A DNA stretch of 62,500 nt, the filler included, from Globobulimina sp. (taxonomy: Eukaryota): the NCBI GenBank assembly GCA_003354225.1. It is 16 parts of 16 records of this genome, joined end to end, with 100 filler letters (N's around TTAATTAATTAA, not from the genome) between each part and the next. Parts side by side here need not be neighbours in the genome. Positions count along the whole stretch, not along the records: positions 39,144 to 42,954 come from PIVH01002056.1; 15 more parts are not named here. The stretch is one strand, 5' to 3'. Shown piece after piece: positions 1 to 62,500 of the stretch. The notes beneath the pieces were generated by a model that saw only the letters and a program-made list of their open reading frames with translations, did no database searches and was not told where the DNA came from. The position numbers and the translations under genes were made by a program. The number at the start of each line of letters is the position of its first letter. Position 1 is the first letter of the stretch.

Positions 1-3000
1 TAACAAGAATCTTATTCCGTGTTGAATGCTACAAAATATCAACACAAAGAACGCAAAGCCAGCTATCAAACGGCCGAATGGTCGAACACAGGCCACTGTT
101 TGTTCAATTTTGAAGAAATTCGTTTCCGCCACAGCTTGTTTAAAGACACCGGTGTACGTATCACTCATCATAGCGATCAAAAGATTTAATAACAAAACTG
201 CTGCTAATATTTGATAAATAACAACAAATGTCAAAATTGTATACCTTTGATACGCATTCTCAAAATCTGAAGTGAAGTCCAATGCGCTCGGCCATTTTAA
301 CGATAAAAAAGAATCGTACAAGAATTGGGTGGTACCGCCAATTGTGTCAAATGAAGTGCCGGTCCGCTCACCGCCTGCATTGGCTAAGATGTATAAACAA
401 AACACAAAGCCTAGGAAGAAGACACAGGCTGTGATCAAAAACGTGAATATGGTTTGAATTAATAAGGAGACAGTTTTCAAGAAGCGACCCATCAACGCAG
501 TGAATTGAAACACGATCGTTATTTTCAAAAACATATAAATCATAACAATGGCCCATAGCGCATAATAAATACCGTTGACAGTCGCATTGTTTTCAGGGAA
601 ACAGACGCTGTGCGAAATTTTAAAGCAAATCCGCGACCATATCTTCATGGCAATGATACAAAACCATATGGCGCACCCCATGGCATCAAAGGAATTTGAT
701 ACTTTGCTGAAAGCATTGCAAACAATCAAACGTTTTAATACTATCATTCAAAAGAAGTCTCATTATATGTTAAACATTTGATTGTTTGGCCTATTCTAAT
801 TTCTCATGGCAGAAATACCTGAAATATACGCTCGAATCTTTGGTTAACTCCATCAATTCTCCCCAAATTAATGAGAATACCACAGATAAAATTACAATCT
901 CTTCAACGCGCACTCGAACAGTGCCTGGATTCTCTGCTCGCAAATGTAAATTCTGACACTCGTTATATGTGCCATAATACGCAACAATCACTAAGAACAA
1001 TGTAAACAGCAAACAGCGTACCAGAGCAATACCAAACGCAGAATATACGAAATTGGTTGGATTGCTCCACACAGATTGTATCAGGCCGCCAGCATCGGTG
1101 GTAAATAAGGAGCCCGCTATCAACGGGTCCGCCATCATAGGATTGCCATTGGACCAAATATTCTCCAGTACGCCAGTAATATACGGATGGTGCAAAAACT
1201 TGACGCGGTTATATCTAATCGCTAAGGTCAACGTGCTCAATAATTGTATGTCCGTCGGAGCGTATAATAATAGGCACAGCACATGATCAGAATTTATTTT
1301 TTCTACCTCTACCACTGCCATTTTCTCACACTGTTTTGCTATATTTATCCACTGATCACAGCGGGTAATATCATCGGCAGCTCTCTCCTCTAAATATGCG
1401 GATAAAAACAGTGCTGTTGCAATGGGGAAACTACTGCAACGAATTAATGTGTTCACCAAAGCTTCGATGAACTTAACATTGGATATCTGTTTATTGCGTA
1501 TGCCGTCCCAGTGTTTACTTAATAGTCTCAACGCATCGATTAACGCCAATTGCGATAATATTATAATCAACGAAGTCCACAGAGATTCCAGTACGCGGTG
1601 ATCGGTCTTATTTCGTATTTTATCGATGATATATTCGACGATATCATCTGTTAACTCATAGCCTTCATAGAAATGAATGCAGTCTCTTAATTAGCTTTGA
1701 ATGTCTCGCGAAGCTACGATGCGTAGTAACAGTGCTTGATATATATCTCCTTCGCCAAGCAGTAAGCTGCTGCGTTTCCGATGGATACTCAGCTGGCCAT
1801 GTCCCAGAGCGCTCGCATAACTGCCTGCGGACTGCCTGCTCTTTGCCTGTATACGTATCGGTTCCTCGGCAATGGGCGGTGTGACCACTATGTCAGTCGC
1901 TCCTTTATCGCTTAATACATCCAACGATTTTGGGCTTTTTTTCAGTCCTTGCAATTCCAGCGATGATTTGATATCATTCTCGTTATCATAGGGTTGTGCT
2001 GCAACGGTGCGGTCAGCATCGGCACAGAGAGCAGGTGTATGGCGATGGCAATATTTTAAATGTTGCTGTAATTGGCCGCCGTCAACAAATACTGTTGAAT
2101 TGCTGGTAATTAATGTTTGATTGAAGTATGACTTTGGAGAATTGGATAGAATCAAAGTACATAAATATTTCATGCGTATAACGACATGAATTTTGACTTT
2201 GAAAAATTGTCGAAATTCCCAGGGCACATTTTCTTTATAAATATACAATAATTTCTTAATTCGATGCAAATCAAAGCCATATTCAATGCCAAGAGCTAGC
2301 AATAATAAATCATACTTATTGAAATTATTCGAAACCTGTGGCGAGAGACTTTGCTTTCTTTTAATTTTAAATTCTGGCGGGATCTGCGTGAAATAATTAT
2401 AAAACTGTGTAAATCCTTTACTTTCTTGCTGTTTTTGCTCTTTTTTCTCATCAAATCTTACTTTCTTGGGTTTCTTTCGATGTTTTATAGCATCGGATAA
2501 CATATTCCTCAATGCAACAATCTTCGCATCGTGGTGGGTATCACCAAATATCGTATCTAAGACACCACCAAAACTGGTCATCATTTGCATATATTCCTCC
2601 CTTATCGGCTCATTGTCCTCTTCCTCGCCAAATGCACTCTCACTAAGTTTCAATTTTAAGCTGGGAATAGAGCCTTGGCCATACATTGGAATCCCCGGAG
2701 ATACCGTTGGTTGTAATGGCGACGTTGAGTCGAGAATATGTGTTGATTTTTTTAAAGCACTTTTGTGAATATCGAATAGCTGTTTTGCTGTTAAAGCTTC
2801 GTTTAATAGTAAGTTTGCGGCGCATTTGCGTATATAGCGAATATTTGGATAATTGAATGGTTTGATAGAGATTGGCTTTAATGCGGAGATGCTATTTATA
2901 TCTGACTTATTGCTCAGTATATACTCACCGTTATGATGCAATATCTTCCGCATGGCATCAAAATCTTTGCTCGTATCATTGACGCAGTTATCGTGCCATG

Positions 3001-3701
3001 GCCATAAATTGTTGGCGGCAGAGGGTTCGCTCATTTCCAGCACAAATTTCTGTATAAGTCCCTGTAACTGACGGAATTGAAAATATCTGTCTTTATATGC
3101 TTTGGTTTTGGCATTTGCGCCTTCTTTGGTTGTGATTAACGTGTTTATTTCTAACAATTTCTGCAAAATAAGTATCGATATATGGCAGCAAGAGGTTGCA
3201 TAGAAAAGTTATAATTAACTATTTTGATGGCAATTATAACGCAAAATGACCAAATAAACATCTCTTTGTCTTTGAATAATGTTTTTTTTTGTTTTTCTTG
3301 ATCTAAATTATTTAATAAATAACTATATTGGTCCCAAGACATTAAGTCATATTCAGATTCATCACTGAGTTTTGTTAACGTTATTTTTTGTGAAATTGAT
3401 GTGGTTGTTTTAAAACATTTTGGTAATATGGTACCATACATTTTTTGTACCATTTGAGGGAATGTCTTGTCATCGTAGAGTTGGCTAAGAAATTGTTTAT
3501 CACTCCACGAATAATCAAATACTTGGCTATCTTTTGGAGGTTGATGTAATAACAATTTACGTAGAATATGATCGATTACTTTTTCTGAGTGTTCATCCAC
3601 CGATTCTCCAAAAAACTTGATTATATAATTACATTACAAGTATTTATTGATTATAATTGCATACAACACACCAGTTTCTCAACATGAGATAAGGAAGGCA
3701 T
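1..3701 (-). CDS. TRP-family cation channel, 3' partial, multi-exon, with one in-frame TAA at 1691-1693
   Basis: Manual translation of 1-706 gives S3-S6 helices ending VLLLNLLIAMMSDTY (TRP S6 signature). Pre-S1 motif LTLAIRYNRVKFLHHPYITGVLENIW is present. Phase-compatible GT-AG introns at 3616-3671, 3161-3219 and 707-818. ATG at 3701. Confidence 0.85.
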
Positions 3702-3817
3702 GCTTGCTTGCTTCAGGACTTCAGTTCAGATGTTCAATTTTGAATTGACTCGTGCCAACTAACTTTTTCTTAGCTACTAATACTTACCAACTTGAAAAAC
3801 ACTTAGTCAATTGCCTG

Positions 3818-3917
3818 NNNNNNNNNNNNNNNNNNNNNNNNNNNNNNNNNNNNNNNNNNNNTTAATTAATTAANNNNNNNNNNNNNNNNNNNNNNNNNNN
3901 NNNNNNNNNNNNNNNNN
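3818..3917. other. Artificial contig spacer N44-TTAATTAATTAA-N44 (all-frame stop linker), one of 15 copies
   Basis: Identical spacers also at 7735, 11651, 15567, 19481, 23395, 27308, 31221, 35133, 39044, 42955, 46865, 50775, 54684 and 58593. Contig lengths fall monotonically from 3817 to about 3808 bp. Confidence 0.98.
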
Positions 3918-5785
3918 CATACATAATCTTGCTCGGTGACAGCATGTTGGATAACTTTTATTATCAAATGGACAAAAAAAAACAGTCCATGACCGCATTA
4001 TTACGAAGCAAATATTTCAACAAAGCCATGGTGACCAATTTGGCGGTGGATGGCTGCGAATCGCGTCATGTTTTATATGGCATTGAACCGCAACCAATGT
4101 TCATAAATTCACGAAAGAAACATAACATCGACCCGTATCCAGTTGATTTCGACGATGGAAAACGTGTCTATCCGTTGGCGATTTTGCAGGAAATGATTGA
4201 GACCAAATCCATTAATTTCAGTCTCCCAAAATGTTATCTCAAACCAACCATAATTTTGTCCGTCGGCATGACCGATATAAAAACTTTAATTCCCATCCAT
4301 GACGAAACTGCGGTGTTTACCCAAATGTTGTCGTTCGAGAAGAATATGAACCAAATCTTGCAGCAATTGCTCCACAAATATAACTGCAATGTGGTCTTGT
4401 TGTCTTTGTGGGAGCCATACAGTGACTTTTATAACTTGTACGAGACTCCGAGGGACGCCTTCGTCATGCTTTTGAATGTGTGGATGACCAAATTGTTCAC
4501 AATTGCAGACAATTACAATGTGCCCATCATCGACTTGACGCGCACCATTTATACCTACGATCGCTCGCATTTTGGCGAGTCGATATTTGAAAATAGCCAT
4601 AACTCGGCACACGTTGTAATTGAATTAATCGATTTCATATTGAAAGATTATAATTTCGCACAGTCCAATGCATCCACAATTTATTATGGCTCGCATGCAT
4701 TTGCCGGGATTAAATGCGAGAAAAACGATATTGCCGCACGCGAAAAATATATTTCTGCGCTAAGATCACAAGCGGTGTTCAAAAATGTTAAGAAAGATAG
4801 TTTCGAAGAGGAGAAGAAAAGTTATATTCAGGAGCGTGACGAGCAAAAAGTGGATGTTATGGAAAAGGATATGAATGATTCCGAGAGTGATATGTTGAAA
4901 GCAACACATGTCATTTTAATGGGTGACAGTGTTTTGGACAATTTTTATTGGTTAAAAGATAAACAGAAAGACGTGAAACAGCAGATTTTGGATGAATATT
5001 CGAATGAGATTAAGGTAACAAACCTCGCCGTCGATGAGTCGACGTCTTTTGATGTGTTATACGGTGTCGACCCTTCGTGGACGTATATCGATGCCCGAAA
5101 GTTACACGGATTGGAGGCGTATCCCATTGATAAAGATGAGAATGGCAAAGTTGCCCCATTGCATATTATAAAAAAAATGATCGATAGTAAGGAGATCAAA
5201 GTACTTGTGAATAAAAATGAAATTAAGCCAACTGTATTATTGTCCATTGGCGGCAATGATGTTCGTGTATTGTTATTTAATTTTGATCTGCAAAATATTA
5301 TGAATGGTTTAACAAAATTTCAACAAAATACGCAAATTATTCTTGAGAAGATATTGTTTGATTTTAATTTAAATGTAATACCGGTTGTTGTGTATGAGCC
5401 ATACATGGATTTTGCAGAAGGTTACGGGATAAAAAGAGAAGAATTATTGCAGATATTTAATATTGGTGCAACGAAAATATTTGAATTATGTGAAACATAT
5501 TCATTGCCAGTGATGGATTTGTCGCGTACTTTTAATCCGTTTAATAGGAAACATTATGGCTCGACATCCATTGAACCGTCTAATCAATCTGGACAATTTA
5601 TTGTTGATTTATTAAGATATATTAATGAGAATTTCCCATTTAAATCTAATGCCAGAACATCAAAAATATATTATGGGTTAAAATCGGATGAAAAGGGTAT
5701 TATTCAACAAGAAAATAATAAGAATGCAAGAGATGGATATTTGAAACAGTTAATGGCAAATAAACCACCTCCATCGAATACATAA
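3918..5785 (+). CDS. Tandem two-domain SGNH/GDSL hydrolase-like protein, 5' partial
   Basis: Two homologous repeats: LLGDSMLDN...TNLAVDG...LSVGMTD and LMGDSVLDN...TNLAVDE...LSIGGND...SIEPSN. Confidence 0.8.
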
Positions 5786-6255
5786 TATAATTTTATTCTT
5801 TTCCATATTTATTAACTATACTTCTTTTCAAATTTGATTACTTATTTAGGCAGATTTTTGAAGTAAAAAAAAACTTGCTTCTGTTAATACTTTAGAATTA
5901 TTACTACCTTTTGGAAACACCGCGTGTTTAAACACTTTAAAATCCTATGGAGATTTACATACAGTGCAAGGATAATGTATACAATTTCAAAAGAAAAGTG
6001 TTTCAAACAGGTATATATATAATCGACGCGAACATAATGAGAACTGAGTGTCGGATGTTACTGATATGTTAGCTGTGTAAAAACAAGCAAAAAAGGAAAC
6101 AAATAAAAAAAAAGCAAAATTATATCAAAAACAAAGTCAGTTTTTGTTGAGGTTTTATTGACATTCACATTAATTCCCTTTTTTGTTGATTGATAATGAG
6201 CGCAAATTGATGATCGAATAATGTGTTGAATACTGAGTAGTGAATATATGTCTAT

Positions 6256-6945
6256 CTAATTGGAGCCAGAACCAATGACTTGATCAGATTGTGTGACGCC
6301 GCTCGCGTTATAAAATCCCTTTGAATATGAGCCATCCCTCGGCCATGGCCGCCTAGCGGGCGAACATAATTCCCATACACGATCAAAGTCTTTCAATTCA
6401 GAGCCAGAGCCAACTAATTTGCCACGTACCCATAATTGTGGTAACTCCTCAGTCCCTCCTTGAGCCTTCAAAATATCTCGAAATTCTTGTGTTTTGTTGG
6501 AGGCATCGCGAGGAAAGAATATTACACCTAAATATTTAATATTTATATCAGCGCAAATTCGCATAGGATATCGATTCAATATCGGCATCGATATATAAAC
6601 TAAACTAGCTTCAAACATATGCCTTACAAAATCCTCCGATACTTTATCTTTGGTGGCATGTAAGCCTCCATTCACATACACAACAACTTCATTCAATCTT
6701 TGATCAGTGTCAAACATTGCTTTTGGTTGTCTCTCGACGGGCGGACGCACCGATGGTTCCGCTAAAAAACATAATCCATATAAATCATCAATAGATATTG
6801 GTGGTGCACCTTTTGTGCCGCCTACTGCACTACGCATCGACGTCAATAATAGAGCGGGACCCACCATCACATTGGAAGTCTTGTTGAGGTTATTTCTTGC
6901 ACCACGACGGATTAATGTGGTTAACGGCTTGTGAATTCGAAACAT
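6256..6945 (-). CDS. Probable mitochondrion-targeted thioredoxin/glutaredoxin-fold protein without CxxC
   Basis: Arg-rich N-terminal presequence lacking acidic residues. ELPQLWVRGKLVGSG resembles the Grx/SH3BGR motif TVPQxFVxGxxIGG. Confidence 0.5.
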   Translation of the reverse strand: MFRIHKPLTTLIRRGARNNLNKTSNVMVGPALLLTSMRSAVGGTKGAPPISIDDLYGLCFLAEPSVRPPVERQPKAMFDTDQRLNEVVVYVNGGLHATKDKVSEDFVRHMFEASLVYISMPILNRYPMRICADINIKYLGVIFFPRDASNKTQEFRDILKAQGGTEELPQLWVRGKLVGSGSELKDFDRVWELCSPARRPWPRDGSYSKGFYNASGVTQSDQVIGSGSN

Positions 6946-7038
6946 GTTATTCTCTGAATCTCTTTCGTTACGAAAGGATGGATGACCAACACTGTTTTCT
7001 CAGAGTTATTGAGGTTTTTTATATTGATTATCGATGAT

Positions 7039-7734
7039 TTAAAAGAGCAGAATGCTTAAGATTATTATTGCAAACAAACGACAAGAGACGGTTTCTGCGG
7101 TGCTGCAGGTTAATATTTCCCAATACGTGTCATTCATACATGTTTGATCATATATCACAATCTGTGATTGATGTTTTGTGCAAGTACTTCCCGTATAAGT
7201 TTGTAAATAAATCGAATCGAAGCCACATTGTATTTTATAAGATAAATCTTGATCATGATTTAACGTATTCCCTGTTGGTAAAAACATATTATTGGCAGCA
7301 TAATTTGTGAAGCAACAGTCAATAATCCATACATATTCGTTAAAATCAGAATCCTGAGTCTCCATACAGTCGGAATCAGAATCGTCAAACAGTAATTGAT
7401 CGTAGATACGTACAGAAACAAATGGGCATTGCGTTCCTATGCATTCAAATTTATTTATTTCTACAGAATCATAAACTTCGTAAAATGATAAATCTCCGGA
7501 ACATTCTCTATCAATATATCTATTATATATTACCATTGAATTGTCGTTTGAACACACATATTTTGTAGAATAATAAATTTCTTTGTGTCTATGTTCCATA
7601 CACTGATTTAACGGTATCGCGAGCTTATTACGTTCAAATTGAACAAATTGACAGCTGTCCAACATAATCAACAAATATCCCATTGCAAATAAATGCATAT
7701 GATACATTTCAGTAAAGTACATTCCCAGTTGCAT
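7039..7734 (-). CDS. Cys-rich secreted or membrane-anchored protein of unknown function
   Basis: Hydrophobic N-terminus, two internal Cys-patterned repeats and a hydrophobic C-terminus. ORF starts at the contig edge. Confidence 0.55.
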   Translation of the reverse strand: MQLGMYFTEMYHMHLFAMGYLLIMLDSCQFVQFERNKLAIPLNQCMEHRHKEIYYSTKYVCSNDNSMVIYNRYIDRECSGDLSFYEVYDSVEINKFECIGTQCPFVSVRIYDQLLFDDSDSDCMETQDSDFNEYVWIIDCCFTNYAANNMFLPTGNTLNHDQDLSYKIQCGFDSIYLQTYTGSTCTKHQSQIVIYDQTCMNDTYWEILTCSTAETVSCRLFAIIILSILLF

Positions 7735-7834
7735 NNNNNNNNNNNNNNNNNNNNNNNNNNNNNNNNNNNNNNNNNNNNTTAATTAATTAANNNNNNNNNN
7801 NNNNNNNNNNNNNNNNNNNNNNNNNNNNNNNNNN

Positions 7835-7959
7835 ACTTGCATGGCACGCTTCGATACACCAATTTCAGGATGCACTTGTTTTAACACTTTGTAAATGTAA
7901 ATGTTGTATGTTTGTTTTTGTTTTCTTTTATAAGTTCGCTGAGCGCCTGATTTAGACAT
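7835..7959 (-). CDS. H2B: Histone H2B, 3' partial (missing from the ORF track)
   Basis: [41 protein letters not shown] matches the H2B motif [18 protein letters not shown]. Confidence 0.92.
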
Positions 7960-8424
7960 AATTTATTCTTGATGCTTTTCTTACTTTTGAAGTTTGATTG
8001 GTGGAGATTAAGGTTATTCTTTTTTGCTTTTGTGGAGAAGATTTATCAATAAATCCATCTCATATATTATCAAATACATTCCGTTGTGACCAAAATGCAT
8101 TGGTCTAGCAATCGAACCAACTTTAATTTGCTTTCATATTAACGATAGAACGAATAATACATAACATGTACATTTTTGTACATTTCTGCATATATTTGTA
8201 TCCATGATAATGGACATTAATTTAATAGCATTAATACGAATATTTTGAATGGCTTTTTCTACGAATATCAACTACGGGACTAGAGGCTTTTCTAAATTAG
8301 AATTTGAAAACTCTGCTGCCTTGAGTGCGCCTAGCTCAGGTCTTTATTGCTTAGAATGAACGATAATTATAACAAACTTATTACTGATATTGATAACTTA
8401 AGGTTAACGTTACATTGAACAACA

Positions 8425-11400
8425 TTGTTATCAAATATCAATCACAGAACAACATCTATTTTTTTTTTTAATCACAGCACTGAAGAACGACAACACGGAT
8501 TAAAATTGATTCATAAAATAATAAACAACATATTATCAAATCCAAACGAACCAAAATATCAACATATCAACAAAACAAAAATACTCAAAAAATTTTGCAA
8601 TAACACTGTTTGGCTGGATTTACTTATAAATGCTGGATTTTATGAAGCCCAAAATGAACAAGATTTTGTATTTGATATGGCAAAAATACAAAAATTAAAA
8701 TTTATGAATAACTTGTTATTATCACATGAATGGAATACCAATAACGATACCAAACGAGACACGCAATTGGTGGCAGCTGATATTATTTCATCAACATCAA
8801 CAATGAACAAAATGACACCTCAGGCTCAGTATGTATGTTTTTGCAAGAAAAGTTTAATAAAAATTAATGATGCTTCCCGTCTATATGATGGTTCTGGAGC
8901 AATGTGTGATTTTTGTAGTAAAACCAGTGCAGAAAATGAAATATTTTGGCATTGTGATAACAATGCGGAACATAAAAATGGATTTGATGTTTGTAGTAAA
9001 TGTGTTCATATATTCGATGACGAAGATGAAGATATAGACAAAATTATTGAGGAAGGTGTGTGCATATGTTATGTAATAAGTTATTTGAAAATATTTTGAA
9101 AAACAAATAAGCTGATCATGAGATGGAAAATTATTTGGTGCAACAATTGCAATATTTAACCGATGATAATGGATTAGATAACATAAATAATACAAATAAT
9201 GATCAGAAAATGAAGGAGCATTTAACGCAAAGTTTTATGGATGTATTTATGGGAAATAATAATGAACAAATATTAGAATGTAATGAATTTAATGAATGTA
9301 ATAGTAATGATATAAAAAATTGTGTACATTTAAAAAGGCTAAATATTTTGATACAAAAATATCAGCGACAAACTATTGCTGAAGTTAATGAAAATATATT
9401 AGAAATAATCGATGATTATTTACATTTATCGCAAGTACATGACAACGATGAACACTTTGAATACATTGCATTTTTATTTGGCGAATGTGATGTTGATCAC
9501 TGCATAATGTTTAAACGAAGGAATAATAGAAATAATACCTTAGAATTGAGTTTGCAGTGTGAAAGTAATGTATTTTGGCAATTTATGGATACTATCCATT
9601 GTTACTGGGTGCATTGTTTTGACGTTGGAAATAGATTAAGTATTGAGGAGAAAGCAAAAATAAATGAAATTAAAATTGATAATGATTATAAGCAGCAGAA
9701 CGAATTCAATGTAAATGCAAAATTTATTAAATTACATGACATATTAAACTCAAAACGTAGGAATCAAAATTCTTTGAATTTAAGAATGAATCAACGATAT
9801 TTTCAATTGAATTCAGAACAAAAATCCAATGATAAAATGTTTAACTTTGGTTTTAAGTATAAATATGGCTATAATCGAGAAAGGAAGGTCGAAGATGATG
9901 AGATTGCTGTTTATCCCAAATATGATACATTAAAAGAAGAACTAATTGCAAATGATGGTCCTCATAGAATAAGCAGCCAACAATTCAATATTCAATACAA
10001 AACAGCTCATTATTTATTTGAAACAAAACACAAAAAATCAAAAAAGGAATGGCATGTTCCTCCCAAATACATGTCTATTGAACATTTATTATCTTTGCGG
10101 GTTTATTGTAATTTTGATAATTTACAATTTGAGTTCTCCAAAACATATCGAATTGATGATAATGGCAAACAACATTCCCGTTTTTATCATTTAGGAAAAT
10201 GTTTGAAAATATGTTTAGCAGATTTTGGTACACAAATAAAAGATGGCACTGTCCACTCATTTTATCACGGCATAAATCAACAACTAATATTTCCTCAGTA
10301 TATTGGTGTAAATAAATATGATTCAAACGAAGGGGTTGCAATTCGATGTCCATTTTCAACCTCATCATCATTTGAAGTGGCTGCTAATTTTGCCACAAGC
10401 AATACAAATAAAAATGGACTCATTGTTGAATTTTCAGGTGGAAACTGGAAAAGTTCCAAGTATTTCAGTGTTGATTGGTTATCTATGTACAACGAAAGAG
10501 AATATTTATTTGTTCAAAATTATTCAAAATTAGAGATTATGAATATTATTGATGTTAAAAATGGTCATCATTACAGTGGTATTTTAAATGCATTAAAATG
10601 TATTGATTATATTGTATTCTTCAATGAAGATGAATTTCGCTCCGGTGACAAACAGAAAAAGATTGAAAAGATGATGGATATCATGGAATTGATCAAAGCC
10701 ATTATATCCAATCAATTAATATCAAATAAAAAATCATCTAAATACAAACCATTTTCTTCTTTAACAAACTATGGCAAAAATATGTGTGACAGTTATTTTG
10801 AAAATAAAATCACAATAAAATTGGATTATTTATTTTGTAAACAACAAGCAAAACAATGCAAAGATTCGTTTATTTTTGATTTATTATTTCATACAAAATA
10901 TGAATGGATTCATTTGGATGTCATTAATGTATTGTTTCCACGCATCGAGTGTATAGAAATACAGAGTATAAATTTATGTACATTCATTTTGGAGAATATT
11001 ATTTCAAAATGTTCATCAACAAAATGGAAACAAATACATATTGAACACAAACATACCAATAACGAGTTATCAGTTATTGATTCTATAAATAAATTTACAT
11101 CATTATTTCAAAAAAAAGGTATATTTTTAAGCGGTAATCAATACAAAAATGAGTTAAATATTCATAAATGTAATAATGTAGAATTTATTTCAAGTGTAAT
11201 TGAAGGGTTTGGACAAAGTTATTATTTGGATAAATTAAACGAAATAAATCCTTTCATGAAACAATTAATTGAAAAGCAAATATCCAATAACAACAATAAT
11301 AATTTTAATGATAATGATCAGAAATTATTTCATCAATTTTGTGTTCAAACAAAATTTATATTCGTTGATTGGAAATGCATTGTATTAAATAAAAATGCCT

Positions 11401-11650
11401 TTCTCTTTAAATTGCTTTATGATTCAGGAATAAATGAATGGATAAATCTTGATATATTAGGCAAATTATTTCCAAATCTTACATGGTTCCATATATCGCA
11501 CATAAAATTATCTTCAGAAATATTGGGAAATATTTTGTTTTATTTCAGTGATAAAAAACATAAGCCGGTTGGTATCAGAATAAGTAATCCAATTAAAGAT
11601 AGTGAGTTGAATATAAAAGATGCAAACTCTAAAAATAAAACACAATTTGA
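8425..11650 (+). CDS. Large protein with PUB domain, Cys/His zinc finger, ADP-ribosyltransferase-like domain and C-terminal repeats; 3' partial
   Basis: PUB-like LKLIHKIINNILSNPNEPKYQHIN...LLINAGF. Zinc finger CxC...CDFC...HC...H...CSKC. ART-like FYHG...PFSTSSS...EREYLF. Probable intron about 9058-9122. Start codon uncertain. Confidence 0.65.
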
Positions 11651-11750
11651 NNNNNNNNNNNNNNNNNNNNNNNNNNNNNNNNNNNNNNNNNNNNTTAATT
11701 AATTAANNNNNNNNNNNNNNNNNNNNNNNNNNNNNNNNNNNNNNNNNNNN

Positions 11751-12499
11751 ATGTGAATGGCAATGGCAAGTGTGAGGTGTACTAAACGTTGGTGGTATGC
11801 CGCCTCTTTGAGGAATGGCTGTTGTTTTAATATCTGAGATTGAGACAGTCCAATATTAAGCAATGGTATTTTTTTTTTATTTTTTTTTAACGTGACAGAT
11901 TGCGACATTTTTTGGGGTGAATACAATGGAGAATTTGGGTTCGAGAATGAGTGTATGGGTGACTGAGAGTGAGAGTGTGAGCCAGAATGTGAGTTTGAGT
12001 GTGATCGGGAACGGGTTGTCTTGTTTTTATATCTTTTCCTATGATAACGGGTGTCGTTGTCACTATGATAATGATCAGATTCGTTTTTATTTCCATATTT
12101 TGAGTGAAATTGCAGTATTTGTTTGGTGCCAACTCTCCATTCACGCTCTATTCGCAGACAGATGTCTTTGAAATCGATGATAAAACTTTCATCGATAGGT
12201 TTAGATGATGGATGGTGATCGTTTTTAAATTGTAATGAGAGATTGGATGAAAATTCAAATGAATGATATTTACGTAATAAACTGGACAACTTTGCAATTA
12301 TTGATTGTGATTTTTTTAATTCATAATCAAATTGACCGTGGATACGTGTTGAAAATGGTCGTGACTCAATATCTTTATTCAGTTTTTGTAACAACGTGTA
12401 TGATTTATTTAATTTCAACAATAATGCATTTGCTTCGTGTGTGACTTGTTCTTGTCCTTCTTCTAACGACGGGTCTAAGTGCTCTGACATTTGTGACAT
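11751..12499 (-). CDS. Helical protein, possibly a syntaxin N-terminal (Habc-like) region; 3' partial
   Basis: Three amphipathic helices followed by an SH/SP-rich linker. No SNARE or transmembrane region is visible before the contig end. Confidence 0.35.
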
Positions 12500-12554
12500 T
12501 ATCGTTCAAATCTTTTTTGATTATTTTGAAGTTTTTTGAGTGAAACAAAAAAAA

Positions 12555-15500
12555 ATGAAGTCCTCATCGAATGTTCCGTTGTTGACGCAACCTGGACATG
12601 ATCACAACAACAACAACGTCGTTCATTTGCACAATAGCCAGGAAGCCAATGGTGAGTACCACCCATCGATATCCGTAGGTGGAGCAGAATATTCACGCTC
12701 CAAATCATCATACCAACAATTAGTGAGTAACATATCTGATGATGAAAAAAGTCCGACTCTATCAAACGAAAAAGATTTTGAACCATATGTTATTACAACA
12801 AATCCATCTCTTAAATGTGTATTATTGACATTTTTAATTGGATGTATTATTATATTTATTGCTTTTATATTTCATGAAAATTTATTTTTTAATATGCCTG
12901 ACAAATATATTATAAATACCTCCTATTTCTTAATAATTCTATCTTTTGCTGCCTCATTTATATCTTATTCCATATTCAATTGCATTCAAATATGTTTTAA
13001 CTGCAAATTGCATAAAAATATCAGAGGATTTACAGTATTTTTTATCATTTTGGGCGTCTGTTTATTGATGTTGTCTGTTATTGGTTTTTTAGATGAATAT
13101 GTTGACAGTTATGACCGCTATGATGTTATATCATATCCAATATACATCGTATTTGCATTATTTTGTGTTGCGATTTTGTGTTTTATCGCTGTTTGGCTCG
13201 AAAACAAATATATTGCCAGAAAGAATAAAACAGAGCATCTAAAGAATTTTTATTACAATAAAATGTTACATGAAGAAGGTGATGAAAGTGATTATAAATT
13301 GCCTGGACATAGAGACAAATTATCAGATTATATCAAGAAGAATGGTACGACGCATCCTTACGATAAATCTACATTTTCATTGGTATGGCACACGTTGACA
13401 CATTCGTGGCTTTTTAGTATTATACATTTAGGCTCTTACAAAACATTGGAATCCTACGACATGTACTTACCACCAAAAGGTATATACGCGTTTTTCTAGT
13501 GTTTCAGTAAACATTTTGACATTTTGGTTTGTACGTTTTTGTCAGGCGATGATATTGAATATAATTTGGATAAATGGCTGGCGGAATGTGAGCGACAAAA
13601 GAAACTAAACCCAGACAAACCGTTCAATTCTTTCAAGGTACTATGGAACTTGGAACGTAATTCGTTTTTGGTGCGTTGTTCGTTTATGTGCGTTGGAGTG
13701 TTAACGGGCTTATTTGTGCCCCAAATAATTGGCGAATAGGCTGAATTTTATGAAAATGGCTCCATTGAGACATCATATGGCTTATATTTGTGTTTTGCAT
13801 TATTGCTTCTTGGAGTGATCCGTATTGAATTCGTAGCGGTCGTGTTCACTTTGGCGGGTCGCTGTGTTGCGAGAATCCGAGCATTGCTAACTTATGCCAT
13901 TTATTATAAAGCCATAAATATGGCAATATCGCACGACTCCGATGAGCTATCGTCAGGGCAGAAAATCACATTAATTGCTGCTGATACAGTTACGTACAAA
14001 ATGAATATGCATCGTCAGCATCAAATGATGTACATACTACATAGCGAATTATTGCATTTGCAGTAGGATTCGAACCAATGTTTTTTGCAAATGTGGTCTT
14101 AATTGTGATGGTCTGCGTGTTCCTGCATTTGGAAATTGGCATTTCTGCGCTCGCCGGCTGGATATTTATGATATTTGTAAGTGGCCCCATTCAGGGCTTA
14201 GTCGGCAAAAAAGTGCAAGTCGCCAGCAAAGCGTATATATTTGAGTCGGATTCGAGGGTTAAATTCATCGGAGAACTAATTCGCGGCATACGAGTCACCA
14301 AAATGTACGCTTGGGAGAGGGCACTGATGGACGAAGTATTTAATTATAGAAGGAAGGAAATGGTGCAGTTATTGGTGAAAATCAAGTTCATTTCGATTAT
14401 GTCGATGTTAAACATAGCGACTCCACAGTTTATGGCGTTGATTATGTTTGCCATTTATGTGTTGCTCGGAAATACGTTATCACTGCGTACTGTATTTGCG
14501 GTGATTACGTTGATTCAATTGGTTCGAATATCAATCCGTATCTTGCCGTATGCGATAATGTTAGGGGTTGGAGCTGCGGTTGGTTTTGGACGCTTGGATA
14601 CATTTTTCAATGCCAAGGAAAAATCAGACATGAAAGCTATTTCACAGTTGAGTTGGATATGTTTTTCACGTACAAAATGACTGTAAAATACGTAGGTTGC
14701 CAGCTGAAGATCTCTCAGATTCCAAATACAGCGTAATATTAAATAACGCGTCATTTAAATGGCCTAAAATGAAGAAGCGCGATGAGCAGAAAATTGATGT
14801 TGAGCTGGATGATGAAAAAGATTATGAATTTTTATTGGATAAAATCAGTATGAAACTGGAGAAGGGTAAGCTTTATGCAGTGATTGGCTCTGTCGGATCC
14901 GGCAAATCCTCGTTGATTGCGGCGGTTTTGCAGGAAATGCAAATGATTGACGGCGAAATAAATATTGACAATGATGTTAACGAACCGATTGGCTATGTGG
15001 CGCAAACTGCGTTTATTATGAATAACAGTGTACGCGAGAACATTTTATGGGGATTACCATTTCGTGCTAAATTTTATGATGAATGTTTGGAAGCTTCTTC
15101 GTTGAAACACGACCTATCCATTTTAGGTATGCTTGCTGTGTGAAATCTGTTTTTATTTTCTGATAAATATTGCATTGCGCTGTTAGCCAATGGAGACTTG
15201 ACAGAAATTGGCGAACGAGGCATTAATCTGAGCGGTGGGCAAAAACAACGCATTTCATTTTGTAGAGCTTTATACAGAAAACAAATGACATCGTTGTATT
15301 TAATGGATGATCCTTTGTCCGCAGTCGACGTAAACGTAGGAAGCACAATGTTTCATCGCGGAATTAAAACTTTATTAAAAAACAAGACCATTTTATTAGT
15401 AATTAACAGTCACTTACATTTATTACAATATATGGATGAAATATTGATCATTGACAAAGGCAAATTAGTGGCACAAGCACCGTATGACGACATCATGCAA

Positions 15501-15566
15501 AATGAAAATTATTTGCATTTATTACCTGACAAAGACAGAGAACACACACCAAACAACGCTGAATTC
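12555..15566 (+). CDS. ABCC/MRP-type ABC transporter (extra N-terminal TM region, TMD1, NBD1), 3' partial, with in-frame TAG at 13737-13739
   Basis: Walker A GSVGSGKSS, signature TEIGERGINLSGGQKQR, Walker B LYLMDDPLSAVD, and TMD motif ELIRGIRVTKMYAWE. Introns at 13480-13545, 13989-14044, 14647-14695 and 15127-15186. Confidence 0.92.
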
Positions 15567-15666
15567 NNNNNNNNNNNNNNNNNNNNNNNNNNNNNNNNNN
15601 NNNNNNNNNNTTAATTAATTAANNNNNNNNNNNNNNNNNNNNNNNNNNNNNNNNNNNNNNNNNNNN

Positions 15667-15826
15667 CATCGATGACGAGGAATCCGGTGATGGGGTCTTC
15701 ATCATCGACATCGTAGCCGTCGCCGAGCCACGTGGCGCCGCTGTCGGAGTCCTCTGAAGACGAGTCAATGATAGAGGTATTGCTCAAAGGCGCCTCATCT
15801 ATACATGCCATATACATGGATAGCAT
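15667..15826 (-). CDS. Possible 5' end of an acidic protein in a GC-richer segment, partial
   Basis: Open frame to the contig edge (…SSSEDSDSGATWLGDGYDVDDED…). No recognisable domain. Confidence 0.3.
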
Positions 15827-15972
15827 TGGATGGTCCGATTCCCACGAACCTTCTCCTTCCCAGGCTTATTCGTCATTGCCTGGGACAGGGCGTACTGCCG
15901 TATGAATGCGAGTGATCCACCAATGTATTGGGTATTGTGAATTTTTTTGATACAATTGTTGTGTATATACGT

Positions 15973-16809
15973 ATGTCTGTGGAACATACTGCTGCGGTGG
16001 GGGGCATGCCTGCGTCACATATAAGGGCGCTGCTGGTTGGCCTCGTCTGGTGTGGCGTCTCAGGCATGGTGTGGGCAGCAGATGGGTCGTGCAGGGGGGC
16101 AACGAGTAAGGATGCGTTGGAGAATCTGCAAGTTTTCGGTGGAAATGAGGATGCCATTCTCAGATGGGAGTATCCTGAGGGCGTGTGTATCCTGGGTTTT
16201 GTGGTGAGTGCAACAGAGCTGGATGCTTCTGGCAAGGATGTGAAGGAGGTTGCCTCGTTTGAGACTGCCTTGAGGAATACACTCGTGCCAAGGCTGAAAA
16301 ATGGCGTTCCGTATCGGTTTAATGTGCAAGTCAAGTATGCCAAGGACGCCTTCGGCCCATCTATTTCCAATACTACCACGCCATCAATCCCATGCAAGCA
16401 AAAAGGAGTCCCAGGACCAGTTGAAGCCCTGAGTGTGGTGAAGCAGACGCCAGAGTCTGTGGAAATTTGCTGGTCTGCTCCTGTGACTGGAGTCGGGTGT
16501 GTTGATGAATATATCGTCGGTAAGAGAAAAAAACCGAGAACTAATGCTGAGGCATTTTCTGAAGACTTTGAGTGGACGATAAGCAAAACAGCACTGCCAG
16601 GGTGCCATACATTCACAGATCACGAGCTGAATCGGCCATATGAATATGGTGTGCAAGCATACAATGCGCCTTCGCAGACGGGCGGTGAAGCTGAGGTTGT
16701 CAATGTGTATGTAGCTGATTCATGGCGATGTCTTCCTGTTGGAACGTACTATCCTTTTGTTAATGGGTATTGTTCAGGAAAATCAATACGATTTGCAGTT
16801 GTAGATTAA
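15973..16809 (+). CDS. Secreted protein with two fibronectin type III domains, intronless
   Basis: Signal-like LLVGLVWCGVSG. FN3 motifs LRWEYP...LKNGVPYRFNVQVKY and VPGPV...SVEICWSAP...LNRPYEYGVQAYN. Confidence 0.8.
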   Translation: MSVEHTAAVGGMPASHIRALLVGLVWCGVSGMVWAADGSCRGATSKDALENLQVFGGNEDAILRWEYPEGVCILGFVVSATELDASGKDVKEVASFETALRNTLVPRLKNGVPYRFNVQVKYAKDAFGPSISNTTTPSIPCKQKGVPGPVEALSVVKQTPESVEICWSAPVTGVGCVDEYIVGKRKKPRTNAEAFSEDFEWTISKTALPGCHTFTDHELNRPYEYGVQAYNAPSQTGGEAEVVNVYVADSWRCLPVGTYYPFVNGYCSGKSIRFAVVD

Positions 16810-16838
16810 ATTAACATCTTGCAGTATCCATTTGAATA

Positions 16839-18665
16839 ATGCTTTCGTGCCTTGTTGCCATCTTAACTTCTTTTATACCTGTAAATGGCGAACCTAATCC
16901 ACCAATCTGGCCATCATCAGTATATGTGTTCAATGAAAGCGCAATAAGTTATGCACAACAAGTTGCAGATTCAATTCGCGGAAATGGCGAATTCTCTGAT
17001 CGACGCTATGCTTTATTATTCAAACCAGGCACATATAATGGTCTTAACATTAATGTTGGATATTATACATCCGTCATTGGCTTAGGAGCAACTCCCCAAG
17101 ACGTCAAAATATCAAATATTATTTGTCAAAACAAAGGTGGTGGAGCCTTAACTAATTTCTGGAGATCAGTGGAAAACATTTACACAAAACCAACACAAAG
17201 TTGGAATGGAGGTATATATATTTCTACAACACATAAAATATTGACATACTGCATATATATCTTACAAATAAGGTGTGGCAATGTTATGGGCTGTATCCCA
17301 GGCAGCCCCAATGCGCAGAGTCTATGTCGATGGCCATTTGGATTTATGGGAAGGCAGTGGGTATTCATCCGGAGGTTATATATCCGACACTGTTGTGACT
17401 GGTGGCATTACCTCTGGATCGCAGCAACAATTTTATATTCGAAACACGGACTTAGGTTCCTGGAATGGCGGGGTTTGGAACATGGTATTTCAAGGTTGCA
17501 AAAACGCGCCAAACACCCAATGCCCGGGGCATATCACCACCATTGCAAACACCCCCATTATTGCGGAAAAACCCTTTATTACCATCGGCAATGCTGGCAA
17601 ATATACATTGAATGTGCCGAGAGCTGAAAACAACAAAGTTGGTGCTTCAGATTTTGCCAATCAAGTATTGACCAAAATTGATTTTAGCAATGTTTATGTA
17701 GCCACTGCATCGGATTCTGCTGCGACAATAAACAGCAAATTAAGTGCTGGCGAACATGTAATATTAAGTCCTGGCGAATATAACTTAAATTCTGCAATAT
17801 CGATAAGCAGAGCAAATACAGTTTTATTAGGCATTGGTTTCCCGACATTAATATCCATGAATGGCAATGCTGTGATTGAGGTTGGTGTTGGTGGCGAAAC
17901 TGTGGACGGTGTGCGGATTGGCAGTGTGTTGTTGCAGGCGGGACAGAAAGCAGCCAAAACTTTGTTGCAGTTTGGACCACAAAATGGTAGGGTTTCGGCA
18001 TCAAATCCTGCATTTTTACATGATATATTTGCTCGAGTTGGAGGGCCAACCAATTCAAATCAGGTTTTTAATTTATATTTTGTCTGTACATATATTTTGG
18101 TGTATATTTTTATTGAAAGGTACAAGTTGCATCGAGTATTATGGTGCAAATAAATTCGAACAATGTAATATTTGATGGTTCATGGCTATGGCGTGCCGAC
18201 CATGATACTGGCGGCTCGGTGAAAAGCAGTCATAATGAATGTGCTACGGGCTTTCAAGCCAATGGTGATGACATAACAGCGTATGGTTTAGCAGTGGAAC
18301 ACACTTTGGGTGATTTGGTGCAATGGACTGGAAATGGGGGCAAATGTTATTTTTATCAAAGTGAACTTCCATATGATGTGACACAGCAAAACTACGGCGA
18401 TCGAGGCTATGTTGGATTTCGTGTAAATAGTTCGGTGACATCCTTCGAAGGTCATGGACTTGGCATTTATTCATATTTTAGAGATTATAGTGTAATCGTT
18501 GCAAATGGTATTGAATGTCCTGCAAATAATAATAATGTGCATTTTGAAAATTCATTCACAATATTTTTGAGTGGTAATGGAGGGATAGAGCATGTAATTG
18601 ATGGTCAAGGAGGCAGTGGTATACCTCACCATGACGTACCGCAATATGTTTGCAAATATCCTTAA
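16839..18665 (+). CDS. Secreted bacterial-type GH55-like exo-beta-1,3-glucanase (laminarinase)
   Basis: Motifs RYALLFKPGTY, NFWRSVEN, WAVSQAAPMRR, SSGGYISD, SGSQQQ, WLWRADH, YGLAVEH and FYQSELPYD. Signal peptide. Introns at 17212-17272 and 18064-18119. Confidence 0.85.
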
Positions 18666-18787
18666 TTGTAATTATATAAATAATGACATATAAAATTAAT
18701 TCAGTGATCACATCTATAAGTCTCGAGTTTGTACATACACTTTTTTTTCCTGTGAAAACCTTTCAAGTAAAGTATAATATAAAAGGA

Positions 18788-19350
18788 TTATGACAAGAAT
18801 ACATTAAATCTGTACGTGGAGTTTGTATCATTCGCATCAAATGGATACCAAAATGGATAATTAGTATTCCATGTATTGTCAAACAAACTAAAAGCAACTC
18901 CTTTCGACAAATCATTTGACATATTTAATGGTATCGGAAATGTAGTAAATTCATTGAATGTATACGGTACAAATCCTGCTAATGCAGCATCAATCGACTG
19001 TACTCGCATCGCATTTGTATCAAACATACATTGCGCTGTTCCATTATTCGGATCAACACTGTGTAAATGCCACGAACCATTTCGAACCACATCATTAATA
19101 TTCACCATTTCTCCAATTTTATTCACCAACATTTGATTACATTTCTTATTCGAATTAAACACAAACCATAAACTCTCCGGAATGCGAGTCCACGTTTTGT
19201 TAATCATTGTGAATTGCATACTAAACCCATCAGAATTGCGATCAATATTTGTTGTATTCCATATTGATGTAAAATTTATAATATTATACATTCGATCGGG
19301 AGCTCCATAATTCGTTTCCAAATCTGTCTGATGTTGACCCAAATTTGTTT
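18788..19350 (-). CDS. Last exon of a DUF5054-like putative glycoside hydrolase
   Basis: NKTWTRIPESLWFVF, DVVRNGSWHLH, SIDAAL and FSLFDNTWNTNYPFWYPF. Splice acceptor TTGTAG at 19351. Confidence 0.7.
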
Positions 19351-19580
19351 CTACAATGAAGATAATTGTAAAAAAGCAAATGTATCATTAAAAATCAAAT
19401 GGCGATGTAATAATAACCAATGCAAACAATTTAAAAAAAATTGGATTCGATTCGTAACATTAAAAAAACATCAAATTGCGNNNNNNNNNNNNNNNNNNNN
19501 NNNNNNNNNNNNNNNNNNNNNNNNTTAATTAATTAANNNNNNNNNNNNNNNNNNNNNNNNNNNNNNNNNNNNNNNNNNNN

Positions 19581-20256
19581 CCCTAACTCTGACTCCGAAG
19601 AATATGATCGATGCTGAAAACTCTGAGTCTGAAGAATATGAACCGGAGGATAAAATTAAAAAAATTGGTAAAAAAAGGAGTGTTTTGAAATTTGTGAAAG
19701 ATAAAAAGGTCCGAAATAACACCATCAAAAAATTATTGTCAACCGACATTTTCAATGAAATCATGAATATGAAAACATTAACAAAAACAATGTATATAAA
19801 GAAAACAGCAAAACACAGTGCAACGGGGTTGAATGTCTCTGCATTATGTGATTGTGATTGTGATGGTGGCACTTTTATTTGTTTTATTTGCCAAAAAGGA
19901 TTTGCAACATACCAGTTATTGCAGAAGGGCATTACTGGACATTTAAATAATTTGATTGGATTGCAACGTGATGCACTCTGCGTGATGGGAAACCGTATAG
20001 AGATATGGCTTTTGAACGCGGCTATGAACAGATCAAAGATGCAGATGATCCAAACACAATAATTGCTTTTAAATGTATCGATGCTAAATGTGGAAAAATA
20101 TTTACAGTGAATTACCATTTAACGGCTCTTGATCAACAGAAGATTGATAATGGAAAGCCATTAAAGGATGTGTTGAAAAGAAAGCTGGCCACCGCAAGGG
20201 GCAAATTTAGAAAACATAAACTCAAAGAGCATCCCACAGAAGAAAAAAGTAAATAA
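19581..20256 (+). CDS. Zinc-finger-like protein split over two frames by a -1 shift, 5' partial
   Basis: FICFICQKGF...GH in frame 0, and FKCIDAKCGKIF...HKLKEH in the -1 frame (open from 19972). Confidence 0.5.
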
Positions 20257-20384
20257 AACACTGTTTAAATCATCACCACTGTTTTTTTTTTAATTATTTA
20301 TTTTTCGTTAATTTCATTATTTGTTCTATTAAAATTTAAAACTTCTCTATCTGTCACTGAATCCAAAAATCTCTTTAAAGATGA

Positions 20385-23300
20385 GCTCTGATCAACATTC
20401 CTCAGACATTCAAAAATGACATCTCTGATCCTGTCGGTCCAGGTTTGTGATGTTGCGAATTTGCGTATAATTTTCTAATATAATTCTAATTATTTCAGGT
20501 CAATTTATTATCGATCGATATGTGGCGTATTGTGACGCACAAAGCAAAAATAGTGGTGCCGGGATCGCGGCGTCTGAAGAATTGATAGAATACACTTTGG
20601 GCAGTGTAAAAAGCGGCATTTTTGATATACATTTGTCATTTGGCGGCAATGAGCGCAACAACAAAAAAATTGACGCTTTGCAATTTGTCTGTTTATCGCA
20701 AGGCTTATCGTTCAGCAAAGTGTATCACAAATTGATCGTATCGCAATTGTCCTCGTTGGACGACACCTCGATGGCTATCTTAATGACTTTATTTGAGACC
20801 AATTACGCCATCAAAATATTAGAGTTTCGTCGCGTCGATTTACAAACTAAAACCATGCGATCGTTGTCGTCTTCGTTGAGTTGCACCAACGGATTGTCGT
20901 CGTTGCAGGAATTGAACATCATCGACATCTCTATGAATAAAAACATTGTGTTGGCCATGTCTGCGGGTTTGACATATATCAAATTGAAAGTATTGCGTTT
21001 AACCAACTGCTATTTGAATAAAACTGGCACCATTCAGTTATTTAATATATTGCAGAAAACAGAGCAATACAAACATTTGACGCATTTAAATCTATCCAAA
21101 AACCAATGCGGCAGACAAGGCACCAAAGCCATTGCAGCTTTTTTGAACAAATGTTGTAAATTACAGGTTTTAGTGGTTGCCGATGCTCAGTTGGATGGGA
21201 ATGAGTTTTTTCATTCTCTCACCATTCACACCGCACAAAAGGATGCCAACCAATTATCGCATATTAATACATTGACTCTGTTGGATTTCAGTGGCAATAA
21301 TATCGGTGAAAAGGGGGCAAATTATTTGGGCAAATTTATCCGAAAAACAACTTGTTTAAATTATTGTAAATTGTCGCGTTGTAATATGAGTGTTACGCAA
21401 TTAACAAATATTTTTGGTGCGGCCATGGATAATATGCAAGGTTTCCCGGATGGCAAATTCAATAAAAATAAGAAGCAAAACAAGCAGAATATATATGCTG
21501 CGCCGACCCATTGCGATATTATGCTCTGTACCAATTTATTGTGTTTGTCGTTAGATTTAAGTGATAACCAATTTGGCAGCAAAGGGGCGGATATCCTTTG
21601 CCATTCATTGCAGAAACAGTCAAATTATACCATTGTGTCGTTGAATTTGGCCAAGAATAATTTCAATGTGTCCGATATGAAGAATATTATATATAATCTC
21701 AAATCATTGGCCTGTTTGGAAAGGCTATGTATTTCGGAAAATGTGCGTCGAGGCATTGCCAAAAAAACAGACAAAGATGGCTTGATTGGCAAAGCTTTGT
21801 TGTATTTATTCCAACAAACACCGACTTTGAACGAGTTGGCCATCACCGGCAACGAATCCAATAATTGCTATTTAGACATTGGTTTGCAACATTTCTTGGC
21901 GCAAATCAACAAAATCTCAAATTTAGAATTTCTGGACATTACCGGCAATAAAATTGGCGACAAACAGTTCGTTCCATTTATAAAAGCATTGAAAAACAAC
22001 AGCACTCTGCGTCTGGTCCGCTGTAATGACAATAAATTATCTTCCGATGTGTTGCTCAATTATTTGGAGCTTCTATCAAATCATCCAACGGTCATCGATA
22101 AGATCCCAAACCAACTGAAATCGTCCAAATCCAACAAAAAATACAATTCATTGCGAGATGCGGCCAGACAGAATTTAAAAGGCAACAAACAACAATTTGA
22201 AATTGATAGGAAAATGATCACCGCCTTGCCGCGCGAAATGAGGTTGGAAAAAGAGCTGCGTCGTCCATGCGGCACTCAGTACGGAATTACCATTGAGCGC
22301 ATCCGCGGCACTGTGCAGTATCCGGACTATGCCGCCCGTATACCACAGGTTTTGGTGAAGTTGAAGAATTTGTTGGATGCCCGAGGCGGCTTTCAGACGG
22401 TTGGCATTTTCCGCATTCAGCCGGACGCCAAGGAGTTTCCCGTAGTGCGGCAAGCTTTGAACACAAACAACTTCGAGTTCCGCATCAATGACATAAACTG
22501 CATAGCGAATGCGCTCAAAGTCTGGTTCCGCGAGTTGCCCATCAAAGTATTAACGCCCATTTCAAAGCAGCGAATCATGCAATGTTCGTCGCAAAAGCAA
22601 GTGGCGGACATCATCACCAACTTACTCCAACCACACAAGTCAATCTTTGAGTGGTTGTTGGATTTGGCGGTGCAGGTCGTCCATAACTGCAATAAAAATA
22701 AAATGGATGCCAAGAATATGGCAGTCGTACTATGTCCCAATTTGTATGACAATAATGAGCAAACTGCCGATGCCTTGTCGTTGCAGCAAGCATTGCTAAC
22801 TTTTACTGAGTTCGCCATCCGACATCGCATTGAGTTTCGGAAAAATAATCCGGTGCAGAAAATCAATGATATGTTCGCATTGAAAGCCGGTTTGACTCCA
22901 GGTTTATTAATCTATTTTTGTTATTTGTTGTTATGATATAAATTGACTTTATGCGATCAGGCATTGCCGACCAGAATGCGTTGGCTATGCAAATGCTTGC
23001 AAACGAGGACGAGGATGAGGATGAGGATGAGGATGAATTTGTGGATGAGAGCAAGGAGAATAATATGGACGCACTGTCTGGCGAAGAAGGGGACGCTTTT
23101 GCGGGCGCAATCTATTCTGGTTCGAGGTTTCGCGGTGCCTCACAAGCATCGGATGACAACAAAAAAAAGAAAATCGGCAAACTGAATGTAAATAAATACA
23201 TTGGCCATGTCGATGACAATAAAGAAATGATTGAAGAAGACATCCCACCGCCGGCTTTCTCAGACTATGAAGACGACGAACAGCATTTTGCCGACATAGC

Positions 23301-23394
23301 GCCCAACGCTGGACACAAAGTGAAAAATATGTCCATTGCCATTGCGGACGGCAAAGTTAAAAATGTGGCGGCGACACTGGCCATCGATCCCACT
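20385..23394 (+). CDS. CARMIL-like LRR protein with RhoGAP domain and acidic/proline tail, partial at both ends
   Basis: RYVAYCD linker, many RI-type LRRs (LxxLxLSxNxxG), RhoGAP motifs GIFRIQP (Arg finger), ALKVWFRELP and NKMDAKNMAVVLCPNL. Introns at 20443-20498 and 22902-22960. Confidence 0.8.
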
Positions 23395-23494
23395 NNNNNN
23401 NNNNNNNNNNNNNNNNNNNNNNNNNNNNNNNNNNNNNNTTAATTAATTAANNNNNNNNNNNNNNNNNNNNNNNNNNNNNNNNNNNNNNNNNNNN

Positions 23495-24688
23495 ATCAAA
23501 ATAAATCGGTTCAATGTCTTCATTAAATTGCTTTTTGTGATTTGTTAATTTAATGCGAAATCTACGTAAAAATGCTGTGCCTGGCCACATTAAGGCAGCC
23601 ATCCATGTTAATGAACCTAATAAAGATTCAAATTTATCGCTCATAATCATTCTATGACAAATAATGATGATTAAAATAAGTAAAACCTTCTTCTTTTTAA
23701 CAGGACCTGGTCCTACAGTCATATCCGTAGAGTCATAGATAAGACCACAAATTTCCATGATCCATGAAATTGCTTTTCTTTTCTGTTCTTTTTCTATATA
23801 ACCACAGCAATGTAAAAATTTGAAGAACAAGTGCATGATTTCAAATTCACGATTTCTATTCGACTCTGGATAAGATTTGATAAATCCAACATGATCATCA
23901 ATGTAAACCGCATTAATAATTAATTCATTGGATAATAAGTATGGTTTGACCCAATTTTGAAATGCTGCAATAAGAGTTTCTCCAAATTCTTGTGTGTGTT
24001 TTGAAGCAGATTTGGATCCGTAAATGTCGCGGGTATCACTAAAAATAATATTGTAAAATTTATATCCCATATAACGCCAATCTTCCTTCGCAATACCAAG
24101 CTGACGGAATGCATCACTTCCATCAGTCTTAAACATTAAGCAAAATCTGCCTGCTTTGATCATAAAATGACAGAATGATTTACAAAGTGGTACATTCATT
24201 TTGTAATTGATAGGCGGTGTTAGTTCATTGATGCTGTACGTCCAATAGGATGAATATGAGGCATGTCTACAAATTCGTACCTTGCTGTAACGTTGTGTCC
24301 ATAACGTGAGAGGACCTCCAGTCTTTTTGTCGACAGCTACGACTTCAATAAAGTTCTCAATACACATTGAATGACCTAATAATATGCTGGCAGGACCTAC
24401 CTGACCTACTTCTATTGCACCAGCAAAGTTGGCACCAATTTCAATTTTTTCTAGAATTGTATAATCATTCATTGTTCGAACTTGTTTGTTCATTGGAAGG
24501 CCATTGGGATGAATACCCAGTTTCCATCCATGTTTTACATTGTGTATAATTTGATAAATCAATGATTTTAATTCTTTATTCTTTCTCGGAGTGTGATTGT
24601 ATAATACAACATATGTGTTCGGAAACATAAGTGTATATATTGTGTATACTATGATAATCATCATATGAATAAAATCGCCAATGGACAT
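23495..24688 (-). CDS. DIRS-type reverse transcriptase, 3' partial
   Basis: KTDGSDAFRQL, DTRDIYGSKSAS, YIDD, ICGLIYDS, and the DIRS RT/RH junction FESLLGSLTWMAALMWPGTAFLRR. Confidence 0.85.
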
Positions 24689-25122
24689 TCATAGATGATA
24701 GGAACGTAACATATTAATATATGTAATATTTAATATGTCTGACTGTCAATGACGTTCCTCTGATAAAACAAAGGTGTTGACTCAAAAACCTTAAAGTGAC
24801 TGAAACTGTCTGTATTGTTGTGTGAAATATCTCGATTTGTGACTAATAGTTTAATGTTGAAAATTAAAAATAAATAACTAACTAATTGACAGAATAATTC
24901 ATTGTCAGATAATACACAAATACAGATACATTGAATAATAATATGAGAGATATGTGATAGAAATATACAAAATAGACAATGCATTAAATAAATAATGTAT
25001 TGGTCACTCAAAATCTTATAAAGATTCATCAAATTATAGTATAAAATGTAGACATAAAGGATATTAAAATAAATGTAAATAAATGTGAATAGAAAATTAA
25101 TGATATCGTCGAATCAAAGTAC

Positions 25123-27289
25123 TTATCTTCCACCATATCCATGTACATTTCCACGATGTAATTCTTTGCATTTGTCACTAATATGCTCATTGACGACATA
25201 ACAATGTCGACACATGTGATGATAATCACATTTGCCATGATCATTGGCAAAATAACAGTTTCCTCTTTCATTATGTCTACAAATATGTAAACTTAATTCA
25301 GGTCCTCCATACAAGCGACCATTCTCATTCTTGTACGTGGCCAATTTTTTAGCATTCGCAGGTCTGCCACGTAAACCTAACGGAATGTGTGGATCACTGC
25401 CCCTTCCTCTTTTGGCTCCTGGTAAACCTCTAAAATCTTGTCGATAGTCATTGCGTTTCTGAGGTATTTGCGGTCTTAATATTTGTGGATGTGGTATAGG
25501 TTGCTGATTATTGCCACAATTCGGTTGCATTTGTCTGTAATTTGCTTGATTTGAGCCGTTATGTATAGAGATAAATTGTTGTTGAGCGTATCCATGATTT
25601 CTATGTTGATTATAATTATAATGATTGGATTGTCGACGATTGAACGACCAACGATTTCTGTAGCGTCTCCCTCGCGAATTGCCACCACTAAAATCACCAC
25701 GAAATGCACCGTTTCGTTGATGATTATCCCTTCGAAGACCAGATCCGTCATTCTTCGGTGTATATGACGTGCCTCTAACTGATGCTGTCTGTGATGTGTT
25801 GTTATGAGGTTTCTTGTTATTGGTGTTTTTCTTGTTATTGGCGATTTCTTTCTTGTATTTTTCGTATAAAATCATATCTAAATACGAATTAATTAGAATT
25901 TAATTGATATGATATTAATAATGTTAATAAATGATGTGGTAAATAGATAATATGTAAATATAAAATTGCTGACTGTGAGTTTACAAACTCAAACTTATGC
26001 ATTATTTACTCAAATGAACGAAAACCAGTGAAAATATGTCAAACGATGACAAAACAGAGAGAGAAAACGTTATAGAAAAGGTAAACAAACAAAACATTGA
26101 CATACTGCTCATTACATATTTTTGAATGTCTTTGTCCATTACCTTCCCACCGCTGTATTTCTTGACTATCTCTTCTGAGAAAATCTGATCCGCTTTGTCT
26201 TCAATTCCCGGATGAAAGAATCCAAACCGGGAGCTAAAGCCGCTTGATTTGATGAAGAAACTGCGTTTCTTACTTCATTCTCAATGTCACCAATGTTATG
26301 CACTAATGTCTGTGCATGATTCTGTGCCGCTGTGTCAATATTATGTGCTGCGTCTAAAGCACGTTTGGCCCTTATTTTCTGCTCCAGATCCTTTCTCATT
26401 TTCTTGCGATTGAGTTTTTGTAAGATAGTGAGTGATGAATCGCTGTTGTCATTATCCTCGTCATTGCCTCCTAACTCTTGTAATTCTTTCTGCCATCTCG
26501 TGAGATCAACGGATCCTCCTTGCGGTGCTACGACCTCTTCCTTTCTGTCATCGAATCTGCTTTCTTGCGAATTGATGATGTGTCATTATTTTGAATATCA
26601 GCGATGAGTTTATTCGGATCTAAAATGGCTTCTTTGTATGCCTCAAATGTTTCTGATGCATTGACATTGCTTTGTAATGTCTCTATCCATTCACCAACGG
26701 CTTTCCATTCAATGTCAAAAGTGTTTATTTTATATTGTACTTTGGCTTTTTGAAGGCCATAATCGATGCCATCATACATTTCTAAGTTCGGAGTGTTGTT
26801 TATAGTGATTTTACGCTCACCGTTTGTGAGCCACTCATTCCACGATTTGATTGCAATTCTCGCGACAAACTTTGCCACATCAATGAATTCATCGGTTCCA
26901 TTGGGGTTTGGATGAGCTGACGAACCCTTCAATGATTTTAAGATTGTGTCTACTAAATTTAATGTTGGATAATCCAGGTTTTCTTCTAAATAAACGGCCA
27001 GTTTCGCACCAAAGACGTTGAGAATGTTCGCCTTTACCATTTTCACCATGTCCCAACATTTCATTTTGCCCATCGTGGGTTGCACCATCCCGTTTGTGTC
27101 GGTTTCTGTCCATAAAGGATCTTGGACGTCGGTGATGACTAAATTTCCTTGCACGCAATTCCTCAATGTCTCATAATCCGAAGCCGAGCCTCCTTTCACA
27201 ATTTTATATGCCACCTTTTTGACATCATCGACAGTCTTCCCACACTCATTAAATCCGATTAATAATGCGCTGTCATCATAGAATTCTAA
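25123..27289 (-). CDS. Gag-like gene of the DIRS element: interrupted by two -1 shifts and a putative intron at 25878-26105, with a C-terminal RGG/NQ-rich region and zinc finger
   Basis: Finger CRHNERGNCYFANDHGKCDYHHMCRHCYVVNEHISDKC. Upstream coding-like frames are joined by shifts near 26580 and 26215. Confidence 0.55.
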
Positions 27290-27407
27290 TTAGGCACTGT
27301 AAATAGANNNNNNNNNNNNNNNNNNNNNNNNNNNNNNNNNNNNNNNNNNNNTTAATTAATTAANNNNNNNNNNNNNNNNNNNNNNNNNNNNNNNNNNNNN
27401 NNNNNNN

Positions 27408-27836
27408 AATAATGCCATGATTGAATGGGATCTCTGTTAATGAATATTTATTTGATGCTGTACCGTCACCTAATTGTCCATAGTCATTCTCACCAAATCC
27501 ATATAATTTATTTTCTTTTGTTAATATAAATCCATGATATGACTTCCAAACTGGATTACAAAATATGGATTTAATTGCGATTCCTTGTAATGATTTGATA
27601 TTGCATGCTTTCGTGATTTGCTTTTCTTTCTTTTCTTGAATACATGATCCATACTCATTATTTCCAGCAGAATAAAATCTATTGTTTGAATCTTGATAAA
27701 TACTGAATTCATATCCATTATAAAGCTGTGAAATTCGTAGGTTTTGGTTCCAATTTGGTGCACTTAATTGGTTAATGTCTTTTGTATCACCATCACCAAA
27801 TTCACCATAGTCATTACATCCAATGAGATAAAGCAT
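27408..27836 (-). CDS. RCC1-repeat protein, 3' partial
   Basis: Repeats GCNDYGEFGDG, AGNNEYG and FGENDYGQLGDG. Confidence 0.88.
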
Positions 27837-27891
27837 GTTGTTGATGAATTGTAAGAGAAAAATATTTATTTAATTATAAAACAATTAAAAC

Positions 27892-30849
27892 ATGGCACCG
27901 TCTGCTTTCAGCCTTACAATCTGGGCAGCAATGATACCAGTAACCCTACATTCGTATCAAACGCAATATATAACTACCACTCGGCAAGAATATCTCTACG
28001 CATATCAAGGCCGCGACGGTGACAATAATGACCGTCCAAACTACATAACCATCGCAATGATTGATGAAACGGTAGCATACAGTCACAGCTCCCAAGAAGG
28101 TTCTCGTTTTGTGTTAATGCCACCCGATGATGAGAATGGATTCAGTCTCCATTTATCCCTCGATTCCCCACTTACATTCCATCCAACACAAATCACCAAA
28201 CTTACACTGCAAATTGGTAGCGATACAGCCATTGCAGCTGCTTCTTGTGAACTTATTGTGTCATTCAGCCAATCCAGTTCCACCTATCTATCCTCCATGA
28301 TATCCATTGCCGAAATAAGCGATAATCTGATATATCCGGCTTGCGATGCATCATTTCCATACATTCAATCATTGGCTGATGGCGATATACAGCAAATTGT
28401 AGACACACAAAGTAACTGTAATCGGCTCTGCAAAGCATTTGGGCACCAACAAAATTCCAGTGCCATTTCCCGTTTTGAACCAACATCCATTCCGCCGAAT
28501 ATTGCCTATCCATTGACGTTTATCCTTGAAAACCATCCCAAAGATAACTATTCAATATTTAGCTATGTAAATCCCGGTGTTCAGCGCCGAAGTTGCGGCT
28601 TTGCCCAAGCTTGGCAAGCAAACACTGGATTGGATATATTCCTCTCTCCAAATATAAATCAACAGTTTGACATCACGTATATGAATATTACACACGTATT
28701 ATATGCCACATATTCACCAACATTGCAGCCAACAGCACAGCCAACGCAAATGACGCAATATCCAACATTTTACCCATCGCAATATCCAATTCAAATGACG
28801 CAATATCCAACTTTTTATCCGACGCAATATCCTACTTTTTATCCATCGCCATATCCAACATTAGAACCGAGCTCTGTTCCAACACTTTTTCCCTCCCAAA
28901 CTCCAACATTTTATCCGACATTGCCGGTTACCTCGCAATCCTCGACCGAGAGCACTCATATTTTTACTTTTAACTCGACATTTATTGTGGTTGAGAGCAC
29001 AGTTACGAATGCATTCAATTTTAATTTTTTTTATTTTTAAATTTTAAAAAACAAAGTTGCAGAATACTAATAATAGCAGTAACAGTGTCAAAGTACGCAA
29101 TGAAAGAAAGTTTAACTTTGATATATTGATGTTTATTGTGGTTGGAGTGGTGATATTTTGTTTCGTTTTGATAGGATTGGACTATATCTATTTGAAGCGA
29201 TATGTGAGTAATGTGACCGACGAAATGCACTATGATATGATAATTGTGATTGGTTTGCGTCTATCGAATATGACATTGGATGTTGGCATTTTATATAGAA
29301 TGGCTGCCTTATACTATAATGACAATGGCAATGTATTGTTGATGATGTTGGTGCTGTTCAGTTTGTTGTTGTTGGTTTTGACCTATTTGATGAACCTATT
29401 TTCAATGCATAAGATTGTAAAATTGCAGTGTCAGACTGAAGGGCCGGTCTTATGGTTTTCGAAGTATATGCTGTTGTTTGTGTTTTTGGTGTTTATTACC
29501 TGCGATTCCTATTTGACTGTAAAGTTCATATCTTGCAATATCTACGGAATGGAAGTATTTAATTCGGGCCATTCTACGGTGGAAATCAAGAAAATCCGAT
29601 GGATTAAATTTGTCACCATTGTGTTGCAGGTATATGTGTGTATATATTTGTTGTACATTAGAAAAACAATTTAAATGTTTTTTATATATTATATATATAC
29701 AAGAATATCCCACAAATGATTATACAAATTATATTTGCTGCGCTTGTACTGAGAAATATGAGTGTAACCATTTTGATTTCAGTGATAATCTCATTTATAT
29801 TGTCCATTCCGTTATTAATTAGTTGGAGTTTAACAAACATGAATAATAAATTATTTGTGTGGCAAGAATATGACATTGAGATATTACTCTCATTGAACGA
29901 GAGTGATACAAGAGTCACAACAGAAGATACTGACATTACAGTGACCAAATATGGCGGAAATAAAGGTATTTTAAAAAAGAAATTGTCGTCAATATTAGCG
30001 ATAAATGCAAATGAGTTAGAAATTGGTTTCATTGATGATAGAAAGACAGATAACTTAATCCGTATTCATATCTTGCATCAAATACCGGCCACCAATAAAG
30101 AAAGAAATTGTAAATCAGATTTAACGGTGCTATACGAGGGCAAATATGATATATTGGCAAAGGAATTGCGTCAAATATATAATATACCTTTTCAATATAA
30201 TATATTATGCAGATTATTGATGGATGGATGCGCTGCAGATACCACACCATTAACCACTTTGCAATCCACTGTAAACGACACAGAAATGGTTCATATTAAA
30301 GTGTCAACAAAGACTAATAAAATGGCACCATTTGAATTAATAACATCTCGATCTGAGGCGGCTGCAGATTATGAGGACGCATTTATACATCAAATATTGG
30401 ACGAAACACACAAACAAATGGCCGATAATAAAAATAATAATGCCGCCGCATTGATGGTTGTAAATGATAACGACGGCATAATACAAAACACAAAATCAGT
30501 GATTGCAGTGACCCCAATGGGCGATGATGGCGATGTTGAAGGTGATGGCGACGACTCCTCCTCAAGTAATAGTGATGAGAGTGAGCCAGATTTGCCCTCT
30601 GAGCGGAAGGAAAATGAATTTAGGAAACATTTTAAGAGGCTGTCAAGTGTTGATATTGAACTTTCAAATTTACCCTTACCACATAGTATAATAAATGGCG
30701 ATGCTGATATGGATGCATTTGGTGGTGCGCATCATGAGGAGGATAATAATCCATTTATTATGGTAAACATTAATGATATCGCACAGCCAGAAATTGAGGG
30801 CAGTGTTGGTGTGGTGGACATAAAAGGGAATCAGGGTCGATCAGGGTGA
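27892..30849 (+). CDS. Cell-surface multi-pass membrane protein: signal peptide, ectodomain, YPT mucin stalk, TM bundle, acidic tail
   Basis: Phase-0 introns at 29002-29062 and 29630-29703 join three ORFs. The splice creates LQNIPQMIIQI. Confidence 0.75.
28710..28920 (+). repeat. Coding tandem repeat (Q/F)YP(T/S), about 12-nt period
   Basis: TQYPTFYPSQYPIQMTQYPTFYPTQYPTFYPSPYPT. Confidence 0.85.
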
Positions 30850-31320
30850 GGACAAATAACATTATATTCAATATGTTTTAGATATTATTTTATTTTTTTG
30901 TGTACATGCTGTGATGTTAATTAATTAGTCGTGCGTTTCATTGTAATTAATAATGTATATTATAAAAAACATAGATACACCGCAAACAATAGTCTTCTGT
31001 CATTTTATTCTACATTTTTAGTGACAGAGCAGCGAAAAAAAAAACTCGAGATCATTGCAAATCATTTTTTTTGTTGGGCAGTTCTTTTCGAAATATTAAA
31101 GGATCCACATCCAGCATCTGGATATTGAAAGTAACATAAAACCTGTACCAATTCCGCGTCATTTAATATTTTTTGCGGTTTTACATTATTAACAAAATAT
31201 GCTCCATCCATCAATCCAAANNNNNNNNNNNNNNNNNNNNNNNNNNNNNNNNNNNNNNNNNNNNTTAATTAATTAANNNNNNNNNNNNNNNNNNNNNNNN
31301 NNNNNNNNNNNNNNNNNNNN

Positions 31321-32106
31321 TATTCGGGTCTGATTGATTATAATTTGGTGTTTCTGGAGCCACAATGTCGCTAAATCTGTCAGCGTACCACGCAGCGGGT
31401 GTGGCGGGATAATGCGGTGCATCTGTTTTGTTTTGAATATGTTAGAAAATAAATGTATGCACACGTACACTCAACGTGGTCCTATCCACATTAGAAAAGG
31501 CTTGGATGGATCTTGCATTCTCTCCGATAACCAGTCCATGGAAGCATTGCCAATCAGAGATGTTTGATATGTTGTTTGAACCACCGGCAACTTGTACAAG
31601 TTAGTGGTTCCATTCATGTATTTATCAAAATATTGCTGGCCATAGAAATCGTTAAAATTACAGGGACAATGAATACGGGAAAAGCCTGTTAATTGTGGCT
31701 CAGAATTGCACCAAAAACTGTTCATATCATTGGTTAGTTTGCCAAAGTTTGCAGTTAAATATCCATTGGATTGGAAGAGTTGAAACATAGAATCGGAATT
31801 ATTAAAAACATTGTACTGTGCTGCACAATGCATACATTTGGGACCAGGTTGGTTGATGACGTTTTGATAGTTTCGACCTGCGATTGTTTCAGCTCTGGCT
31901 GGGCAACATATGGGCGTTGAAATGAATGTATTATTAAATGTAAGGCCTTCAGTGGAGAGATATTTGAATGTATTTGGTAGTGCTCGCATACTGTCCAATG
32001 TAACATCTTGGTCGTCTGTTAAAATAAATATAAAATTGGGAGGTGTGGCTGCATTTGTTATCAATGACATGAACATTGAAACGAGTATCAAAAAGGACGA
32101 CAACAT
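31321..32106 (-). CDS. Secreted sulfatase (N-acetylglucosamine-6-sulfatase-like), 3' partial
   Basis: PNFIFILTDDQD and the formylglycine motif CCPARA. Intron 31423-31475 gives IGPHAPH. Confidence 0.9.
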
Positions 32107-32428
32107 GTTCAACAGAGTTTTTCCTAGTAACAGAGTACCATTATCCCAGCCCAAAAGAATACGAATCCGTCCGCAGTGGAATGGTGTTTGACTATTAATT
32201 CGTTTCTGTGTTAGTAAACACAAAAGGATTTGTCAAAATTGATAGGAGCCTGGTCTGAGACTCAACGTGCATCCTTGCACAGATATATTAATGTAAATGT
32301 ATGCAAATTCAAAGAGTTTACACACAAATTCAGAAAACAAATTGCAATACAAATTCAAACTACATATAAATCCAACAATAAATTTTAAAAACAATTTGGT
32401 TTGATTGAAAACAATGTGAATGTAAAAA

Positions 32429-32927
32429 CTATAATACTTGAGATGATACCAATTTTGCTTTTTTTTTAATTTCCTTTGTTTTTTTGTCAATGCTTCATTA
32501 ATATGCACAATGACACCCGCTTTGGGAAAAATAACACCATCACACAATTTATTTAATTCCTCGTCGTTTTTAATACCCAACATAATATGTCTGGGATTAA
32601 TAGTTTTTTTATTGTGATCTTTGGCTGCATTTCCTGCCAATTCCAACACCTCCGCAACTGTACATATTATATGTAAGAAAATCAACAAATCAAAATACGA
32701 AATGAAAAATTCAAAGCGTTTTACAGTACGTAGTGCGTACCGAGGTATTCCAAAACCGCAGCCATAAAAATTGGAGTTTCTTTCTTCATACGTTTGCTAT
32801 ATCTACCATCAGTAATATATTTTCGAATTCTTCGAACCGGCATTACTATATCACAGCGAGCATTGATTGTTCTGCGTTTCTTACCTTTTCCTTTTCCTTT
32901 GCCTCCCACTCTTGATTTTGCAGACAT
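32429..32927 (-). CDS. H2A: Divergent histone H2A, probably H2A.X-like (SQ tail in the -1 frame)
   Basis: AAVLEYL|VAEVLELAGNAAKD...INPRHI...NDEELNKL. Intron at 32658-32740. As assembled, the frame runs on to 32233; one extra A gives ...LVSSQVL-stop at 32429. Confidence 0.9.
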
Positions 32928-33002
32928 TTTTTGTCAAAAATATAAAAAAAACTTTACTCAGAAATAAACCTCAACTGAATTCAGTAGTCGCCAATATATG
33001 CA

Positions 33003-35132
33003 ATGCATAAACTTACGCTCACACTCTCACTAACAGTCCATATAGCACTCCTATCATGCATCACCACCCAAATTAACCGCACCATCCCATTCATTCAACT
33101 ACAGCCATGCAGTACGTTTTGTCACTACATACAAACAAAAACAACACTAAATCAATTTTAAAATATCTCCACAGCCGACGTTATCGACGAATGCTTGTTA
33201 AAGTCGCCATACACAATCCGTCAATTCACTAACCAGTCAGTAATGTCCTGGCACCAAGCACGTGCTCTCTGTTTCGACCCTGCCGACGACGCAGTGGACG
33301 GTATGGCCACATTGGATGTGTCCCCATCCGCCATAGCCTCCACGCCTTTGGACGAGCAGTTCGATTTATTGCGTGCAATCTGCGCCACCTTAACCAACCT
33401 CGACGGCAGACACGTAAACTGCTGGGTTGGTGGCAAAATAAACGCAACCAACACCGGCTACGTATTCAGCGCCCTCGACACCAACCATTTGGATTACCAC
33501 ATTAAAAATGGCGACCATGACCGTTGGGGCTGTGTGCGAAACCGAGACGGTTCCTGCAAAAAGGACATAGAAGGCGACGTTAACAACGGCGAAGATTATA
33601 TCACTTTGTTCCAGAATAGAGACTATTACTTCGCTGATTGGCCAATCCATGGTATGCTATATGACATATATGATATATATATACCTCTCTGTGATTGCTA
33701 TTTGTGTGCAGGTGGAGCCAGTCCGGACTTTCAAGTGACTGCGGTCGTGTGTAATGCCAAAGATTTCCACTATGTCAATCGCTGCCAAGTTGAGTGATAT
33801 ATTGCATTTTTTGTACGTGTTTTTGTGTTATGGTTGACATTTTTGCACAGTGTTTTTGTGATTCATGCGATATTTATGGCGATCCGCATGTACACACATT
33901 TGACGGATTGAGGTACCATTTAAAAGGGAGATGTGTATATCATGCGGTGTCGCCGTGTAATATAAGTGTTGATGCTGATGGTTCATATTCAAAATTCGAA
34001 TTTAATCGAGATTTTCCAATTGAAATCAGCACGGAAAATGCAGAGTGTATGTAATTTTTGCTGTATTTTTTACATTTACGATATTTTTTTTTGTTTTGGT
34101 GTTAGGCTTTGGTGGTTTTTCAAGCTGTTTGTCCGCAGTTTATGTGTCGTTTTATAATACGTTGGGTGTGTTACAGACTGTGATTAGGTTCGCGCATAAA
34201 GTGAAGAACGGGGTTATTTTTACAAAGGTTGAGTTTGAAAATGAGGGAGAATTACAATTAGAGGGAAGTGTGGATTTAGACACAGTGCAGACATGGATGC
34301 AAAATACGAGTGAACCGTGGTCGTTTTTATTAAGCCAAGAAGGCGATTACTATCAACTGGGCATTTGGACGCATACTAAATACCAAACTGTTGAGTCCCA
34401 AACTATATTTCTTGAGCTTCGAAGCAGTTTGAAAACTTGTTATTTTTCGACCAGGCTCGGATTGAATTTCGTGATTTGTATGGTTTGGATACGACTCTTT
34501 TACATCTTGCATCATCGCACATGACGTTGTCGGCATGTTTTGCAAATAAAACGTGCGGTATTTGCGGCTATTATGATGACGACGGCACAAATGAATTAGT
34601 AGTAAGAGATGCGATTAATAGTCAATTAACCACTATTATTACAAACAAATCTTTATCAGATCCATTCGACTCCGAAGCAGTGAATCTCATCTCTCAATTC
34701 ACAGATTCGTGGATCAATTATGACCGCGCCACTCTTTTGGATGAAACTTGTGTGTACACAGACTATTACGCGGATTTGTGTCAAATCGAGTATTGCGATG
34801 ACGAGTGCATTTGTGATGGAAGTGCAGGCATTGCGTCGTATTACAATGGAAGCAAACAAAATCAATGCAATTACGATTTAGCTGCGTGTTTGGGCTTTTT
34901 ACACAATTCCACTCAATGTCGTGAATGGAAAGCTAGCACGCAACAGCAACGCACCGCTTATTTAGCTCAAGTAGCTTCGCATTGTGCTCATCTAGTCGCT
35001 CATGTTAAGTCTGCCATTATGCTCTGCTGTACTCAAGTAAAAAATGAAAAACTTTTTTTTTAATTAGTACTGTTGTCAAGGCTCATTTTGTATGGGAAAG
35101 CCTGTTTTTTGCACGGCTGATACTATCCCACC
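33003..35132 (+). CDS. Secreted protein with C-type-lectin-like and von Willebrand D domains, 3' partial
   Basis: Signal peptide, MSWHQARALC, VWD motifs CDIYGDPHVHTFDG and CGICGYYD. Introns at 33112-33174, 33652-33711, 33789-33850, 34047-34105 and 34390-34454. Confidence 0.8.
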
Positions 35133-35232
35133 NNNNNNNNNNNNNNNNNNNNNNNNNNNNNNNNNNNNNNNNNNNNTTAATTAATTAANNNNNNNNNNNN
35201 NNNNNNNNNNNNNNNNNNNNNNNNNNNNNNNN

Positions 35233-35918
35233 TATTGTGTTTGTCTTTTTGCTGACTATTATTCCCGCAAAAAGTAAGTTTCACTATGTCCCAATAACAA
35301 CGGCTATTTTATTGGATAAAGTGAAGGCAGCCAATGTATCATTTCATGTTAAGTGCAATTAATTTATTGATATTTCATTGTATTATTAATAATTAAATAA
35401 AAGGAAGTTGCGGATTGGTTGAATGCATATTTGTTATCAGAACGTGAGAAACAAAACAAATTTGACGAGAAAGCAAAAAGAACGCGAATTACATCGATTA
35501 CAGGCAAACAAACGGAAAGTGGCACACATTCTGGTTCAAAGCATTTCTTTCGTAAAGTAAAAGATTTAGCCGATAGTGTAACAGTTTAGTTATAGTTTTT
35601 TGATGTGTTCATTAAATATGTTTTTTTTAATTGGAACAGCATTTTTCATCGACCTTACGATTGGAGGTGCGATTTGGTAGAAGAGTGTTTGAAGTGAAAA
35701 TGAAGAAATATGATAACATGGAAACTTTATTACAAACATTACCAAGAATGATAGGCGAAGATGCAGAGTGCATGCAAATATATCGAGGAAAACATAGGTT
35801 AAATACAAAAATCTCATTAGCAAATTTGCATTTGAATAATAATGATATTTTAACAATGATACATAACAAAAAAGTTGATTCCTATTTACAAAGATTTTCG
35901 GAAAAGAGAGTGCGATAA
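35233..35918 (+). CDS. Protein with a C-terminal ubiquitin-like domain, 5' partial
   Basis: Phase-0 introns at 35336-35403 and 35578-35639. UBL-like LEVRFGRRVFEVKM...IYRGKHRL...SLANLHLNNNDILTM. Confidence 0.55.
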
Positions 35919-36260
35919 AATATCTGGCGTACAAATGTCAGCAGGAAATGCACAATCGGATAAATAACTCTATTCCTTTAATTCTTTCTTTAGTATAATG
36001 TAATTGTAACCTACTTACTTCAAAAAATCTCTTAACGTTTAACGCCCCCTTTGTATGCAAAGCTAGAGAAACCACTTCTGTATAAAATATATAAAACTTA
36101 TCGACCAGGGGGGGGGGGTTATCCGTTATCGTTTGGAATAAGACTAAATAATACTAAACTAAGTCAATAATAAATAGTAATAGGATTTATTCAAATTTTG
36201 GTCTTTTTCACAGATTGTATTCATTGTAGAAAAGTAAGATGAAGTTATAATATCTTAGTC

Positions 36261-37496
36261 TTAGACAGAACGAGTTGTATTTTGTTTAGGTCTTTTATTT
36301 TTTGGCTTTACTTTTCTTTTTGATTTTGATCGTTTCCTATCGGACCTAACCTCATTTCGAATTCGAGGACAACAGCAATCACAGCAAAATCCTAAAATAC
36401 ACTTCAAAGTAATCAATAATGACCCACAAAATAAAAGCAATATCGCATCAATAATATATCCATTATACTCGCTCGCAATATTTGCCTATACAATGTATAC
36501 ATGAATTTTCCTGCATTTTCAGCTCAAAAATAAAGATACATTACATACCATATCCAAATAAACTTGAGATTGTTTCATCAGCTCTGAATATATCACATTA
36601 GAATGAACAGAATCGATCGAATCGCACACAAACTTTTGAGCACCAAAATATAAATTCATAGCTTGTCGAATAATCGCAGGCTGAATGGCTTCCATCCACC
36701 AAAATATAATATAAGCACATATTTCATAGAACCAATCAATTAGTTTCACACAATACGCCTCGAAATATCCCAAATAAGTCCATATATCCTCCATCAATCT
36801 ATCCACTGCAGCACCGACAGTCGACTCATACACAAATTGTAAATTATCATTCGTACTGTTTATGGCTTGCTCAATGCTTTCAAACCTGCTTTTTATTGAT
36901 TTAAATGCATTCTCGTGTCTCTTTTCCACTGTTTTTACATTTTGAGATATTTTTTCTAATGCATTTCGCATCTCTTTTATCTGAAAAGTTCCTCTTTCTA
37001 CGCTCTCTTCAATCATTTCTAATCTTTTTGTATTATCTGATATTTCACGGCTCATTGACGCTGACAATTTACTCATTTTTGAGGCAATCTCATCTGTTAC
37101 CAATGCTGTGTCAGCTTCTATTGTTTCCATACGGGTTATTAAAGTATGTGCATTATTTGCATTATTTGTTGAATGTACCAGATCTTCGTAAGTTGCCATT
37201 CGATTACGGAGTTTATTTAATTGTGTTTTTGCATTTGCTATTTCTGCGCCATACGCTGATATTTCATCTAGATTTAGTTTGGTTAATTCATTTTGGATTT
37301 GTGCGATGAGAGGACCATAATTTGCAGAGTCTATGTGCTCCTTAGTCGACTCTTGTAATTGGTTCGAGTCTGGTAATTCAGCAACAATCTGAATGCAATG
37401 TTTTATAATTATACAGAAAATCAATACGCTACGGGATTAAATACGTACCAATTGAACGCAGCAAAACAGCACAAGTAAGAATTTGACAGACAACAT
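36261..37496 (-). CDS. Signal-peptide coiled-coil protein with C-terminal TM segment and basic tail
   Basis: Signal MLSVKFLLVLFCCVQL|IVA. Introns at 37389-37448 and 36486-36548. The last exon has a TM helix, CCDCCC and a K/R-rich tail. Confidence 0.75.
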
Positions 37497-37577
37497 TGTC
37501 AAAATTGTTTGGGTTAAAAACTTTAGCTTTTTTCTAGAAGTATCTTGTTAATGACACCCTAGCGAACTGAAGAACGC

Positions 37578-38459
37578 ATGGCTTTTTATAAAAACCAAGA
37601 AGTGCAAATCTTAGCCAAATTCGTTGGCATTGCAGATGATGGTAAATATCAAGTAAAAATCCATGGCATTCATAATGTGCAATTTAGTGTAGATCCAAAA
37701 TTTGTGCATACCGCCGGTGGTGACGGTGGGAGCAAAGCATCGCCAATGCCGTCCACAACAACACTTTCAAACGAAAATTACGTAGAACCACCAAAGGATA
37801 AGAAAAAGAAAAAAAAGAAAAAAACAGAATTAGAAAAAGCATCGGATGAAGCGTGGGGTGCCTCCGATGACGACAATGATGCAGCGGATGACGCGAAAGA
37901 AGAGCCAGAGCCGGAAGCAAAAGCAAATGTGACCATATTGGATGTATCAGATTTGTCCATTGGCAAAGAAAGGTTTCATCCAAAGCATAAATACAAGACA
38001 TTGACAGTGGAGAATGGTGGTTCTGTGATAAAAAGCACTGAGAATAAATTCGTGATGGCCGCATTTGGGAGTGTCGAATGTAAGGAAGTGGGTAAGATTT
38101 ATCATTGGAAGGTACAGATTGTGGAAGGGAAAGATGTAAATTTGGGGGTGATTTTTAGCGATCATTGTAATAAAAATAAGAAACGAATGTGGTGGGTGAC
38201 AGAAGAAGGATATTCTTATTGGGGCGATGATGGACAAATATATCATTCGGATAAATTTAAACCATATGGAGATATATATGGTACTGGCGATGTGATCGAC
38301 GTGTGGTTAAATTTGAAAAAATATAATGTTTCGTTTGCGAAGAATGATAAGAAATATGGTAAAGCGTTTAAGGTCAATAAAGAACAAACGTATCGATTTG
38401 GTGTTGGATTATCTGGACATCCACATACTTTACAAATGATTCAATTTGATGTGAAATAA
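37578..38459 (+). CDS. SPRY/B30.2-domain protein
   Basis: YHWKVQI...NLGV...GYSYWGDDGQIY...YGTGDVIDVWLNL...VSFAKNDKKYGKAF. Confidence 0.8.
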   Translation: MAFYKNQEVQILAKFVGIADDGKYQVKIHGIHNVQFSVDPKFVHTAGGDGGSKASPMPSTTTLSNENYVEPPKDKKKKKKKKTELEKASDEAWGASDDDNDAADDAKEEPEPEAKANVTILDVSDLSIGKERFHPKHKYKTLTVENGGSVIKSTENKFVMAAFGSVECKEVGKIYHWKVQIVEGKDVNLGVIFSDHCNKNKKRMWWVTEEGYSYWGDDGQIYHSDKFKPYGDIYGTGDVIDVWLNLKKYNVSFAKNDKKYGKAFKVNKEQTYRFGVGLSGHPHTLQMIQFDVK

Positions 38460-38611
38460 TTTGTTTTTTGTTTTTTTATAAATTTTTATGGTGTGTTTTT
38501 GTTATATACGTACATTTATTACTATATGATATATCCTTGCACTTTCAACAGTGTTGCAAGGAGTTGGAAAAGGTCTGTCAGCGGACCTAAAACCATTAAA
38601 AACAAACAGCA

Positions 38612-39043
38612 TTATGATTTAAAATATATTGCAACTCTTAAAGTCAATGTTTCTAAATCTTTTAATAATTTCTGCTCAAAGAATCTAATATATGCATCAT
38701 TTCCAACCGATAAACGATAAAATGGCCAGTCATTTTTGATATAATTAATATCATCAATAACTATACTAAATTTACCATCAATTGATCGTAATGGCATACT
38801 ATTAATTTTTAATTTAAAGTCTGTATATTCATTTGATGAATTTGTACGTATTCCAAATGAAAATTTAATAGTTTTTGTTTCTGTTAATTTATAACTAAAT
38901 TCTTGTTCCGATATAATATTTTTATCTTTTGGTCCCATTGTTAACGCTTTAAATTGATTCTCATCCAATACCCAAATATATTCATCCATAAATACAATAT
39001 TTGAGATATTTATTAATGAATTCAAAAATCCACTTAATACCAT
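38612..39043 (-). CDS. C-terminal MATH/TRAF-like beta-sandwich fragment, 5' partial
   Basis: YIWVLD...IISEQEF...LKDLETLTLRVAI pattern. Confidence 0.4.
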   Translation of the reverse strand: MVLSGFLNSLINISNIVFMDEYIWVLDENQFKALTMGPKDKNIISEQEFSYKLTETKTIKFSFGIRTNSSNEYTDFKLKINSMPLRSIDGKFSIVIDDINYIKNDWPFYRLSVGNDAYIRFFEQKLLKDLETLTLRVAIYFKS

Positions 39044-39143
39044 NNNNNNNNNNNNNNNNNNNNNNNNNNNNNNNNNNNNNNNNNNNNTTAATTAATTAAN
39101 NNNNNNNNNNNNNNNNNNNNNNNNNNNNNNNNNNNNNNNNNNN

Positions 39144-41496
39144 CTTGATGTAGGTCATCCTGTATCGCGTACGCGATTCCATAAAATAAGTCCGATGCTA
39201 TTTTGTGACAATAAATAGGAGCATTTTTAAGCCCCATTAATACCACATTTGGCAGCAATACTCCTCCTTTTACGCGTATTCCGCAATATCGCTTGGATTT
39301 TTGTGCTAATAACATGTGGTAGAACCACTTTTTAATATCCGTTTGATTGGATAGCATGGCGTTGGCTGTGGCATCGTGCAATTCGTCAATCGTTAAATTA
39401 TCATATATATATGGATAAGTATTATCATTTAATGCCTTCAAATCGCATACAGCTCTTGACGCGACAATTAAATTATTCTTCTCATCCTTACCTAAGTATC
39501 TATGCACGACGAAAGCTGACGATGTATTTACTACGATATGATCCGGATTTGCCTGATCCTGCCATTCCATAATTCCTCTTTCCGTCCATGCTCCAACTTC
39601 CTTCTTTAAAATAGTGTCATCTGCTAACTGTAAATTATAGTTTTTGCCCAAACGGCATTTATTTTCATCCTTAATGTGCAGCGTAAGCGGTTTCACTTTG
39701 GATACACATCCAACGTCAAAATCCGATCTCGCGAAAACGTTTGATTTTTTCGCAATTTTTGACATATGAGCTGCTGCTTCATCCTTTTTAAACATTTTTG
39801 AGTCATATTCCGTATCTGATAATACTGCCGGATATGATATTTTCGTTCCATTAGTCAATTCTTGTGTTACTAATTCAAATGCTGCAGTATTCACACTTTG
39901 ATTTAATTTCATAATCTTATTATTTTCATTAACTTGCTCAATTTGAATAATATTCGAATCATCAATAACATGAATAAAGCTCTCCAGCGTCGGTTGGTTG
40001 TTGATAAAATCTCCATTTTTTAAACCTAAAACAAATTTGCTGGGACATTTTTCGACGTATTTTAATTCATTTTCATATTCTGTTAATTCAAATAAATCCA
40101 TACACGAAATGCTTATATTTGCTTCATTAATAGCTCGCATTACATCTGATTTCTTCGCGAATCTTGTATTTAATGTACAAACTTCATTGTTTTCAGCTAT
40201 TTTATAGATTCCTGGGTCGCCTTTATGACGATATTCGATTGTATCTAAGTATCCATCCACGTCTTCATCCTCAGGAATGATGTTAAATAATTGCTTCCTG
40301 GCGTGGTAATACAAACATTTCTTAATGTCATTCTTTGCGTACGTACCTAAACCTAAATACTTTCGCGAATCTCTGCCAATGATTAGTAAGTCTTTGGGGA
40401 CGCATTCTAAGCACCAAACTCGAATATACGTCTTCTTTGGATGTGATTTTCCAGTGGTTATGCTAAATTCCATTGTTTCTATCGGTACTTTTAGTTTGAT
40501 CGACGATGAATAAAATTGCTTTGTATTGCCTGCGTCAAATCCGCCGGCCGTAATAGTCGATTTTACTTTGTTGTCAATGAATTTTCGCAATAAATCCAAT
40601 ATTAATTTGCCACAAATAGTAATTGATGCTCCTTCATCGAGGAAGCCACGAATAACTATGTCTTCGTCAAATACTTTCAAATCACATGTATTCTTTTTTA
40701 TTTCTTCAATTGATTTCGATAATACTGACTCACAAATCGTAAATTCAGGCCCTGATTCATGTGTTAATAAATACTTATTCTCGCCATCAACTTTGTGAAT
40801 GGCATTCAACTCTTGTTTCTCTTCACTGATTTCTAACTCTGCAGTGTTATCAATGTCATTCTTTGCATCACGTTTAACGATAACATTCGTAACAACATTG
40901 CCATTGTTACGTATACGAATAAGTTTATGCTGCTCCGTAATGCGTATATTCTTTTTAAACGTTGCTGAATTATTCATTTTAAAATGCACCATAATAAACT
41001 TCGGAGATATTTTGTTTATAAATCCTCGGAACCATCGTTTTGTAGTATTTGAAAATACCTCGCAGGCATCGCCAGGTAACCAATAGTTCCATGCAGTAAT
41101 CCGTTCCGATTCGCCTTTTCGTTTCCAAATCCTTTTTATATTCAATTCATTCTCATCAATTCTGCTTAATTTATGAGGCTCAAATTGCTCCTTTTGAGAG
41201 TTACAAGCTTTTTTCTTAAACTTGTTGATAACATCACCTTTGCCGCTATGTTCACGGTAAGCTAATGGTGTATTATTATGTTCTGTATACAAATGATCAT
41301 CCGATAAATGTGTTTCTTGGATGTTAAATATAGCAGAAATTGGTTGTGGTTGCGGAAGGAGGCAGTTTTTGGACGTGCTAAGGTCAAGGAGGCAGTTTTT
41401 AGACGTGCTAAGGTCAAATAATCTTGAATCTACATTATCGCTCATTGGTGAACGACGGAGGCAGTTTACAGACGTACTGAGGTCTAATAAAAATCC
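39144..41496 (-). CDS. Pol in the -1 frame: Tudor-like insert, aspartic protease, reverse transcriptase; 3' partial
   Basis: Protease GFLDEGASITI...LLIIGRD. RT RAVCDLKALN, TIDEL, TDIKKWFYHM, MGLKNAP and IQDD. Confidence 0.85.
41356..41484. repeat. Three copies of a 30-bp repeat immediately 3' of the frameshift site (DLSTSKNCLL)
   Basis: 41356-41385 and 41386-41415 differ at one base. 41455-41484 matches the second copy at 25/30. Confidence 0.9.
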
Positions 41497-42845
41497 GATT
41501 CATTTTCTTCTTCCGTATCCGTGCTAATTTTATGATGTGTTTCTTGTTTTGAATCGACTGCAACTTCAACTGCATTAATTTTATGATATGGACGCTTTCC
41601 ATACTGATTATTACCTCGCGCTCCATACTGATTATTATCTCGTGCTCCGTTGCTGTCATTTGTGCGATTCGCAAATGATTCTTTTTCCTTGGCATTATGC
41701 CAAAATTTACATTTTAAACCATAGCGACACGTTCTTCCATGTTTACATTTTGGAATATACTCTTTTTTCTGTCGCTGATTGTCGTCTAATCCGCGCTTAT
41801 TACCTCTCATTCGATGATGTAATTGGTTTACTTCTGCACGCAATTGAACCAATTCATCATTTTGTCTTGCTTTAAATTCTTCGATGCTGCAAATTTCTAA
41901 AGATTTCAGCCCTAATACAGAATCTAAATAATTTTCCTGCTCAATAAATTTGTTTAATATACTCTTTAATTGCGGCATATTTATAGCCGGAGTTTCATGC
42001 AAATTCAGAGCTTTGTCAATAACTCTTACACGAACTGATTTGTTTAGTCCTTTAATACAATATTCAGCAGCTTCGTGACTGCTAATATTCTGATAAATAA
42101 ATCCATTTTCTGTCTGAACCCTAATCTCCAACGATAATTTGCGTAATAAATCATTAAATTTATCCCAATATAATTTCGTTGAATTTGTTCCTTGCGACAA
42201 TGATTGAATTGCTTTTTTATAATTAATAACTTGGTTCAATTTACCATATTTATCTTTCAATGCATTCCAAATCAATTTTAATTTATCAGCAACGTTATCG
42301 GCTGCATCGAAATTCAGATCATTTGATTGAATGAAATTATACGGCTCATCGCCTAATACTTTGCCGTTCATTATTAATTTTAATAAAACATTTCCATCGA
42401 TCTCATTATGCTCACAATATTTATTAATACGAATTTCAAAGTGATTGATATTTTCACTCTTCGCTCCATTGAATTTGAATGGGATATTTGTGATAGCCAA
42501 TTTGGCCAAAGCATTATTAATCTGCCTTTGCATATTATTATTATCTCTGGGGGCATTTCTACGTTCTGCTGGAGGCAGTTCGTCAATTTTTTCTTCATCT
42601 TCGTAATTCACTAAGAAACAATCAACGATAATGATTGCGTCTTGCATCAATTCTAAGAAATCCTCTGCATTATCAATAATAATTTTATCTGCATCGCCAT
42701 TCATCAAATATTCGAGACGAATAATTACGGCGAAATCAAATTTCTCAATGATTTGATCTTTAAATTGCTCAAAATCGCGTAATGATTCCGGCCGGAATCT
42801 AATTCTTCTGGTTTGATTTCCAGATTTTATTTTGAACCAACTCAT
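41484..42845 (-). CDS. Gag with PB1-like N-terminal domain, capsid-like region and CCCH zinc finger
   Basis: Capsid start PFKFNGAKSENINHF, LSQGTNSTKLYWDKF, and YCIKGLNKSVR. Finger CKHGRTCRYGLKCKFWH at 41697-41747. Confidence 0.8.
   Translation of the reverse strand: MSWFKIKSGNQTRRIRFRPESLRDFEQFKDQIIEKFDFAVIIRLEYLMNGDADKIIIDNAEDFLELMQDAIIIVDCFLVNYEDEEKIDELPPAERRNAPRDNNNMQRQINNALAKLAITNIPFKFNGAKSENINHFEIRINKYCEHNEIDGNVLLKLIMNGKVLGDEPYNFIQSNDLNFDAADNVADKLKLIWNALKDKYGKLNQVINYKKAIQSLSQGTNSTKLYWDKFNDLLRKLSLEIRVQTENGFIYQNISSHEAAEYCIKGLNKSVRVRVIDKALNLHETPAINMPQLKSILNKFIEQENYLDSVLGLKSLEICSIEEFKARQNDELVQLRAEVNQLHHRMRGNKRGLDDNQRQKKEYIPKCKHGRTCRYGLKCKFWHNAKEKESFANRTNDSNGARDNNQYGARGNNQYGKRPYHKINAVEVAVDSKQETHHKISTDTEEENESDFY
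41490..41496 (-). promoter_or_regulatory. Putative -1 ribosomal frameshift heptamer G_GAU_UUU at the gag-pol junction
   Basis: The pol frame opens only after TGA at 41500-41502 and gag stops at 41484-41486. The heptamer lies in this short overlap, in the correct register. Confidence 0.75.
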
Positions 42846-43054
42846 CGTTTCTGTATACTAATTAGTAATATACTTATTTCGACGTATTCGCTGAATTTAT
42901 GATATTCACGAATCTATTGGTAATCTTCTAGTCGGCTGTTGTTTTGATAGAGTCNNNNNNNNNNNNNNNNNNNNNNNNNNNNNNNNNNNNNNNNNNNNTT
43001 AATTAATTAANNNNNNNNNNNNNNNNNNNNNNNNNNNNNNNNNNNNNNNNNNNN

Positions 43055-44613
43055 AACATGGCCATGACGATGAAAAAGAGGTTGTAACCATTGAATTAAA
43101 CATTGATTGGTTGGAAGAGTTATTTGGCAAAAAAAAGAAGGAAAACAAACCTGCAAATGTGAAAAAGAGAAAACAAGTAAAAGAGACATTGTTAGATGCG
43201 AAACGATCCTATAATATGCATATAGCACTGTCGCGATTGAAAATATCTCATAAAGTGCTTAAAACTGCAATATTGGCACTTAGTGAAGAGACATTAGACT
43301 CTGATGACATTAGTAAGTTACAAAAATTAGTGCCCACTAACGAAGAGCAGGAATTATTGAAAAGTTGGAGCGGCAGTCCCAAAAATCTAGCATTGGCTGA
43401 ACGATTTGTTTACGAATTAAAAGATGTGAGTTGCATTGCAGAACGGTTAGAATTTTGGCAGTTTAAAATACATTTTAAAGATGCAATAACTGAACAAAAA
43501 TGTAAAATAAATTTATTAGAAATTGTGTATAATACGATAAAATTTAATAAGTCATTTAAAAGGTTTTTACAATATATATTATTGATTGGTAATTATATGA
43601 ATTATCAGCATCCACGAAAAGGAAATGCGTTTGGATTTGAACTGAAAAGTCTATTAACTTTAGAATCTGCGAAATCAATCAATAAAAAAGAAACTTTGTT
43701 AACATTTATCATTAAACAATGTAAGAATAATAATAATAGCGAATGCTTGCAATTTGTAAATATATTTTGTAAGGATTTAGGTGCAGTTTTAGATGCATTT
43801 AAATCGGAACAAGATAAAAATAAAATTGATATCAAGCAGTTAGCCACAAAAATTGGGGAATTTGGCACAATGCGGAAAAAATTAGAAATAAAAATAAGGG
43901 AATTAAAAAATGATAATGATGAGGATATGTTTGAAGTGGTAATGAGTGAGTTTTTAAATGAGACAAAGAAAACATATCTGGATTTAGTGGATAAGCATAC
44001 AAAAATTATAAATGAGCTGATTGAATTAAGTAAATACCTCGGCTGTGAAAAAGGTGATGCAAAGCTGGTATTTATTGAGATTTTGTTAGAGTTTAGCATG
44101 GCTTTGAAATATAAGCACCACGAAATCAATATGATTGAAGAGCGACAAAACAAGGCCATGTTAAAAGCATTGCAAAAATCCGCAAGAAAAAAACCTAAGC
44201 TCAAACATCGAAGTAAGAAATCCAAAGAAAGTAAAAAAGAGAAAGCAGTCAAAGAACGCACTAAAAATGATAAATTATTTGCATTATATCAGCAACGAAA
44301 AAAGATGATGAATCCAAAAGGAAGAAGATCTGATTCGATATCTATAGATACAAAGTTCGAAGAAGAGAGTGAGACTGAGCCAACCGCAGATATGCTTAAA
44401 CCGCCATCATTAACCGCGGAAATGTTAGAATATGTGACTTCTGATGAGATTAAGAAACGGAGAGAAAAGAGAAAAAGAATGGAAAGAGATAACCCAATTA
44501 ATATCCAATCGGAAATGAAGCAATTAAAAGTACCTTCTTTATATAGATCTCCTTCTTTGTTGCGGAGAAGTCCGAGTTCATTTAGGATACTAACACCCAA
44601 ACAATCAAAATAA
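43055..44613 (+). CDS. Formin FH2 domain with basic C-terminal tail, 5' partial
   Basis: LEELF, LLDAKRSYNMHIAL, LALAERF, ILLIGNYMN, GNAFGFELKSL and TLLTFI. Confidence 0.93.
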
Positions 44614-44745
44614 AAATAAATAATAAATGTAGAGTCTTTCTGCAGTGTTTTAATTTTAATTATAAAATTAATAAAAAGAGTCTTTTTGCAGTGTATGAAA
44701 ATAGATAGTTTGTAAATATTTGAGTAAGGCAAAGCCAGGCAGAGC

Positions 44746-46864
44746 ATGTCAAGCAACACAAGTTTATGGAATGTCTCAAAAGAAATAAAAGAAGATACAT
44801 CAGTTAAAGAAGCAGCAGATGCGGAGAAAGAATATGAACAATTATTAGCATCACGCAGTACATTATTAACTCGACGATCAGTACTTGTCGGTGAATATAT
44901 TAACGACAACAATGACAATGAAGATGATACCAACAAAAAACCGCAACCACACAAACGGGAAACACAACTATTTCGTGCAATATGTGAATATAAAAAACCC
45001 GCCACTTTATTGCGTGCACCAGATTTCAAATTGCGATTTGTTGTCATTGACTCACAGTATAAATTCATGCGTATTTATAGAACTGAGCAAGAATTAAAAA
45101 ATCGAGAACCATTTAAATATGAATTACCGTTAAAATCAAGCAAAATATCTCTCAAAACTGTAGATAAAAAGGACAAATGTATAACATTAACGATAAAAAA
45201 ACAAGAACACACATTCCATTTCAAGACCAATGAATTGCACGAAACAGCACTGAAACATATCAGAATGTGTACTGGCAAAATAAAGTTATCCTCGCACCCA
45301 AATCCTTCATTTTCCCCCTTTAACCTCCCAATGCACAGAAGACACAATATTATGAGCAATATACCAACACACAGATCGACCGCAACTGCCACAGAAACAG
45401 TGAGCAGAATGGGGAGTGATTTTGAATCACAACAAAGCTTACGAACTGCGAGCAATTCTATGCAAAATAACCAAGTCACTCAAGATATGTTATTAGAAAT
45501 CTATGCAGAAACTGACAAAGGACGGCAAGTCGCAAGATGGCTGAATGAAAATAAAGACACTTTGCGAGTGCAGCAATTAAATAAGTTGTCACAAATATTA
45601 TCCTCCAAACAGAGCGACCATACATTTATCCAGGATTTCTCCGCTGGACAAGGCCTGACTTATTTGTGTTCATTAAGTATTCTACGCTTTTGTGAATGGG
45701 AAATGTTGATTGTGATATTGGACATCTTTGAGGTTATCGTGAATACGCGGATTGGGTACAATTTACTTCGCGAACATTCCCATGCGATACAGGCCATTGC
45801 CGATCTGTTCGAACACCAAAATAAAGTGATTAAATGCAAAGTGATCAACTTATTGACCATTATGTGTATGTATGACGATGATGGCTTTGAAGCTGTGTTA
45901 TGTGCGCTGTATAGTTACGGTCAGCGACATCATGCAAACAGTGTGTTTGACGAATTTGTGCGTTCCATGTACTTTGAACAGGACCTTCATTTTCGAAGAG
46001 ATGCTCTCAAGTTTGTCAATGTTGTGCTGAACTTATCGCCAGACGTCAGCAGCAGAATTGAATCGAGACATTTGTTGACTGAGCTGGGCTTTGATAATGT
46101 TCTCGATCAGTTGTGGGAGATTATTGTGGCGCAAATCGACGATGATGCCGATGTTAAGGTAGTGAATATATATTTTTATGATTGTTGATTTGCTGTTTGT
46201 TGATATAATATTATTGCATTCAACAGAGTGATGAGCCAGTTTCTGCAGCTCCGACTCACATAAATCGAGAAAAATTGCATGCTCAGAAACTGAGATACGA
46301 CGAATCTGTCAAAATAAAGAATCCGTTGTTGGAAGAAATCAAACAACAATTGATTATTTATAGAAAAATGAAACAAGAAGACGACGAAATGATGTTTTGG
46401 TCCAATGTGAATCTGAATGATCCACAAGATATTGTTCGATATTTGTTCAAAAAAGCAATGCAACAGAAACATATCTCACAGTTTTTGCACACATTGATAG
46501 CGATGTGCACCATCCCGGAGAATGCCTCTGTTTTATGGAGTGCATTGCCTCAACTCATACTGCATGCAACTGGGCAGAAAATAAAAGTAATCGACGATAA
46601 TATCATACAAAACATACAAAGTGGTTCCTCAGATGAGAGTGACGAGGAAGGTATAAAAATATTCGATAATATTCAATTATTAAAAGAAAGGCTAAACAAA
46701 GCCATGACGGCAGAAGTAAAGCAAGAAGAGACTGAATATCAACAACAAATACAACAATTAAACGAGAAAACGGAGCAATTGGCACATGAAAATATGAGAT
46801 TAGCTTCAGAGAAAATAAAGTTTCAAGCAAAGCAATCGGAACAAAATGAGCAAATTCAAGAATT
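44746..46864 (+). CDS. N-terminal half of a second formin: PH-like domain, GBD/FH3 and coiled coil; 3' partial
   Basis: PH-like FKLRFVVI...MRIYRTEQE...HTFHF. GBD/FH3 FIQDF...GL, IVNTRIG, KVINLLTIMC and LKFVNVVL...RIESR...LGF. Intron at 46159-46226. Confidence 0.75.
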
Positions 46865-47015
46865 NNNNNNNNNNNNNNNNNNNNNNNNNNNNNNNNNNNN
46901 NNNNNNNNTTAATTAATTAANNNNNNNNNNNNNNNNNNNNNNNNNNNNNNNNNNNNNNNNNNNNAAGAAAAAATTCTATCAAACATCTTGACTTGATTAG
47001 CCACGGTAATTTTAG

Positions 47016-50000
47016 TAATCGACGCCTTATTATTCGTATTTGGCCGCAGAGCCAAACAAATTCGTTTAAAGAAAATCTCAGAATTAGTGCATACCTCTTC
47101 GTCGCACCCAACCTGCAAACAAGCGCGAGTTAACATACATTTTCAGCAAATCATTGACAATGAAATGGACGACAACGAATATCGGGTCATCCCCAATTCG
47201 TCCTTCTCCATCTCGCGCATTGCCACAAAATCCAACAATTCGACCTATTTAATCAACAACAAAGTCTCCAAAATCAAGAAAGTAAAAGAATTGCTATTGA
47301 CCAAAGGCATTGACTTAAATAACAATCGATTCTTAATCTTGCAAGGCGAGGTGGAGTCGATTGCGATGATGAAACCCAAATCGGTGTCAAATAATGACGA
47401 TGGACTGTTAGAATATTTGGAGGATATCATTGGTTCAAATAAGTACATTCTGGAAATAAACCGATGCGGAGAACAGGTGGAGACCCTCACCAATGAGGTA
47501 CAAGAACGTCTGAACAGAGTCAAAGTGGTGGAACGCGATCGCGATAAGTTGTCCGTGGCCAAGAATGAAGCTCAGGATTACATTAAGTCGCAGCTACAAT
47601 TATGGAAATTGCAGGCTGTGTCAAAGCAGGTTTTCATCAATAAATACCACAACAAAGCGGATGCTTTGAACGTGCAATTGGTGCAATTTAATAATGGCAT
47701 TGCTGCCAAGGAGGAGAAACTGACAAAAATACAGCAGGAAATGGAGGACATTGAAGAGAAATATCAACAAATACGAAAGGAGAAAAACGTATGTCACAAT
47801 TGTTTTGCTCTCGGAATTTGACACAAAATGCAATATGCACTTCCACAGAAAGTAGAGAAAGAGGTGAAAAAAGAAGAGAAACAGTTCCAAGAGTTCGAAC
47901 AATCGGATGTGTCGATGACGACTCGTTTGAAGTATCTCAAAAAAGAAATGAATAAAATCAAAAAGAACCGCCACAAATTAGAGCAAGAAAAGGTGGAATT
48001 CACCGAGAAAATCGCTCAAAACGAGACGCTGATCCCGCGCCTTCAGAGCGAGGTGGAAGAGATGCAAATAAATCTCCGCGCTCAGCAGGCAAAACAAGAA
48101 GAAATGATGTCGGAGCTAACCGAACGTATCCAACCCATCAAGGAGGCCATGGAGGAGAAGCAAAAGGAACTGATCCCACTCAAAGATCGCGAGAATAGCA
48201 TCAAACAGAAACTCGACATCATAGCCAATAATATCTCCGCCATCAATGACAAAGTGACCGATGCACAGCAACGCAAACAAGACATTGTGAATCGTATCGC
48301 CGACATCGACACAAACATCGATGCGCAGACACATAACTTAGACCATACGCTTCAAAATGACCTACAAACCCATACCACCCACAAAAGCAACATGAATAAG
48401 CATATAAAAGCCCTCCGCAACGAAGAGAAAAAGTTGCAGTACGAAATCACGCATACGCGTAAAGACTACGATAACGCGCGTTATTTATACGAAAACGCCG
48501 CCAAATCTAAGCAAAGAATCGTCGGCTTATTGCTAGCGGCGCAAGAAAAGGGAGACCTGACCGGCGTATTGGGCAGATTGGGCGACTTAGGCAGTATCGA
48601 CCAGAAGTATGATGTTGCGGCGTCCACGGCAGCCACATCGGCGTTGAATTTCATCGTAGTGGAAAAAACGCATCACGCTCAACGTGCGGTGGAGTACCTA
48701 AAGCGGCACAATTTGGGCCGTGCCACCATGCTCATATTAGAGAAACAGAAACATTTACAACGGGCCGCCAATAAAAAGATAGCCACTCCGCAGGGCGTGA
48801 ACCGGCTGTATGATTTGGTGCGGTTCGGCGAGGAGAGGTTCAACATCGCGTTTTATTTCGCGTTTCGCGATACTTTGGTCGCTACAGACTTGAACGAAGC
48901 GAACAATTTGGCGTTCAGCGGGGGCCGCCGTTGGAGGGTGGTGACGTTGCAAGGACAGTTGATTGAGACTAGCGGCGCGATGACGGGCGGCGGGAACAAA
49001 GTGTTTAAGGGCTTGATGAGTGACCGCATCGTGGACGAAGGCGGGCATATCACTGAGGGCGAGTTGCGAGAGAAGGAGCAGACGTTGCGGACAATGGAGA
49101 ACCGGCTGACTGAGATTGTGAGGGAAGTTCGTGAGGGGATGGCTCAGATTAAGCAGTGCCAGAAAAGTATTGACAGATTGGAGGTGAATAAGCGCAAATT
49201 GCGAATGGAGATCAACGGGCTGCAACAAAGGAAGCTGGCGTTGGAAGGGCAGATCCCGGAAATCGAGGCGATGACCGAAGTGAGCGAGGACGACGAGGCG
49301 CATTTGCAAGGGCTGGAGGAGGAGAAAAAGCAGCGGAATGAGGAGTTTTTAGCCGCGCAGCATGATTGCGAGCTGTTGGAGGATGTGATCCGCGATTTGG
49401 AGGAGAAGATATTGGAGAATGGCGGCAATTCGCTGCGGGAACAGAAGAATTTGCAGGATCGCTTGAAGAGGAAGTTGAAGGAGAAAAGCAAGTTGCGGAC
49501 CAAGCTGGAAGTGGAGATCAAGAGTTTGGGCAAAAAACTCAAGAGTTCCGGTCAGAAGTTCGGCACTATGGAGGATAATGTGGTTGAGATGAAGGCGGAA
49601 TATGATGAGATTAAGCTGAAGAAGAAGGATTTGGAGGAGAAGGCGGTGGCGTTGATGACGGTGTTGGACGGCAAGAAAGATGTGCTGCGGGAGAAGGATT
49701 TGGAGTATTCGAAGTTGAGTAAGATTGTGGAGAAAAACAACGGAATGATGACCAAGTTGACCAAGGATTTGTTTGAGGAGCAGGAGAAGATGAAAAATGT
49801 AAAGAGTGAGTTGGGACAGACTCGAAATAGAATGAAGAAAAGCAAAAATGAATGGGTTGGTCTACAGACCAAGTTTAACAAAAATAAACATGAGTTTTTG
49901 CGCGATGATGAGGACGAGGATGACACTCAAAAGGCGACAGCGATGGAGGTGGATAACGAGGATACGGATATTAAGGAGGTGGATGAGGGTAAAATGGATG

Positions 50001-50774
50001 TGGATGACATGGAGGATGATGATGATAAACACGACGAAGAGGAGAAAGAAGCAATGGAAGTGGCAGTGGGAAAGAATGACATTTCGTTGCGAGAATATTT
50101 ACGCGAACATACGTTGAAACTTATAAATTTATGCTCCGATCTATTATCGCAAGTAGATCCATCGTTGATTGATGCGGAGATAACGGAAATAAAATCCATA
50201 TTGGAAGCCTCCGCCGTGAATATGGGTGCCATCGAAGCGTATTTTGTAAAAGATAGCGAATATGTGGACCGATTGAAGGATTTGAAAGAGTGTAAAAAAA
50301 ATCGAGATTTGGTGCGCGGAGAGTACGAAGTTAACAAAAGATTGCGTTTTGATTCATTTATGAGCGGTTTTAGTGCGATAACTAAGAAATTGAAGGAAAT
50401 GTATCGTATGTTGACGTGTGGTGGCGATGCCGAGTTGGAATTGGTTGACTCCATCGATCCGTTCAGCGAAGGCGTGCAATTTAGTGTGAGGCCGCCCAAG
50501 AAGTCATGGAAGAATATATCCAATCTGTCGGGTGGGGAGAAAACGTTGTCGTCGATGGCGTTGGTGTTTGCATTGCATCATTATAAGCCAACGCCGTTGT
50601 ATGTTATGGATGAGATTGACGCGGCTTTGGATTTTAAGAATGTGTCCATTGTGGCGAATTATATACATCAGAGGACCAAGAATGCGCAATTTATAATTAT
50701 CTCGTTGCGGAATAATATGTTTGAATTAGCCAACAGATTGGTTGGCATTTATAAGACAAACAATGCGAGCAAAT
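47016..50774 (+). CDS. SMC4: Condensin subunit SMC4, partial at both ends
   Basis: IDALLFVFG, NNRFLILQGEVESIAMMKPK, GLLEYLEDIIGS, hinge GVLGRLGDLGSID, SVRPPKKSWKNISNLSGGEKTLSS and YVMDEIDAALDFKNVSI. Intron at 47789-47848. Confidence 0.96.
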
Positions 50775-50874
50775 NNNNNNNNNNNNNNNNNNNNNNNNNN
50801 NNNNNNNNNNNNNNNNNNTTAATTAATTAANNNNNNNNNNNNNNNNNNNNNNNNNNNNNNNNNNNNNNNNNNNN

Positions 50875-51016
50875 GGGAGAGATTCGACAAGCCGCCGGTC
50901 TTTCAAATTTTACATTTCTTCGAGTATTTGCGGCGGGACACATGGTTCCTATGGATCAGCCCGCTGCTGCTCTTCAAATGGTTAATCAATTTATATCCAA
51001 TACATTGAAACCATAA
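50875..51016 (+). CDS. C-terminus of a serine carboxypeptidase, family S10 (missing from the ORF track)
   Basis: NFTFLRVFAAGHMVPMDQPAAALQM, the catalytic His motif. Confidence 0.9.
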
Positions 51017-51151
51017 TTAACTTGTAATATTTTATTTTTTTTAAGTATTAATTAAATTAAAATTGTGTAGCCTGACTAGCCTCAAAATTGATCCTCTCCT
51101 TGCACAAGAACAAAATTTCAATATTTTATAATATATCATTTATTAATATAC

Positions 51152-52819
51152 CTATGCATGACACCATGGTCCTGTAAATCCATTGTATTTATTTTCAACC
51201 ATATAACAATGGCAAAGATCATTTGCTGTGCACATTTCCCCGCCAATGTTATTCGGACATGAATTGTACAGAGTATCATTGTTAACATAATATCCTTTAA
51301 TCAATTGATTTAAAGTATTATTCATTTCTTGCACCATATTTGGATATTGACTCGAAAGATCAATATTTTCCGTATAATCATTAACAACATCAAATAAACA
51401 TCCTTTCGAACAATTCATTTTTGTTCCAACAATACCCTTAGACAGAGAAGAAGACGTAGTATTTGGATAAAACACTCCTCCCCATGATGCTTGGTCAACT
51501 TTATCATAATAAATAAGTTTATAATCACCCACAATGACTGTGGATGTATCGATTGGTAATAAGACACGCGGCGAAGTCCCATTACTTCCGCTGATTAGTG
51601 GCCACATATTAAAACCTTCAACCGGCGGCAAATTATGTTTAGCACCATTTTCATCAAAAGGGTCAACACCAACCATTGCGCAAAATGTAGTGTACCAATC
51701 AGCGACGGCAATCATACCGTTTTCAATTTGGCCAATTCGATGTTTGGGCAAATATCCGCCCGAAACAAATGCTGCCATTCGAATGCCGCCTTCCCACACA
51801 CTATGTTTGCCCCCTCTCAGTGGGTAATTATTGCCGGAACAACACGGTAACTGCAATGGTCCGCCATTATCACTCGAGAATATTAACAATGTATTGTCCC
51901 ATAAACCGTTCTGCTTTAATTTGAGTGTTATATTTCCAATAATTGTGTCCAACAAAGTCACCATCGATTCGTAAATGGATCTACAACGATAATTTACATC
52001 ATTTCCATTTGAATTATTAAAGCCAGGATAAACATATGTGTCCAATGCAGAGCAATTATATTCGTCATTGTCATACAAAGATAGGTATTGTTCAGGTATT
52101 TGTTGCGGTGCATGGACGATATGCGGTGTGTACATCAAAAAAAATGGATCCTTTTGTTGTGTGAATGAATCGAGCAATGTGTTTATTTCTTCTTCAAATA
52201 GAAATTCTTCATATTTGGTATTGTTTTTTCCATATAATGGCTGTCCATTGCCCCAGAAATCAACAGTGGGAGTACCATTGCATATAATTTCAGGCAGTTC
52301 TTGTGTAAAATAATCGTTTGCAGCATTTAAATATACCATAGATGTATCATAGCCTCTTCCTGATGGTAAATGTGTTTGTGTTGCATAGCCAATATGCCAT
52401 TTCCCAACAATATGTGTTGTATATGATGCGTTTTTCATTTTTGTTGCAATACAGGTCATATTTTGTGGAACACCAATGGTTGGATTAGGATTTTTGAGTG
52501 AACCATGAGTATAAATGCCAGGCGCACCCTCTGTAACAATATGGCATGGAAGCCTTCCGGATTGAAGTGATGAACGAGACGGTGAACAAACATAATGAGC
52601 GTAATGTCTGTTCAATATTAGTCCTTCATTAATTGCCAATTGATTTAAATTTGGTGTTATTACTTCCGGATTATTTGGGTTATTCCATCCGACATTGCCA
52701 AATCCCAAATCATCTGCGTAAATGAAAAATATGTTTGGTTTATCTTTATCAGAACCTGTCATCGTCATCGAAACGTGCCATGTACAACACAGCAACAAGG
52801 AATATGAAAACGAAGACAT
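51152..52819 (-). CDS. Secreted arylsulfatase B/I-like sulfatase
   Basis: KPNIFFIYADDLG, CSPSRSSLQSGR, GKWHIG, SSDNGG and NYPLRGGKHSVWEGGIR. The signal peptide starts at ATG 52819, not 53026. Confidence 0.93.
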   Translation of the reverse strand: MSSFSYSLLLCCTWHVSMTMTGSDKDKPNIFFIYADDLGFGNVGWNNPNNPEVITPNLNQLAINEGLILNRHYAHYVCSPSRSSLQSGRLPCHIVTEGAPGIYTHGSLKNPNPTIGVPQNMTCIATKMKNASYTTHIVGKWHIGYATQTHLPSGRGYDTSMVYLNAANDYFTQELPEIICNGTPTVDFWGNGQPLYGKNNTKYEEFLFEEEINTLLDSFTQQKDPFFLMYTPHIVHAPQQIPEQYLSLYDNDEYNCSALDTYVYPGFNNSNGNDVNYRCRSIYESMVTLLDTIIGNITLKLKQNGLWDNTLLIFSSDNGGPLQLPCCSGNNYPLRGGKHSVWEGGIRMAAFVSGGYLPKHRIGQIENGMIAVADWYTTFCAMVGVDPFDENGAKHNLPPVEGFNMWPLISGSNGTSPRVLLPIDTSTVIVGDYKLIYYDKVDQASWGGVFYPNTTSSSLSKGIVGTKMNCSKGCLFDVVNDYTENIDLSSQYPNMVQEMNNTLNQLIKGYYVNNDTLYNSCPNNIGGEMCTANDLCHCYMVENKYNGFTGPWCHA

Positions 52820-52890
52820 TATCAGTGCAAACACAGTAGTGACAGTACACACTAACAATTTTTCAATATTGAATAAGTGCAAGCCCTGCC

Positions 52891-54612
52891 ATGTCAATCG
52901 AGATTTTAGTCCAAATCCCATCTGACGATGAAGACGAAGACGAAGACGAGAAAAGTAGTGAACATAAATGTAGTGAAGGAAATGGTTTGGTTCTTGATGA
53001 TGATATCTCATATAACTCATCAGCATCAGCGACGTTTATTCATTATAATAATTATAAGAAACAAACAAAAGACAAGAATGCTGCACTAAATATTACTGGA
53101 TTGGATATATTGACAGCATCACGCAAATCAATTACAAATGGTTTACTTCGTATTGTTTCATTAAATGAATGCGAAATATTAAAAAATAATATTGTCTCAA
53201 TCTTAACAGATAATAATTATGATATTTTCTATGAATTTAATTTATCAGAATTTATGACAATTTTTAACAAAATATCAATATCCGCACAAGACGAAATAAT
53301 TAAATTTTTTAATTTATTTCAAAATGAAAATGAATTATTATCATTTGATTTTCTTTTAAATAACGATTCAAATTTTAATCAATTATTAGAGACAATGCGT
53401 TGTGTCATCGACCCAAATATTGATGATACAAATATTAATAATAAAATAAACCAAATAAATCAATTAAATTATATGCAATACATTGACTATCAAAGAAATA
53501 TTATACAACAACAAAGAAATGAAATGAATGATATTTATAAACCGATCATTTTATACAATAAAGAAATGGAACTCAAAATTGAATCATTATTCGCCGAAAA
53601 TATGAGTTTGAGCGACGAAAATAATGAGTATCGAAATGAGATAAATTTATTGGAACAAGAATTAAAACTAGAAAGAGATAAAATAATTATGAGTCAGAGT
53701 GATGAGAGCGAGAAAGAGAGAGAGCTGAATGCGATATTTTGTCGCAGAATCAGTACGTCTTTGAACCAAATGCAAGAAAATAACCAATTCTTAGAAAACG
53801 AATTAAGTGAAATGCAAACTGATTTAAAATTGACCAAAAACGAGAGTAATACGCAAAAAACCGAAAATCTGCAATTAACGCAACTGAATTATAAGTTAAA
53901 TAATTTAAATTATAAATTGACAAATAAGTTAAAGCGAAAAAATAAAGAAACAAATGATATGAAAGAGAAAATAAATAATATGCACAATGAAATTAATAGT
54001 TTGAAATATGAGTTATTTGAAAAAGGTCAAAATATTGAAAACCTAAATAATTTGTATGCTGACATGCTTTTACAACTACAATTTTATACAAATACAAATA
54101 AAACAATTGCAAAGAACAAAAGTCATCGAAGTGGGAATAATTCGTATGAGTTTAGAGTAACATCGATCCGCTCGAGTGCCACCACCAAACATTCGTCCTT
54201 TGATATATTTAATGACTTATTATTATCACCAAATCATTTGAATTATAATTCAAGTCCGGCGGCATCACATTATACGTTTTCAAATACACCAAATTGTAAT
54301 TATACTTCGCGTAACAATTTTTTTCTTGAAATTGAATCAAATGAATTTAAAGTCGAAATTGAAAATGATAATGAAAAGGATAAGGATAAGGATGATAAGG
54401 ATAAAATAATTGAAATATTGAGAAACGATTTAAATAAATTACAAAATAAATATGATTGTGATATAATTGAAATGGAAATGCAACAACAAAAACTAAAGAA
54501 AAAGAAAAAAAAAAGAACAAAAAGTATTGGTATACAAACAAAACAATTGGGATTTTGGCAACGATTGTTTTCTGAAATAAAATGTATGCCAATTGATGAA
54601 AATTTCAGATGA
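52891..54612 (+). CDS. Low-complexity N/K/E-rich coiled-coil protein
   Basis: 573-aa ORF with long heptad-like stretches. Confidence 0.65.
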   Translation: MSIEILVQIPSDDEDEDEDEKSSEHKCSEGNGLVLDDDISYNSSASATFIHYNNYKKQTKDKNAALNITGLDILTASRKSITNGLLRIVSLNECEILKNNIVSILTDNNYDIFYEFNLSEFMTIFNKISISAQDEIIKFFNLFQNENELLSFDFLLNNDSNFNQLLETMRCVIDPNIDDTNINNKINQINQLNYMQYIDYQRNIIQQQRNEMNDIYKPIILYNKEMELKIESLFAENMSLSDENNEYRNEINLLEQELKLERDKIIMSQSDESEKERELNAIFCRRISTSLNQMQENNQFLENELSEMQTDLKLTKNESNTQKTENLQLTQLNYKLNNLNYKLTNKLKRKNKETNDMKEKINNMHNEINSLKYELFEKGQNIENLNNLYADMLLQLQFYTNTNKTIAKNKSHRSGNNSYEFRVTSIRSSATTKHSSFDIFNDLLLSPNHLNYNSSPAASHYTFSNTPNCNYTSRNNFFLEIESNEFKVEIENDNEKDKDKDDKDKIIEILRNDLNKLQNKYDCDIIEMEMQQQKLKKKKKKRTKSIGIQTKQLGFWQRLFSEIKCMPIDENFR

Positions 54613-54783
54613 ATTTTATTTTATTATTTATTTTAGTTTCTATCTCTATCTCTGTCTGCTTTGTTTGTGTGTGTTAGTTTATTNNNNNNNNNNNNNNNNN
54701 NNNNNNNNNNNNNNNNNNNNNNNNNNNTTAATTAATTAANNNNNNNNNNNNNNNNNNNNNNNNNNNNNNNNNNNNNNNNNNNN

Positions 54784-56950
54784 GCAAAACACTGGATGTG
54801 TTCGCATGGGCACGGTCCCAACATCCCGCACCGCGTAGTCGGTGGCGGCGTAGGTATAGGCACCGGCGGTAAGGTGTACACTGGCGGACAATGGGCGTCT
54901 ACGCCGCTGCACGTGAATGATATGGCGGAATTCGGGTTAATTGCGGCGGAATCGCAGGCAGCTTCACCGGGACATAACACATCGCAGAAACCAGAGCCGC
55001 AATGGATATGCGTAGCTCCTTTGCACGCATCTTTACCGCTACATAAATAAGTCACATCCACCGAGTCTTGCGCGTTAAACTGCGTATTCACACAGGCGGC
55101 ATCGCCCACACACTCCATGATGAGATTCGCGTCGCCGGGTCCGTTGATCACAGAGGTTTGGCAGCCTACTTCCATGCATTGCACGGTGCAGTCATGGCCG
55201 AACGGACAGTTAATGACGGACTCTTTGCATTGCTCCGCTTCGCATTTGATAGTACAGGCTCGGTTGCCGCGACAGCTGCAGGTCACGCCGACGCCTTCAC
55301 AGATCACGATCTCGTCGGGCAAGACCACGGGGATTGGCTGGTTGGGCGTGATGATGGTGGTGCCGCCGCCCGAGCCGCCGGGAGCTGGTGCCGTGCCGGG
55401 CGGGTTGGCGGTTCCTGGAGTGATTGGATAGCTTGGATATGGCGGCTGTACCGGTGTGGTGGGACTGGGCGCGATGGGCATTTGTGCCGTTGGTGCGGGC
55501 GCATTGCTGTTGGTAGCATATGGTTTGTATAGTTTGTGTGCGGTACAAATACAAATGATTTATAGAATAAATATACCTAAAGGCCACAGGTACATTGGCT
55601 GGGCAATTCTGGCCGGTACACTCGAACGAGGCACCAGGCATAGATGAGATACCAGGTAAGGTTATAAAGTCTGCGCCGCCCGTACACGAATCAGGGCGGC
55701 CGTTACAGGCCACGGCGCCTCTTCCGGTTCCAAACTTAAATAACACGCCGCCTTTACAGGCCTGCGGTCCTTCGCACACTACAATTAAATCCGTGCCCTT
55801 CTCGCCGGAAAAGGTGGTCGAGCCCTCGCAAGATTGCCCGCCGATGCAATTGACTTGCAACGATCCGGCGACTGGACCCATCACATTGGCAGCTCCGGCG
55901 CACGCACTGCCGGATAAGCAGTTTACTACACAGGCATGGCCGTGATTGTTGCACTCAATCAAGCCGTCTTTGCACGCATCTGTAGTACCGTCGCATCTGT
56001 GTATATTTGCAATGGCAAATTTAACTCAAAATCCACTCGAAAAAAACATACGTTATGGTACAAGTTCCAACGGTGCCAAATGGACAGCCACAATCACCCG
56101 CGGAGCTGCACGCCACTTCGATATCTCCCACCGGCGGCAACGTGGTGGTGGTGGTGGCACAATCGCAGGTGAAGGGGTCCTGGATCAACGGCGCTTCGCA
56201 GGTAGGCAGGAATAAGCCACCCGTGGTCCTCTCAGGACATCTACATTCGCCGGTGACTGGATCCGGTTCCTGATTGCCGACACAATACACGTTGCCGGTG
56301 TCGCAGGTACAATCCGCGCGCACTGTGCTCTCCTGTATGGGTCTCCCATTCGCGATGCAGGGACCACCGACACTGCCGCTCTCGCACGCGCATTGACATA
56401 AATCTGCTCGCCACGCCAACGGCGCGATGCAGCTGTTTGGATTGGGCGCGAATGAGGGACAGCCACAGCCACATTCGGAGGGTTGGTAGACTTGCGGGAA
56501 AATACAGGATTCGGGGCTGGCGCCGCTGACACAGCCACATGAACAGTCTCCTAATAGGGTCTGCGAGTTATAATTTATGATTTTAGGTTCGGGACAGAAG
56601 AGTGGCGAGGTCGGCTCACTTAATGCGGGGTCGCAGCCACAGTTACAGCCGCCTGCGAAATTACCATTGGCGTCGATGATGGCGTTGATGCGTACTTGGC
56701 CGGCATGGGGACAGGTTGTATGCTGTTTGTTTGTTTGTTTTTGGTTTTGGGTTAGTTTGTGACGGAAGCGTTTTTTTTTTGTATATTTTTGAAATCGCAA
56801 ACTTGGAGTTTGTGTACGCTTTTTTTTAGTTTGTTAGGGTATTAACTTAACCATGCATCCTTCGCCAGTTTGGGCGTGTAGAGGGTTGAGGAATAATAAT
56901 GATACAATTGATAGAATTGAGGAATAGGTTAATGTTGCTCTAGGAGCCAT
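54784..56950 (-). CDS. Secreted Cys-rich repeat protein (CxCxC repeats, CxGxxAC repeats, Pro/Thr linkers), 3' partial
   Basis: Signal peptide from ATG 56950. Phase-compatible introns at 56723-56851, 55997-56051 and 55507-55576. Confidence 0.8.
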
Positions 56951-57277
56951 GATCGTGCGTAGATGTGTTGGATGATGAAAGGGTTTTTTTTGTAAAGAAT
57001 CAACTCAAAATATATTTTGTAAGGTACTCCGCTGTGTATAATTGTCTGAGCATTAATTACCTGTCTCCTTTCTCACAAAACAGGTTCGGTATACAATAAA
57101 TTAAAAATTAGGATTGGTGAATATACAGCTTTGCGTGGCCGGTGTGTTTTTGCATGTTACTAGTATTTCTGAAACGTTTTTACTATTTTCTGATTAGGTA
57201 AGAATTGCAATTTTAATAATTAAACAAATAAGAAATAATAATGAAACAAACAGTATTAGATATAAAACATTTCTGTA

Positions 57278-57898
57278 TTACATGATGCAATTTTGACATT
57301 GATCGTCATTTTTATCAGCTCTCTGTAACATATCAGCGGGATCTGTACCACCTAACGCACGCTGTATTTCTTGATCACTGATATCATTGTGTGATAATTG
57401 ACCTTTGTTTAAATCATCCATTGTTTTTTGTGTAATTGCATTTGCTGTTTCATATTCATATTTTGGTGGATCCTGTTTCACATAATTTTCAATTCTCGCT
57501 TCAACCCCAACTCTTTTAATTTGATCTTCATTATACACAACATATTCAGTTCCATTATCTCTTGGTATCATCACTGAATCATATCGCTGACTTAATAAAT
57601 TCTCAAAAGTAATGCCTTGTTTTCCTTTTTTTGGTACGTTCATAACATTTCCTAATTTCACAGTACATCGCAATACAACTCCCGCCTTCCTTCCTTTTCG
57701 TGCTTTATGTCTGCAATGATCCACAGAAGTCGCGAAATATATTCCAGATCCTGCTAAACCATCTGGTCCTTTTCTCATGTATCCCGAATCTAAAATTGAA
57801 TTTGCTGCCACCTGATCTGTTAAATGATATAATGTCATTATATTTGCATTTAATCTTTCTGCACGTTGCGTTTGTGGATTATTTGAACTATATGCCAT
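57278..57898 (-). CDS. Stand-alone PARP/Gig2-like ADP-ribosyltransferase domain protein
   Basis: H-Y-E triad pattern: TLYHLT, GSGIYFA and TEYVVYNEDQI. C-terminus CQNCIM is CaaX-like. Confidence 0.8.
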   Translation of the reverse strand: MAYSSNNPQTQRAERLNANIMTLYHLTDQVAANSILDSGYMRKGPDGLAGSGIYFATSVDHCRHKARKGRKAGVVLRCTVKLGNVMNVPKKGKQGITFENLLSQRYDSVMIPRDNGTEYVVYNEDQIKRVGVEARIENYVKQDPPKYEYETANAITQKTMDDLNKGQLSHNDISDQEIQRALGGTDPADMLQRADKNDDQCQNCIM

Positions 57899-58024
57899 TT
57901 GACAGATGTTTGTTGTTTTTTTAGGGTTGTTTGTCGCAACTCAACTCGCAATCTGATGAAACAATGAGAAAAAAACTTTTAAGTAGATCAGATAAATGTT
58001 TCTTATACACAAATCCGACACTAA

Positions 58025-58592
58025 TTAAATTGTGAAAAAACATCGCTGGTAGTCCCTGGTACTACTACTTTCAAGCAGATTTGCCGAGGTCTTATCCACT
58101 GGCGGTTCTCCAATCAGACGATTATAAGTTTGCATAAATTTAATATCCCATATTCCTTTTCTTATAAGAGATGCTTTGATTTCTCTCACTTTTTCCATAT
58201 TTCCCGCTTTTGCAAATACATAAAATAATGAATGATAAATTATTTGATCTGCTTCAGACGGACTAGTACTTGATGTGGGTGCCGGTTGCAAGTGTTTTTC
58301 ATAAAATTCCACCCAGCTACTGGCTGCACGTTGGTTTTCTGTTTTTGTTGCATCCCTTGCACAACACGCAACTATTTCGTTTACAGTGAAAGAATCAATT
58401 GGGACCTTAAAATAATCCATTTCTTCAATAAAAAAATGAATAAATCTAAATAATGGTGGATCCGACAACCGAACTGCTTTTAATAATGTATTAAAAGTCT
58501 TAATGTCCGGTCTGACTCTCAATTGCAACATCAATAAATAGTATGAATGGTACAGTTTCATTGTTGGGTCAGCTTTCATGTTATTTAGTTCA
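58025..58592 (-). CDS. Pentatricopeptide-repeat protein, C-terminal part
   Basis: VRPDIKTFNTLLKA, IDSFTVNEIVACC and DQIIYHSLFYVFAKAGNMEKV. Confidence 0.8.
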
Positions 58593-58692
58593 NNNNNNNN
58601 NNNNNNNNNNNNNNNNNNNNNNNNNNNNNNNNNNNNTTAATTAATTAANNNNNNNNNNNNNNNNNNNNNNNNNNNNNNNNNNNNNNNNNNNN

Positions 58693-60763
58693 ATAACAAT
58701 ATGTTTAATTATGAATAGAGAATTCTTCATACCTCGAGGAGTGCTCATACTCTTTAATTCAATCCCAATATGTCTCTCATTTGCGACTGACATTGGTCTT
58801 CCTTTATTTCGATAAATAAAAAATGAAATGCATCCAACAACGATAACTGCAGCAAATGTGATAAAAATAATAAATAATAATATCAATGTATCTGATCTTG
58901 CATCATTGCCATTATTTTGTTCCATATCAAAAGTTGTTTGAATTGCTTGGCCTTCCTCAGAGGATGTTGTTGGTTTTGCTTGTGATGATATTGGATTGTT
59001 TGTTGGTGACCTTGTTGTTGGTGGACTTGCTATTGGTGAATTAGTGGGGATATTGGAGGGATAATTAGTTGGCATATTTGTCGGTGATGATGTTGGCGTA
59101 TATGTTGGTGAATTAGTTGTTGGTGAAACTGTTGGGTTTGTTGGGGACAGAGTGGGGTCATTTGTTGGAGTCGTTGTTGGCGCAAAAGTAAATAAATCAC
59201 CATTTGCCTCAAATGTAATTCTTAGCGACGTGAATGTGACTGGAGATTTCCTGGAGAATAATCCAACGGAACCATGAGTACGTTGAGAGTCAGGATCATC
59301 CCAAGTATCAATGAATGTATTATCCCAATAAATATCAAATGCATTATTCCTTGCCTCAATTCTCAATGCATATTCTCGATCAAATGTTACCTCACTCACC
59401 GCATGGCTGTGTAGAAGCGACCAATTCCCAAATGGCCGATTGATATTGGTATACATGCGCAGTTCATTAAAATCTGCCGTGTACTGCCAATATAAACCGA
59501 TGACATATCCTCGCAGTTCATTGTGCATAATTTGCGAACGTAACATCAATCCAAACCCCCTCCACGCGACTGTATCCAGGTTTTGTTTATCATTAATCAT
59601 AAATTTAGTTTCTAACTTATAATCTGTCCAATTGTTAGAGCTTGCATCCGCACCGCCTATCCATGTAAAGAAATCCGTGTCAATGTAAAAATCGTTTTGG
59701 GTGACAGTACAACTGGAAAAATCCCAATATCCCGAAAGGAGCTCCCAGCGACTTTCATCACAAATATAATTAAATTCGTTGGAAGTATTTGTGTCATATT
59801 GATTTGATGTTGAAACAGACAAATTTGTTACATCGAGATTGGAATTACATGGATTATGGATGGAAATATTGCGTCCCATTAAAATCGGATGTGATTTCAC
59901 GGCAACTTGTTTATGAATGACATGATTTGAACCAGAATGTAATGTTGTTTCGAAATAATTTTGTGTTAAATGGAAGGTATAATGATATGATGAATTCAAT
60001 GAAATATTTGTTGTCAAACTAAAATTGTTGTTTGGCAGTATAGATATTATAGTTTGAAGCTGTTATTATGAATAATATGTACAGATAAATAATTATAAGA
60101 AATAAAAAATATATTACATACTGAATTGGTGTTAGTATCTATAATAATGGTCGGATAGTGCTCATCATTGTTATTTCCAAAATGTAATGTCGATCCCGAC
60201 CCATTTGATGGAACTGATTTGAATATTATGTCAAATTCAATGTAAATTTCGTCCAAAATATCAATAATGCCGATACAACTTAATAATGCAGTTTGTAATC
60301 CGACAGAATCAGTTCTTAATTTCAACGGTTTAGGATAAGCGCATAATGAGCGATATTCATAAGAACAATCCCAATCGTACCAATCACCATAATTATATAT
60401 TTCCGCACAATCATGTCCGCTGTAACTTGGTTGTCCATCAGACCATGGACCATCGCCATCATCTCCGCTAATATCTGTGCCATAATCCCAGTCTGTATCA
60501 TCTGTCCATTCCCAAACATGTTTAGTAACATTATACCTTAATCCAATCCATGCATCGTATTCGTAACCAGTCCATGCATTTTTTGCGTTTAACAAATCCA
60601 TCTCATTATGTATTGACGCTAAATGTGTGTCGTATCGAAATAAGCAGAGACTCTCTGCGTCATCAAATGTTAACCTCTCTTCCATCATGATGTAATGTTT
60701 AGAATTCACAACAAAGATCAATATGCACGGAATCAGCATGTTTCTGCACAAACAAAACTTCAT
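58693..60763 (-). CDS. Type I membrane protein: C-type lectin, ConA-like (DUF1080-like) domain, PT stalk and TM segment
   Basis: CTL motifs HLASIH, AWIGL, WSDGQPS...DCAEI...WYDWDC. ConA-like WTDYKLE...GLMLR...HGSVGL. Intron at 60060-60121. Confidence 0.82.
58990..59185 (-). repeat. Coding xPT(x) mucin-like repeats
   Basis: APTTTPTNDPTLSPTNPTVSPTTNSPTYTPTSSPTNMPTNYPS. Confidence 0.8.
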
Positions 60764-60808
60764 TTAGGTGACAGTGGTTTACTTTACTCGGACATTATTA
60801 CACATTGT

Positions 60809-62149
60809 TTAGATATACAACGCTTGAATCTTATAGTTATCCGCAACTATAATTCTCCCTGTAACAGAGTCGTATTTCACAGTATATATTCCCAATGGCA
60901 GTCCACCAGACAATACATCCCTTAATGATACTTTATGTGTTACTCTCCATTCATTATTTGATTGTATTTCTTGTGGTTCAATTCTATAAAACATATAATC
61001 ATTCACAATCATATAAATTCCTCCATAATATTTATCAACATCAAATGCTAAAATCTCCATTTTTACGCCACCATATTGCTGGTTATTAACATTAGCATCC
61101 ATAGCGCCATATTTCTTACTTACCCGTTTTTTCCATGACCTTTCCAGCTCCAATAAACTCCACAAATCAATCACTTCTAACTTTACTTGAAATTGTTTTA
61201 TTTGCATTTCAATCTCATTAATTTCTTTAAAAAGTGCTTTATTTTCATCTTTTGAATTGAACTCATTTGTTTTCTGTTGCAGTCTATCATTTTTCTGTTG
61301 TTTTAATGTCAATAACTTATCAATTTCATTATAATTATCCAGTGGAACCATAGCTAATTGGATGGATACTGACGTATTACGGACAAACCACAAATGTTTG
61401 TTGTACGCATCCAATGCATACAAGCTTTTAAATATATTTCCAATATACAATGCAGGGCACAGTGCTTCTAAAACAACGGCAGAACACAAACAGGACACAT
61501 TATTCACATTATATTGGGCAATATTTACTCGATCATAGATTTGATGTAAATTTATTCTTTCATCCATTGCTTTTTGTGCGTTATTATAATCAACGAAATA
61601 TAAAACATCTCTTTGTTTATAGAATATACAAAGTAGCGCATTTCCATTACAATTGAATGTAATATCCGTGATTCTAAATTTCTGTTTTTTTTTATATTTC
61701 TCTGGAATGGTTGCAATTAATTCTAATTTATTGTTATTTGTTTTTGATTGTTTGAGTTTATAAATTGAGTGATCATCGGCAATATAAATATGCCCACTGA
61801 TTGGATGTATGCTGACTGATATTTTATGTCCAATTAAATCGGTATCACTGCAGCTTGTGTCATATAATATTGTTACATTTATACATCCGCTGCATTGTCG
61901 GGTAATCCTTGCAATCATAGAAATAAATGAATATGAGGATGATAATGTGTGTGGCTTTGATAAATATTGAACATATAAATCATAATCATCACTAATTTTG
62001 TCAATTATTTCACGAACAATATTCGATTGTTTTTGTCTTTCTTTTATGATTTCGTTTTTCCATTGTTCTGCGTTCAATGTGTTGCAGGTTGTACAGGTTG
62101 GATTTGATAATACTTTTGAAGAAGATGCAGAGGTGATACAAGTGCCCAT
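60809..62149 (-). CDS. Unknown protein with probable N-myristoylation and beta-propeller-like strands
   Basis: MGTCITS start. NHL/propeller-like segments SIHPISGHIYIADDHSIYKL and YDSVTGRIIVADNYKIQ. Confidence 0.55.
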   Translation of the reverse strand: MGTCITSASSSKVLSNPTCTTCNTLNAEQWKNEIIKERQKQSNIVREIIDKISDDYDLYVQYLSKPHTLSSSYSFISMIARITRQCSGCINVTILYDTSCSDTDLIGHKISVSIHPISGHIYIADDHSIYKLKQSKTNNNKLELIATIPEKYKKKQKFRITDITFNCNGNALLCIFYKQRDVLYFVDYNNAQKAMDERINLHQIYDRVNIAQYNVNNVSCLCSAVVLEALCPALYIGNIFKSLYALDAYNKHLWFVRNTSVSIQLAMVPLDNYNEIDKLLTLKQQKNDRLQQKTNEFNSKDENKALFKEINEIEMQIKQFQVKLEVIDLWSLLELERSWKKRVSKKYGAMDANVNNQQYGGVKMEILAFDVDKYYGGIYMIVNDYMFYRIEPQEIQSNNEWRVTHKVSLRDVLSGGLPLGIYTVKYDSVTGRIIVADNYKIQALYI

Positions 62150-62263
62150 GTTTTTGTATGTGGATTTAAGGTAGGTTTTTTGTCTCAACTTTGTACTTAA
62201 TTTCAAATCATGCATTTAAAATAAAATACAAATATATTAACAAGAATCACTTTTCATTTTGAT

Positions 62264-62372
62264 TATTTACATCATTTTACATCATTATTTACATCATTTG
62301 CACTTTAAAATTGGACCCTAGGTCCTAGGTCATGCATTCTTAGGGAATGTTGTTAAATTACGTAATTAAAAT
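62264..62372. repeat. Short non-coding repeats: (ATTTTACATC)n and twice AAAATT(G/T)GACCCTAGGTC
   Basis: Seen directly. Three CCTAGG palindromes fall within about 70 bp. Confidence 0.6.
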
Positions 62373-62500
62373 TTGACCCTAGGTCGTGTTAACACATTTT
62401 TGGGTACACCAAGTTTTGCCTATCAAAAAAGCAATATCCAACTCCACTGTGTTTACATAAAAAAACAGGACCAAACAGTAAATACACTGTTTGCCAAACA

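Follow-up and report, generated by a model that had tools for sequence, protein, structure and literature searches.

A predicted PB1-type domain at the N-terminus of Gag in a Ty3/gypsy-type retrotransposon from a Globobulimina genome assembly

Organization of the element

The window, i.e., the whole stretch of DNA that was analyzed (62,500 nucleotides), consists of 16 unrelated contigs of approximately 3.8 kb chained by N spacers. One of these (PIVH01002056.1, 3.8 kb, positions 39144-42954) carries on its minus strand the gag gene and the 5' half of the pol gene of a Ty3/gypsy-type LTR retrotransposon (Table 1). The initial annotation had recognized a retrotransposon Gag here; its open reading frame, a capsid match, and a downstream pol are all present, and the peptides it quoted were located. 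The contig begins just 3' of the primer-binding site (PBS), and the LTR itself lies outside the window. The GC content of the contig is 0.34, similar to that of the neighboring contigs. The element is attributed to a rhizarian host on the assumption that this contig comes from the assembly's main organism. The genome searched was the assembly of 70 Mb in 48,370 contigs.

Table 1. Features of the element on the contig at 39144-42954 (positions in the window)
Feature	Position	Strand	Basis
5' leader	42846..42954	-	89% match to L002 564-700, located after LTR and PBS
gag ORF, 453 aa	41484..42845	-	ATG at 42845 to TAG stop at 41484-41486, open throughout; Pfam; structure model
PB1-fold domain, Gag aa 1-80, beta-beta-alpha-beta-beta-alpha-beta	42606..42845	-	Pfam 23.3 bits; AF2 pLDDT 88-95; structural matches
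Acidic/low-complexity linker, Gag aa 81-100, disordered, fast-evolving	42546..42605	-	pLDDT <50 at aa 85-97; pairwise identities
Two-lobed capsid domain (aa ~119-311), preceded by a conserved helix (aa 101-119)	41913..42545	-	Structural matches; weak Pfam Retrotrans_gag match
CCCH zinc finger C367-x5-C373-x5-C379-x3-H383, nucleocapsid position	41697..41747	-	Pfam CCCH families, below cut-off
Heptamer G GAU UUU, a putative -1 slippery site two codons ahead of gag stop	41490..41496	-	9/9 junctions
Possible small pseudoknot, directly 3' of slippery heptamer	41455-41485	-	Pairs invariant, without covariation
pol ORF, -1 frame, own ATG not needed, truncated within RT by contig end	39144..41496	-	Translation
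Possible small Tudor/Agenet/SH3-like domain ahead of protease (weak lead)	40900..41085	-	Pfam Agenet E 0.2; ESM Atlas Tudor/Agenet clusters 0.84-0.86
Aspartic protease, D-E-G at 40630-40638, IGRD motif downstream	40350..40660	-	Read from translation; no Pfam match
Reverse transcriptase, N-terminal part, to QDD active-site motif (39154-39162)	39144..39750	-	Translation; Pfam/structure matches of sister contigs

The pol frame overlaps the end of gag. The heptamer at the overlap, of a type that is a known slippery site, is followed by TA(T/C)TAG in all nine of the junctions found by a pattern search. In the possible pseudoknot behind it, five of seven pairs are invariant in eight sequences, and no pair covaries. 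The 30-nt unit on the 3' side of the slippery site, which contains the possible pseudoknot, recurs twice more in frame (the unit and its repeats lie at 41356-41415 and 41455-41484), and L008 and L010 are alike in this.

A Pfam scan of the pol of this contig gave no match, and the contig stops inside the reverse transcriptase (RT). Sister contigs extend pol through RT, RNase H (RH), and an HHCC integrase (IN), and it is through them that the order PR-RT-RH-IN is seen. Sister L014 matches RVT_1 (E 1.3e-4); L032, which is 87% identical over the common part, has RT_RNaseH at aa 644-742 and then Integrase_H2C2 at aa 1048-1097. Ty3-type RH families of Pfam are above cut-off in sister contigs. The best matches among solved structures are the RT of CaMV (E 8.7e-4, L032), the IN of foamy virus (0.003), and the RH of Ty3 (0.011). 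Pol is very divergent, as its best relatives in named families are 22-24% identical. A DIRS/Ngaro tyrosine-recombinase retrotransposon was excluded by the protease motif and by the HHCC/rve integrase in the family.

The motifs of the protease region are presumably those of an aspartic protease (D-E-G) and an IGRD motif. The catalytic motif is D-E-G rather than D-T/S-G; it is the same in L014 and in the outside relative P0070, and other relatives have D-P-G or D-G-G. The Tudor/Agenet/SH3-like domain tentatively placed ahead of the protease is also found in L009, L021, and L028, and is cut short in L010 and L033. It is not evident by eye in the outside pols P0067, P0069, and P0070. The start of Pol would be an unusual site for a fold resembling a chromatin reader.

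The ends of the element were traced in other contigs. In L002, the order is the end of pol, a polypurine tract (PPT), an LTR of ~115-117 bp, a PBS-like site starting with TGG, and gag. L044 (G000:C25510) is a 115-bp solo LTR between 5-bp direct repeats and is the single case of a target-site duplication (TSD). LTR, PPT, PBS-like site, and TSD are therefore found across these two loci. Both LTRs are present on no single contig. The solo LTR, in this one case, ends in TA...TA and not in TG...CA. Comparison of the PBS with the 3' ends of tRNAs gave 13 pattern matches against 11 in the control, and ARAGORN found no tRNA in 12 loci that could have indicated the primer. By its organization, the element is best read as an autonomous LTR retrotransposon of the Ty3/gypsy type and of a deep lineage.

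The region of Gag at aa 119-311 is a two-lobed retrotransposon capsid; its structural matches are the copia capsid (Z 11.3), the CA-CTD of PEG10 (10.0), dArc1 (9.2), and PNMA2 (8.1). The Pfam family Retrotrans_gag matches aa ~194-239 below cut-off (E 1.6e-4) and is above cut-off in the relatives P0005 and P0006. The zinc finger has the pattern C-x5-C-x5-C-x3-H and is, as first annotated, of the CCCH and not the CCHC kind. Pfam CCCH families match aa ~366-386 with E values of 0.003-1.6, all below cut-off, and the finger of Regnase-1 matches with E 0.021. Among 35 outside proteins listed, the CCCH pattern occurs in 15 and CCHC in five, with both in P0021 and P0024. By eye only, P0032 also has CCHC knuckles together with a CCCH-type finger. 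These three proteins are possible intermediates in a swap of the nucleocapsid. The patterns suggest that CCCH may first have been added beside CCHC and later replaced it; the resolution of the capsid tree does not suffice to fix that order.

The N-terminal domain of Gag

Pfam PB1 matches Gag aa 3-70 (query aa 1-82) with an E value of 6.5e-5 and a score of 23.3 bits, just below the cut-off of 23.6. It is the sole Pfam family with E <= 10 for aa 1-82. Sister copies score 12.6-21.1 bits, and the outside relative P0003, with 25.4 bits, is above the cut-off.

The basic face of the domain comprises K5, R13, R14, and R16, which is the type-B combination of a beta-1 Lys with basic residues in beta-2; the Lys and the RR pair initially annotated are thus present. 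The acidic face comprises D51, D53, and D62, plus D58, E61, E65, and D69. The register of the OPCA motif was set by alignment to the PB1 genes of the same genome and by the spacing in p62 and p40phox. In the available text, the OPCA acids are D69/D71/D73/E82 for p62 (PMC6978347) and D289/E291/D293/D302 for p40phox (PMC2121648), both spaced 0/+2/+4/+13. The corresponding positions in Gag are N49, D51, D53, and D62. Three of these are acidic, the first one holds Asn, and Ala replaces the conserved Gly of the motif. The canonical four-acid OPCA of type-A and type-AB domains is absent, and its initial description was overstated; an acidic face is still present. Of the two faces that had been reported, the basic one with its Lys and tandem Arg stands, and the acidic one is degenerate. 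Overall, acidic residues outnumber basic ones in the domain (11 K+R vs 15 D+E in the window copy), as in most relatives.

An AF2 model was calculated from an alignment of 35 Gag rows (A6), from which host PB1 rows were excluded. An earlier model (pLDDT 68.7) had host PB1 rows in its alignment, was therefore circular, and was discarded. In the Gag-only model, aa 1-80 form a confident beta-beta-alpha-beta-beta-alpha-beta fold. Beyond aa 80, the linker is disordered (85-97), followed by a helix (101-119) and an all-helical capsid region up to aa 311. The C-terminal part has a helix at 321-347, an ordered finger, and then another helix. When aa 1-81 were compared with 48,161 solved chains using VIA-align, the top eight rows were all PB1 domains, with Z from 9.0 down to 7.9. 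The best matches are NBR1 (Z 9.0, rmsd 2.6 over 79), MEKK3-MEK5 (8.8), Par6 (8.7), and p67phox (8.2); TFG (7.6) and p62 (6.8) are further PB1 matches. The PB1 fold proposed at first for aa 1-80 is thus recovered from Gag sequences alone. Foldseek gave the same ranking, but with E values of 0.009-0.1 only and none at E <= 0.001. A prediction of a complex of three copies of aa 1-84, made without an alignment, scored 0.04 against a mark of 0.32 and is uninformative either way.

The domain could instead be a generic ubiquitin-like beta-grasp that does not descend from PB1 and acts as a module for folding or solubility or as a degradation signal, with its PB1 motifs convergent. The best match of that kind (TBCE-UBL) has Z 7.5, i.e., 1.5 below NBR1; the Pfam PB1 score in the window is below cut-off, and the genome has more than 150 ubiquitin-domain loci. 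Against this are the exclusivity of PB1 in the Pfam search and its score above cut-off in P0003. A profile of 26 Gag N-termini also reaches four of a set of eight host PB1s at ~1e-6, and the two profiles match with an HH probability of 84%. In addition, K5, the RR pair, and the 0/+2/+4/+13 acid spacing sit at PB1 positions. We consider convergence very unlikely.

The domain matches seven loci in the genome, and it is linked to Gag in all seven, i.e., in every copy that reaches the N-terminus. Three of these copies are broken, by stops in L004 and L005 and by a frameshift in L007. R13-R14, R16, D51, D53, and D62 are kept in 7/7 copies, as is the Asn at the first OPCA position, and K5 is kept in the six copies that reach that position. 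For aa 1-80, dN/dS is 0.06-0.27 in 20/20 pairs (rough values, with dS near saturation); the region is under purifying selection. The linker (aa 81-100) is mostly near neutral, with identities of 20-65% in 20 of 21 pairs and 90% in the closest pair. Within the genome, the domain is more conserved than the capsid in 19/21 pairs (mean 74% vs 61%; the pairs are non-independent). Its dS is also lower than that of the capsid (about 1.1 vs 1.6, near saturation).

The assembly is fragmented, and there are inverted junctions inside the element family. In L034 (~916-940) and L027 (~706-721), LTR or PPT sequence is fused in inverted orientation to RT/RH sequence from inside the element; the fusion in L034 coincides with a short microhomology. 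These junctions could be amplification chimeras or autointegration products. Such features leave room for the reading that the fusion of PB1 and Gag is a one-off chimera, a misassembly, or a domesticated host gene. The seven diverged copies, however, share the fusion, which refutes a one-off chimera and agrees with the early expectation that sister copies carry the domain. A 655-nt contig from a public run also bridges PB1 and capsid with zero differences, although this run and the assembly may stem from one sample. Among the public runs listed for the sequence, none was of RNA. A domesticated gene is at odds with gag being followed by a slippery site and pol, and with a solo LTR that has a 5-bp duplication. 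We regard this group of explanations as hardly credible.

Relatives outside this genome were found by a profile search of 1.84 billion representative proteins, which gave 64 matches, some via the finger alone. Word-index protein searches with the Gag alignments gave one protein each. Of the 64 matches, 27 were aligned; 20 of these span the N-terminal domain and seven begin too late. The outside Gags are 21-37% identical to the window Gag. A leave-one-out profile scored above 100 shuffles for all 20 of the N-termini. Among eight further outside proteins with a long N-terminus, P0025 scored clearly (its N-terminus is that of P0022) and P0031 marginally; the profile did not detect the domain in P0026, P0027, P0032, P0046, P0055, and P0057. 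Of the 28 outside Gags with a long N-terminus, 22 therefore carry a homologous domain, and the six in which it was undetected suggest that it may be dispensable or strongly altered in some branches. Pfam PB1 reached E <= 1 in only two of 34 further relatives (among the best five families per protein). This rare detection may explain why the PB1-Gag architecture has possibly been overlooked.

Over 26 domains, the best-kept charges are R14 (22), R/K16 (22), D/E62 (22), and D/E65 (24), and K5 is Lys in 11. The outside copies lose most of the acidic loop, and the +4 Asp is listed in 0/20 of them. In 15/19 comparisons with outside Gags, the capsid is better conserved than the domain. P0031 and P0046 are in-frame Gag-Pol fusions, and that of P0031 includes RT and RNase H. 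The last residues of 12 outside Gags read D/N/G/H-F, the ending expected from a slippery site at the stop (judged from protein sequences only). Scans of metagenome contigs with the Gag alignment and with an RT-RH protein gave no confirmed relative. In the ESM Atlas, Gag aa 1-326 found gag clusters only (0.79-0.81) and no PB1-Gag cluster, structures being outside the scope of this search.

The genome also carries at least eight ordinary PB1 genes (L035-L042), most with the full D-D-E/D-x-D loop. The Gag domain is 12-23% identical to these, and in an unrooted tree (89 columns) the Gag PB1s and the eight host PB1s lie on opposite sides of a branch with 99/99 support. Recent capture from one of these eight genes is rejected on both results. 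Capture of PB1 is old, and the data are consistent with one old gain. Taken together, the computations leave us nearly certain of the PB1-type fold, the architecture, its presence across the lineage, and the purifying selection.

Two further observations concern ubiquitin in this genome. It has at least 154 matches to ubiquitin domains, many of them within long ORFs of several domains, which indicates a large beta-grasp expansion in the host. Five polyubiquitin loci (L071-L075) have one extra Ala at the monomer junction, with an apparent intron in every repeat just after the junction. Insertions of 1-2 residues at polyubiquitin junctions are described as a signature of Rhizaria in the available text of PMC3014934, and on this ground we call the host rhizarian. 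A first, strict search of the assembly for 18S rRNA gave no match.

Possible roles of the domain

The explanation that we favor as a whole, with a rough probability of 0.48, is an autonomous Ty3/gypsy-type element with a Gag in the order PB1, flexible linker, helix, capsid, and CCCH finger, in which the PB1 domain would be a spike that links Gag front to back. As far as the available parts of the reports on dArc (10.1101/697193) and PNMA2 (10.1101/2023.02.09.527862) describe, N-termini ahead of the capsid domain exit through the center of the capsomere as outer spikes. By analogy with these related capsids, the PB1 domain, in the position of the retroviral matrix, would be outside the particle as a spike, and five or six copies on flexible tethers would stand above each capsomere. 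Contacts between PB1 domains run front to back, and domains with both faces and tandem Arg form filaments, as in p62, NBR1, and TFG (PMC6978347, available text). The Gag domain may be a non-canonical type-AB PB1 that binds itself in this way, through contacts of the beta-2 arginines and K5 with D51/D53/D62 and other alpha-2 acids. Such binding could gather Gag in assembly foci, before the capsid closes or while it does so, and could cross-link neighboring spikes. RNA packaging, usually the task of a CCHC knuckle, would fall to the CCCH finger.

Self-association that concentrates Gag is the function that we rank first, at close to even odds, because the tandem Arg, R16, D51, D53, and D62 are kept in all genome copies, and because R14, R/K16, and the alpha-2 acids are best kept family-wide (22-24/26). 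The invariant Asn at the first OPCA position, the loss of the +4 Asp outside, and the frequency of Lys at position 5 show that a p62-type interface is not conserved throughout the lineage. D62 may be retained as a helix cap. The Z margin of 1.5 over other beta-grasp folds and the Foldseek E values also count against the favored explanation. A broader and more tentative version sees a PB1 captured clade-wide as the equivalent of matrix, which may serve either p62-like polymerizing spikes and retrosome condensates or subversion of the host PB1/selective-autophagy network, with the nucleocapsid swapped stepwise from CCHC to CCHC+CCCH to CCCH.

Second in the ranking is docking to the host. The basic face of Gag would bind the OPCA face of a host PB1 protein, such as a signaling scaffold, an NBR1/p62-like receptor, or a motor adaptor. 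This might serve particle traffic, access to a membrane compartment, or a decoy against autophagic clearance. Most of the host PB1 genes have the full acidic loop, and Gag combines an intact basic face with a degenerate OPCA loop. A spike, by the analogy above, would expose the domain to the cytosol. The domain is better conserved than the capsid within the genome but less so against outside Gags, as expected of a domain that tracks a host partner; the former result suits a fixed host partner at least equally well as it does self-binding. However, the acids of the opposite face are kept (D51, D53, and D62 as well as the alpha-2 acids), which would be superfluous for a pure type-B adaptor. The lower dS of the domain also leaves room for another source of the similarity, namely exchange of 5' ends between subfamilies. 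On balance, we consider docking unlikely.

RNA or membrane binding comes third and is distinctly unlikely. Here, an arginine patch on the beta-grasp would act as a matrix-like surface toward RNA or acidic membranes and not toward another PB1. The domain occupies the matrix position, and R14 and R/K16 are its best-kept front-face charges. By the title of PMC9014876, vault RNA binds K7 and R21 of the p62 PB1. These points are countered by the net acidic charge of the domain in the window and in most relatives, and by the CCCH finger and the basic nucleocapsid region, which already provide RNA binding.

The role of the region ahead of the capsid in non-enveloped LTR retrotransposons is poorly understood, as is how Gag meets itself in the cytoplasm to form foci. 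In this element, the place is taken by a domain whose rules of interaction are well known, and the question is addressable by a few point mutants. The element also provides a natural capsid whose surface domain is modular and foldable. If the clade-wide scaffold reading is true, this would be the first structural protein of a retroelement with a host signaling-polymer module.

Comparison with known systems

In the annotation, this was not known as a standard Gag architecture, and we found no published description of one. Titles and abstracts in the open literature yielded no retrotransposon with a PB1-Gag or a CCCH nucleocapsid; subscription papers, Repbase/GyDB, and supplements could hold one. 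The word "PB1" occurs zero times in PMC8321522, PMC2774666, PMC2577118, and 10.64898/2026.05.21.726589 (main text). In their available text, the surveys PMC2774666 and PMC2577118 have CCHC arrays only, and "CCCH" is absent as well. The former, from 2009, states in the part available that LTR elements of Rhizaria were unpublished as of then. The Gag architecture is real and conserved in an otherwise recognizable LTR retrotransposon, and is apparently undescribed. So, apparently, is the deeply diverged retrotransposon lineage in Rhizaria to which it belongs, with its unusual PB1, CCCH, and possibly Tudor modules.

The element resembles Ty3/gypsy (Metaviridae) and the dArc1/PEG10/PNMA2 capsids in its two-lobed capsid fold. 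With Ty3/gypsy, it shares PR-RT-RH-IN, a Ty3-type RNase H, an HHCC integrase, the LTR, PPT, PBS-like TGG, and TSD, and a -1 frameshift signal. It differs by the N-terminal PB1-fold domain, CCCH for CCHC, the very divergent pol, TA...TA ends (in one solo LTR), and a possible Tudor-like domain ahead of the protease. PNMA2 and Arc also have an extra N-terminal region before a Ty3-derived capsid, shown as an outer spike. These are domesticated host genes, and the available text does not name their spike regions as PB1.

Compared with the type-AB PB1s p62/SQSTM1, NBR1, and TFG, the Gag domain is alike in its fold, N-terminal position, beta-1 Lys, beta-2 tandem Arg, and acids at +2/+4/+13. It differs in having Asn as the first OPCA residue and Ala for Gly, in an identity of 9-20%, and in its fusion to a capsid. 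Most outside Gag relatives are without the acidic loop and half are without the Lys. The MUSTANG-B proteins of angiosperms (MUG7/MUG8) likewise have a PB1 domain N-terminal to a transposon-derived protein, and in that context PB1 is said to be "usually not associated with TEs" (PMC8616336, available text). MUSTANG-B genes, however, are domesticated MULE DNA-transposase genes, whereas the PB1 domain described here belongs to the Gag of a retroelement that has multiple copies and an intact pol.
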